Shown: in pieces, positions 1 to 64,000 of the stretch | Position numbering within the stretch: the stretch's first letter is position 1 | Layout of the letters: each line of letters opens with the position of its first letter | Source of the DNA: Octopus sinensis | Lineage: Eukaryota | DNA: 64,000 nt | NCBI RefSeq assembly: GCF_006345805.1 | Contig: NC_043002.1 | Coordinates: 97,340,001 to 97,404,000 of the forward strand | Direction: 5' to 3' | Notes under the pieces: model-generated | The model's input: the letters and a program-made list of their open reading frames with translations, nothing else | Databases searched by the model: none | What the model was told of the DNA's origin: nothing | Program-made: the position numbers and the translations under genes

Positions 1-429
1 ACATTACCAAACATTTTTTTTTCCTTTTCTACAAATGTCATACATGACGACCTAATACATATGTGAGTAACGAAGAGGTACAAGTGTCAATTCATACGGC
101 CGTATATAACGATTCCTTTAATTGATTAATAAGAGCATTACATCATTGCAAACAAACCGTTTTCGTCCGATGAATTTATAATCTTTAAATATAAAGTACA
201 TTCGAACTTATTCAACATAGTTAACAAATTCCCAGAGTAAACATATTTACATAAATCCCGCTAACATTCACTTAACAGAATGAACATATCAGGACAGTGT
301 ATATTTTTGTCAGAACAAAGAAGAATTTAGGGATTATTAGAGTTTATAGTAGAGGGAAAAGGTAATTGACACAAGTAAGTTGTTATTTGTATTGGTCAGT
401 GGTGAGACAAGTAATTAATGCCAGGCCAG

Positions 430-498
<69 letters not shown>

Positions 499-501
<3 letters not shown>

Positions 502-700
502 GGAGTGGACCCACGCAGTTGTCGAGTGGTACCGTGCGAGCGGAAAAGAGTACCCGGAAGACCTCCACGACGGTAGAATTACGGTTTCAGGAGGACGATT
601 GGGATCACGTGGATGAGAAAGGCGCGATCCAGAGAGGAGTGGACAGCGTGCTGTGACCAGCGGTGTCAAATGGACGCCTGACGGACTGGTCGGTAAGGTG
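499..700 (+). mobile_element. RTE-clade LINE, extreme 3' fragment (5'-truncated, decayed)
   Basis: Manual translation from 506 with one frameshift and one stop gives WTHAVVEWY/CERKRVPGRPPRR*NYGFRRTIGITWMRKARSREEWTACCDQRCQMDA* (stop 679-681), matching the W..W.P...KR..GRP..RW...W...A..R..W C-terminus of RTE ORF2. Embedded in (TA)n on both sides. Confidence 0.75.
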
Positions 701-780
701 ATATATATATATATATATATATATGAATTTATGAATTTGTGTTTCAAGGTTCCGGATGTGAAACCGTGAGTTGAAACAGA

Positions 781-1108
781 TATTGCATTTCGGTATGGTC
801 ATGTTCATTGTTTGTTTGTTTTTTCGCAAATAAACACACGCACTGTATATTCGTTCTTCGTTTGTTGCTGTTCTTATTCTAACTCATGTCATTGTGTGTG
901 CTCTTACTCTGCTTAGTCCTTTGAACTAAGCGGACCTAGAGCACACACGAAAACGGGAAGTATCGCTGATGAGGTCACAGATGTGGGACGAAAGATTTCC
1001 GGACAATGGATGTGAGCTAGAATAAGAAGAGTAGTAACCGAGTGAAGAACGAATATATAATGCATCTGTTATTTTGCAAAAAATAAAAATGACCGTCCCG
1101 AATGCAAC
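781..1108. mobile_element. Penelope-like pseudo-LTR remnant with imperfect inverted arms
   Basis: 783-~895 is an imperfect reverse complement of ~1003-1108. The sequence also resembles 32171-32340, the 3' end of the PLE at 32170-33650 (shared TTTCGG.ATGGTCAT and AAACACACGCACT.TATATT). Contains an HHR-like motif. Confidence 0.6.
962..1003 (+). ncRNA. Minimal type I hammerhead ribozyme-like motif (PLE type)
   Basis: ATCG-CTGATGA-G-GTCACA-GATG-TGGGAC-GAAA-GATT-TC-CGGA; same family as the motif at 32289-32333. Confidence 0.6.
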
Positions 1109-1184
1109 AATATATATAAATATATAGATAGATAGATAGATAGATAGATAGATGATAGATAGATAGATAGATAGATAGATGATG

Positions 1185-1240
<56 letters not shown>

Positions 1241-1392
1241 ATATATATGCGTGTGTATCTTGTGTCTGGGCTTGTCCCCCTTTCCATCACTGACATACAT
1301 ATATAATATATATATATATATATATAATATATATATATATATAGATATAGATATAGATACATATATATATATATATATTATTGTGGACTGGT

Positions 1393-1545
1393 GAGAGTCA
1401 TTCTCTTTCGGTGCTTTATTACTTAACACACTAAGCGGTTTGATTTCCATTCATTTATTTATTTTTTTTAGAAAAAATGATAAATGAGTGGAAATCGAAC
1501 CGGTGAGTGTGTTAAATAATAAGGCACTAAAAGAGAACGACTCTC
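1393..1545. repeat. Imperfect palindrome with ~75-bp arms
   Basis: GAGAGTCATTCTCTTTCGGTGCTTTATTACTTAACACACT... pairs with ...AGTGTGTTAAATAATAAGGCACTAAAAGAGAACGACTCTC; lies next to (TA)n. Confidence 0.85.
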
Positions 1546-2034
1546 CCCAAAAATGCTTCAACACAAGAATTCACATAAGGAATCCTGCAAACGAAATACA
1601 TGTTATATATATATAATAGTTGGCGAGAGTAATGAAAGAAAATTATTCATTGCTACACAAAAGAACAGTAGTGTAAATTTGCAGCACTATGAGCAGCTGC
1701 GTGGGCGTCAAGTCACACAGTTTTCCATTTCAGGTAACCACGCTGGAAACCAAAACAAAAACGTGCTGATCAACATTATTCCCACGCAAACAAATAAGTC
1801 GTTGCCTGTCATGGTTTCAGCTACGAAATGTGTGTCTGCATGTGTAATTCTAAGTATGTATGCGTGTATAAGTGTGAGCATGTATGTATGTATTCATGTG
1901 TTTGTGTGTGTGTATAAGTGTGAGCATGTATGTATGTATTCATGTGTTTGTGTTAGTATATATATATATATATATATAATATTTTCGGTATGTGGTTTAA
2001 GCAACTTGTTGCAAAAAACCCTTATTATTATAAT

Positions 2035-2070
<36 letters not shown>

Positions 2071-2258
2071 CGTATGTATGTATATATGTATGCATCGTCT
2101 CTTCTATTTATTTGAAGGCTTCCTACAAGGGATGCATTACTTTCTAACAAAGATACAAAGCGCCTTCTTTGAAAGGTAGACAACAAAAAAACAAATTCAC
2201 ATTTTAAACTTGGAAAATGTGTTACAAATTTTTTTATGTTCCGTTATTTACGTATCTA

Positions 2259-2327
<69 letters not shown>

Positions 2328-3344
2328 GTTGGATATTCGTATGTGTATCTATTGTGCGTGTGTGTATGCCTGCTTTCTTTTTCTCTTTTTAATTTAGAGG
2401 TGATTTTGATCGCCCACCTACTTGGTAGCAAGGTATTGCAGAACATTATTGTCACACGTATCCCACTCATTTGTATCGCATGAATTTGAGGAGTCACATT
2501 CTGTCCCCAAGAACTCAGGTTTAGTCATACTTTACTCAAGCCAGGATTGGTAAAATATGTTATTGCTCTAAAAGAGAAAGTGAAAGTATATCTTGACTTC
2601 TCGATTTGCAGATTCGTTATCAGTGGCCTATAAACGTTTTCTTTCTCCTGTAAGCATGTATAGATCTCTATCTCTGAGTGTATGTATATACTCGTATGTG
2701 TACGAATATACATAGTTATACATGTTGCAACTGTACTCTTCCTTGCCTGGTTTAGTTATATCCACATGGTTCCGAGATCAAGCCCACTACGTGGCACCTT
2801 GGGCCAAGTTAAATACAATCACCTGAAATCATTATATATTGATTTTTTATTCTTTTTACTTGTTTCTATCCTAGGATTTATTCTTTGTAGGCCTAGTACT
2901 TATTCTATCGCCCTCTTTTGTCGAATCGCTATGTTACGGAGACATAAACACACCAGCATCGTTTTTCAAGCAATGATAGTGGACAAACACATACACACAA
3001 ACACACACACACACAGGACGAACGTAAAGCTGACCTCTGTGGAGTTTGAATGTAAGGACAGACGAAATGCCGCTAAGCACTTTTTACCGACGTTGTAACG
3101 ATTCTTTTCTATTCTACGCACAAGGCCCGACATTTTTGGGGAGGGGAACGTAGTTACAGACGAAGTACTGCAAAGCATTTCGTCCGGCGTGCTAATAATA
3201 ATCCTACAGAAGAAGAAGAAGAAGAAGAAGAAGAATTGTGGTGGTTGAAACAACAACAACAACAACAACAACGATGACGAGAATATTTAAAGTAAACAAG
3301 ATAGAATTTATTTTACATCATTTGTTTTATACGCGCCAGGCTAT

Positions 3345-3423
3345 TTACATCTGTAATGGATGTTCTTGGAGCAAATCGGATGCTGATCTACAACACTTCT
3401 TTAAGGGAACATTACGCTGATAC
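3345..3423 (-). other. Possible terminal coding exon of an unidentified host gene (tentative)
   Basis: Minus strand reads ...ttacagtttcag|G TAT CAG CGT... = YQRNVPLKKCCRSASDLLQEHPLQM*, with AATAAA ~33 nt downstream (TTTATT at 3307-3312 on +). No homology recognised and no upstream exons identified. Confidence 0.2.
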
Positions 3424-3884
3424 CTGAAACTGTAATTTTTATTGTTCACAGAGGAAATGTTACACATATACATACATATATATGCAGGATGATATATATA
3501 AACACAAACGCAAATGCACACACACAAACATGGATACGTGTTTTTTTCTGTTCCTATCGTTAATAGTTAACAATATTATCTCGTCGTGCCGTTTGTTTTC
3601 CCACTCCGCTATATCAATCCCGAACAACTATATCTAAAGATTGTTGACGCCACTGAAGTGAAATGTACCGTCTTCTGGTGTCAAAACTAGGGAAATCCCG
3701 GAAGAGAGAGCTGATGATGGTGAAAGTTTTCGTTTGCCCAATCTTTTCCTTTGTTCTTATCGCTTGTGCTAAATTTCATACCTACATACATCTATATACA
3801 GACATACGTGCATACATGCATACATACATACATATAGATACATATATACATACATACATGCATACATACAGGCATACATACATG

Positions 3885-3923
<39 letters not shown>

Positions 3924-4346
3924 TATATATATAATATATATATTATATATATATATATATATATACATATATATATGTACATGTTGATACATGGAAAATA
4001 TCACTTATATTTTTGTGGAATGGCCTCCTCACTCATCAGATATTAGACTCCTTTTCTTATTCTGGGGTATGTTTTGAAGAGAAGGAGTATTCAATGAAAA
4101 TCACAGATATCAATCATCAGAAGGAACGAATCGTGAATAAAAGTGTGCAACTTAATGGAAATGGAAATAGGTGTTAAATCAACGGATTCATATGAATCTC
4201 TCAAAACTCACTGAACTTTGCATTATTTATGGTGGAAACCATGTTGAAAATGTTAGTTATTAGTGTAGTAGCATAAAATTACCGAAAATGGGAACTCTCG
4301 CTTAGGGGTCCAGACTTTCTTGCCACCTTGTGTGCATGTATGAGCG

Positions 4347-4383
<37 letters not shown>

Positions 4384-4510
4384 ATATTGTATAAGGGCAT
4401 ATTACACATAAATGCCTCACACTAGGAGGGACAAAGTCATTACTACCAAAAATTATACTAATCATACCCAAATGCAGTTTTTCAAAGCAAGACATTTAAA
4501 AATGAATTAT

Positions 4511-4566
4511 GTTCTGTATCACCGTGATTTCACATACAACTTGCGTCTAATGATCGTCAGCAGAAC
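4511..4566 (-). ncRNA. Type I hammerhead ribozyme, first of 7 minus-strand copies (others start at 4986, 5462, 5938, 6413, 6886, 7362)
   Basis: Minus strand: GTTCTG-CTGACGA-TCATTAGAC-GCAA-GTTGTATGT-GAAA-TCAC-G-GTGA-TA-CAGAAC. 6-bp stem I, canonical CUGANGA/GAAA core, GNRA-capped stem II, 4-bp stem III with a 1-nt loop, AUA cleavage triplet. Confidence 0.88.
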
Positions 4567-7500
4567 TGATTCTGAATACATCATAAATAAACCAACCTTA
4601 TGTAGCGAAGACGAACAGACAACTGTTCACTCCGGCCAAGCACATGGAATGTTTATAAATCATATATCCGGTAAATGGCGGGCTTTTTACGAACTGCATG
4701 TCGGGTAATGAAAAGTATTTCGGAATAAGTTTAACAATTAAGGATAATCTCTTAATAAGGGATCTTAACAAGAAATTATCGGGTAGCTAGCGTGAAAACC
4801 TCATAAAAGAAAAGAATCCGAAAATAATTTTTTTTTTTGAACAAATTAATTATATCTATATTGTATAAAGGGCATTATTACACATAAATGCCTCACACTA
4901 GGAGGGACAAGTCATTACTACCAAAAATTATACTAATCATACCCAAATGCAGTTTTTCAAAGCAAGACATTTAAAAATGAATTATGTTCTGTATCACCGT
5001 GATTTCACATACAACTTGCGTCTAATGATCGTCAGCAGAACTGATTCTGAATACATCATAAATAAACCAACCTTATGTAGCGAAGACGAACAGACAACTG
5101 TTCACTCCGGCCAAGCACATGGAATGTTTATAAATCATATATCCGGTAAATGCGGGCTTTTTACGAACTGCATGTCGGGTAATGAAAAGTATTTCGGAAT
5201 AAGTTTAACAATTAAGGATACTCTCTTAATAAGGGATCTTAACAAGAAATTATCGGGTAGCTAGCGTGAAAACCTCATAAAAGAAAAGAATCCGAAAATA
5301 ATTTTTTTCTTTTGAACAAATTAATTATATCTATATTGTATAAAGGGCATTATTACACATAAATGCCTCACACTAGGAGGGACAAAGTCATTACTACCAA
5401 AAATTATACTAATCATACCCAAATGCAGTTTTTCAAAGCAAGACATTTAAAAATGAATTATGTTCTGTATCACCGTGATTTCACATACAACTTGCGTCTA
5501 ATGATCGTCAGCAGAAATGATTCTGAATACATCATAAATAAACCAACCTTATGTAGCGAAGACGAACAGACACTGTTCACTCCGGCCAAGCACATGGAAT
5601 GTTTATAAATCATATATCCGGTAAATGGCGGGCTTTTTACGAACTGCATGTCGGGTAATGAAAAGTATTTCGGAATAAGTTTAACAATTAAGGATAATCT
5701 CTTAATAAGGGATCTTAACAAGAAATTATCGGGTAGCTAGCGTGAAAACCTCATAAAAGAAAAGAATCCGAAAATAATTTTTTTCTTTTGAACAAATTAA
5801 TTATATCTATATTGTATAAAGGGCATTATTACACATAAATGCCTCACACTAGGAGGGACAAAGTCATTACTACCAAAAATTATACTAATCATACCCAAAT
5901 GCAGTTTTTCAAAGCAAGACATTTAAAAATGAATTATGTTCTGTATCACCGTGATTTCACATACAACTTGCGTCTAATGATCGTCAGCAGAACTGATTCT
6001 GAATACATCATAAATAAACCAACCTTATGTAGCGAAGACGAACAGACAACTGTTCACTCCGGCCAAGCACATGGAATGTTTATAAATCATATATCCGGTA
6101 AATGGTGGGCTTTTTACGAACTGCAATGTCGGGTAATGAAAAGTATTTCGGAATAAGTTTAACAATTAAGGATAATCTCTTAATAAGGGATCTTAACAAG
6201 AAATTATCGGGTAGCTAGCGTGAAAACCTCATAAAAGAAAAGAATCCGAAAATAATTTTTTTTTTTGAACAAATTAATTATATCTATATTGTATAAGGGC
6301 ATTATTACACATAAATGCCTCACACTAGGAGGGACAAGTCATTACTACCAAAAATTATACTAATCATACCCAAATGCAGTTTTTCAAAGCAAGACATTTA
6401 AAAATGAATTATGTTCTGTATCACCGTGATTTCACATACAACTTGCGTCTAATGATCGTCAGCAGAACTGATTCTGAATACATCATAAATAAACCAACCT
6501 TATGTAGCGAAGACGAACAGACAACTGTTCACTCCGGCCAAGCACATGGAATGTTTATAAATCATATATCCGGTAAATGCGGGCTTTTTACGAACTGCAT
6601 GTCGGGTAATGAAAAGTATTTCGGAATAAGTTTAACAATTAGGATAATCTCTTAATAAGGGATCTAAACAAGAAATTATCGGTAGCTAGCGTGAAAACCT
6701 CATAAAAGAAAAGAATCCGAAAATAATTTTTTTTTTTGAACAAATTAATTATATCTATATTGTATAAAGGGCATTATTACACATAAATGCCTCACACTAG
6801 GAGGGACAAAGTCATTACTACCAAAAATTATACTAATCATACCCAAATGCAGTTTTTCAAAGCAAGACATTTAAAAATGAATTATGTTCTGTATCACCGT
6901 GATTTCACATACAACTTGCGTCTAATGATCGTCAGCAGAACTGATTCTGAATACATCATAAATAAACCAACCTTATGTAGCGAAGACGAACAGACAACTG
7001 TTCACTCCGGCCAAGCACATGGATGTTTATAAATCATATATCCGGTAAATGGCGGGCTTTTTACGAACTGCATGTCGGGTAATGAAAAGTATTTCGGAAT
7101 AAGTTTAACAATTAAGGATAATCTCTTAATAAGGGATCTTAACAAGAAATTATCGGGTAGCTAGCGTGAAAACCTCATAAAAGAAAAGAATCCGAAAATA
7201 ATTTTTTTCTTTTGAACAAATTAATTATATCTATATTGTATAAAGGGCATTATTACACATAAATGCCTCACACTAGGAGGGACAAAGTCATTACTACCAA
7301 AAATTATACTAATCATACCCAAATGCAGTTTTTCAAAGCAAGACATTTAAAAATGAATTATGTTCTGTATCACCGTGATTTCACATACAACTTGCGTCTA
7401 ATGATCGTCAGCAGAACTGATTCTGAATACATCATAAATAAACCAACCTTATGTAGCGAAGACGAACAGACAACTGTTCACTCCGGCCAAGCACATGGAA

Positions 7501-7596
7501 TGTTTATAAATCATATATCCGGTAAATGGCGGGCTTTTTACGAACTGCATGTCTTCGCTACATAAGGTTGGTTTATTTATGATGTATTCAGAATCA

Positions 7597-7652
7597 GTTC
7601 TGCTGACGATCATTAGACGCAAGTTGTATGTGAAATCACGGTGATACAGAAC
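7597..7652 (+). ncRNA. Type I hammerhead ribozyme, first of 4 plus-strand copies (others start at 8069, 8553, 9027)
   Basis: Same 56-nt motif in the inverted arm; predicted cleavage between 7646 and 7647. Confidence 0.88.
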
Positions 7653-9618
7653 ATAATTCATTTTTAAATGTCTTGCTTTGAAAAACTGCATTTGGGTATG
7701 ATTAGTATAATTTTTGGTAGTAATGACTTTGTCCTCCTAGTGTGAGGCATTTATGTGTAATAATGCCCTTTATACAATATAGATATAATAATTGTTCAAA
7801 AGAAAAAAATTATTTTCGGATTCTTTTCTTTTATGAGGTTTTCACGCTAGCTACCCGATAATTTCTTGTTAAGATCCCTTATTAGAGATTATCCTTAATT
7901 GTTAAACTATTCCGAAATACTTTTCATTACCCGACATGCAGTTCGTAAAAAGCCCGCCATTTACCGGATATATGATTTATAAACATTCCATGTGCTTGGC
8001 CGGAGTGAACAGTTGTCTGTTCGTCTTCGCTACATAAGGTTGGTTTATTTATGATGTATTCAGAATCAGTTCTGCTGACGATCATTAGACGCAAGTTGTA
8101 TGTGAAATCACGGTGATACAGAACATAATCATTTTTAAATGTCTTGCTTTGAAAAACTGCATTTGGGTATGATTAGTATAATTTTGGTAGTAATGACTTT
8201 GTCCCTCCTAGTGTGAGGCATTTATGTGTAATAATGCCCTTTATACAATATAGATATAATAATTGTTCAAAAGAAAAAAATTATTTTCGGATTCTTTTCT
8301 TTTATGAGGTTTTCACGCTAGCTACCCGATAATTTCTTGTTAAGATCCCTTATTAAGAGATTATCCTTAATTGTTAAACTTATTCCGAAATACTTTTCAT
8401 TACCCGACATGCAGTTCGTAAAAAGCCCGCCATTTACCGGATATATGATTTATATTATTGACATAAACATTGCTTGTGCTTGGCCGGAGTGAACAGTTGT
8501 CTGTTCGTCTTCGCTACATAAGGTTGGTTTATTTATGATGTATTCAGAATCAGTTCTGCTGACGATCATTAGACGCAAGTTGTATGTGAAATCACGGTGA
8601 TACAGAACATAATTCATTTTTAAATGTCTTGCTTTGAAAAACTGCATTTGGGTAGGATTAGTATAATTTTGGTAGTAATGACTTTGTCCCTCCTAGTGTG
8701 AGGCATTTATGTGTAATAATGCCCTTTATACAATATAGATATAATTAATTTGTTCAAAAGAAAAAAATTATTTTCGGATTCTTTTCTTTTATGAGGTTTT
8801 CACGCTAGCTACCGATAATTTCTTGTTAAGATCCCTTATTAAGAGATTATCCTTAATTGTTAAACTTATTCCGAAATACTTTTCATTACCCGACATGCAG
8901 TTCGTAAAAAGCCCGCCATTTACCGGATATATGATTTATAAACATTCCATGTGCTTGGCCGGAGTGAACAGTTGTCTGTTCGTCTTCGCTACATAAGGTT
9001 GGTTTATTTATGATGTATCAGAATCAGTTCTGCTGACGATCATTAGACGCAAGTTGTATGTGAAATCACGGTGATACAGAACATAATCATTTTTAAATGT
9101 CTTGCTTTGAAAAACTGCATTTGGGTATGATTAGTATAATTTTGGTAGTAATGACTTTGTCCCTCCTAGTGTGAGGCATTTATGTGTAATAATGCCCTTT
9201 ATACAATATAGATATAATTAATTTGTTCAAAAGAAAAAAATTATTTTCGGATTCTTTTCTTTTATGAGGTTTTCACGCTAGCTACCCGATAATTTCTTGT
9301 TAAGATCCCTTATTAAGAGATTATCCTTAATTGTTAAACTTATATATATATATATATACATACATACATACAAACATACATATACAGCCACATTTTTTTC
9401 TTGTGATTCTTGTACGTTTTTCTTGGATTAATTATTTACATATACATATATATATACATACATATATATATATATATATTATTGAAGAACCACCATGATG
9501 TAGCAATTCAACAATTATATACTTAAATCATGCCATATAGAAAAAAATTAAAGATACGATAAAACATTTACCTAGAACTAAATAAAGTACAAAATAATAA
9601 ATAAATATTATATAATTA

Positions 9619-9662
<44 letters not shown>

Positions 9663-9746
9663 GTATGAATGTATAATAATAAAAGCTAAATAGATAGTGA
9701 AAGTTCAATACATACATATATATATATATATACATACATACATACA

Positions 9747-9780
<34 letters not shown>

Positions 9781-9794
9781 CATACATACATACA

Positions 9795-9826
<32 letters not shown>

Positions 9827-9885
9827 CATATATATATACATACTTAGAATTTTTTTTTTTAAACGGAGAAAAAACAAGAAAAAAT

Positions 9886-10230
9886 GTGGCTGCATGGTAA
9901 GTAGTTTCCTTACCAACCACATGGTTCTGGGTTCAGTCCCACTGCGTGGTAACTTGGGCAAGTGTCTTCTACTATAGCCTCGGGCCGACCAAAGCCTTGT
10001 AAGTGGATTTGTTCGACGGAAACTGAAAGAAGCCCGTCGTATATATATATGTATATGTTTCTGTCTGTCCCTCCACCATCGCTTGACAACTGATGCCGGT
10101 GTGTCTACGCCCCCGTAACTTAGCGGTTCGGCAAAAAGACACAGATAGAATAAGTACTAGGCTTACAAACAATAAGTCCTGGGGTCGATTTGTTCCAGCA
10201 TGGCCGCAGTCAAATTGCTGAAACAATAAA
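9886..10230 (+). mobile_element. tRNA-derived SINE, family A (Octopus-type)
   Basis: A-box-like TGGCTGCATGGTAAG and B-box-like GGTTCAGTCCC, body ...GGAAACTGAAAGAAGCCCGTCG..., tail CAGCATGGCCGCAGTC...GAAAC; recurs many times in the window. Confidence 0.85.
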
Positions 10231-10255
10231 TGTATATATATACATATATACATAC

Positions 10256-10330
<75 letters not shown>

Positions 10331-10349
10331 TTATATATATATATATATA

Positions 10350-10389
<40 letters not shown>

Positions 10390-10765
10390 ATTCATGTCTG
10401 TCTATATATATATATATATATAGACATACATGAATTGGTTCCGGCCTTAGTTATCATAGTTACCTAGATTGGTAGCCTCCAGCCAATATTTTGTTATTAG
10501 TGTTATTGTAGGAATATTAAATAAATAAGTATTTCTATTTTATCATCTAGTCACAAGATTAATTAGCGCTAAAACATTAATTGCGAATAAATTGCCATGC
10601 TGTTGCGACATTTGTACCATGTATTGAACTTACACTATCTATTTACCTTTTGTTATTATACATTTATATATAAGTCCCACATATTAGACGAGGTTCTTCG
10701 TAATAACTGTGTAGCACAAAACGGCAGTGCATCAGCATGGCCACAGCTCTGAGCTGAAACTAGAG

Positions 10766-10818
<53 letters not shown>

Positions 10819-11042
10819 ATATACATACACACACGTATGTATACTGTCGTGTGGACAAACGAAAGAAAGAGGCACATTACACACTTAGATGTTACATATA
10901 TCATTATTGTTTAAAACGCCGGAATGATCAGGAATGACCTGGGTCCCTGTGAGGTGTCTACGAAACTTAATTTTGCATGGTTCCGCATGAAACGGTTTTA
11001 AATGGTAATAATAGCTAGACAGACAGACAGACAGATAGACAG

Positions 11043-11262
11043 ACGAAGTGGGCTTAAAAGCTCCTGGCTCTGAGTAAAAAGAAAATGCAGGAGAATCCGT
11101 TAATTATTACTTTACTGAACATATTCCCCTCTCAAATTCACAGAATTATTGCAGCAGTGCTTCACTTTTTCTAAACCCTGTAAACAAACTCGGAAGTTTG
11201 GTCCTCCACCAGGCCTTTCGTGACATCCTTAAAAGCCAGGAACTTTTCACCTCCCACTCATA
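11043..11262. mobile_element. Mariner-type MITE (~220 bp)
   Basis: Degenerate TIRs: ACGAAGTGGGCTTAAAAGCTCCTGGCT versus AGCCAGGAACTTTTCACCTCCCACTCATA; no ORF. Confidence 0.55.
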
Positions 11263-11313
<51 letters not shown>

Positions 11314-11369
11314 TGAAGATGATTTTCTAATTGGCCAAGTATGTATTTACCTCCCTGCTTGCAGACTTA

Positions 11370-11785
11370 TATATTTCTTTACTACCCACAAGGGGCTAAA
11401 CACAGAGTGGACAAACAAGGACAGACAAAGGGATTAAGTCAATTATATCGACCCCGGTGCGTAACTGGTACTTAATTTATCGACCCCGAAAGGATGAAAG
11501 GCAAAAGACGACCTCGGCGGAATTTGAACTCGGAACGTAGACTTATAGACTTCTACCATAATGCTCATTAAGCTAATATATCTCTTTACTACCCACAAGG
11601 GGCTAAGCATAGAGAGGAGAAACAAGGACAGACAAAGGGATTAAGTCGATTATATCGACCCCAGTGCGTAACTGGTACTTAATTTATCGACCCCGAAATG
11701 ATGAAGGGCAAAGACGACCTCGGTGGAATTTGAACTCGGAACGTAGACTTATAGACTTCTACCATAACGCTCATTAAGCTAATAG
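11370..11785 (-). mobile_element. Tandem duplicated SINE family B segment (two ~206-bp copies)
   Basis: TCTTTACTACCCACAAGGGGCTAA...GACTTATAGACTTCTACCATAA.GCTCATTAAGCTAATA occurs twice, including non-SINE flank. Confidence 0.85.
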
Positions 11786-12233
11786 TTTAGAGTAACCATG
11801 GACACGCGCATGTTGATGAATTGTAAATAATGTAAAGAAAAGCTAAACGGTCTTCAACCGGAGGGAAATAGAAGATATTTGAATTGAATTAAATCATATG
11901 CTCTCGTGAATCGGACAAACGTAAAACATGAGGTTTAAATATTATATTGAAATGTCAGTGAATTCAAATCTATTCTCTTTGCACGTAGACAATCAATGAG
12001 AAAGTACACCAACAACTTTACATTTAACATATGCTTGGAACCATAAATTATATACATTTCTCAAAATTTGACAAGAACGTATTGTGTTTTGCAGAATTTC
12101 TTGCGTGTAGACAATCTAGCGCAGGTGTGACTGTGTCATAAGAAGTTGGCTTCCCAACAACATGCGTGAAGCCTTCGGCAAGGCTACTAAAACTTTGAGC
12201 CTACACAAAACATTGTGAGGGCTTTTTGTAGAC

Positions 12234-14008
12234 GGAAACTGAAAGAAGCCCATCGTGTATGTGTATATGTGGGTCCACGTGTATGCTTGTGCGTGTGTGT
12301 ATTTTTGTGTCTGTGTTTGTCCGGAAACTGAAAGAAGCCCATCGTGTATGTGTATATGTGGGTCCACGTGTATGCTTGTGCGTGTGTGTATTTTTGTGTC
12401 TGTGTTTGTCCGGAAACTGAAAGAAGCCCATCGTGTATGTGTATATGTGGGTCCACGTGTATGCTTGTGCGTGCGTGTATTTTTGTGTCTGTGTTGTCCG
12501 GAAACTGAAAGAAGCCCATCGTGTATGTGTATATGTGGGTCCACGTGTATGCTTGTGCGTGCGTGTATTTTTGTGTCTGTGTTGTCCGGAAACTGAAAGA
12601 AGCCCATCGTGTATGTGTATATGTGGGTCCACGTGTATGCTTGTGCGTGCGTGTATTTTTGTGTCTGTGTTGTCCGGAAACTGAAAGAAGCCCATCGTGT
12701 ATGTGTATATGTGGGTCCACGTGTATGCTTGTGCGTGTGTGTATTTTTGTGTCTGTGTTTGTCCGGAAACTGAAAGAAGCCCATCGTGTATGTGTATATG
12801 TGGGTCCACGTGTATGCTTGTGCGTGTGTGTATTTTTGTGTCTGTGTTTGTCCGGAAACTGAAAGAAGCCCATCGTGTATGTGTATATGTGGGTCCACGT
12901 GTATGCTTGTGCCTGTGTGTATTTTTGTGTCTGTGTTTGTCCGGAAACTGAAAGAAGCCCATCGTGTATGTGTATATGTGGGTCCACGTGTATGCTTGTG
13001 CGTGTGTGTGTATTTTTGTGTCTGTGTTTGTCCGGAAACTGAAAGAAGCCCATCGTGTATGTGTATATGTGGGTCCACGTGTATGCTTGTGCGTGTGTGT
13101 GTATTTTTGTGTCTGTGTTTGTCCGGAAACTGAAAGAAGCCCATCGTGTATGTGTATATGTGGGTCCACGTGTATGCTTGTGCGTGTGTGTGTATTTTTG
13201 TGTCTGTGTTTGTCCGGAAACTGAAAGAAGCCCATCGTGTATGTGTATATGTGGGTCCACGTGTATGCTTGTGCGTGTGTGTGTATTTTTGTGTCTGTGT
13301 TTGTCCGGAAACTGAAAGAAGCCCATCGTGTATGTGTATATGTGGGTCCACGTGTATGCTTGTGCGTGCGTGTATTTTTGTGTCTGTGTTTGTCCGGAAA
13401 CTGAAAGAAGCCCATCATGTATGTGTATATGTGGGTCCACGTGTATGCTTGTGCGTGTGTGTGTGTTTTTGTGTCTGGTTTGTCCGGAAACTGAAAGAAG
13501 CCCATCGTGTATGTGTATATGTGGGTCCACGTGTATGCTTGTGCGTGTGTGTGTATTTTTGTGTCTGTGTTTGTCCGGAAACTGAAAGAAGCCATCGTGT
13601 ATGTGTATATGTGGGTCCACGTGTATGCTTGTGCGTGTGTGTGTTGTTTTGTGTCTGTGTTTGTCCGGAAACTGAAAGAAGCCCATCGTGTATGTGTATA
13701 TGTGGGTCCACGTGTATGCTTGTGCGTGTGTGTGTATTTTTGTGTCTGTGTTTGTCCGGAAACTGAAAGAAGCCCATCGTGTATGTGTATATGTGGGTCC
13801 ACGTGTATGCTTGTGCCTGTGTGTATTTTTGTGTCTGTGTTTGTCGGAAACTGAAAGAGAAGAAGCCCATCGTGTATGTGTATATGTGGGTCCATGTGTA
13901 TGCTTGTGCCTGTGTGTATTTTTGGTTCTGTGTTTGTCGGAAAACTGAAAGAAGCCCATCGTGTATGTGTATATGTGGGTCCACGTGTATGCTTGTGTCT
14001 GTGTTTGT
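12234..14008 (+). repeat. ~20-copy 88-93-bp minisatellite expanded inside one family A SINE
   Basis: Unit GGAAACTGAAAGAAGCCCATCGTGTATGTGTATATGTGGGTCCACGTGTATGCTTGTGCG(TG)nTATTTTTGTGTCTGTGTTTGTCC; the SINE 5' part is at 12119-12233 and its 3' part at 14009-14152. Confidence 0.95.
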
Positions 14009-14339
14009 CTCCCACCAGCGTTTTATAACCGGTGTTGGTAGGTTTTATGTCCCCGTAAACTGGCGGTTCCGCAAAAGCGATTGGTAGGGTAAGCAACAGG
14101 CGTAAAAAAGTGGTTCAGTATGGTTGGGGCCTAATAACCGAAACGAGTAAAAGAAATGATACAAAATTCTATGTTTCACCTTTCATAATCAACCGAACGA
14201 GACAGGCACGGAATTTTGTCTGTGAACAGATCACGGTCTCAAAGCGACGAAAATATCTTCGCAAATTAAGTGAAACTAACGGTTTTCGTGTGTTTTAAAT
14301 GGCTTATAAACACCTTCCATGCTGCAATTGTTGATATAT

Positions 14340-14371
<32 letters not shown>

Positions 14372-14372
14372 G

Positions 14373-14433
<61 letters not shown>

Positions 14434-14485
14434 TAATAAGGCCAAGGCAGTGTGATATTTCTAGGACATTATAAAGTGAAAGGTT

Positions 14486-14533
14486 ATCTTACAGCTGTTT
14501 CAGAGGTATAAAATATATTCCATCATCGGAGAC
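14486..14533 (-). ncRNA. Type I hammerhead-like motif, CCGAUGA core variant
   Basis: GTCT-CCGATGA-TGGAATATATTTTATACCTCT-GAAA-CAGCTG-TA-AGAT; palindromic stem III. Confidence 0.6.
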
Positions 14534-14817
14534 GATATGAGAGAGTTTCAGTATAAGGAAATAGTAGAGTTCATTATATACGAAGTTATTTTGGAAAGGG
14601 AGAGATACAGGAAGTATAAAGGGAAATATGAGAACAAAGATATTACACATTCTTGGCCTTGTTATCTCACTTTATTTAACATATACATGCTCACACACGA
14701 CTCGCATTAGATTCCTCTCTCATATTATTACTGAACCGGGAGCCTTACAGCAGTCCTTCCTGTGCACATACATAGCCTTACCTGCCTTTTACAGCTTCTG
14801 GGTGCCAAAAGCTTTGA

Positions 14818-14892
<75 letters not shown>

Positions 14893-14953
14893 GTGCGTGT
14901 GTGTGTTAACATGTACCTCCTTGCGATAATGTAAACTTTCATTTAATCAAGAC

Positions 14954-15048
14954 ATCCTTGGCCTGAAGAGTAGTCGGCGGGATACACCTCGTTTGGATAC
15001 TTACCAATTCCGAGGTTCCGATCGCTATGAAACATATGTTACACGGAT
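14954..15048 (+). ncRNA. Hammerhead-like motif with a long stem II
   Basis: CTGAAGA (14963); stem II TAG/CTA, TCGG/CCGA, ACCTCG/CGAGGT, TTGG/CCAA; GAAA (15029); palindromic CATATG; TT; degenerate stem I ATCC/GGAT. Confidence 0.55.
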
Positions 15049-15108
15049 CTTATGAACTCTATACCTTAACTCTTGTATGTGTGTATATATGTATATGTAT
15101 AATATTTG

Positions 15109-15139
<31 letters not shown>

Positions 15140-15749
15140 TATATAATATATATATATATAATATATATATATATAAATCTATATATATATATATATATTT
15201 ATATACATATATACATATATTAAATTAGAGATAAAACCACTATTAGGCAAATCAAACAGTGAAAAACATAAACCAATAAATAGAATTAAAATTAATTAAT
15301 ACAATATACAAAATATATAAAATATAAAATTCAAAATTTAAATTATTTAAATTTAAATTTAAAGTTAAAATTTTAAAAATTAAAAAATTTAAAATATATA
15401 TATATATATATATATATAAACACACGCTTTTAAATAAAGAATATAATATTTATGCGAAACGGATTGTATTAGATAAGCAGTGAGAAATTTAATGTAAAGA
15501 ATAATATTTTAAGTCTTTCATTGAGGAACTTTAAACATTGCATGTGCGTGAGTTGATGTGTGTGTATTTGAACTTACAGGCGAGAAGTAAAAGTAATCTA
15601 TACATGAGTAAGACTATTTTGGGAGCCCAGAAGCAGAGAAGAAGCCCTCAGCGCTTCATACCCTTAATCACAAACAGCGCAAGTTACAGCATCCAAAATT
15701 TATTCTATCTGTCGGCTCTCATTATCAAGGAAAAGTTCTTTTAACAAAA

Positions 15750-16120
15750 GCACATACTCAACATAATTTGGACCGCATCCAAACGTCTGGCGTCTCTCTC
15801 CAATATTCAAGTAATATTTCATCCTTTAACTATTATTGATATTCCATAAAACTTGGACAAAACCTACAACAGAATCTTGCGCTGAAATCTAGGACGAAAC
15901 AACTGCTACAAACATTGTCATACTAGACTACATCCAGAAATGAGTCATCCAGCTGTCTAGTACAAAACCACTCAGGCACACTCCGACAAATATATCACAG
16001 TCTTATCTCTCTGCCTTTTCTCTCGCTACTGCAATGGTTTCTGCTGCAAGGATCTGGATGGGGTCATGACACTCTCATTTGAGCATACCCATCTCACATC
16101 TCTATCTTATTCTCAACATC
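15750..16120 (+). mobile_element. Decayed CR1/Jockey-like LINE 3' fragment
   Basis: Remnant peptide ...TATNIVILDYIQK*VIQL...RYCNGFCC resembles the LD.IQ.KA.RL...FYRY..G.C C-terminus; many disablements. Confidence 0.4.
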
Positions 16121-17199
16121 CTTGTTAAGCCCAGCTCAACCCTCAAGTGGAGCACACGTCATTATGTCAAGTTCTTCCTCTGCTAAAGGTCGGCCTGCTG
16201 GAATTTCGTCCATGGTCATATTATTCTGGCAGGTTTGCACTTTTAAAATTTTAAGAGAAGCGTTAATGAATCCGTCTCGGCTGTCTAGAAGGTATTGCAA
16301 GCGATATGGATCCAGACCCACCCACCAATTCAATACGTAAGGAATGATATGCGTTCTTAATTTCAAGCTGAGATTTAATTTGGTCGTTAATGCGGATTTC
16401 GTACAAACACTTCTCAATTATTATTATTATTATTATTATTATGAGCAGAAGACAGGTATGGTTGTCAATACTTTATAGAACATACACGCGTTTCAACAAA
16501 CGGCCGTAGTTATTACATAATATTTATAGATACGTTGATGAGGTAAAGTTTTCCGTTCATTGCTATTATTATTTCGATTATTTGGTTCGTAATTTGCACA
16601 CTAGCCTATACCGTGGTTGATTACCCGCATTGTATTACACTGGATACAGTAGTGGAATGTGGAATCCACTACTGAGCTCGAACTTTCGTTATGTGTCGCA
16701 CTACACAGTGCCTTTTTCATAGATACATAGGCAGATAGGTGGGTAGATAGATATATACACTCATACATACATACATACATACATACATACATACATACAC
16801 ACACACATACATAAAAGGAGTATGGACACTGTATTGTAAAGGTTTAGGCTTCAAGGACCCACAATATTTCAACATTCTGCCATATAACCTTAGGTATCTG
16901 TGAGATTAGATGTGGATGCCTCCAAAGAAATTTTTATCTGAGATACCAGATGAATCCACATCCCGGTAAGAAATATTGAGTAACTCCGTCCAAGTCGCTA
17001 CTTCACCAGTAACATTTCCAGAAAGATAGCTGGAAAGTCATTAAAAGTATTCATTTACATATGTACATATGCATATATATTATACCAATGTATTCATATA
17101 TGTATATGTGTATGTAGGTTTGTGTGTGTGTGTGTACACACACACTGGGTAGTTTCTTTTCCTCCATCCTCCTTTTCTCTTGGACTTTTCTCTGTCTCC

Positions 17200-17236
17200 T
17201 GTTTCTGAAGAAGAGCTTTGCTCGAAACGTAAAACA
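17200..17236 (+). ncRNA. Minimal PLE-type hammerhead ribozyme
   Basis: TGTTT-CTGAAGA-A-GAGC-TTT-GCTC-GAAA-CG-TA-AAACA; intact core and 5-bp stem I, lying in a ~250-bp pLTR-like segment (17145-17345). Confidence 0.8.
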
Positions 17237-17376
17237 CCTTTCTTTCCTTCCCTGAGCGTTTTATTAATACTCTGCATACACCGGGTCCTCACGTTGTCTA
17301 TTTTCTGTTTTTTATCTCCGTTTCTTTTGTGGTGGGGATTAGTTTTATATATATATAATATATATATATATATATA

Positions 17377-17438
17377 ACATTTTATAAAGGGCTTTGTAAA
17401 ATAAATTAATTTATTTTACTAAGCCCTTTATAAAATGT
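17377..17438. repeat. Near-perfect palindrome with 30-bp arms next to (TA)n
   Basis: ACATTTTATAAAGGGCTTTGTAAAATAAAT / ATTTATTTTACTAAGCCCTTTATAAAATGT. Confidence 0.9.
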
Positions 17439-17766
17439 AATATTTTGAATTCGCCTTAAATGGTCCCTTTACATACTGAATACTTGGTGAAATTGATTAA
17501 TAATTAATTAATTTACCCTCAATTGTTGAAGTATATTATATATATATAATATATATATATAATGCTACTTTTCTTTCGCTTGTTCTCTGATATGTGTGTG
17601 TGTGCGTGTGTGTAAATATATATATATATATATATATAATATATATGTATGTATGTATGTATGTATACACACACATGTTTATAAATATATATATATATAT
17701 ATCTATATATGTATATATATATATATATATATAATATAATATATATATATATATATTATATATATA

Positions 17767-18174
17767 CTCTTTTACACTTTTACTTGTTTCAGTTATATGA
17801 CTGTGGCCATGCTGGAGCATCGCCTTTAGTCGAGCAAATCGACGCCAGGACTTATTCTTTGTAAGCCCAGTACTTTTTCTATCCGTCTCTTTTACCGAAC
17901 CGCTAAGTTACGGAGACGTAAACACACCAGCATCGGTTGTCAAGCGATGCTGGGGGTGGACAAACACAGACACATAAACATATACACACACATACTTATA
18001 CATATATACGACGGGCGCCTTCTTTCAATTTCCGTCTACCAAATCCACTCACAAGGCTTTGGTCAGTCCGAGGCTATAGTAGAAGACACTTGTCCAAGAT
18101 GTCATGCGGTGGGTCTGAACCCGGAACCGTGTGGTTCGTAAGCAAGCTAGTTACCACACAGAGACTCCTACGCT
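17767..18174 (-). mobile_element. SINE family A, near full length
   Basis: Reverse complement of the 9886-10230 type, including head and GAAACAAGTAAAAG tail. Confidence 0.88.
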
Positions 18175-18707
18175 TATATATGTATAAGCGAATGAGAGAT
18201 GACAAAAATATGATTATCTTTTGAACTTCATAAAATAATCATTTACTCTTCATAATTTCCTAAGTTGATCGTTTAATCCTTAGTCATCTGTCTTTCTTTT
18301 TACCGCTCTACATTCACTAAACGCCGGGTTATTGGTCTCGCGATGCCTAAGCGAAATATACGAGGTGGGGATTACATGTATTAAGTTTTACACTTGTTTA
18401 AGTGTAACTATCTATCTACCTAGCAATCTATCTATTTCACCCCCACTTTTTTTTGCACGATCACTTTTGATCGGAATTCGCCCCTACCTTTCCTTTTTTT
18501 TTCTTTTTTTGTTCTCCTTCTCTTCTTCCCAAAAAGAAAAGCTCTACTTTGTATTTTGTCCCTTCTGTGTTTAGCCCTGCGTGGCCAATAAAGAAATCTA
18601 TCTATCTGCCTGTTTACTTATCTATCTCTCTAGCTAGCTATCCAACTATATATCCATTTACCTATCTATCTATCTATATTTATCTATCTATCTATCTATC
18701 TATCTAC

Positions 18708-18766
<59 letters not shown>

Positions 18767-18837
18767 CCTATCATACTGGGTTGCTGCCTGGAAAAGACTT
18801 ATTCGAGCTAATCGTCTGCAGTAATTACCTTTATTCT

Positions 18838-18888
<51 letters not shown>

Positions 18889-18997
18889 AGCTAACAAGGA
18901 CGTAAACAAACCAACACCTGTTGTCAATGAGGGAGGGATCGAACACACACAGAGGCACACTCAAACACACACACACGCGCATATATATATACACACA

Positions 18998-19050
<53 letters not shown>

Positions 19051-20174
19051 TAGCTTTAACTTGTTTCAGCCATAACACTGCGCCCATGCTGGGGTACCGC
19101 CTTGAACAAATTTTATTGGAATGAATAGACCACTGTACACTTTCTTTCCTTCTCAGTCGCTTTTTGGCCAACATCTATGTTTCTGGGATATAAACACACC
19201 AACACCGGTTGCCAAGTGGGAGTGAAGCCGGAGCGATGTGGTTGAGAAACAAACTTTTTTTAAACTACAGCCAAACATTTACGCATATACATATATATAA
19301 ATATCTCTCTCTCTCTCTCTCTATTATATATATATATATATATATATACATACACACACATTCATACATACATACATACATACATTGGTAGATAGATAGA
19401 TAGACAGATTAATCTATGCATTAATATAGTATTGAGTCCTTTCTTACATGCGAAAATGCTTTTCTTCTATCCCACGTAATTAATAAACACAGAAATAGCA
19501 AAAAGAATCTAACAAAAGTTTGTTTTTTTTAAATACCAGAGAAATGTGATTAACACCGTTTGTCACAATTCTCTTCGTATCATTCACGCATTTACACTCT
19601 TTCGCCCCCTCAGCCTCCCTCTTTCTCCATCCTCGACTATCTCTTACGCTCTCTCTCTCACTCTCACTCTCTCTCTCTCTCTTTCTCTCTATCCCATTTT
19701 CTCTCTCTCTCTCTCTCCTCTTCCACACTACCTAAATTTTGTCCAAATTGTGGTCTCGTGTTTCGAAAGCCTTTAAGCGTCAAAGAAACAGTTTATTACA
19801 TAGGGTTGTGCGTGTGTGTATTTGTGAGTGCGTGCGTGTACATGTGTGAATGTATGATCGTGTGTACGTGTGTGTGTGAGGCATAAGTGTGTATGTGTGT
19901 GTGTGTGTGTGTGTGTGTTTAAACTCCAAACGTGTGGGAGAAGCTAATGTGTTTATGGTTTAGTTTGAGAGACTTATTTATGCTATTACTCAAACTTTCA
20001 CGTAGATTGTGTGTGTGTGCGTGTGTAAGTGTGTGTGTGTGTGTGTGTTGTGCAAATGCGAGCGTGTTCGAGAAGGTGCGTATATTTATCTATGGTGTCC
20101 TTGTCGTTCACTCTTTCTCTCTTTCTATCTCGTATTCTTTCTTTTTCTTTCTTCGCTCTCTCTCTTTTCCTCTT

Positions 20175-20214
<40 letters not shown>

Positions 20215-20403
20215 TATACTTATATATAGAAATAAAGAGTACACGATCATATAAAGTGAGACAGATAGATAGATACACAGACAGACAAATAGATAGACAG
20301 ATAGATAGAGAGAGAGAGAGAGAGATGGATTGATGGATGGATGGGACATACGGACAGACAGACACAGACAGACAGACGTAGATAGACAGATAGATAGACA
20401 AAC

Positions 20404-20483
<80 letters not shown>

Positions 20484-20977
20484 TCATTTTAACCGCAAGA
20501 ACATGAGCAGAAAAGGTTAATTCAAAATAAAGTTGTAGTTAACCTTTTCGATCACAAGACGTGTATACAAATGCATCTGTATATAATATACAATGCATAC
20601 ACACACATTTCGCGCGCGTGCGAGTGTGTATAAAGACATATTTGAGTCACATACATGTGGTGTGTATATGTTAGCGCCTTTGTCTCAAGGTGTGCGCATA
20701 ATTGTTCGTTTATTACATGCGCGACAATTGCACTTTACGAATCATTCATTGATAACTCTTTGTTCATGTATACTTATATATATACGTATTGCATATCTTT
20801 TATCATATATATATATATATACGCTTACTTGCAGATAGATATATCAATACAAATTGCATACACACACACACACACCACACACAGTCAGTGCTTGCATGTT
20901 TCTGTGTACTTTGCTTTGTTTTTTCCGTGTTCTACGATGCGTATTTCTATACACATTATTTGCGTGCTTACAAAATA

Positions 20978-21008
<31 letters not shown>

Positions 21009-21044
21009 TATATATTAGAGAGAGAGAGAAGAGAGAGATAGGCT

Positions 21045-21078
<34 letters not shown>

Positions 21079-21226
21079 GATGATAGATAGATAGATAGAT
21101 AGCGAGAGAGAGAGAGCGAGAGACAGACAGACAGACAGATAGACAGACAGATAGATAGATTGATAGATAGACAGACAGATAGATAGATAGATGGATAGAT
21201 AGATGGATAGATACATACTACATACA

Positions 21227-21258
<32 letters not shown>

Positions 21259-21425
21259 CAGCCAGTTAGATGGATAGATAAGTAGATAGCGAGAGAGTGA
21301 GATATATAGGCAGATAAATATATACATATATATATATAGATTTATATATATATAGATAGATAGATAGACAGATAGATAGGTAGATAGATAGATAGACAGA
21401 CAGAGAGACAAACAGACAGACAGAC

Positions 21426-21528
<103 letters not shown>

Positions 21529-21877
21529 ATCCGTATTAATTTTCGTGGGTGGTCGATTACATCTCAACTGGTACTTATTTCATCAAGACCGAAAGAATGA
21601 CAGACAAAACCGACCTCGCTGGAATTTGAACCCAGAACGTAAAGATGACAAAATGAGGATATAATAATGATAATTTCAGGTTTTAACCCCCCAAATCTGC
21701 CCTATCAAGTTCACTGATAGATGAAATAACTGCAAATTGGTGTACTAAAAGGCCTTACTCCATTTTCATGTTTATAATTATATATATACCTATATACGCA
21801 TGTGAGCGTGTTTCTATGTATATATATATATATATATGTGAGTAAAGGTAGATAGATAGATAGATAGATATATAGAT

Positions 21878-22070
21878 AAGTTTCTTTATTGGCCACACAG
21901 GGCTGCACACAGATGGGACAAGTTACAAGGTAGAGCTTTTCTTTTGGGGGATGAAGAGAACAAAAAAACAAAAAAAAAAAAAAAAGGGGGGTGGCGTAGG
22001 TTTTCGATCAAGAGGGATCGTAAAAGGGAAAGAAAAAGAAAGATAGAGAAAAGAACAAAAAAAAAAAAAA
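21878..22070 (-). mobile_element. Short interspersed retro-fragment (second copy at 18430-18598 on +)
   Basis: Both loci share AAAAGAAAAGCTCTAC.TTGTA.TTGTCCC.TCTGTGT..AGCCCTG.GTGGCCAATAAAGAAA and end in (CTAT)n. Confidence 0.7.
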
Positions 22071-22074
22071 TGAT

Positions 22075-22111
<37 letters not shown>

Positions 22112-22801
22112 CAGAGGCCTGCGTGTTTTTATTTCATTCAAAAGAGACATGGATACTATTTTGAAATTTTGGCTCAGGGCCAGCAATGTTGTAGGAGTTC
22201 ATAAGTCGATTACATCGACCCCTGTTCCTCTCATGTTATTTATTTCATCGGCCCCCGAAGGAATGAGAGGCAAAGTCGAGCTCCTTGAAATTTGAAATCA
22301 GAACATAAAAGACAGACGAAATGCCGCTAAGTATTTGGCCCAGCGTGGTAACGATTTGGCCAGTTCACCGCCCTAACATATACACACTGACATTGAGAGA
22401 CTCAAACGCACATACATGAAATCGTAGCTAAATACACACACAAACACACATATGCACACACGCATGCATGTATACATGTATACAAATATTTGCACGTGAG
22501 TGCGTGTAAGTAAGTATATGTGTGAATGTACACGTGTGTTAATGTATGTATATGTGGTGGTGTATGTGTGCGTGTATGAGTACCCGTCAATGTCAATGTT
22601 TATATTTACACACGTCCTAAAACTGTTGCCACTTACTTTTTGAGTGTTTATATCCCGGAACTTCGTTGATCGTCAAACAGACACTGATAAAATATATACC
22701 AAAATATAATGCACGCTGGAGAGGTGGGGGGAAGGGTGTATCATCGACTTAATGCGATGCCCCAGCATGGCCTAAGACTGATGCCTGAAATCTGTGAAAT
22801 A

Positions 22802-22870
<69 letters not shown>

Positions 22871-23156
22871 CAGATAGATGAGATAGATAAGATAGAGATA
22901 TAGATAGAAAGACAGATACACAGAAAGAGAGAGAGAGAGAGAGGGAGAGAGATAATCGAGAGAGCGCCACATACACAAACACACTTCAAAATATATTTGA
23001 TTCTTTTTTTTAATCGTTCATACGTATATATGTTTGCGTGTGCATGTATATATAAGCTGGTGAGGGTGGGCGCGTGTATGTAAATGTGTGTATATATGTA
23101 TTATATATATATTATGTGTGAAAGGATGGATGAATAGGTATGTGGATTGGTGAATG

Positions 23157-23295
<139 letters not shown>

Positions 23296-23751
23296 GATAG
23301 ATAGATAGATGAGAGAGGGTGGAAAGAGAGATAGAAAGACAAATGCACATGTGTTTAAACACTGATATGCATCGATAGAAACATATAGCACACACACACC
23401 CACAAACACCCAAATACAAAAATACATACATCCATACATTATAAATAAATTATATAAGTATATATATATAATATGTATATATATTATATTTATATTATAT
23501 TTTATATATATATATACACACATTGATATTATATATATATATATAATATATATAATATATATATAATATATATAATTTTAATCCAAACGGGGAAAACAAA
23601 AAAACAAAAACACATGGAACAATTACAGTATTATTATTAATAGGCGCTCAGGAAATGGAACGATATATATATATATATATATATCAAATAATACTTTAAT
23701 TATTCCACGTCCTCGCGTTGGTGTGTTTTTTTTCGTGTTTCTTGTTTGGAT

Positions 23752-23793
<42 letters not shown>

Positions 23794-24365
23794 CATATAT
23801 ATATATATATATGTGTGTGGTTGTGTGTGTGTGTGTAATCTGAGCCACGTGTATTTGAACAGAACGACGGAGAGTATATGTGTAATAACAATATAATAAT
23901 GAATGGGGGATATAAAACAAAATATATATATATATAATAATATATATATAATAGATATATGATTTGTGTCCACCAACATGCTGGGATCCTTAGTTGTGAT
24001 TCTAAACTGTGTGTGAAGTCTACGAGATCTTTCCACTGCAACACACGCCACGGTTAGCATTCAATTTAATTCCAAATTCTTGCTCTGCTTTCAACCGATG
24101 GGAGCATGTTACAAAGTCCTCTTCAAGCATTAGCTTATGCATACATACATACATGTGGTAGCATACATTAGTATCCTACCTCTTCCCCTTCGCTGCACTG
24201 CCTCCCCCAATTGTTGTGGCTGCGAAATACATACACATAATAACACACACACACATATACACACACACATATATATATATACACACACGTTTTTACACGA
24301 ACACGCACGCCCTCGCACACACGCAAAGTGTATGCTGCGCATATATACGTGCGTGTGTATATATA

Positions 24366-24416
<51 letters not shown>

Positions 24417-25043
24417 ATTTATGCGTGCATATTACAATGCGTATACATATATGTGTGTGTATGTGTGTATGTACACATGAGCGCGTGCGCACACACGTAC
24501 TCTCGCGCGCGCGCACGTATACGCACGCACAAACACGCACACATGAAAACACGCAATACACATAAACACACACGCACACACATACACACACACTCAGCTA
24601 TACAGATTATTAATTACTTATATATAAGGCAAAAAGAAAGAGAGAGAGAGAGAGAGAAAGAACGGAAATAAAAGGAGAAGACGAAGAGGAAAGGAAGGAG
24701 AGAGAAAAGGAGATGAAAGAGGAAAACAGAAAGAGAGAAGAAGAAGGAGGAGAAGAAGCGAGAGAAGCGGTAAGAGTCGTAGGAAGAGTGGTGGTATGAG
24801 AAATAATGTGACAGTGTGAGAGAGGAAGAAAAGTAAAGGTGTGAGAGAGGGAGTGGGTAAAGAAGTGGAAGGTAGAGGGAGTAACTAACTTAATGAATGA
24901 CAGAGAGAAGGAGAGAGTGAGAGATAGAGCGAGCATATATTTAGAGGTTCGTATGCGGAGTTTACAAATATCTGAATTAATATACCAGTAGCTTCTCTTA
25001 AATTTCTCAATCACCGTTCTGTATAGTATGACGGACTACTACC

Positions 25044-25106
<63 letters not shown>

Positions 25107-25222
25107 GTATGTATGAATGTATGTATATTTATAATATATAGATATATTTGTTGTGTGTATATATGTACATGTATTAAATATCATATATATATATCTATAT
25201 ATGATATAGTACACATATATAA

Positions 25223-25253
<31 letters not shown>

Positions 25254-25258
25254 GTGTG

Positions 25259-25336
<78 letters not shown>

Positions 25337-25383
25337 TATATTATATAATATATAGATATAGATAGTATTATATATATATATAT

Positions 25384-25419
<36 letters not shown>

Positions 25420-25455
25420 GATATATATATATATATACATACTATATATATGATA

Positions 25456-25514
<59 letters not shown>

Positions 25515-25548
25515 ATATATTTATACATATATTTGTATGTATATATGT

Positions 25549-25712
25549 GCGCAATGGCCTAGTGGTTAGGGCAGCGGACTTGTGGTCGGAGGATCGCGGT
25601 TTCGATTCCCAGACCGGGCGTTGTGTGTGTTTATTGAGCGAAAAAAACACCTAAAAGCTCCACGAGGCTCCGGCAGGAGATGGTGGTGATCCCTGCTGTA
25701 CTCTTTCACCAC
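25549..25712 (+). mobile_element. tRNA-derived SINE family C, 5' part fused to a family A tail
   Basis: TGGCCTAGTGGTTAGGGCAGCGGAC...GGTTTCGATTCCCAGACCGGG matches 58008-58170. Confidence 0.85.
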
Positions 25713-25918
25713 TCTAAAGGCGGTGCTCCAGCATGGCCGCAGTCAAATGACTGAAACAAGTACAAAAAAAAAAAAAATATATATATATATAATATATGTA
25801 TATATGTACATATATATAAAATAAATATATGTATATATATATATGTGTATATATTATAAATATAAATATATATATTTGTGTATATATATACAAATATAAA
25901 TATATATATGTTTATATA

Positions 25919-25956
<38 letters not shown>

Positions 25957-25959
25957 TTA

Positions 25960-26315
25960 TTCAGTCATTTGTTTTAAGTCATTTGGCTACGGCCATGCTG
26001 GGGCACCACCTTGAAGTATTTTAATCGAATAAATCGACACCAATACTTTTGTTTTGTTTTTTTTATAGCACAGTGCTTACTCTATCGGTGTCTTTTGCCG
26101 AACAGTTACGTTTCGGGGACGTAAACGCACCAAAACTGGTCGTCAAGTGGTGGGGGAGGGGACAAACACACACACACATACCTATATAGATATATATACG
26201 ACGGGCTTCTTTAAGTTTCCGTCTACCAATCCACTCACATGGCTTTGGTAGTAGAAGATATCTGCCCAAGATGCCACGCAGTGGGACTGAACCCCGAACC
26301 ACGTGATTGTAAAAC
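25960..26315 (-). mobile_element. SINE family A
   Basis: Reverse-complement match to the family A body (GTGGGACTGAACCC, GGGCTTCTT..AGTTTCCGTCTACC). Confidence 0.8.
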
Positions 26316-26546
26316 AAGCACACAGACACAAATGTATCTGTTTGTGTGTGTGTGTGTGTGTTGTGTGTGTGTGTGTGTGTGCGTGTGTGTGTGTGCGAGT
26401 GCTTACATACATACGCCATTTATGAATATGTATGTATCTATATATGTATGTATGGTGTGTATGTATGTTTACGATGTGCCTCTACACACTTTCCGTTTAA
26501 CAAATTCATTCACAAGGCAAGCCATACACATACCTTTATGTGTGTG

Positions 26547-26584
<38 letters not shown>

Positions 26585-26673
26585 TGTATATATATATATG
26601 GATATTTGATATATACGTAAATATATATATATACTTACATATATATTACACACACAAATATATATCTACTGCA

Positions 26674-27128
26674 TCATGTATGTAGTATGCATGTATGTAT
26701 GTATGTATGTATGATATGTATGTATGCATGTATGTATGTATGTATGTATGCATGTATGTATGTATGTATGCATGTATGCATGTATGTATGTATGTATGTA
26801 TGTATGTATGCATGTATGTATGTATGTATGTATTATGTATGTAAGTATATGTTGCATGTATGTATGTATGCATTTATGTACGTAGTATGCATGTATGCAT
26901 GTATGTATGTATGTATGTATGTATGTATGTATGTATGCATGTATGCATGTATGTATGTATGTAGTATGTAGTATGTATGTATGTATGAATGTATGTATGT
27001 TATGCATGTATGTATGTATGCATGTATGTATGTATGTATGTATGTATGTATGTATGCATGTATGTATGTATGTATGTATGTATGTATGTATGTATGAATG
27101 TACGTATGTATGTATGTATGTATGTATG

Positions 27129-27162
<34 letters not shown>

Positions 27163-27745
27163 TGTATGTATGTATGTATGTATGCATGTATGTATGTATG
27201 TATGTATGCATGTATGCATGTATGTATGTATGTATGTATGTATGTATGTATGTATGAATGTATGTATGTATGTATGTATGTATGTACGTATGTATGTATG
27301 TATGTATGTATGTATGTATGTATGCATGTATGCATGTATGTATGTATGTATGCATGTATGTATGTATGTATGTATGAATGTATGTATGTATGCATGTATG
27401 TATGTACGTAGTATGTATGCATGTATGTATGTATGTATGTATGTATGTATGCATGTATGTATGTATGCATGTATGTATGTATGTATGTATGCATGTATGT
27501 ATGTATGCTGTATGTATGTATGTATGTATGTATGTATGTATGTATGTATGTATGTATGCATGTATATGTATGTATGTATGTATGCATGTATGTATGTATG
27601 TATGTATGTATGCATGTATGTATGTATGTATGTATGATGCATGTATGTATGTATGCATGTATGTATGTATGCATGCATGTATGTATGTATGTATGTATGT
27701 ATGTGCATGTATGTATGTATGTATGTATGTATGTATGTATGTATG
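26674..27745. repeat. ~1.07-kb (TATG)n microsatellite with CATG variants
   Basis: Direct inspection. Confidence 0.98.
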
Positions 27746-28362
27746 AGGTTGTGCATGCACGTGTGGGTCAGGCTGTTAGATGTGTAAGTTAAGAGGTGGC
27801 GTACTGAATGACTATGCAAAAAATTTCTCAATTAATTTCCTCTTAGTTGGGGAAAGAAAGCAAATTCTTAGCTATTTACCTATGCACTTTTTTTTTATTC
27901 CGACTGTTTGATGTGTGTGTGTGTGCGCGTATCAATAGGTGTGTGAGTGCTTTTATAGGCTATCATGTGTGTGTGTGATTATGTATACTCCTGCATGTGG
28001 GTATTTTACGTGTTCTAGTGTATGTGGGCGCGCGTAAGTGTGTATGTGTGTATGTGCGCGCGCGCATGCGTGTGTATGTGTGTGTATTTATATATTTATG
28101 GAGGTATATTTCATATGTATAGATGCTTGCACATATATGTACATATGAATGCACGGTTAGATCTGTAGACAAATAGATAGACAAACGGACAGTCCGACAG
28201 GCAGACAGGCAGACATACAGGAAGAGATGTACGTGTCGGTATACATGAATGTGTTTGCTTTTCTACATGTGGGTATAATTTGGTACTTTTATGTATGTAT
28301 GTATGTATGTATGTATGTATGTATGTATGTATGTATGTATGCATGTGTACATGTATGTATGT

Positions 28363-29732
28363 TACTATCCAGTTTTATTTCAAGATTTCTTGCCAATAGA
28401 GAAAGTGCCGGTTTCTAACCTAGATCCACGGCTCCTTAAATGAAATTTCAACATTAAGAATAGGACGTGTATGTATGTATGTTTGTATGTATGTATGTAT
28501 GTTTATGTGCAGATTTGTATGTTTTGTTTTACGTATGTCCTCTCATGCACATACTTGCACATTTAGACAAGCTGAAATGATTAACCCCTGGAAAGTTTTA
28601 CAGATTTTTACAGTTCCCGTTTTGGACTGGATCTGTAGATTTCGAATTAGCTTTCTCCTTTCTGGTTTTGAGAAGCCTAATTTTTTAATATTAGTATTTA
28701 GACAGTGTGCTACATATACCGGTGCCCCAATAATTACAGGTATAAACCTGATCTTCTAGCCTGGATAGAGTAACTTCAGATTTCTCAATAGTTCAGCCTA
28801 GGTATTCTCTTTTTCACCCATCTTCAGCTTTATGTTAACATCCGCTAGGCAGCTGATTTCCACAAATGTACACAATTTATTTTCCTAATACCAAATCATT
28901 ATATTAGGTCTATAGTATTTACATTTTATTGAGGTTTTCACTGGGACATTCCATCAATACTCCGTTTTATTGTGAGTGGTTATGGCTTCTACCACACTGT
29001 AGGTTTCTCCATGGAGTTATCCGTTCGATGGATCTCGTTATACAGTGTCCTAGCCACAACATCATGTCTCATCATTAGATAATCCTGTGATGGCATTTTT
29101 GGGCAACTGCTTATGATGTGGGTGATATCTTCGGTGTGAACTCCACAAAGTCTGCATCGATTGTCACATGTTACTGTTTTTCCTGCATCTCTGTTCCTTT
29201 TGTGCATCAGGTATTTTGTTGATATTTCCTGTTCCTGGATTGCAAACGCGTATCATTCAAAGTGGGACGTCGTAATCCGGTTGTCGGTCCATGATAGACA
29301 GCTTTGGTGATCAATGTTACTATCAACTCTGAACTTTCAACTAACATATCTATGCATAATCTTCTGCTCATATAGTCTCATCCTTTCATCTAATGATACG
29401 TTGCGGTGGAGTCGTGCGACTTCTTTGGGCATGTATTGTAGGTTATCAGACAAGGAATACTGCTCAAGGAGCTGTTTCCAACTCTTATGATGTTATCAGC
29501 CTCATGTATGCAAACTTGGTCACGAGATGCACTTCGACACTTGCTGGTTAAAAGATGTTGCCGAAGTGATATGATACGACATATCGATGTTAAGCATCTG
29601 CCGCCTTGTTTTCGTTTTACATAGAGGCGGTCTACGTATGTGGAAATTATGTGTGCCTGTTAGTATCTTCCGGGGTTTCACGTCAATATCTCGGATCTCA
29701 TCAAGAGTCCAATCAAGCAGTCCAAACATCCC
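28363..29732 (-). mobile_element. R4/Dong-like RLE non-LTR retrotransposon, 3' portion (decayed)
   Basis: Peptides FGLLDWTLDEIRDIDVKPRKILTG..NFH, FAIQEQEIST, CRLC...EDITHIISSC...RHD (CCHC plus RHD), followed by endonuclease remnants; 3' UTR ends in (CATA)n. Confidence 0.85.
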
Positions 29733-29733
29733 T

Positions 29734-30759
29734 TGACCAAGTTTGCATACATGAAGCTGATAACATCATAAGACTTGGAAGGCAGATCTTTGAGCAACAC
29801 TCTGTGTCTCATAACTTAGAATACGTGCCCAAAGAAGTTGCACGACTCTACTGCAACATATAAGATGAAAGGATGAGCAGAAGACAATCCAAAGATATGT
29901 TAGTAGAAAGCTCCGTGATGATAGTAACATCGATCATCAAAGCAGTTTATCACGGACGAATAACTGGATTACAACCTCCCACTTTGAAGGGTATACGTTT
30001 GCAGTCCAGGAACAGGAAATATCAACCAAGTACTTGATGCACAAAAGGGATAGAGATGCGGGAAAAGCCGTAAAATGTGACAACCGTAGGGTTCAAACTG
30101 AAGACGTCACATACATCATACGCAGTTGTCCAAAAATGTCATCACGGTTTTCTACCGATGAGACATGATGTTGTAGCTAGGACACTCTATAATGAAATCC
30201 GTCGGAAGGATAATCCCGAGGACAAATAAATGAAAACCCATCATATTATAGAAGCCACAGCCACTCATAATGAAAAGGAATGATGTTGGAACGTACCAGT
30301 GAAGATCTCATTAAAATGTAAGCACAAGAGACCTGATATAATGATTTAGGATAGGGAAGAGAAACTGTGCAGAGTTGTGGAAATTAGCTGCCCAGCGTAT
30401 GTTAAGATAAAGCTGAAGATCAATCAAAAAGAGAACTCCTACGCTGAACTATTGAGAAATCTGAAGTTACTCTATCCAGATTACGAGTTCAGCTTTATAC
30501 CTGTAATTGTTGGAGCCATGGGATATGAAACACACCGCCTAAATACCAATCATGAGAAATTAGGCTTCTCGAAACCAGAAAGGAGAAGGCTACGGATCCA
30601 ATCCATCACTAGAACTGTAAAAATCTGTAAAACTTCCCAGACTTTTATCATTCAAATATATATGAGCATGTCTAGATATGTAACAATATGCATGAGAATA
30701 TATAGATAAAATATACAAATGTACACATACATACATACATACATACATACATACATACA

Positions 30760-30793
<34 letters not shown>

Positions 30794-30905
30794 CATACAT
30801 AACCTGTTGTTGATGTTGAGATTCCAATGGTGGAACCTTGGATCTAGGTGAGAAAGCGGTTCTTTCTCTATTGGCAAGAAATCTTGAAATAAACTGAATA
30901 ATGAC
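29734..30905 (+). mobile_element. R4/Dong-like RLE retrotransposon 3' portion, inverted partner of 28363-29522
   Basis: Same sequence in the opposite orientation; ORF 30377-30709 (VEISCP...KENSYAELLRNLKLLYP...FIPVIVGAMG) is RLE C-terminal; AATAAA plus (CATA)n tail. Confidence 0.85.
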
Positions 30906-31051
30906 ATACATACATACAAACATGTATGTATGTATGCATGTATGTATGTGTGTGTGTATGGATGGGGTGATTTATGTGTGCGTGTAGGCATGTAGGTATG
31001 AATGTGTACATGTATTGATGTTTGCATCCGTATCTAGATGTTTTTAGTACT

Positions 31052-31101
<50 letters not shown>

Positions 31102-31173
31102 CAAATTTGATTATTTTTGTGTATGCATGTTTACATTAAAGAGTTTTGTTGTTTGTTTTAGTATGTTATTGTT

Positions 31174-31521
31174 ATTACCTCCACCTTAGCGAAGACAGAG
31201 GTTTTGTTTTCAATCGCGTTTGTTTGTCCGTGGACGAGATATCTCAAGAACCGCCCGATGGATTCGGAGATGGTTGTCGTCGTGACTAACACGAACTGCT
31301 TAGAGTTGAGGAGTGATCGAGTACCGGACAAGGATTCTGTATTATTTTTCCGGGGTTTTTACTGAGTTTTTGAGAGCGATTAAGTTCATTTTTAGTATTC
31401 TCGTTTGTGAGAGCAGTTGAGTTTCTTTCAGGTATTCTCATTTTAAACAATCATCTCTGGCCAATTGTTGAGAGGGCATTGGTATTGCCTTGGTGGATGT
31501 TTGCGCTCTCGGAGTGCTCTT
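31174..31521 (+). mobile_element. Non-autonomous Helentron-associated element (HINE/DINE-1-like)
   Basis: 5' ATTACCTCCACCTTAG...GAGGTT followed by (GTTT)n, and 3' subterminal inverted repeat CCTTGGTGGATGT plus hairpin GCGCTC-TCG-GAGTGC. Confidence 0.6.
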
Positions 31522-31544
31522 GTGATTATTATTGTTGTTGTTGT

Positions 31545-32060
31545 TGCCTTTACACAGCTTTTAACGCTGGAGATGTACTACAGTGTCAGCTGTTCACTAC
31601 CAGTGAACTAAGGTAACACCTCTTATTTTTCGAGCACCTTCAGGAGTATTTGAGCGGTTCCAAGCAGTGCTGTTTTCTGCAAGTGCTCACCCTTATTGTT
31701 TCACGTACTTCTCGAGATTTTTGCTCACTGTTCCCAGGGCTCCGACAATTATTGGTACTACTACCTTTTTCATCGACCACAACTGCTTAACTTCCCAAGC
31801 TAACCTGACATATCTCTCGAATTTTCTTTCTTCCTTATCGCATACTTGCTGTCAGCTGGGCATGCTATATCTATGATCCAGCATATATTACTTTCTTTCT
31901 CAATTAGGACCATGTCCGGCTTCCTGTTCTCAATCACATGGTCGCACTGAATCATAAAATTCCATAGGATCTTTGCATTTCTATTTTCGATGATGCCTTC
32001 AAGTTTGTGGTCGTACCATTTTTGGCTCTTTTAAGATCATACTTGTTGCAGTTTTCGTAT
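31545..32060 (-). mobile_element. Second R4/Dong-like family, RLE endonuclease 3' fragment
   Basis: KWYDHKLEGIIENRNAKILWNFMIQCDHVIENRKPDMVLIEK...IIDIACP...VVVPIIVGALGTV...LQKTALLGTAQILLKVL*; (CAA)n/(TAA)n tail. Confidence 0.85.
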
Positions 32061-32169
32061 AGAAATATTGCAATCCATGTGTTTATATTTTCCCGCACGT
32101 GTTGTTGTGGCGGCGTATCTAAGGAAAGTAATTTTTTCGTATATATATATATATAGATATATATATATA

Positions 32170-33650
32170 TAGTTATATTTCGGAATGGTCATATTGCCAG
32201 TTTAGCCAATAAAAACACACGCACTATATATTTGGTGTTATTTTGCTTCAGTGTTATTTGTTTTTTACATTAATCTTAATCTTATTTCGGCCAGAGTTCT
32301 TTCGTCACACTCCTGTGACCGCATCAGTGGTCCTTTGTTTTCTTCTTCTTATTTGTGTCTCTCCTTACTAACCGTCAGCCATTTTGTATTTCTATTGTAT
32401 GTATTCAGTTGCGCATGCTTATATCTCTATGTGCGTCTATGTTTATTTAGTGTGTGTATGTGGAGGGATGCCTGTAATATTTGTATCTTCTGTTTATATA
32501 CGTTCATGTAATTTGTATTTTGTTTTTGTTGTTGTTGTTTTTGTTTATTCTTATTTTGTTCATGTGTTTACATCCACTTATTATTATCATTACATATGCT
32601 TGTATGTATGTATGTATAACAACAATACTAGTAATAATAATAATAAATCAAATCGAAAAAAAAATATATATATATACACATACATATATAAACATACACA
32701 CATACACACACACACACATATATATATATATAGTTATTTATTTCTATTTGTTTATTTATCTGTGTATTTATTATGTTTTCGGGATCCTCTATCGTCATAT
32801 GTTGTGGTGTGTGTTAGTGCTCCATTCTAGTTTTCTATTCAGGCTAGGTTTATTTTCTATTATGTGTGTAGCTTCTGTAATTTGTCTAATTGTTGCATCT
32901 GTTCTATGTGTGGGCAATATTTTAATTTCTCTGTTATTGATTGATCCCCCGTGTTCCTGTTCGGCGTGTTGGTACTGAATCGATGAGCTTTTACCTTCCT
33001 TGAGTTGTCTGCAATGTACATTTACCCGCTCTCCTATGCTTCTTGCCGTTTCCCCTACGTATGTCGTTGTCTTGTTACTGCATCGTCCCGCTATACATCT
33101 TATACTATAGACTACATTTCTGGCTTTACAGTTTGTTTGTGGGCTAAATCTACATACAGTACAGTACTTATCCGTACAGGGGGTTCTACTAAAAGGATAG
33201 GTTCTACCAATTATAGATTTGATAGGGTTGCCTGGCTTTTCAACAACCTAAATTCTTAGCTTAAGTTTGTCTAGGGTCCTTCTAAAGTTCACCTCCAGGG
33301 GTGGTGTCAACAAACATGACACTCTGGTATTTATGGCTATCATACCAAGAGTTGGCCTTCCCTATTTTCTTTTTTTTCCTTTCTATAGTGTTCCATGACT
33401 TGTTCCTATAGAGTGGGCAAATCCCATTCCTATCATTACATAATATATTATCAAATTTCTTCATGGCTCCTTCGTATACTCTGATCCTTTCTTGATGGCT
33501 GTAACCTGAGAACTGCATGCAGTGAATGAAATATTGTATGTGTCTCTTTAGCTCTGTGGGCTCGCACATGCGTGACACATTTCTCATTATTCTGACGAGG
33601 CCTGCCATCAAAATATTGAATTTGGCATTGTCCGCAATGGCTGAGTTTCA
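32170..33650 (-). mobile_element. Penelope-like element, 5'-truncated (RT thumb, Cys linker, GIY-YIG, 3' pLTR)
   Basis: NSAIADNAKFNILMAGLVRIMRNVS...FSGY...SVMFVDTTPGGEL, then a frameshift, then VVEKPG...CTDKYCTVC...CKARNVVYSIRC...YVGETARSIGER...H...H...RQITEATHI...PSLNRKLEW...* (stop 32795-32797). The 3' end carries an HHR and ends in (TA)n. Confidence 0.9.
32289..32333 (-). ncRNA. PLE pLTR hammerhead-like motif (A9C mutated)
   Basis: GGACCA-CTGATGC-G-GTCACA-GGAG-TGTGAC-GAAA-GAAC-TC-TGGCC, downstream of the GIY-YIG ORF. Confidence 0.65.
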
Positions 33651-33719
33651 GTTTCAGATTTTATCTAATCTTCCCGGCAGCTCGCTGTAACACGTCCATG
33701 TTGCTTGCTATTATTATTA

Positions 33720-33781
<62 letters not shown>

Positions 33782-34281
33782 CGACTAGCGCCCTCCATCG
33801 TAATCGCTGCTCTTGTGCCAAAATTTGATTATCCTTGAGTGAGAGAGCAACACGTGTCAACAAAGTGGCACTGAGGTACAAATATACGACTTAAATATAC
33901 CCATCATGACTACCCGGCTGATAAGAGTACACCAGGCACCTGCATCACAACCGTATGTGCGCGACATGGTAACTCAATATCAAGATAAACAGTGCATGAC
34001 CTTGCAGGTGGGGGCCCTGTTAGAATTTTCTTCAAATCGAGTAGGCCATCCCGTTCAAAATTCCATGAATAAGGTTTGCTTATGGATGATGAACGAAACA
34101 CCCATGTTTCCAAGAGTGAATTATTAAAACTCCAAAGAACCCTTCTCAACACATAGCTATGATGTTTCCCCACCAATCCTGCTCGCGATCAGAGATGCAC
34201 ATATCGTTAGCCATGAAGGGACATGCTGCACTACTTAAGGTCATTGTTATTATTATTCAGTAGTCTTATTTTATTTCACGA

Positions 34282-34610
34282 AGGCACATGGCTCAGTGAT
34301 TAGAGCGTCGAGCTTACGAACGTGAGGTTGTGAGTTCGATTCCCGGACCGGGCTGCGTGTTGTGTTCTTGAACAAGACACTCTTATTTCACGTTTCTCCA
34401 GTTCACTCAGCTGTAGAAATGAGTTGCGACATCACTGATGCCAAGCTGTATCTGCCGTTGCCTTTCCCTTGGATAACATCAATGGTGTGGAGATGGACGG
34501 CTGGTATGCATGGGAGACTGCTGGCCTTCCATAAAACAACCTTGCCCAGACTTGTGCCTGGGAGGGTAACTTTCTAGGTGCAACCCCATGGTCATTCATG
34601 ACCGAAAGGG
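34282..34610 (+). mobile_element. tRNA-derived SINE family D (related copy at 63257-63545)
   Basis: A box TGGCTCAGTGATTAGAGC, B box GAGTTCGATTCCC, then GTGTTCTTGA.CAAGACAC. Confidence 0.75.
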
Positions 34611-34639
34611 TCCCCTCTCCTTCTCCTCAGTCATATTTT

Positions 34640-35230
34640 TATCAAGTAATTTCACTGCGCTACCGAGCGCAGCTCTTTGTGCCTTGGGTATGTGCTATGG
34701 TTTGTTTTGGTGTTGATATTTTCACTGTATTGAAAGTACTTTATGTAGTGCGTGAACAGTGCCTTGTAGTGCTATTTTCTGTATGTTATGGACTTTCTAT
34801 ATGTAAACCCTGGTGTTTTCGTCATGTATTTCTCTGCATGTTTTTCATCATACCTAATGCACCTATTATTGTAGGGCTTGTTTGTGTTGTACTATTATTA
34901 TTGTTGTTGTTGTTGTTGTTGCTATTTTACTTCTCAGAGCTCTCGGTCTTACTTGCTATGGTTGATTCTTTGAGAGCGGACAGCAACTTGTTGTCAGAGG
35001 GCTCAAAGGGTCTCTTTCCGCTAATTATAAGCTTTGATACCTGCATGTTAACTTATCGTGGAAGTCAACACCTAAGCGCCAATCTCAAGATCCTAGCTGT
35101 CCTCAATAGAGCAGGTTTTTCTGAACCTTCTCCGAACACGTGTCAATTTAAACTTTTCTGTCATATTCTTCGAATATAGTTGTTAGTGTTCCGAGTGTCA
35201 CTACGACTACTGGGATGACAGTTACTCTCC
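34640..35230 (-). mobile_element. Two short R4/Dong-like 3' fragments
   Basis: PTIIGALGMMK...IQKIALQGTVHALHKVL and VIPVVVVTLGTL...PALLRTARILR remnants. Confidence 0.6.
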
Positions 35231-35323
35231 TACAACGTACATGATAACACTTCCAATCAGTTAAGATCAGAAGCCATATGAGCCACTTCCTGGTACTGCA
35301 TCAGGCATTGTTATTATTAATAA

Positions 35324-35376
<53 letters not shown>

Positions 35377-35655
35377 TAGGGAAGCTGGCAGAATCGTTAG
35401 CACGCAAAGCATGTTGCTGAGAGGCATTTCGTCCGTCTTTATGCTCTGAGTTCAAATTCCGCCGAGGCCGTTCATCCTTTCGGGATCGATAAATAAAGTA
35501 CCAGTTAAACGCTGTAGCCAATGTAATGAGGAAGCAGCACGAAAATCTCAAGCCACTACCTGATTCATAAGAACGCAAAACACGAGAATGACGACAAGAA
35601 TAATAATATCAAAAATGGTTACAATGTTTTTAACAGCATATGCAACAACAACCAT

Positions 35656-35826
35656 GGAGGCGCAGTGGCTCAGTGGTTAGGGCAGCGAACTGGCGGTCGT
35701 AAGAATGCGGTTTCGATTCCCAGACCGGGAATTGTGAGTGTTTACTGAGCAAAAACACCTAAGCTCCACGAGGCTCCGGCGAGGGGGTGGTGAACTCCAC
35801 TGTACTCTTTCGCCACAACTTTCTCT
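35656..35826 (+). mobile_element. SINE family C, 5' part
   Basis: GGAGGCGCAGTGGCTCAGTGGTTAGGGCAGCG...GGTTTCGATTCCCAGACCGGG. Confidence 0.85.
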
Positions 35827-37574
35827 AACCATGGTGTAACCCACTATGGTGTGGTAAACTTTCAGACCCTAGTCTAGATTGCGAATCCTCTGTACCCCAG
35901 GATGGTTCAGCTCTCCACCCGTTAAAAGCCACTGTTTACGGAATGAGGATGACAACGTAATTTTCGCGCCCGTGCAACCGCCAGTCTATCGCGTGTGGTG
36001 GGTGGATCTTCAAGTTGCCTCACGCATTCTTAGTAGCTTAGAGTAGACTCGAATTAGAGATTATTCTATGTGGCTAATGGCATGAGTCCTGATTGGAAGA
36101 AGAAGAAAAAGAAAAAGAAGAAGAAGAAGAAGAAGAAGAAGAAGAAGAAGAAGAAGAAGAAGAAGAAGACAACAGCATAAAATACAAACAGCAACAACAG
36201 TGATGACAAAATAGTGATGACTACAAAGTAAGTAGTAGGGTCGACTCCACAGTCAAGCACTCAATTTCTGAGATCAACTCAGTACCTCCCACCATTTCTT
36301 GATAACAATTAGGCTCGTCTGACATATGTGAGACTGTCTGTGAAGAGGAATGAGTGGTGAGCACAAGTTGCCATCCCAACCGAGGTTTAGACAGCTAAAC
36401 CCCACCCAGAAGTAGTGGCACACATCCTGGGGAATAACGGTCTAAAAGAAATATAGGTAGGTGTAGATCATGTAACCAAAACGAAGCAGTTCCGGGGCGT
36501 GGAAATACTGCCCAAGAGCAAAAACCCTGCGCTGAATCATTCCACAGGGATCCCATCTACACCCAACTTATTTACGGAGAACTACCTGCCAAGTACCACC
36601 TGGGTTTGACATCGTGCGTTTTCCCCCTGTGTCCCTTTGGAAGGAAGTGACACATCACTCGAAGTGAAACAAAAAGAGAGGGAGTTTTGGCCAGGTCCCA
36701 CAACAGAGATCCTCCTCTAGAACAAACCAGAGGGAAAGATCGTAGAAGTTATCCACATGCCGAATGTAGTGGATCTGCGTGTTGCAATTAAAGACAAAAG
36801 TCAAGAGGCCATTTATATGATAAGGAAGGCCGTTTCAGAGCTTTCTGCTCTCAACAAAAAGCCGAAGAATGAAGGTCCCCAAGAGCAGGAACAGCGTACA
36901 GCAGTAGCAGTGCCAGTAGCAGCGGTGAAAGGACAGGAACCCCAGCAACACTAAGAACAACAGAGTTGCAAAAGCAAGCCCATCAATGGCAATAGACACC
37001 CAGAACAGCAGAACTTAAACCCGGGACCCAGATAAATATTCAATCAATGTATTACTCTCTCTCTCTATCTATCTCTCTATCTCTCGCTCTTGCCCTTTTT
37101 TGAAGCACATTAGTAGGTACAGACTTACACATACCTCCATGCACTTCTGCATCGAATCTTTCCGACGAGAAAATATCATCTTTCAAGGAGAGGAAGAAAG
37201 ACAGTCAAGCAAAGACAAGGACAATAAAGATTTTGGAAAAAAACTCCACCCTTTCAGAACGATCCACACACCAACAACAGCATCCCTTACATCACACTTA
37301 TACCAAACGCAGACAGATACACAACCAAAACCACCACCATTGACATCCTCCTCAAAGAAAAGAAAGCACATGCAACAGACCGACTCACAAACAAACACAA
37401 AGTCATCAACAAAATATATCCACCCCTAACTTTCTGCTGGTAAGGAACACAAATAAAATAACTGATGTCCTTCTTCGAAAAAAAAAGGGAAACGTTGAAA
37501 CAGAGATGTCTTCAGTTCTAGTGATTTGAAAGTGCTAATAATTTTGAAATAAGGCTAGACTTGGGAACATAAGA

Positions 37575-37993
37575 TATTTATTTCTTTATTGCCCACGCGG
37601 AGCTAAACATAGAGGGGACAAACAAGGGGACAAAGGGATTAAGTCGTTTACATCGACCCCAGTGCGTAACTGGTGCTTCATTTATCGACCCCGACAGGAT
37701 GAAAGGAAAAATCGACCTCGGCTAAATTTGGACTCAGAACGTAGTGGTAGACGAAATACCTATTTCTTTACTACCCACAAGGGGCTAAACACAGAGAGGA
37801 CAAACAAGGACAGACAAACGGATTAAGTCGATTATATCGACCCAAGTGCGTAGCTGGTACTTATTTAATCGACCCCGAAAGGATGAAAGGCAAAGTCGAC
37901 CTCGGCGGAATTTTAACTCAGAACGTAACGGCAGACGAAATACCACTAAGCATTTCACCTGGCGTGCTAACGATTCTGCCAGCTCGCCGCCCT
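37575..37993 (-). mobile_element. SINE family B, tandem dimer
   Basis: Head GGCGGCGAGCTGGCAGAATCGTTAGCACGCC..., core GACTTTGCCTTTCATCCTTTCGGGGTCGAT (resembles the MetaSINE-type domain), tail CCCTTGTGGGTAGTAAAGAAAT. Confidence 0.88.
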
Positions 37994-38059
37994 AAAATAT
38001 TGAGGGAGAATTCCACCGATGATATGGGAAGTTGAGCGTAAGGGCCAGCATTAGGGTCC

Positions 38060-40020
38060 TTGGAAACTTCGCAAGGAAAACTCAAAATTCCATGGAGACC
38101 GATTAACCCGGCCTCCGGGACCAACAAATGGGTAAGTTATCCACTTTCTTTTCTCTTTATCTTTCAACCAACAAAAGCGGATCAGCGAATGAGATGTATG
38201 AATTCACATGGCCTGGAGTCACGCTGAAAGCAGGGTCGCCTGATCAATTACTTCACGCTGCTAGGTTTAGTTGTGATAGCCATCAAAAGCCAGAATTCCC
38301 AACGCACGCACCTTAGCATACGTGTTTGACAGTATTGCGATCTTTGTACCTTTTTATTAGCTCAAAATGGGGTTGGGGTGAAGGTACTGTTTCGGAAAGG
38401 CCTAGTCCTCGAGATCTTCTTGAACTCAGACAGTAAGTAGGCGGTCCTAGTCGTACACAATAGCGAAGATAGTGCCCTTAGACTAGTCGTTGTTTCTGCA
38501 TCGACTGGAGCGGGACTGTCGGATCTCTTCAGGCGTTTCGAGTTTTTCGTGGGATCATCCCGCTCTTTGGTGCTTGTAAGCGATTTTATCTCTATCTTGA
38601 ATGCACCTCTGGATTGCATGATAGGAGAGTGGATGTAACAGCCTCATGAACCTGATCAGTAGTTTCCATCTGGCTGACAAGTACTGACTGGATTTCTCGA
38701 ATACGCCAATGTGGACATGGACGATTAGATTAGCTTAGTAAAGACAGAGAGAGATAATTCTAAACTAGAGAAGAGCGAGTGAATAATCAAGAAGAATCGC
38801 TTAGAAAACGCACTGCAACCGACGTGCCGGCAGTGGGATTGACTTTTGCCCAATTCTTCAACGTTAAATACGAAGTTACCTTGTCAAAGCTAAGGTGTAT
38901 ATTCTAAGGCATCAAGGAACGAAAGCTGTTCGTTTGGTCCGGAGGCAGAGGTGCATTGCAGCAAGACAGGCATAATTAAGTTTTTGTTATATCGTGGGAG
39001 GCGCATGCTACTCGATTCCATGCAGGTGTGTGCGGCTTTTCAAAGGCACTTCATTCAACTGTTTGGGGTGGACGGTGGACCGGAGACCTGTGGTGCACCT
39101 TACCGCCTACTTCGATGGCCTGCCGTGGATCTTGACCGGGAAACTGGATTAATGCGAAAGACGATAACAACTAACTAACGCAGCACGTGGGAGCAGTCGC
39201 TGAAGCAGGATGACCTACCCTATGAGCTTTGTCTTTATTTACTAGACTTGTTCGGAGTCTTTTAACAGATGTCTACTGAACATGGCAGGGTGGGTGAATT
39301 TATCAACTTCAGGCTAAGTGCAGAGTTGAAGATTTTAGCCAATATGTTAGCTGAGAGGTTGGCGGTTGTTGTCAGTACTCTGATAGCTGAAGCACATACC
39401 AAGCAGATTTATCCACAACAACCTCTACCTCACGCAATACATCATAAAAAAGAGCGGGTAAAGAACATAGCATGAATGGGACTCTAATCAATTTAGATCC
39501 GTCAAAAGCTTTCGATAGGGTCGACCATCAATATTTGGCAGCTGCTGTCAAGGCACCGTGTTTAGGGCATGTCTTCAGGATCTGGATAGCTGCAATGGTG
39601 GTTAGAGTAAATGGTTACTTGTCGGAATGTTTACTTTCATGCAAACAGTCTGTCGAGTGTGTCCATTCTTTATCCTCTGTACATATAAACCCTAAATCCA
39701 CTACTGCAGAAATTGGAAATTTCGAGGGGCGATCCACGGCAAATAAGATGCGGGAAATACGTGTTTCCATACACAAACCACGTTGCCGTAATAGTGTCGG
39801 ACACCGCCAAACGCATCGAAGTGACTGAAACAACAGTAAGGAATACAAGTTGGTGACAGAAACAAAAATTCATTAAGAGAAATCATTGAATTTGCAAATT
39901 AACACTTGGAGAGTCAGGTCTATGCCGATCAACAGCATCTTAGGGCCCTGGACTTGGTGTTTGATTTGGTCCAGAGCTTCAGGTAGAAAGAACTGGGAAA
40001 AAGTGACGAGCTGGGTTGCT
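38060..40020 (+). mobile_element. Decayed L1/Tx1-like LINE ORF2 (APE and RT remnants)
   Basis: Remnants LSAELKILANMLAERLAVVV, GTLINLDPSKAFDRVDHQYL and VVRVNGYLSE (RT), with upstream APE-like pieces; many stops and frameshifts. 36300-37050 may be ORF1 debris. Confidence 0.75.
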
Positions 40021-40256
40021 AGTCTTATCCGGGGGTTAGTTGATACCATCGACCCCAGTACTTGACTGCTTTTTTTTTTCATATTGCTCCTGAAACGGTT
40101 AAAGAGGAAGTACACTTTGACTGTATTTGTTCCGGCTCTTTACGTTCTGAGTTCAAATCCTGTCGAGGTCAATTTTAACTTTCACTCCTCCGAAGTGGAT
40201 GAAATGAACTACTTGCCCTCAAAATTGCTGATCTTGTTAGAAGCAATTAGTATTGC

Positions 40257-40287
<31 letters not shown>

Positions 40288-40683
40288 GGTGGTGGTGACA
40301 TCATAGCCATAATCCTGTACAGTGTACCTTGAACAAGTCTTATCAATGTACTTTTTTGGTAGAATGTGAGATGCAATAGTTTCACTGCTATTTCTAGCAG
40401 GCCACGTAACCACTCAGTAACTTTCTAATTTTGTTCAGTTGTTATTGTTATTGTTACTTAGGGTCATTCCATGACTGATACTGCAGACATATGATCAAAA
40501 GGATTCTAGCCATGGCTATCCTGTCTTTTACTATAACAAAGACTGCATTATCCAATGTTTCCCTCCTTTCTTTAAGGTTGTAGGTGTCAGTTGAGGTAAA
40601 TTGGCTACTGTTTCTAACAGGTCGAGTGATTAGATAGTGTTGTTATATATGACTCTACTGATGTTTCGGTCTAAAACTGAAAC

Positions 40684-40915
40684 CTACTTCTCTACTACCC
40701 ACAAGGGGCTAAAGACAGAGAGGACAAACAAGGACAGACAAACGGATTAAGTCGATTATATCGACCCCAGTGCGTAACTCGTACTTAATTTATCGACCCC
40801 GAAAGGATGAAAGGCAAAGTCGACCTCGGCGGAATTCGAACTCAATACGTAACGGCAGACGAAATACTGCTAAGCATTTCGCCCGGTGCGCTAACGCTTC
40901 TGCCATCTCACCGCC
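40684..40915 (-). mobile_element. SINE family B, full length
   Basis: Reverse-complement match to 56603-56865. Confidence 0.88.
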
Positions 40916-41480
40916 TTGTCTAAAACTGAAACCGTATGGTAAAGAAATACCACAGTGACCAGTTTCCGTTTACCTACGGTCGCTGCCGGCTTGCATGTTT
41001 ACAATTATATGTGCATTGACAGGATCAACAAAGCGATTTAGCTATTAATTCTAGCAGTGTCGGTGTTGTAACACTCTTGGTAATATTTAATGACGTTTAT
41101 AGTTTTTTCCTTTTGGTGAAACTCTGCTCACTAGCTGCTTCCTTTAATTATTAGTGTATATATGTATATAGATACCAAACTATATTTAAAGAAGTCTTCA
41201 ACGAAAAAAACTCCAGGCAGGTTTTGACCACCAAACAGAAGACAAAATATTTTAGAATCAAATTTTTATAAATCTTTATTAATAATTGATAAGACGAAAT
41301 TCATCATCGAGACCGGTTATATTTTATACTTTTTTTTTATATAATCTTTAAATCATTTTATTAAATTCTTTCTAAATTGAAATGTCTTAGATTTACTTCT
41401 TTGCCGTTTCCATCTCCATCATTTATATTAAAAAAAATTTGATTTGTATAGATCTTTAATATTTTTTAAACTATATATAT

Positions 41481-41511
<31 letters not shown>

Positions 41512-41513
41512 GT

Positions 41514-41852
41514 ATATATATGAAAAAACAAGTCAGGAAAGAAAATACTAAAATAATTTCATAAAGAATCATTTCAGTACCGGTTTCAGTCAAGTCATTG
41601 ATACCTTTTCAACTGTAACAATTAAATAATTAAATTTAGAAAAATTAAAAGAAAAGTGTTTTTTAAAAGAATATTTGCATAGTGTTCAAATATGCAAATA
41701 TTCTTTTAAAAATAACTTTTCTTTTAATTTTTCTAAATTTAATTATTTAATCGTTACAGTTGAAAAGGTCTCAATGACTGAAACCGGTACTGAAATGTTC
41801 TTTATAAAATTATTTTACAATTTTCTGTCCTGACTTGTTTGTTCATATATAT
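41514..41852. repeat. Palindrome with ~165-bp arms, each arm carrying a hammerhead motif
   Basis: Arms 41514-41680 and 41692-41852 around an 11-nt spacer; bounded by (TA)n. Confidence 0.92.
41757..41792 (+). ncRNA. Type I hammerhead, U3-A8 core variant (mirror copy at 41575-41615 on -)
   Basis: CAG-TTGAAAA-GGTC-TCAAT-GACT-GAAA-CCGG-TA-CTG. Confidence 0.7.
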
Positions 41853-41890
41853 CAACTCGTGTGTTCCTTTTCATCCTTATATATATATAT

Positions 41891-42515
41891 ATAATAGAAA
41901 TATTAAAATTACTAAGTCTCTCTAAAAGAGATTACTGCAGCGTTACTGGAAATTAATTGTTATCGCCATATTAATATGGCAGTCTTATAGATATAAGACT
42001 AAAAGCTATCGCTGATTAGCTCCATGAGGCCATCGCCTTAAGATAGCTATTTGACACACAAACTGTGTCCATTATAACCTTCGAACAAGGGAGGTCAGCC
42101 GCTTCACACTGCCAGTCAAACAGCTACAGACGCGTTTCAGGGTATTTGCCCTTTATCAATGTAGCGTAGTCGACCCAGTAGGTGTCGCCACTGATCGTCT
42201 CAGTTCGAAGGTTTTATTTACCTAGTTTCGGTGGAATACATCCACTTGTTTTCAATAATAGAAATATTAAAATTACTAAGTCTCTCTAAAAGAGATTACG
42301 GCAGCGTTACTGGAAATTAATTGTTATCGCCATATTAATATAGCAGCCTTATAGATATAAGACTAAAAGCTGTCGTTGATTAGCTCCATGAGGCCATCGC
42401 CTTAAGATAGCTATTTGACACACAAGCTGTGTCCATTATAACCTTCGAACAAGGGAGGTCAGCCACTTCACACTGCCAGTCACACAGCTACAGACGCGTT
42501 TCAGGGTATTTGCCT
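41891..42515 (-). repeat. 364-bp tandem unit (1.7 copies) containing a hammerhead; second copy truncated by a SINE
   Basis: ATAATAGAAATATTAAAATTACTAAGTCTCTC starts at 41891 and 42255; family A SINE begins at ~42517. Confidence 0.92.
42123..42165 (-). ncRNA. Type I hammerhead, U3-A8 core variant
   Basis: GCTACA-TTGATAA-AGGG-CAAATA-CCCT-GAAA-CGCG-TC-TGTAGC; all three stems intact, GUC site. Confidence 0.8.
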
Positions 42516-42516
42516 T

Positions 42517-42663
42517 GGTGTGTGGTAAGAAGTTTACTTCGCAACCACATGGTTCCGTGTTCAGTCCCACTGTGTGCCACCTTCGGCAAATGTCTTTAGC
42601 TATAGGCTGAACCGACCAAAGCCTTGTGAGGGAATTTGGAAGACAGAAACTGAAAGAAGTCCG

Positions 42664-42704
<41 letters not shown>

Positions 42705-42870
42705 TGAGTGTGTGTGTTTGTGTATCTTTGTGAATGTGTTTAGCCCTCTACCACCTCCTGATAACCGATATTGGTGCGTTTACGTCTCTGTAATTTAGCG
42801 GTTCCGCAAAATTCTTCAAAGTGGTGCCCTAGCATGTCAGCAGCTTAATGGCAATCAAATAAAAGGAAGA
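42517..42870 (+). mobile_element. SINE family A
   Basis: GTGTGGTAAGAAG...TTCAGTCCCACTG...GAAACTGAAAGAAG. Confidence 0.8.
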
Positions 42871-43398
42871 TGTGCGTCCGTGTCTGTTCTTTGTATGTGT
42901 CATTGTTGTTTAGACCCAAACTATCCGATTATCCTTGATTGAGATCTATGATCAAAAGTATTTCAGTCGTGACCATCCCATCGAGTACCACATTATCTAG
43001 AATCAGTTTTTGGAGTCGATACAGTGTAAATTTGAGGGGGCGATTGGACCGTTATTTCTAACAGATCGATATATCACATACAGGCTCTTTCGTTGTCTCT
43101 ATGCAGGCGCCTATGCGTATATATTTACATGAGTGTGTATGTGTGTGTGTATGTATGTGTGTATGTGTGTATGTGTGTGTGTGTGCTGGCACATGTGCGT
43201 GTGTATGTATGTCTACAGATTGTGTGTGTGTTGCATTTTAGCCTCTCTGCATTGCTACGTATATGAATTATCTAATATGTGAATGTGTGTGTATGTGTGT
43301 ATGTGTGTATGTGTGTGTGTGTATGTGTATGTGTTTATGTGTGTGTGTGTGTGTATGTATGTGTATGAGTGTGTGTGTTTGTGTTTGTGTATGTGTGT

Positions 43399-43437
<39 letters not shown>

Positions 43438-44490
43438 TGTGTATGTGTGTATGTTTGTGTGTGTGTATGTGTGTGTATGTGCGTGTGTTTATGTGTGTGT
43501 GTGTATGTATGTGTATGAGTGTGTGTGTTTGTGTGTGTGTGTGCGTGTGTGTGTGTGTGTGTCTGTGTAAGTGCTTTGTGCGTATCTTTAAGGACGTGCT
43601 CGTCTTCGTGTTATTCCTTTCATTGATTTCACATTCAGCTCATCGTCTCCCTTATGATCATCGCTTCTCTCCTGTTTACTCTTCATAAGATATGTCCCTT
43701 ATTCTCTCTCCCTTTCTTCTTTTCCCTCCCACTCTCTCGCCCTCTCTCCTTTTCTCTCTCACCTTCACTCTCCCTTTCTCTCTTTTTCTCTCTCTTACTC
43801 TCTCTCTCTCTCACTCGCTCTTCCACATAACCTGTTTCTCGTTCACTCTCACTAGTTCATCTCCCTCGTACATCTCACCCCCTCCTCTCTCACTTCCTAT
43901 CGCTTACTCTCCATCCGTCTTTCCTTCTATCTCTCTCCCCTCCTACCTACCCTCTCTCTTTCCCTTTAACACTCGTATTTTTCATTCATTTCTATATTGT
44001 CTCCTTCTTCCTCACTTTCACACACACACATACCTCTTTTTTTCCTTTCTCTCTCTTTCCTGCATAATTCCAGTCCTTCACCTTTCTCTCCATCTCTCCA
44101 TTCTCTTCCCCTCTTTCTCTCTCTTTCTTTTAATCGTTTCTCAGCTCCTCTTTCCATCATTATTTCACAAAATACTTCTCCCTACCCCTTTTTTCTATCC
44201 CTATCTCTTCATCTGACCTTAACCCCTAGTATATCACTACTCAATTCTATCTCTACTTGCACTTCTATCCCTACTTCCGGCCCCATTTTACTCCTACTCT
44301 TAATTCTAACCGTCCTTTCACCCCTATACCTGTTACATATCTACCCCGTTCTATCCCTAACCTGGTCCATCTCCACCATCATTCAAATCCCATCCTGTTA
44401 TTTTGAATTAGGAAAGGACCCATCAGAGACTATACACGACTGAATGGTCACGACAGGAGTGGTTTTAACTATAGGCCGGTTCTGTTAGGA

Positions 44491-44595
44491 CTAACTGACC
44501 TAGGTACAAAGAAGTTCTATCAGTTCTAACTGACCTAGGTACAAAGAAGTTCTATCAGTTCTAACTGACCTAGGTACAAAGAAGTTCTATCAGTT
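44491..44595. repeat. Three exact copies of a 35-bp unit
   Basis: CTAACTGACCTAGGTACAAAGAAGTTCTATCAGTT x3. Confidence 0.95.
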
Positions 44596-44719
44596 AATTA
44601 GGGGACATTCATACTCATGAGTGAGGGATCGAAATATGCTAAGTGGGTGCAAACCCAAGTCCAAATTTTTTTAGAAACAAGGTCGGTTTTGTCAATCTTA
44701 ATATCGAAACAAACATTAG

Positions 44720-45045
44720 CGCATCGTGCTTAGCGACATTCCGTTCGTCCTTACGTTCTGAGTTCAAATTCTGCCGCGGTCGACTTTGCCTTTCATCCTT
44801 TCGAGGTCGATTAAATAAGTACCAGTTACGCACTGGAGTCGATGAAATCAAATTAATCCCTTTGTCTGTCCTTGTTTTTCTCCTCTATGTTTAGCCCCCT
44901 GTGGGCAATAAAGAAATAAGAAAACGCTAGCACGCCGGGAGAAATACTTAGCAGTATTTCGTTTGTCTTTACGTTTTGAGTTCAAATTCTGCCGAGGTCA
45001 ACTTTGCCTTTCATTCTTTCGGGGTCGATAAATTAAGCACTGGGG

Positions 45046-45091
<46 letters not shown>

Positions 45092-45232
45092 TATTATATA
45101 TATATATATATATATTTCTTTATTGCCCACAGGGAATAAATATAGATGGGACAAACAAGGACAGACAAAGGGATTACGTCGATTACATCGACCCCAGTAC
45201 TTAATTTATCGACCCCGAAAGAATGAAAGGCA
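44720..45232. mobile_element. SINE family B cluster (+ copies 44720-45050, - copy 45115-45232)
   Basis: Matches to the family B core and tail. Confidence 0.8.
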
Positions 45233-45840
45233 ATAATATATATATTATATATATATATAATATATATATATATTTCTACAGAAAAATGGAAAATACGCAA
45301 TCAATACAGAGAAAGGTATAGAAAAAGGGAGGGAAACACCTTTGGGTATAGTTCCACTCGACACCTACAATAATAATTCTATATATGACGAACTAATGCG
45401 AAAATCTGTAGTTCAAAAGTGGGGAAACTTTTCGTGTTAACTATAGAGGACTATTGGCTCCTACACGTGTGCCATACGACACTACCGGTGTATGGGCATA
45501 CCTTAATGTCACATATAACAGTCACTCTACCTAAGGATTAAATAAACCCTGTATCTCGAGAATAAGCACAAGAGAGCAGGTGACTGGCAACGTAAAGAGA
45601 AAACACGACTGTATCTCTTCCCCACACCACAAGAAAAAATGATTCTTGAGGCCCGGTACTCCAGGTTCACCATAGCGTCAAGAGTTACATGTTTCCAACG
45701 AGACAATTGCAACTTGACAAAGACGTGTATATCATTTGGTACAAAGCAATGTGCTCCAAAGCGCCACCCTAACGACTAAACATATATAACGACAATATAT
45801 ATATAGATAACATATTCATGTGTGTGTATATATATGTATT

Positions 45841-45933
<93 letters not shown>

Positions 45934-45994
45934 TGTATGTATGTATGTATGTATAATAGAGAGAGAGAGAGAGTTATACATACATGTATGTATG

Positions 45995-46051
<57 letters not shown>

Positions 46052-46442
46052 GATACTAAGGTACCTAAAAAAAACCCTCGATTCAATAACACTGTGTAAA
46101 ACTCTATACTTGGAATGACCAATTTTAAACACTATTGGATCTTACAAGGTATTGGAAACTTATATGTATACCATTCTGCCTAGGTAATGGATCTACAGAT
46201 GCAATATCCTTACATATCTCACGTCTATTTTCTAAAACCTTTCACAGCCTTGGATTCTTATCTCATTCTGTTAATTTGTTTCATATATACACATGCTGAT
46301 ATATGACCTATGCTGGACTCCTCATTCGCATAATCACCGAACCTGGAGGTTAACTATAGCCTGTCCATAACACTTACTCAGCATTACCTGACACCTTTGG
46401 GTCTTATTGACACCATTACCTCTCACAACCTCACTCTCTCTC

Positions 46443-46531
<89 letters not shown>

Positions 46532-46671
46532 ACCAGCATGATGAAATAACCCTATATATATATATATATATATATAGGTTATATTTCATCATGCTGGTCT
46601 CTTAATTCCTTCACATTTTCATCTCTAGGTTATATTTTTTTCCGTTCTCTCTTCATTTTTTCCTCTCAATG

Positions 46672-46707
46672 CTTTCTGTCGAATGGCGTAGGCTCGAAAC
46701 GTCAAAG
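46672..46707 (+). ncRNA. Minimal PLE-type hammerhead-like motif with CUGUNGA core (related copy at 51056-51091 on -)
   Basis: CTTT-CTGTCGA-ATGGC-GTAG-GCTC-GAAA-CG-TC-AAAG; 51056 copy reads CTGTAGA-A-GAGC-GTAG-GCTC-GAAA-CG-TC-AAAG. Flanks resemble the 17200 family. Confidence 0.55.
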
Positions 46708-47340
46708 ACTTTTCCATTCTTCCAGAGCGTTAAACTAATACACTTATCTTCGTTGTTTGTTTTCAGGTAAGTTGAACTGTATGCACACACACACACATTC
46801 ATACATTCATACATACATATGCATACATACATTCATACAACGGTCTTTCGCACACTTTTCATTTTCAATATTGCCCCTACCACCACTACCACGATTTATG
46901 AGAAAACCCTAAGCCGTTGTAGATTCATTCGGTTCAGTGTCATAAACCTGTAATCAAGTAGTCCCGTGCAAACCGATTCCAATAGCATCTACAAAACTCA
47001 TTGTTTAAATACAGATAAGGTCACCGTTTAGCTTTTGCGCAGCAAGGAGAACGTTTCCTAACTACATTGTTCCGGGTTCAGTCCTACTGCGTGGTATCTT
47101 CGGCAAGTGCCTTCTACTATAGCCTAAGGCTGACCAAAACCTAATGAGTCGATTTGGTATACGGAAACTGGAAGAATCCCGATATATATATACGGAAACT
47201 GGAAGAATCCCGATATATATATATATATATATATCGGGATTCTTCCAGTTTCCGTATACCAAATCGACTCATTAGATTCGCCTTTGCTCGGCTTCGTATG
47301 GATTTTGGCGTTCGGTTGAGCAAATTATATTTTTTGATAT

Positions 47341-47416
47341 ACTCTACTGAAGATTCGAAAATGATTATGTAAGTAAAACTACATAATCTATTAACGATGA
47401 AACAATTGTATAGAGT
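47341..47416 (+). ncRNA. Type I hammerhead ribozyme, intact core, long stem II
   Basis: ACTCTA-CTGAAGA-T-TCG...GATTATGTA-AGTAAAAC-TACATAATC...CGA-T-GAAA-CAATTG-TA-TAGAGT, in a ~290-bp element (47276-47565). Confidence 0.85.
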
Positions 47417-47693
47417 TAATCTATTTTTTCTTTACTTTTCTTTTGTCCTGCTCGCTTACATTCTTGGCGTGTTGAATTAATGCTTGAGAACAATTCTTTA
47501 GTGGTGGATTCCCTTTGCGGATCTATATCTAGCGTTAGAGTGACCACATGTGGTCTCTCTCTTATTACTTCTATTAATAATTTTTACTGTTTCCCAGTCT
47601 TTTTTATACGCTAGGCCACTTGATGTTTTAAATTGATGTTATTAATTAATATTCAATTTTTTCACCCTTATTGTGATTTTAATTATATATATA

Positions 47694-47752
<59 letters not shown>

Positions 47753-48215
47753 CCGGAGTAGGCACATAAATGTGAAGCACGATTGCGTATACATATGTGT
47801 ACATGTATTTGTGTGTATATTTTCGTTTTGCATTTATATGTCTGTATATGTATGTGGTCTGTGTACATCTATCTGTGTATTTTGATGTATAGATGTATAT
47901 TGATGGTTTAGTATGAGTGTATACTGTTGTGAAACATTTTAATATATTTTAATATTAATTTTTATGTATTAATTGTATTAATCGAATTATATTTTCTATA
48001 TAATTAATGACAATATGTATTTGAATCAACTCTTCGATTTAAGGTTTTTCCTCGATATTTTTATAATTTATATTGAACTAATTTATTTTGTTTATTTTGT
48101 TTATCGCTTGCCTAAGACAGTTATTATGAAGGACCAAAGAAACAAATCCATTTTTAAAGGTCTATCCTTTAGCTAGTTTTGATCAAATTGTTATTTCGGT
48201 TCTATTTTAACAAAA

Positions 48216-48253
48216 CTGTCCGACGAACGGGAACGTGAAACTCCGAGTAACAG
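48216..48253 (+). ncRNA. Type I hammerhead-like motif, CCGACGA core variant
   Basis: CTGT-CCGACGA-ACG-GGAA-CGT-GAAA-CTC-C-GAG-TA-ACAG. Confidence 0.7.
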
Positions 48254-48356
48254 CTTTTGTTATATTTCTGCTGCTTTTAAATAAAGGATATATATATATA
48301 TATATATATAACGGACGTTAAACGACGATGATGATGATGATATATATATATACATA

Positions 48357-48541
48357 GGCGCAGGAGTGCTTGTGTGGTAAGAAGTATGCATCACAACCAC
48401 GAGGTTTCGGTTTCAGTCCCACTGCGTGGCACTTTGGGCAAGTGTCTTCTACTATAGCCTCGGGTTGCGGGTTGACTAGAGCTTTATGAGTGGATTTGGT
48501 AGACGGATACTGAAAGAAGCCCGTCGTGTATATATATATAT

Positions 48542-48587
<46 letters not shown>

Positions 48588-48602
48588 GTGTGTGTGTGTG
48601 TA

Positions 48603-48653
<51 letters not shown>

Positions 48654-48875
48654 CTTTGTGTCAATGTTTGTCCACCACCACCGTTTGACAACGCTGTTGG
48701 CGTGTTTACATCCCCGTAACCTAGCGGTTCGGCTAAAGAGAACAGTAGAATAAGTACCAGGATTAGCAAAAAGTAAAGGAAAGAAAAGAAAATTAAGTGC
48801 TGTGGTCGATTTATTCGACTAAAAGAAAAAAATTATTCAAGGCGGTGCTACAGTATGGCCGCAGTGAAACAAAAG
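48357..48875 (+). mobile_element. SINE family A, full length with internal (TG)n
   Basis: GGCGCAGGAGTG...GTGTGGTAAG head through the GGCCGCAGT.AAAC tail. Confidence 0.88.
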
Positions 48876-49168
48876 CTAAAAGGTGTGAAAATGCAGAGAG
48901 AGTCTGTTGCTGATGTTATTGTTATTGTCGTTTGTGTTTGTTCCCACGTCAATCTTCATGAAGCTCACCCGTGACCATCTCCACCCAGGAGCGCCCGCAT
49001 AGTACAATGAGACCTTTCGAGTAAATGATGTCGCATGTGATCTGGAGTGGATGGAGGTGGGTAGGTTGTATTTAGCTGCTATTTCTAACAGAACGGGAAA
49101 CCACGTTGAGCAATTCTCGATGATTCGTCTTGCTGTAGTTAAGAAGTGCCCTCTCTGATGTGTCTGCA

Positions 49169-50540
<1,372 letters not shown>

Positions 50541-50925
50541 ACGTAAGTAAAATAAAGTTTGTGAAGAGGAATTTGTCATACACTGGATTCGATGTCTGTT
50601 GTTTACTTTGACCACCTCTAGCCAAGGCGGGAGGTGGTCTATATCGTCCGTCTATCGACCAGAAATAGCAGTCAAATTACCCTAAAATTACGCCCGTATC
50701 CCCACCATTGTCTTAAAAGGCAAAGGTTAGTGTCGATACCACTGATTTCAATGGGTTTAACAAACAAAGATGCCATGGCGATGGAGATGGTTGAATATCT
50801 TTGATCATAACTGTACTCAATAGGTGTGTTTGAGTGTGTATGTGTGTGTGTGTGTGCGTGCAAATATGTATACATATATACGTATATACATATAGATAGG
50901 TAGATAGATAGATAGATAGATAGAT

Positions 50926-50981
<56 letters not shown>

Positions 50982-51156
50982 TTGAAAATATGACAGAGAC
51001 AAGTAAAAGAACAACAGAGTGTGTTAGTTTAGCGCTCAGGAAAAATGGAGAAAGTCTTTGACGTTTCGAGCCTACGCTCTTCTACAGAATGAATTAGGGA
51101 GAGAAAACAGTTGGAGACAGAAAAATAAACGGAGTGATTATATAATATATATATAT

Positions 51157-51210
<54 letters not shown>

Positions 51211-51504
51211 GGTAAGAAGCTTGCTCACAACCACATGTGTTCAAAAATCCTTCGTTCATATATATAAATATATATGTATTCACGTATGTATGATGTATGT
51301 ATTAGAGTGTGTCTGTGTTTGTCCCCCACCATGGCTTGACAGGCGATGTTGGTGTGTCTGCGTCTCCGTATCTTAGCGGTTCGGCAAAAGAAACCGATAG
51401 AATAAGTACTAGGCTTACAAAGAATAAGTCCTGAGATCGTTTTCTTCGACTAAAACCCTTTAAGGTCGTACTCCAGCTCGGCCGCAGTCAAATAACTGAA
51501 ACAA

Positions 51505-51994
51505 TATAACCAGCCGAAACGGCAAAGATAATCTGGAACTCGACTGAGGAAAGAAAACATCGAATGACCCATCCTTGTTTTCTTTGTATCGTCTGTCTGG
51601 ATGTTTTGCGCTCTTGTCCCATTTTTGTATTTTTTATATATGAAAATATAGCGGCGTACGTACTTGTCAAATCTTATATCCCTGCCGTCAGCTTAATTTA
51701 ATTCGTCCTTAGTCGAAAGACACCCGTTGTTAATGTCCTGTAGTTTGTATTTGTGTAATAATTCACCTTTTTTTCCGTCCTTGTTTTCGTATACATTCGC
51801 TGCTTTCTTCTAAGGAATCTTGTACTCTTAGCTTAGTTTTTCCTTGGGGCTGACCAGATTGGAGCAATTTCGCGTATAACCAGCCCAAATTGCAAAGATA
51901 ATCTGGAACATCACGGAGGAAAGAAAACTCCGAATGACCCATCCTTGTTTTCTTTGTATCATCTGTCTGGATGTTTTGCGTTCTTGTCCAATTT

Positions 51995-51995
<1 letters not shown>
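51505..51995. repeat. ~120-bp direct repeat at 370-bp spacing (pLTR/retrozyme-like partial tandem)
   Basis: TATAACCAGCC...GAATGACCCATCCTTGTTTTCTTTGTATC...CTTGTCC.ATTTT at 51505 and 51875; ends in (TA)n. Confidence 0.85.
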
Positions 51996-52030
<35 letters not shown>

Positions 52031-52279
52031 TAAATATAAGGGTAGCAAAAAAATTCTCCGCTACCAGCGGTCTAGTGAGAAAGAAAAGTTACCAAAGTTT
52101 GTCGAAACTATGCATAGTCCAGAGATGAAAAGGGTAAATGTTTTTATTTCTCTTTCAATTTCAGAATTACAACTATTTAGCGGTTTGAGTTTGGCTGCTC
52201 TTTCTAGTGAGTCGAATGGCCTATTAGGGCCATTCTTTATATTGTTGTATGTATATATATATATACATATATTCGAGTG

Positions 52280-52960
52280 AAGTCCCATGGGCATAGAAGC
52301 ACCAACAGCCGAGCACGACCAGGGTGCGTGCAAGAGGACAAAACAGTACTATATACTATCGTTCATGACCCGTGCATTTGCAAATGTTTGCTGCTTGGTT
52401 TTTGTCGAAATGGTGACACGAGTAGGCACATTCGATGCTTTTGAGATGAACCGAGTGATCCAGGCCATTTTATCTGAGTTTTCCTCCGAAACACCCTAGA
52501 TGGATTGCCCCACTATTGGATGGATCTGGCTATCGGCTAAGTCCATTAGCGAAAATGGCTGTATGGGAAACCAGATTGAAAGGACGGAAGACAGATACTT
52601 TCCGCTTCTGGCCAAGTGCTCATCAACTTTTCCATGTTTCCCTTGAAAAGGAAAGCGTGGGTGTGGAGGGAAGTGCTGTATGGTGGGTGAATGTTGCAAG
52701 AATGGTCTGAGTGAACGGACCGTGTATAAACACGCACCTGCAAGTTGAAGGACAGTGTAAAGAGAGCCCAGTGGTCAGAGTGACCGTGGTTTTAGTGGGG
52801 AGTTGACGAGCAGCTCTAGGAAGTCTCCCTTTTTTGGGGGAAATTATTGATTGTCATAATTATACATCGTTACTGTTTTAATTTTACGCGGCTTTTAAGT
52901 AATCCTATATTGTATTGTCCTGTACCATCCCTAATGAACCCTTAATGGTTAGTAAAGAAA
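52280..52960 (+). mobile_element. L1/Tx1-like LINE 3' fragment
   Basis: Remnant LAKMAVWETRLKG...GQVLINFF...LKRK...WVNVARMV; 3' end ...GGTTAGTAAAGAAA followed by (TTA)n. Confidence 0.55.
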
Positions 52961-52998
52961 ACATTATTATTATTATATTATTATTAATATTATTATCA

Positions 52999-53042
<44 letters not shown>

Positions 53043-53699
53043 TGAATATATTGTGTCTACCGGGGGTTTGTACTGTCTGTCAAGTCACAACAAGGACCTC
53101 AGACAGACAGTCTTTTACGCAATGTACGTGCAGTTCCAAGTAATGCTGATGAAAAGAATTAATTAAACAAATTTAAAAGTAAATTTGATTATTTTTAAGT
53201 ATATCTTTAAAGTTATAATCTAATGAGAGTCCTCAAATCAGAACAAAAAAACCATCTTGTCAATGTAAGTATAAATCTTTAATCTTTAATCTCCCTCATC
53301 CATTTTCCAAGGACTTGACAAGAGGAAGTCCAACAAAAGCTTCTTTCTATTGTTTGTGTTTTTATTAACTTTGTTGCGCGTGCGTGTATGTGTGTGTTTC
53401 TGTTTCTTAGTTCAGCCTACTTCCTGTTTTTCATTTGCTCGTGTCTACAATGTAAAGAATCCATTTCGACACAAATTACCTATAATGTAGAATGCACCAG
53501 TACTGATCACTGTAATTGATAAATAAATATTCGGAAGAATGACAGAACAAATTGTTACTTTAACTAACGAGTAGACTTCAGCTAATATTCTGAGTCAGCA
53601 GTCATATGATGTTTAGAAAGCTGGCCGAAGTATACAGTATGAATGAGCTACATGTTCCTAACCTTCTTTAAATCCTGCTAAGACATAACTATGGAGTAT

Positions 53700-54100
53700 A
53701 TTGCACATTCTGGTATGCAGTGCTGAATTGTAGAAGTGTAGTACGAATTCACGGCTTGAATCTGGTGATAGAACGGAAATGGATGAAGTAGGCTCCGTCT
53801 TTGGCATATGGTGCAAGGAAACGAATGTGACAAAGATGGTAGAGCTGACAGGTCAGTGGGAAGTAAATACCGAAGACGCTTTCCTCGGGAAAGATAGAAA
53901 ATATAGCCAATTGGTTGAAAACAGTGGATGGGACACAATATGCCTTCCCGTAGAAACAGGTGTCTGAGCATTTGTTGAAATCAGGATTCACACTCGATGT
54001 TCAAGAGACTTGGACTAGCTGCGAAGGACAGAAACAAAGTTGCCAAAAAAAAAACTGTCGGAAGCCGCTGTGAAAGCATGCCAGTATATATACTTCAAGT
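53700..54100 (+). mobile_element. HERO/NeSL-like RLE retrotransposon C-terminal fragment
   Basis: IWCKETNVTKMVELTGQWEVNTEDAFLGKDRKYSQLVENSGWDTICLPVETG...FKRLG...SEAAVKA matches the ELT.PWE....A..RK..KY..L...GW.....P.E.G.RG pattern. Confidence 0.7.
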
Positions 54101-54409
54101 GATGCAGCAAGTAACGAACGTTCTAATGGCATTTCTTTCGGCGCATTGCGTTCTGAGTTCAAATTCCGCTGTGATAAAATTTGCTTTTCATTGGAGATCC
54201 ATAAAATAAAGTACCAGTCAAGCACAGAGGTCGATGTTATTGACTCTGCAACGAACCGGTGTTGCGTTCTGAATAATGTAATCTCGGTCACATATCCGTC
54301 ATGGAAATCGGATAAACGGCTTTATGAGTGCTAAGGTCCAAGAAAACTAAATAAAAAAAAGTTTGTGCACAAACTTCGGTCCTACTCTAATTACTATTAT
54401 TTTTTTATG

Positions 54410-54700
54410 CGCCCTTTTCAAATCTAGCCAGGCTCATGGGCCCAGTTTCCCGGTTTCTATGGCGTATGTGACCCCCCCCCCCAGCTGGACGGGACGCCAG
54501 TCCACGCAGCGTTACTCAAGAAACAAGAGTGAGAGAAAGAGTACAACATGGGTCGCCACCCCCAATCCCCACCCTGCCGGAGCCTCGTGGTGCTTTTAGG
54601 TGTTTTCGCTCAATAAACACACAACGCCCAGTCTGGGAATGGAAACCACTATACTCCGACCGCGAGTCCGCTGCCCTAACCCCTAGGCCATTGTGCCTCC
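54410..54700 (-). mobile_element. SINE family C with an alternative 3' half
   Basis: Reverse complement of the family C head (GGAGGCACAATGGCCTAG.GGTTAGGGCAGCGGACTCGCGGTCGGAG). Confidence 0.8.
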
Positions 54701-55125
54701 CCACTCTAATTACTATACGCAATCTTTTCAATCTAGCAAATCCCGATCAGGACCGTGTAACTTCCACATGTGTGCGTGATGTTTGTGAAACGGTTCAACC
54801 ATTTAAACCCGACGATCAATTCAACAGTAATAATACATTTTCCAATATGATATCGCGACAATAAAAAGGAAAACGCCATTAGTAAACATTTCTTTCGGAA
54901 GACGACAGAGTGGAGATTTAGAAGTATGAATGAAACTAAGAACGCTGTTGACCCAAATGAAATCGGAGCCAAACCACAACTGTGGATACACAGTTGCATA
55001 ACAGAGTGTGTGTGCGTATGTTTTTAGCCTCCGAGTAACTACGAACTCTTCGAGCGGAACTCAATCTATTTCTGTCTCGGTCTATGCGTACATGCATGTT
55101 TCTGTGTGCATGTGTGTGGCTGAAT

Positions 55126-55182
<57 letters not shown>

Positions 55183-55464
55183 AAGGATAAACACCTATAT
55201 AGAGTGGAAGCGCCACAATTTCTATGTAAGTATACTGAAAAGATATCCGTCTCGTACAATATATATTATGTAATGCCCAGTAAATGTAGATGCAAACTGC
55301 AGAAATAATTTAATTAGCTCTCTCTCCATATATAGGGCGTGATCGTTTCGTTAAAATACATATATAAATAAGATATATCATCGTTGAACAATTTGCAACA
55401 TTTTATCACACACAGGTACGTGTACATATATATGTATAAATATATATATATATTATATATATAT

Positions 55465-55508
<44 letters not shown>

Positions 55509-55531
55509 CATAACATATATATACATATATA

Positions 55532-55595
<64 letters not shown>

Positions 55596-55648
55596 ATATG
55601 TATATATGCATGTGTGTTTATAAATATATGCATATATGGGTGTGTGTT

Positions 55649-55680
<32 letters not shown>

Positions 55681-55693
55681 ATATATATACATA

Positions 55694-55741
<48 letters not shown>

Positions 55742-55890
55742 GGACGTATACATATATTCAATTATATATATATATACATACATATATATATACATATATA
55801 TACATACATATATACATATATATATAATGTATGTATGTATATATGTATATATGCATGTGTGTTTATAAATATATGCATATATGGGTGTGT

Positions 55891-55925
<35 letters not shown>

Positions 55926-55957
55926 TATGTTTATATATACATATATATACATATATA

Positions 55958-56000
<43 letters not shown>

Positions 56001-56187
56001 ATATATGGACGTATACATATATTCAATTATATATATTATATACTTATTAGGCAGACGGATAGACTGACACACATACACACACTCACACACATACAGAAAG
56101 ACAGACAAACAGGCACTGAAACTGACAGATATTCAGACAGACAGGCAAAAATAGATAGAGAGACAGACAGACAGACAGACAGAAGAC

Positions 56188-56262
<75 letters not shown>

Positions 56263-56602
56263 TCTCTTTCTATCAAGCGTAAAATTTACTTGAAGTGAAT
56301 CTCTAAATGTTTACGAAACGTTAAACGCAATAATCTGAGTTAACTGTGAGATAACCGATAATACAATAATGGAGACAACTTCCTGTTAGTAGTTTGTGAG
56401 AAACTTGTGAGAAAGATTTGTTGTGGTAATCGTTAACCTAGAAAGCGAACAAATTTAGCTCCAAAACATAAACTATATTATATACTTAAATAGATTCTGA
56501 AATTTTATTACAGTAGGTTAAACAAGTAATCAATTTAATTACATTCAGTTATTTGAATAGAAAATTGAATGAAAAAGGATTGCATTATTGTATTATCGGA
56601 TA

Positions 56603-57830
56603 AGGCGGCGAGCTGGCAGAAACGTTAGCACGCCGGGCGAAATGCGTAGCCGTATTTCGTCTGCCGTTACGTTCTGAGTTCAAATCCCGCCGAGGATGAC
56701 TTTGCCTTTCATCCTTTCGGGGTCGGTAAAATAAGTATCAGTTATGCACTGGAGTCGGTAAAATAAGTATCAGTTATGCACTGGGGTCGATATAATCGAC
56801 TTAATCCGTTTGTCTGTACTTGTTTGTCCCCTCTGTGTTTAGCCCCTTGTGGGTAGTATAGAAATAGGTATTTCGTCTGTCTTTATGTTCTGAGTTCTAA
56901 TTCCGCCGAGGTCGACTTTGCCTTTCATCCTTTCGGGGTCGATAAATGAAGGACCAGTTACAAACTGAGGTCGATGTAATCGACTTAATCAGTTTGTCTG
57001 TCCTTGTTTGTCCCCTCTATGTTTAGCCCCTTGTGGGCAGTAAAGAAATAAGAAAACGTTAGCACGCCGGGCGTGCTTAGCGGTATTTCGTCTGCTGCTA
57101 CGTTCTGAGTTCAAATTCCACCGAGGTTGACTTTGCCTTTCATCGTTTCGGGGCCGATAAATTAAGTGCCAGTTGCGTACTGGGGTCGATCGAATCGACT
57201 GGATCCCTCCCTCCAAAATTCGGGCCTTATGCCTAGAATAGAAAAGGGAATCGTAAACACCACGGCATTTCGTCTACCGCTACGTTATGAGTTCAAATTC
57301 TGCCGAGATCGACTTTGCCTTTCATCCTTCGGGGTCGATAAATGAAGGACCAGTTACAAACTGAGGTCGATGTAATCGACTTAATCAGTTTGTCTGTCCT
57401 TGTTTGTCCCCTCTATGTTTAGCCCCTTGTGGGCAGTAAAGAAATAAGAAAACGTTAACACGCCGGGCGTGCTTAGCGGTATTTCGTCTGCTGCTACGTT
57501 CTGAGTTCAAATTCCACCGAGGTTGACTTTGCCTTTCATCGTTTCGGGGCCGATAAATTAAGTGCCAGTTGCGTACTGGGGTCGATCGAATCGACTGGAT
57601 CCCTCCCTCCGAAATTCGGGCCTTATGCCTAGAATAGAAAAGGGAATCGTAAACACCACGGCATTTCGTCTACCGCTACGTTATGAGTTCAAATTCTGCC
57701 GAGATCGACTTTGCCTTTCATCCTTTCGGGGTCGATTAAATAAGTACCAGTGAAAAACTGGGATCGACGTAATCGCCTAGTCCCCTCCCCAAAGAATATC
57801 AGGCTTTGTGCCTTTAGTAGAAAAGATTAT
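56603..57830 (+). mobile_element. SINE family B head-to-tail cluster including a 396-bp near-exact tandem duplication
   Basis: GATAAATGAAGGACCAGTTACAAACTGAGG at 56941 and 57337; about six core repeats in total. Confidence 0.9.
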
Positions 57831-58007
57831 TGTAATATCGGATAAGTTCACCGGGTCATGATTATATAGAGCAGTAGTTCGTAGTAGTTCTCAATTAGGG
57901 TCCATGTAAGATTTTGCTGCAAAAATTCATGGACAATAAACTTATCCAAACTTCTATAATACACAGAATATCTTAACAATTCACTGTTATCCTATTTCAA
58001 ATAGCGT

Positions 58008-58387
58008 GGAGATGCAATGGCCCAGTGGTTAGGGCAGCGGATTCGTGGTCATAGGATCGCGGTTTCGATTCCCAGACCGGGCGTTGTGAGTGTTTATTGA
58101 GCGAAAACACCTAAAAAAGCTCCACGAGGCTCCGGCAGGGATGGTGGTGATCCCTGCTGTACTCTTTCACCACAACTTTCTCTCACTCTTACTTCCTGTT
58201 TCTGTTGTACCTGTATTTCAAAGGGCCGGCCTTGTCACTCTCTGTGTCACGCTGAATATCCCCGAGAACTACGTTAAGGGTACACGTGTCTGTGGAGTGC
58301 TCAGCCACTTACACGTTAATTTCACGAGCAGGCTGTTCCGTTGATTCGGATCAACTGGAACCCTCATCGTCGTAACCGACGGAGTGC
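58008..58387 (+). mobile_element. tRNA-derived SINE family C, full length
   Basis: A box TGGCCCAGTGGTTAGG, B box GGTTTCGATTCCC, 3' end CCCTCATCGTCGTAACCGACGGAGTGC. Confidence 0.88.
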
Positions 58388-59045
58388 TTCCAAAATCCAT
58401 TTCAAATAATATTTCATTCTCAAAATATAATAGCATTATTTTAAACATCCAATGCTTATGAGAGTCCTTTGGTAAAAATAAGCGGGGTTCATAAATAAAC
58501 ATTGGTTGAAAATCACAGGTTTAGAGATTCCATGGGTGTAGAAGGCTGTTTTTATTGGATCTCGTGTCTCGTGATTTTCTCAAAATAAATGGAACATAAC
58601 ATGTATCAGTACAAAAGAATACAGCGCAAAATGAAACAGAAAACTAACACAACCTCCAGGCCCTTCCTGCTTGCGAATTATTTCGTTGAGATGGGAATAT
58701 TGCCGGAAAAACGTAAGGAACCATAAATATATTACATCATTATAAACAATAATAATAATATAAACTTGTTTCCAGTTCAAATATGCTGGAGGTGTGTTCG
58801 CATCCGTAAGGAAACCATTCATTGTATTTTGTTATAGAGAAAGATTCCCGCTATAGACAAACAGGTGGAAATACCCCAAGGCAGCTCACAGCGTTCCCTA
58901 ACAGGTCTGTTGGATGCATGCGTTCCGGGATGGCTATATGTTTCTACATTTTACGGGTCCCAGCCATTGTACTGTGACTATACTGTAACACCGTTTTAAA
59001 GGGTTTAGTCGTAAAAGTCCCCTCTTTCACTTTTCCCTCTCTCCC

Positions 59046-59076
<31 letters not shown>

Positions 59077-59144
59077 GTTGCTCCCACGTGACAGTCGTCC
59101 ATCTTTCTTTTAAACGGACGTTTAAAAGAACGGAGGTGTTTTCT

Positions 59145-59181
<37 letters not shown>

Positions 59182-60057
59182 ATCTCTCTTTTCTATCTTT
59201 TCGCTTTTCAAAAGAATTGTTTCTCCCAGCGTTCACTATTTTTCCCACGTTGTCGATAAATTAAGTGCCAGTTACGCCCTGGGGTCAATAGAATTGACTT
59301 AATCATTTTGCCTGTCCTTGTTTGTCCCCTCTGTGTTTAGCCCCTTGTGGGCAATAAATAAATAAAGAAATGAGAGTGAGTCAGAGAGTGATAGATTATG
59401 TAGTAGGAAACAAAACTGTGTTACAAACAGGTAAGCAACATGCAGAAGAAATGTAAAGATACAATATTTAACATAGTGTAGAAACGAGTTAGAGAGACAC
59501 GACACACAGTACATAACAGACAGCAGAACATAACCCAGACCATAAATTTCCTTTTCTACTTTTGTATGTGTCTCTGTGCGAAAATGATTGTAGGAACACT
59601 GCTGTGCTGATGACGCCTGTTAAAGCAGAAACAAGAGACAACTGTCCTAGTATCACTAGAAAAAAAAAGAGAAGTGAACAGTATTTTCTTTAATGACAGG
59701 TCAAATCTGGAGAATTCTAACATCTTGAGATTATTTCCATATCTTTATTCAGAGTCACTCGCAACTGCCGCCAGCCGGCGTTCATTTACTGTCTCTAGAA
59801 ACGGAGATAATTTTAATAAATCAAAAATTTATCTGTATAATATTTAATATATGTGTATGTGTCTTTGTTGTTCAACTACATGCCACAAACCATACTGAAT
59901 TACTATATCTTAGCTCATTTTCGTTATGTGCGTAGGTGCATGTGTGTATATGTGTGCAAATACATACATACATACATATACATACACACACATATATGTA
60001 CATACATACATACATACATACATACATACATACATACATACATACATACACACACAC

Positions 60058-60091
<34 letters not shown>

Positions 60092-60827
60092 ATTTGTGCG
60101 TACGTACGTATGTATGTAATCATTAGATTATATATTAATACCAAGTTAACACCTCTCAGAAATGTAGACACAATGATATATTACCTGCATGCAGCAAACA
60201 TTGTTACTATCTTATAAACAGAAACATTGTTTTAGAGACAGCAACAGTGCATTATCGACACACACATACTCTCTTTTTTCCCCCTCTTACACACATACAC
60301 ACACTTTCTCTTTCTTCCCTCTCTCTCCTATAGTAGTTTACGTGTAGGCGTTCACGTTAGAATTACGTTGCAAATATTCTGTAATAATTTTTTTATGAAT
60401 CGGAAACTACGTAGGCGAAGAATCAATACACTACATTTCTTCTTTCACAAATCTTTAAGAAAAAAGAAAATAGTAAGGTAAAGAAAAGATATTAGAGAAA
60501 AAAAAAACAGATAGATTTATGCCGGAAAAGATAAAACGTGATTTCGTATATTTTTCTTTAAAAGTTCATTAAACTCGAAGACAAAATAATGATTGTAAGT
60601 GAAACAAATCTACGCCAGACGTAGGAGACTTTCCAGAGAGTAATAGTTGTAATCGCAACACCTCTATCTTGAGGCATTTGAACACAGAATTTACTCAATT
60701 CATAAGATACACATATACATACATACACACATACACACACACACACCACACACACACACACACACGCATACATACATACATACATACAACATACATACAT
60801 ACATACATACATACAACATACATACAT

Positions 60828-61372
60828 GATGGTTCCCCCCTCGTTATCGAGTATGGCCATTGCACGAAGCTTAACTGTTATAGGTGCTGTGATCGAATGT
60901 GATTTTTTAGCCCAGCTAAAGATCTACAATGTCTTGTACAGAATTGGCAACTAAAACGTTTACAGGTAATAGCCGGCTGTAGTTGTAACTGGGCTTCATG
61001 TACCTTTGCATGTCGTTTAAGTCCTCCTGCTGAATTACTCTCTCTTCCACATGCCTGAGAGACATGATTAGTATGGTGTGTAACACCACCACCAGTGGCC
61101 AGGTTGTCACTCATCCGTCTCGCTTTATGACTACGAAGACGGCTCTTGAGTCCAGCTTTACTGAGGCAGGGTCTTGCATAGATACTGCATGTCAGCATCA
61201 TAGGAAGACCCTTCTCATCTGGAAGTGTAACAGTGATGCCCTTCTTGACATCTCTCCTTACTTTCTCATGCGCAACTCGAGATTTCTCAAAAGTAGGTGT
61301 CCCCTCGTGCACAATCCTTCTCCACCTGCTGCAATCAATAGCTATGCCCTTCTATGTGTCAGGAGAGATGCA
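60828..61372 (-). mobile_element. RTE-clade LINE 3' end with three C2H2-like zinc fingers
   Basis: ORF 60878-61312: ...CSIYARPCLSKAGLKSRLRSH...SQACGRESNSAGGLKRHAKVH...CQFCTRHCRSLAGLKNHIRSQH*; upstream A.D.SRWR..V..G; 3' hairpin CTCG-ATAA-CGAG and (ATGT)n tail. Confidence 0.75.
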
Positions 61373-61379
61373 AGCATAC

Positions 61380-61434
<55 letters not shown>

Positions 61435-62681
61435 CAGTATCTCACGGAAGTATGTACACCCCTAAAAATGTTCAGTAATATTGCCATTACTCTGATAATA
61501 TCGAAGGAAAGGAAACGAAATTTATACTGAATAAAATATATCATACATGCAAACATTATACAAATTTGGAACACAAAACAATAAAAATTTTCATAGATAT
61601 GAACGAAATATTAATTTTCAAACGTTACAAAAATGTATACACCCTAAAGAAAATTTGCTATATTCAATATTTTATCCAATTTTTTTTTTTATAAATTCAG
61701 TTATTGCTGATAATTTCAATTTAATAAATTATTTCTCCTGACATTTTTGCACCGGCCATTGTTATTGCATCTGCCTTGGTGAAAATCTTTTTCATTGTGA
61801 ATAAAATGGCATCAAAAGAAAAAGAATTGTTTGAACCAGTGTGGTCTTCATGTGCGCATTCCTCGTAGGAAGCCTCTCCTTACTTCCAGGTATAAATTAA
61901 GTTGTCTTTCGTTTGCCGAAACCTATGTGAGTAAGGCGAAGGGGTTTTGGAATAAAATTGTTTTTTCTGACGAGACTAAAAATCAACTTGTTTGGGTCAG
62001 ATGGTATTAAACGTGTATGGGACGACCAGGTGAAGATAATAGCGACAAGTGCACCGTGCCTACCGTGAAACATGGCGGCGGAAGTGTGGAAGGACATACA
62101 TTTATTGAGAGAACAATGGATTCAAGGCTTTATTGTGACATGTTGCAGAAAACAATGTTGAAAAGCATCAAGGAACTAGGAAGATATTTCATGTTCCAAC
62201 ATGATAATGACCCTAAACACACTTCAAGGATGACGACTAAGTTTTTATCAAATAAAAAGGTAAAGATATTACCTTGGCCTACCATCTTACCTGATTTAAA
62301 CCCAATAGAACATTTGTTGGGTGTTTTGAAAAGGGAGATTGAGGAGAAAAAACACTGCAGTGTAACACAGTTAATAGAATTCATTCAGGATGAATTGAGG
62401 TCAAATATATCGGTTATATGCGGAACTTTAGCCCAGAAGACTTAATACAGTCATAGAAAGCAAGGGTGGTCACACCAAATATTGAATATAGCAAATTTCG
62501 TTTAGGGTGTACATATTTTTCTATCGTTTGAAAATTAACATTTTGTTCATATCTTTGAAAATGTTTAGTGCTTTTTGATCTTTTATTCAGTATAAATTTC
62601 ATTTGATTTCCTTCGATATTATCGGAGTAATGGCAATTTTACTGAGATTTTTAGGGGTGTATACAATTCTTTGAGATATTA
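61435..62681 (+). mobile_element. Tc1 (DD34E) DNA transposon, internally deleted, with IR/DR-type long TIRs
   Basis: TIRs ~61435-61670 and ~62477-62681, each with two TACACCC.TAAA-like direct repeats; transposase remnants LFSDETKINLFGSDG, TVKHGGGSV, FQHDNDPKHTS, WP...PDLNPIEH (34 residues between D and E); TA context. Confidence 0.93.
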
Positions 62682-62689
62682 TATACAGC

Positions 62690-62732
<43 letters not shown>

Positions 62733-62762
62733 CTCTCTCGCTCTCTCTCTCTCTCTCTGTAT

Positions 62763-62808
<46 letters not shown>

Positions 62809-62950
62809 AATTATTAGAGAGTTAACCACTATGTGGATAACTCTAGTGCTAAAAATAGCCCCGAGAGTACAGCCACAGAAAAAGATGTTTCCAATCAGAA
62901 ATAACACACATTTAACGGAGGGAAAGTGAAATATAACGAATAAATAGATT

Positions 62951-63029
62951 GACCCTGAACAAATTGTTTCATTACTAATGTAATATGTAATTTTACTTAC
63001 ATAAACATCTATAAATCATCAGCAGAGGT
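62951..63029 (-). ncRNA. Type I hammerhead ribozyme, same family as 47341
   Basis: ACCTCTG-CTGATGA-T-TTA..ATGT.TATGTAA-GTAAAA-TTACATA..ACAT..TAA-T-GAAA-CAA-T-TTG-TT-CAGGGT; flanks (62810-63125) resemble 47276-47565. Confidence 0.8.
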
Positions 63030-63129
63030 TTGTCTTAAATACAATCCATTAGACCGACACGAGCGTCAAAAACACGTGCGGTTTAACGAATTGCATTTTT
63101 AGTTATGCCTCAAATTTTTCAGCCTCATT

Positions 63130-63253
<124 letters not shown>

Positions 63254-63545
63254 TGAAGGTGCATGACTTAGTGGTAAGGATGTTGCACTCTCGATTGTGA
63301 GGTCGTGGTTTCGATACCCAGATCGGGTGTTACTTTGTGTTCTTGAGCACATTTCTTGTTGGTCTGCGATTATTTCGTCATCTGACATGTGACCCATGCT
63401 GCACCTGTACAGATAATGTCGACTTCATGGAGGAATGAGTTTATGTAAAAACAAACAGTCGATCATTATAGACAAATCATTTGTGTGGTTGTTCGGCAAG
63501 AAATTGCTGAGCCCCCATACGTCATCTAATGACGGAAGAGTCTAT

Positions 63546-63584
<39 letters not shown>

Positions 63585-63585
<1 letters not shown>

Positions 63586-63995
63586 CGCAGGAGTGGCTCT
63601 GTGGTAAGTAGCTTGCTTACCGACCACATGGTTCCGGGTTCAGTTCCACTGCGTGACACCTTGGGCACGAGATGGCAGAATCGTTAGCATGCCGGGCGAA
63701 ATGCTTGCCTTTCATCCTTTCGGGGTCGATTAAATAAGTAGCAGTTACGCACTGGGGTCATGTAATCGACTTAATCCGTTTGTCTGTCCTTGTTTGTCCT
63801 GTCTGTGTTTAGCCCCTTGTGGGTAGAAAAGAAATAGGTATTTTTTCTGCCGCTAAGTTCCGAGTTCAAATTCCGCCGAGGTCGACTGTGCCTTTCATAC
63901 TTTCGGAGTTGATAAATTAAGTACCAGTTAAATACTGGGATCGATGTAATCGACTTATCCCCTTCAAAAAGTGTCAGACGTTGTGCCTACAGCAG
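63585..63995 (+). mobile_element. Family A head followed by family B SINE copies
   Basis: GCGCAGGAGTGGCT.TGTGGTAAG... to 63668, then TGGCAGAATCGTTAGCA... and two family B cores. Confidence 0.8.
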
Positions 63996-64000
63996 AAATG

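Follow-up and report, generated by a model that had tools for sequence, protein, structure and literature searches.

A two-armed hammerhead array in Octopus sinensis belongs to a family with insertion marks of Penelope-like elements

Results and Discussion

Organization of the locus

The window analyzed here is a stretch of 64,000 nucleotides of the Octopus sinensis genome (contig NC_043002.1, positions 97,340,001 to 97,404,000). It contains a two-armed repeat of about 5 kb, whose arms point outward and run with both outer ends into (TA)n (Table 1). TRF places the left arm at 4377–7553 (period 476, 6.7 copies) and the right arm at 7551–9343 (period 473, 3.8 copies). On the right side the (TA)n tract is followed by (ATAC)n up to position 9382. 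Because both flanks are (TA)n, a target-site duplication cannot be delimited. The units of the array differ from each other mostly by single homopolymer indels, which is the pattern expected of assembly errors, and the 11-nt insert found in a single unit is either an assembly error or a polymerase slip.

Table 1. Features of the two-armed array (positions in the window; strand in hammerhead sense for the arms)
Feature	Position	Strand	Remarks
Left (TA)n target	4350..4381	.	last 5 nt (4377–4381) common with the element end
Left arm	4377..7553	-	3177 bp, 6.7 units, 7 hammerhead motifs; outer terminus site B (unit 142), inner terminus unit 292
Site B end	4377..4393	-	unit 126–142; most (TA)n-like 12-mer of the unit (10/12)
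Predicted type I hammerhead motif	7362..7417	-	innermost copy of the left arm
GAC	7461..7463	+	mirrors the junction microhomology
Non-palindromic spacer	7464..7550	.	87 nt inside the left arm, unit 295–380
GTC microhomology, head-to-head joint	7551..7553	.	left-arm unit 292 / right-arm unit 381
Right arm	7551..9343	+	1793 bp, 3.8 units, 4 hammerhead motifs; inner terminus unit 381, outer terminus site A (unit 269)
Predicted type I hammerhead motif	7597..7652	+	first copy of the right arm; read manually from the sequence
11-nt insert	8452..8462	+	with two neighbouring substitutions; in a single unit only
Site A end	9322..9343	+	unit ~248–269
Right (TA)n target	9341..9358	.	first 3 nt common with the element end

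At the joint the forward unit closes with ...TGCAT-GTC and then continues as the reverse complement starting at position 7463, the overlap being exactly 3 nt. The joint described in the first-pass annotation, namely the GTC, the 87-nt spacer and outward arms of ~6.7 and ~3.8 units, was confirmed. The GTC is mirrored by a GAC, and the arms end at unit positions 142 (4377) and 269 (9343). The overlap at this single joint is within chance, as 36 out of 400 random joints have at least 3 nt in common. The spacer taken alone is uninformative because in a tandem array an offset is defined only modulo the unit.

The repeat unit and its predicted hammerhead

Unit positions are numbered from the predicted hammerhead cut. 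Across the family the tandem and non-coding unit has a length of 476–483 nt (~477 nt). The hammerhead motif at the start of the right arm is composed of a 6-bp stem I (7597–7602/7647–7652), the sequence CUGACGA (7603–7609), stem II (7610–7631) with a U-U at its base, GAAA (7632–7635) and a short near-palindromic stem III, and the cut is predicted after position 7646. In 79–86 loci no variation is seen in the core or in stems I and III, apart from N7, where all four bases occur, and one A15.1 change. N7 is a position of the hammerhead known to be free. No hammerhead family of Rfam was matched, neither at the gathering threshold over the whole window nor by E-value over positions 7500–8100, and folding of the motif by itself gives no improvement over shuffled sequences (z about 0 to 0.9). 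Taken as a whole, the unit has a compact fold, with a z of −4.3 for the linear form and of −5 to −7 for the circular fold in six units.

The unit encodes no plausible protein: all that is found is a 120-residue frame between two stops on its antisense strand, which is attributable to chance. An ORF with RT and GIY-YIG domains, as expected of an autonomous Penelope-like element, is absent from the window array. Each unit carries a type I hammerhead motif, for which self-cleavage is predicted, and judged by its sequence the array has the marks of metazoan non-LTR retrozymes, i.e., non-coding tandem units within about 150–1000 bp, a hammerhead motif and membership in a dispersed family.

Family survey

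A search of the genome (2.7 Gb) for exact matches found 249 to the 269 end followed by TA and 514 to one allele of the hammerhead core; the controls gave 0 matches. We sampled 108 of the at least 249 loci by three selections. The unit search contributed 28 loci (28 scored of 874 candidates), which are biased to long arrays. Another 64 were chosen by the 269 end only, being all 69 C1–C3 matches minus four already sampled, with two neighbours merged, and 16 were chosen by the 136–142 end (24 matches of the window's allele minus eight already sampled). Below, the 269 end is referred to as A and the 136–142 end as B. Arm lengths were counted although unreliable in L137 (two elements side by side) and in L082 and L075 (interrupted), and L066, in which B terminates at 126 and an (AG)n run follows, was nonetheless scored as A + B.

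Two arms were found at 95 of the 108 loci, every one of them outward. The end pair is A + B at 87 of these loci and A with another end at five, while three are cut by the edge of the retrieved sequence; the pairings A + A and B + B do not occur among the 95. All 13 single-armed loci have the A end. The A-selected set (n = 64; median total length 550 bp) comprises 53 A + B loci, nine single-armed loci, one A + other and one cut, and the B-selected set (n = 16) 15 A + B loci and one cut. End A spans 258–270 and lies at 269 in 76 of the 87 A + B loci; end B spans 126–144 and was scored as 136 or 142 as the TA merges. When all 12-mers of the unit are compared for their likeness to (TA)n, B is the highest (10/12) and A is ordinary (6/12). 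Of the two arms a single one carries the stretch between A and B, a tail of 127–133 nt. Copies of less than one unit are numerous, and the longest arms reach 14.5 units.

With 95 of 108 sampled and 53 of 64 A-selected loci conforming, the two-armed geometry is the normal insertion form of the family. Head-to-head inversions, for which the first-pass annotation had recommended a survey of other loci, are thus common, and unidirectional arrays are not the only form. Its expectation of variable outer permutation points failed: variation is confined to the inner joint, and the outer ends are fixed. Marks of elements mobilized by Penelope are found in the (TA)n flanks at the surveyed loci (an AT-rich or (TA)n target), in the inverted 5′-truncated head-to-head copy at 95 of 108 loci and in the one-end tail, i.e., two 3′ ends that pair as described above. 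We conclude that the feature in the window is real and represents a non-autonomous element of the retrozyme type that bears the insertion marks of Penelope. Penelope elements were already known for inverted copies and one-sided tails, a link that the annotation had left out.

A few loci deserve separate mention. In L176 (8650–8760) there is a diverged family member of ~120 bp and about 80% identity with the same A and B ends, and this copy suggests that the two-end rule may be older than the current subfamilies. L115 and L137 each contain two family insertions within one (TA)n tract. The single-armed loci L045 (a C3 locus) and L047 (C2339) have 5′ ends made up of short repeated restarts interleaved with TA, which look as if they came from repeated priming attempts.

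Could the joint in the window be an assembly artefact or a fold-back artefact of long reads? Among the contigs listed from four public runs none bridges it, so that it rests on the assembly, and possibly no other animal than the assembled one carries it; its units also contain scattered indel errors. However, the locus follows the A + B rule of the family, which a read artefact would not know, its left arm is longer than the right one and its flanks differ. Moreover, contigs of the public runs X2 and X11 contain at least 13 comparable outward joints at other phases (leaving out one in-arm joint and one diverged unit), mostly at depths of 6–46 compared with 10 and 39 for unique flank, i.e., most of them near single-copy depth. 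We therefore regard an artefact as very improbable. Five organism labels among the public runs X1–X18 hold 64–78% of the junction-region words, and the family is therefore probably common to related species.

Inner joints

The inner joints are scattered over the whole unit. At 45 of the 66 flush or overlapping joints at least 2 nt are shared, compared with 88 of 400 joints simulated with the same caller (p 4e-13), and microhomologies of 2–4 nt are favoured. Unlike the single 3-nt overlap in the window, the family-wide excess of microhomology thus exceeds chance. Inserts of 1–81 nt are present at 29 of the 95 joints, several of them copied from nearby, and eight joints are zero-spacer self-complementary words.

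Near-palindromic joints, with a phase difference under 20, account for 38 of the 95 joints as compared to 8% expected. Among the A + B loci same-phase joints occur in 32 of the 45 copies in which both arms are at most one unit long and in 4 of the 42 with a longer arm; re-pairing of the arms yields a mean of 6.8 and a maximum of 18 such joints. The common stops lie mostly away from the predicted hammerhead cut. In multi-unit copies the spacer offset is broad (0–238), which rules out the 87-nt spacer as a fold-back loop. The array in the window is a member of the long, off-phase class.

Alleles shared between the arms

We compared the arms of the A-selected set at 25 sites that separate the subfamilies. 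The arms of one insertion agree at 571 of 585 allele calls and differ at 14, compared with an agreement of 0.74 (maximum 0.83) for re-paired arms. Among 33 multi-unit loci we also searched for private alleles, i.e., alleles found at no other sampled locus (108 of at least 249). Such alleles are present in all units of both arms in C12b (16/16) and C6c (7/7); L090 has private alleles at two sites in 8/8 units, and in C2208 a private allele is found in 9/10. The array in the window has none. Private alleles fixed in both arms would fit repeated copying of one monomer. They could also stem from a uniform source array outside the sample and not from a circle.

The allele data bear on the possibility that the array is a satellite which expanded locally by unequal crossover and acquired an internal inversion, or that two insertions lie back to back. 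Li et al. (2026; 10.64898/2026.07.22.740005) discuss retrozyme arrays in terms of local amplification, and several insertions per (TA)n tract do occur, as in L115 and L137. Yet the joint contains no (TA)n, the same two ends are found at 87 of 95 loci and always outward, many copies are shorter than a unit and the arms share their alleles. Being already contradicted by the end pairing and the alleles, this explanation has next to no probability left.

Probable priming of both strands on one RNA

The most probable explanation, and one in which we have good though not full confidence, is a single insertion into (TA)n, in which a Penelope-type enzyme used a single RNA, in all likelihood a circular monomer, as the template for priming at both nicked strands, and the products were joined by microhomology. 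Transcripts of an existing array would cleave themselves into compact monomer RNA, which is probably circular. The GIY-YIG/RT protein of a Penelope-like element, acting in trans, would then cut both strands of the (TA)n target. One strand would start at site A, a start that is obligatory in the observed pattern and is probably set by the protein or by RNA structure, because A is little like TA. The other strand would start at site B or rarely at a different TA-like spot, probably assisted by pairing since B is the most TA-like stretch, and the 127–133 nt between A and B would represent the Penelope tail on one arm only. The two RTs would cover separate distances, 3.8 and 6.7 units in the window, and displace the earlier cDNA as they go; if the RNA were broken or came to an end before a round was completed, both RTs would stop together and a near-perfect palindrome would result. 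The cDNA 3′ ends would be joined via the 2–4-nt complementarities or short inserts seen at the joints, in the window via GTC. The eight loop-less joints are as would be expected from the annealing of two identical cDNA ends, unlike a snap-back.

Twin priming with microhomology joining, as put forward in the first-pass annotation, is well supported by the 87 fixed-end pairs among 95 loci, by the microhomology excess and by arms whose length or lack of overlap does not fit a simple fold-back. Repeated copying of one monomer gains indirect support from the fixed private alleles. For the putative circle the indirect support comes from these alleles, from the circular fold and from the loss of same-phase joints in long copies. 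Against our explanation it must be held that the start sites are strand-neutral in the published test with Penelope-like proteins, yet A and B always pair here, and that there is neither an Rfam match nor a sequence link between the unit and 40 GIY-YIG loci. The stops that mostly avoid the predicted hammerhead cut, the correlated arm lengths, the 14 discordant allele calls, the non-cleaving Xenopus retrozymes and the reversed roles of the two ends in the autonomous element (see below) likewise count against it.

The two arms could also result from self-priming, in which the A-primed cDNA folds back at its 3′ end and the second arm is captured at B by (TA)n pairing, the off-phase joints arising from later deletions at the palindrome centre. 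This is close to the Penelope model of Arkhipova et al. (2013; PMC3846280), in which junction palindromes were read as self-priming. It would account for the excess of near-palindromic joints, for the alleles common to both arms and for the (TA)n-like nature of B. A fold-back from A requires that B lies inside A and that the start of B lies inside the end of A. We find B inside A at 58 of the 87 A + B loci, but at 29 the containment is broken. In 13 loci, including the one in the window, B is far longer than A (up to 5157 vs 145 bp); C1b and C10a are among the loci that would need a one-sided loss of 4–5 kb, and the window locus would require a loss of at least 1.5 kb from A. At 16 of the 87 loci neither arm contains the other; 11 of these are clearly off-phase and three have disjoint arms (L064, L092, L141). 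Among the 32 same-phase copies the start of B lies beyond that of A in 15, is level with it in 11 and falls inside it in six, and eight joints have no loop. The scarcity of mirrored errors also counts against self-priming, though weakly: only three substitutions outside indels are common to both arms in the 33 multi-unit loci, and the 246 singletons in 152,371 cells are mostly assembly errors and leave few reliable substitutions for this comparison. The lengths of the two arms are correlated (0.71 overall; Spearman 0.54 for off-phase copies), so the arms are not independent, a correlation that is compatible with two primings as well as with a fold-back. We regard self-priming as unlikely; it keeps some weight because a later deletion at the palindrome centre could blur both the containment and the phase test.

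Twin priming might also have had as its template a linear multimer that was transcribed from a source array and stayed uncleaved, without an RNA circle. Insertion by Penelope-like proteins in vitro is independent of hammerhead cleavage (PMC11167929), the circle is putative, and uniform source arrays would yield uniform copies. This is difficult to bring in line with private alleles that are fixed over up to 16 units in single loci, with arms of up to 14.5 units and with the strong circular fold, and the loss of same-phase stops in arms longer than one unit would not be expected of a linear RNA that has a 5′ end. A linear multimer as the template is therefore in our opinion clearly improbable.

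Autonomous Penelope-like elements in the genome

Out of 5029 candidates 150 were scored, and 147 of these are GIY-YIG matches, including frames of 775–883 residues; the two frames checked both have RT and GIY-YIG domains. One autonomous family has a short end in (TA)n that resembles B and, less often, a long end 30–35 nt further. Among 17 copies selected by the short end four have an inverted long-end arm, one has another inversion and 12 are single, and the long-end matches have an inverted short-end arm in 4/4 cases. Short and long end are paired in all eight two-armed copies that have both full ends, and the pairing rule is therefore common to the autonomous element, with the roles reversed: in this element the short end predominates, and single-armed copies are in the majority (12 of 17), the reverse of the hammerhead family. 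A BLAST search with the unit against 40 GIY-YIG loci returned only the small separate family copy in L176. Given that no sequence link was found in these 40 loci, we treat the autonomous family as a comparison and not as the identified helper. A descriptor search found no hammerhead pattern beside the family with the 781-aa ORF, and a genome search with a pattern derived from a loose end in run X4 returned nothing.

The autonomous copies L195 and L196 (C1, 50.57 Mb and 50.97 Mb), 400 kb apart, have an identical inner inversion joint (reference 2218/3338) and represent either a re-mobilized or a duplicated two-armed copy. The window itself contains a broken Penelope-like remnant on the minus strand (32795–33647) that consists of an upstream fragment and a frame whose weak match to GIY-YIG falls just short of the Pfam cut-off (E 3.5e-4).

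Relation to known systems

According to the available text of the sources, Penelope-like elements have (TA)n targets, form inverted 5′-truncated copies and carry a tail of 30–40 bp at one of their ends (PMC8557442; PMC3846280). The octopus family resembles the EN+ elements in its partial tandems, the inverted 5′-truncated copy at the 5′ end, the palindromic head-to-head joints, the one-end tail and the (TA)n targets. It differs from them in that it has no ORF, that its tail measures 127–133 nt instead of 30–40, that the two-armed form is the rule (53/64) and that both arms can be multi-unit. Arkhipova et al. (2013; PMC3846280, available text) put forward self-priming as the mechanism of Penelope elements; the octopus data favour two primings. 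Purified Penelope-like protein (PAc, Poseidon, Anolis) cleaves and extends both target strands and uses two internal starts on the RNA, and the authors of this 2024 study speak of "additional steps yet to be validated" (PMC11167929). An AT-rich target, the use of both strands and two internal starts spaced by the tail length are common to target-primed reverse transcription by PAc and to the octopus insertions. In vitro, however, PAc starts without strand preference and no joined product is described, whereas the octopus insertions use one site per strand. Circular templates for copying of more than a unit have already been proposed (PMC4209133, available text).

Retrozymes are described as non-autonomous derivatives of Penelope-like elements whose arrays are discussed as local amplification, and eight of the nine Xenopus retrozymes tested by Li et al. 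failed to cleave (10.64898/2026.07.22.740005, available text). With the metazoan non-LTR retrozymes in the available text of PMC7229834 and Li et al. the octopus family shares the tandem arrangement of non-coding units a few hundred bp long, a low GC content, one type I hammerhead per unit, the U-U at the base of helix II, dispersed copies and the proposed dependence on Penelope-like elements; the U-U has been described for the axolotl retrozyme hammerhead HHR_Amex2 (PMC7229834). Published retrozymes are tandem (the word "inverted" is absent from the main text of PMC7229834), whereas 95 of the 108 octopus loci are head-to-head with two fixed ends. For published retrozymes circles and cleavage have been demonstrated, and the octopus family is known from its sequence. 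The units of Li et al. are tied by sequence to pLTRs, a link that the octopus unit lacks in the 40 GIY-YIG loci. In the available text of the octopus genome repeat annotation (PMC13282606) the word "ribozyme" is absent. Our literature search, subscription papers and supplements aside, returned no report of twin priming for Penelope elements or retrozymes and no statement of the pairing rule of long and short ends, of length-dependent palindromes or of fixed private alleles.

In LINE-1 elements the second priming takes place at variable internal sites, each of the two cDNAs represents a different part of the RNA and the 3′ end is poly(A). The octopus family, in contrast, has a fixed second end, arms that overlap in most loci and can run over several units, and no poly(A), which sets it apart from inversions of the LINE-1 twin-priming type. 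A second priming at the target, cDNAs joined by microhomology and outward arms are common to both systems (for LINE-1, Ostertag and Kazazian 2001 as described in PMC10760644), and the available text of a review calls LINE-1 twin priming unvalidated (PMC10760644).

The family bears on the question of how Penelope-like elements make inverted one-tailed insertions (PMC3846280, available text; PMC11167929) and on the origin of animal retrozyme arrays, i.e., local crossover versus copying of a circle. It converts both questions into counts and a simple assay with a 477-nt RNA, a (TA)n target and two predicted starts. It also accounts for one source of kilobase palindromes in an animal genome. Penelope transposition in general may be a dedicated two-enzyme reaction with one RNA, two strand-assigned starts, RTs that circle by displacement and closure by end joining of the cDNAs; we consider this a serious possibility but stop short of calling it probable. 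If it were true, no separate priming of the second strand would be needed, tail, inverted copy and tandem arrays would be products of a single reaction, and the octopus family would be its read-out in a genome. An RT that primes on both strands and displaces its own cDNA over many rounds would interest those who build tools for RNA-templated insertion.

Apart from the array the window contains further repeats. Between 12233 and 14004 there are about 20 tandem copies of an 89–91-bp piece of a common dispersed repeat, a motif that is single near 10020. Short tandems at 56887–57775 (period 396) and 37579–37944 (period 184) look like common interspersed repeats. A DDE_3 transposase fragment on the plus strand (62011–62445, E 4.5e-9) and a C2H2 zinc-finger fragment on the minus strand (60878–61351) are probably transposon remnants.
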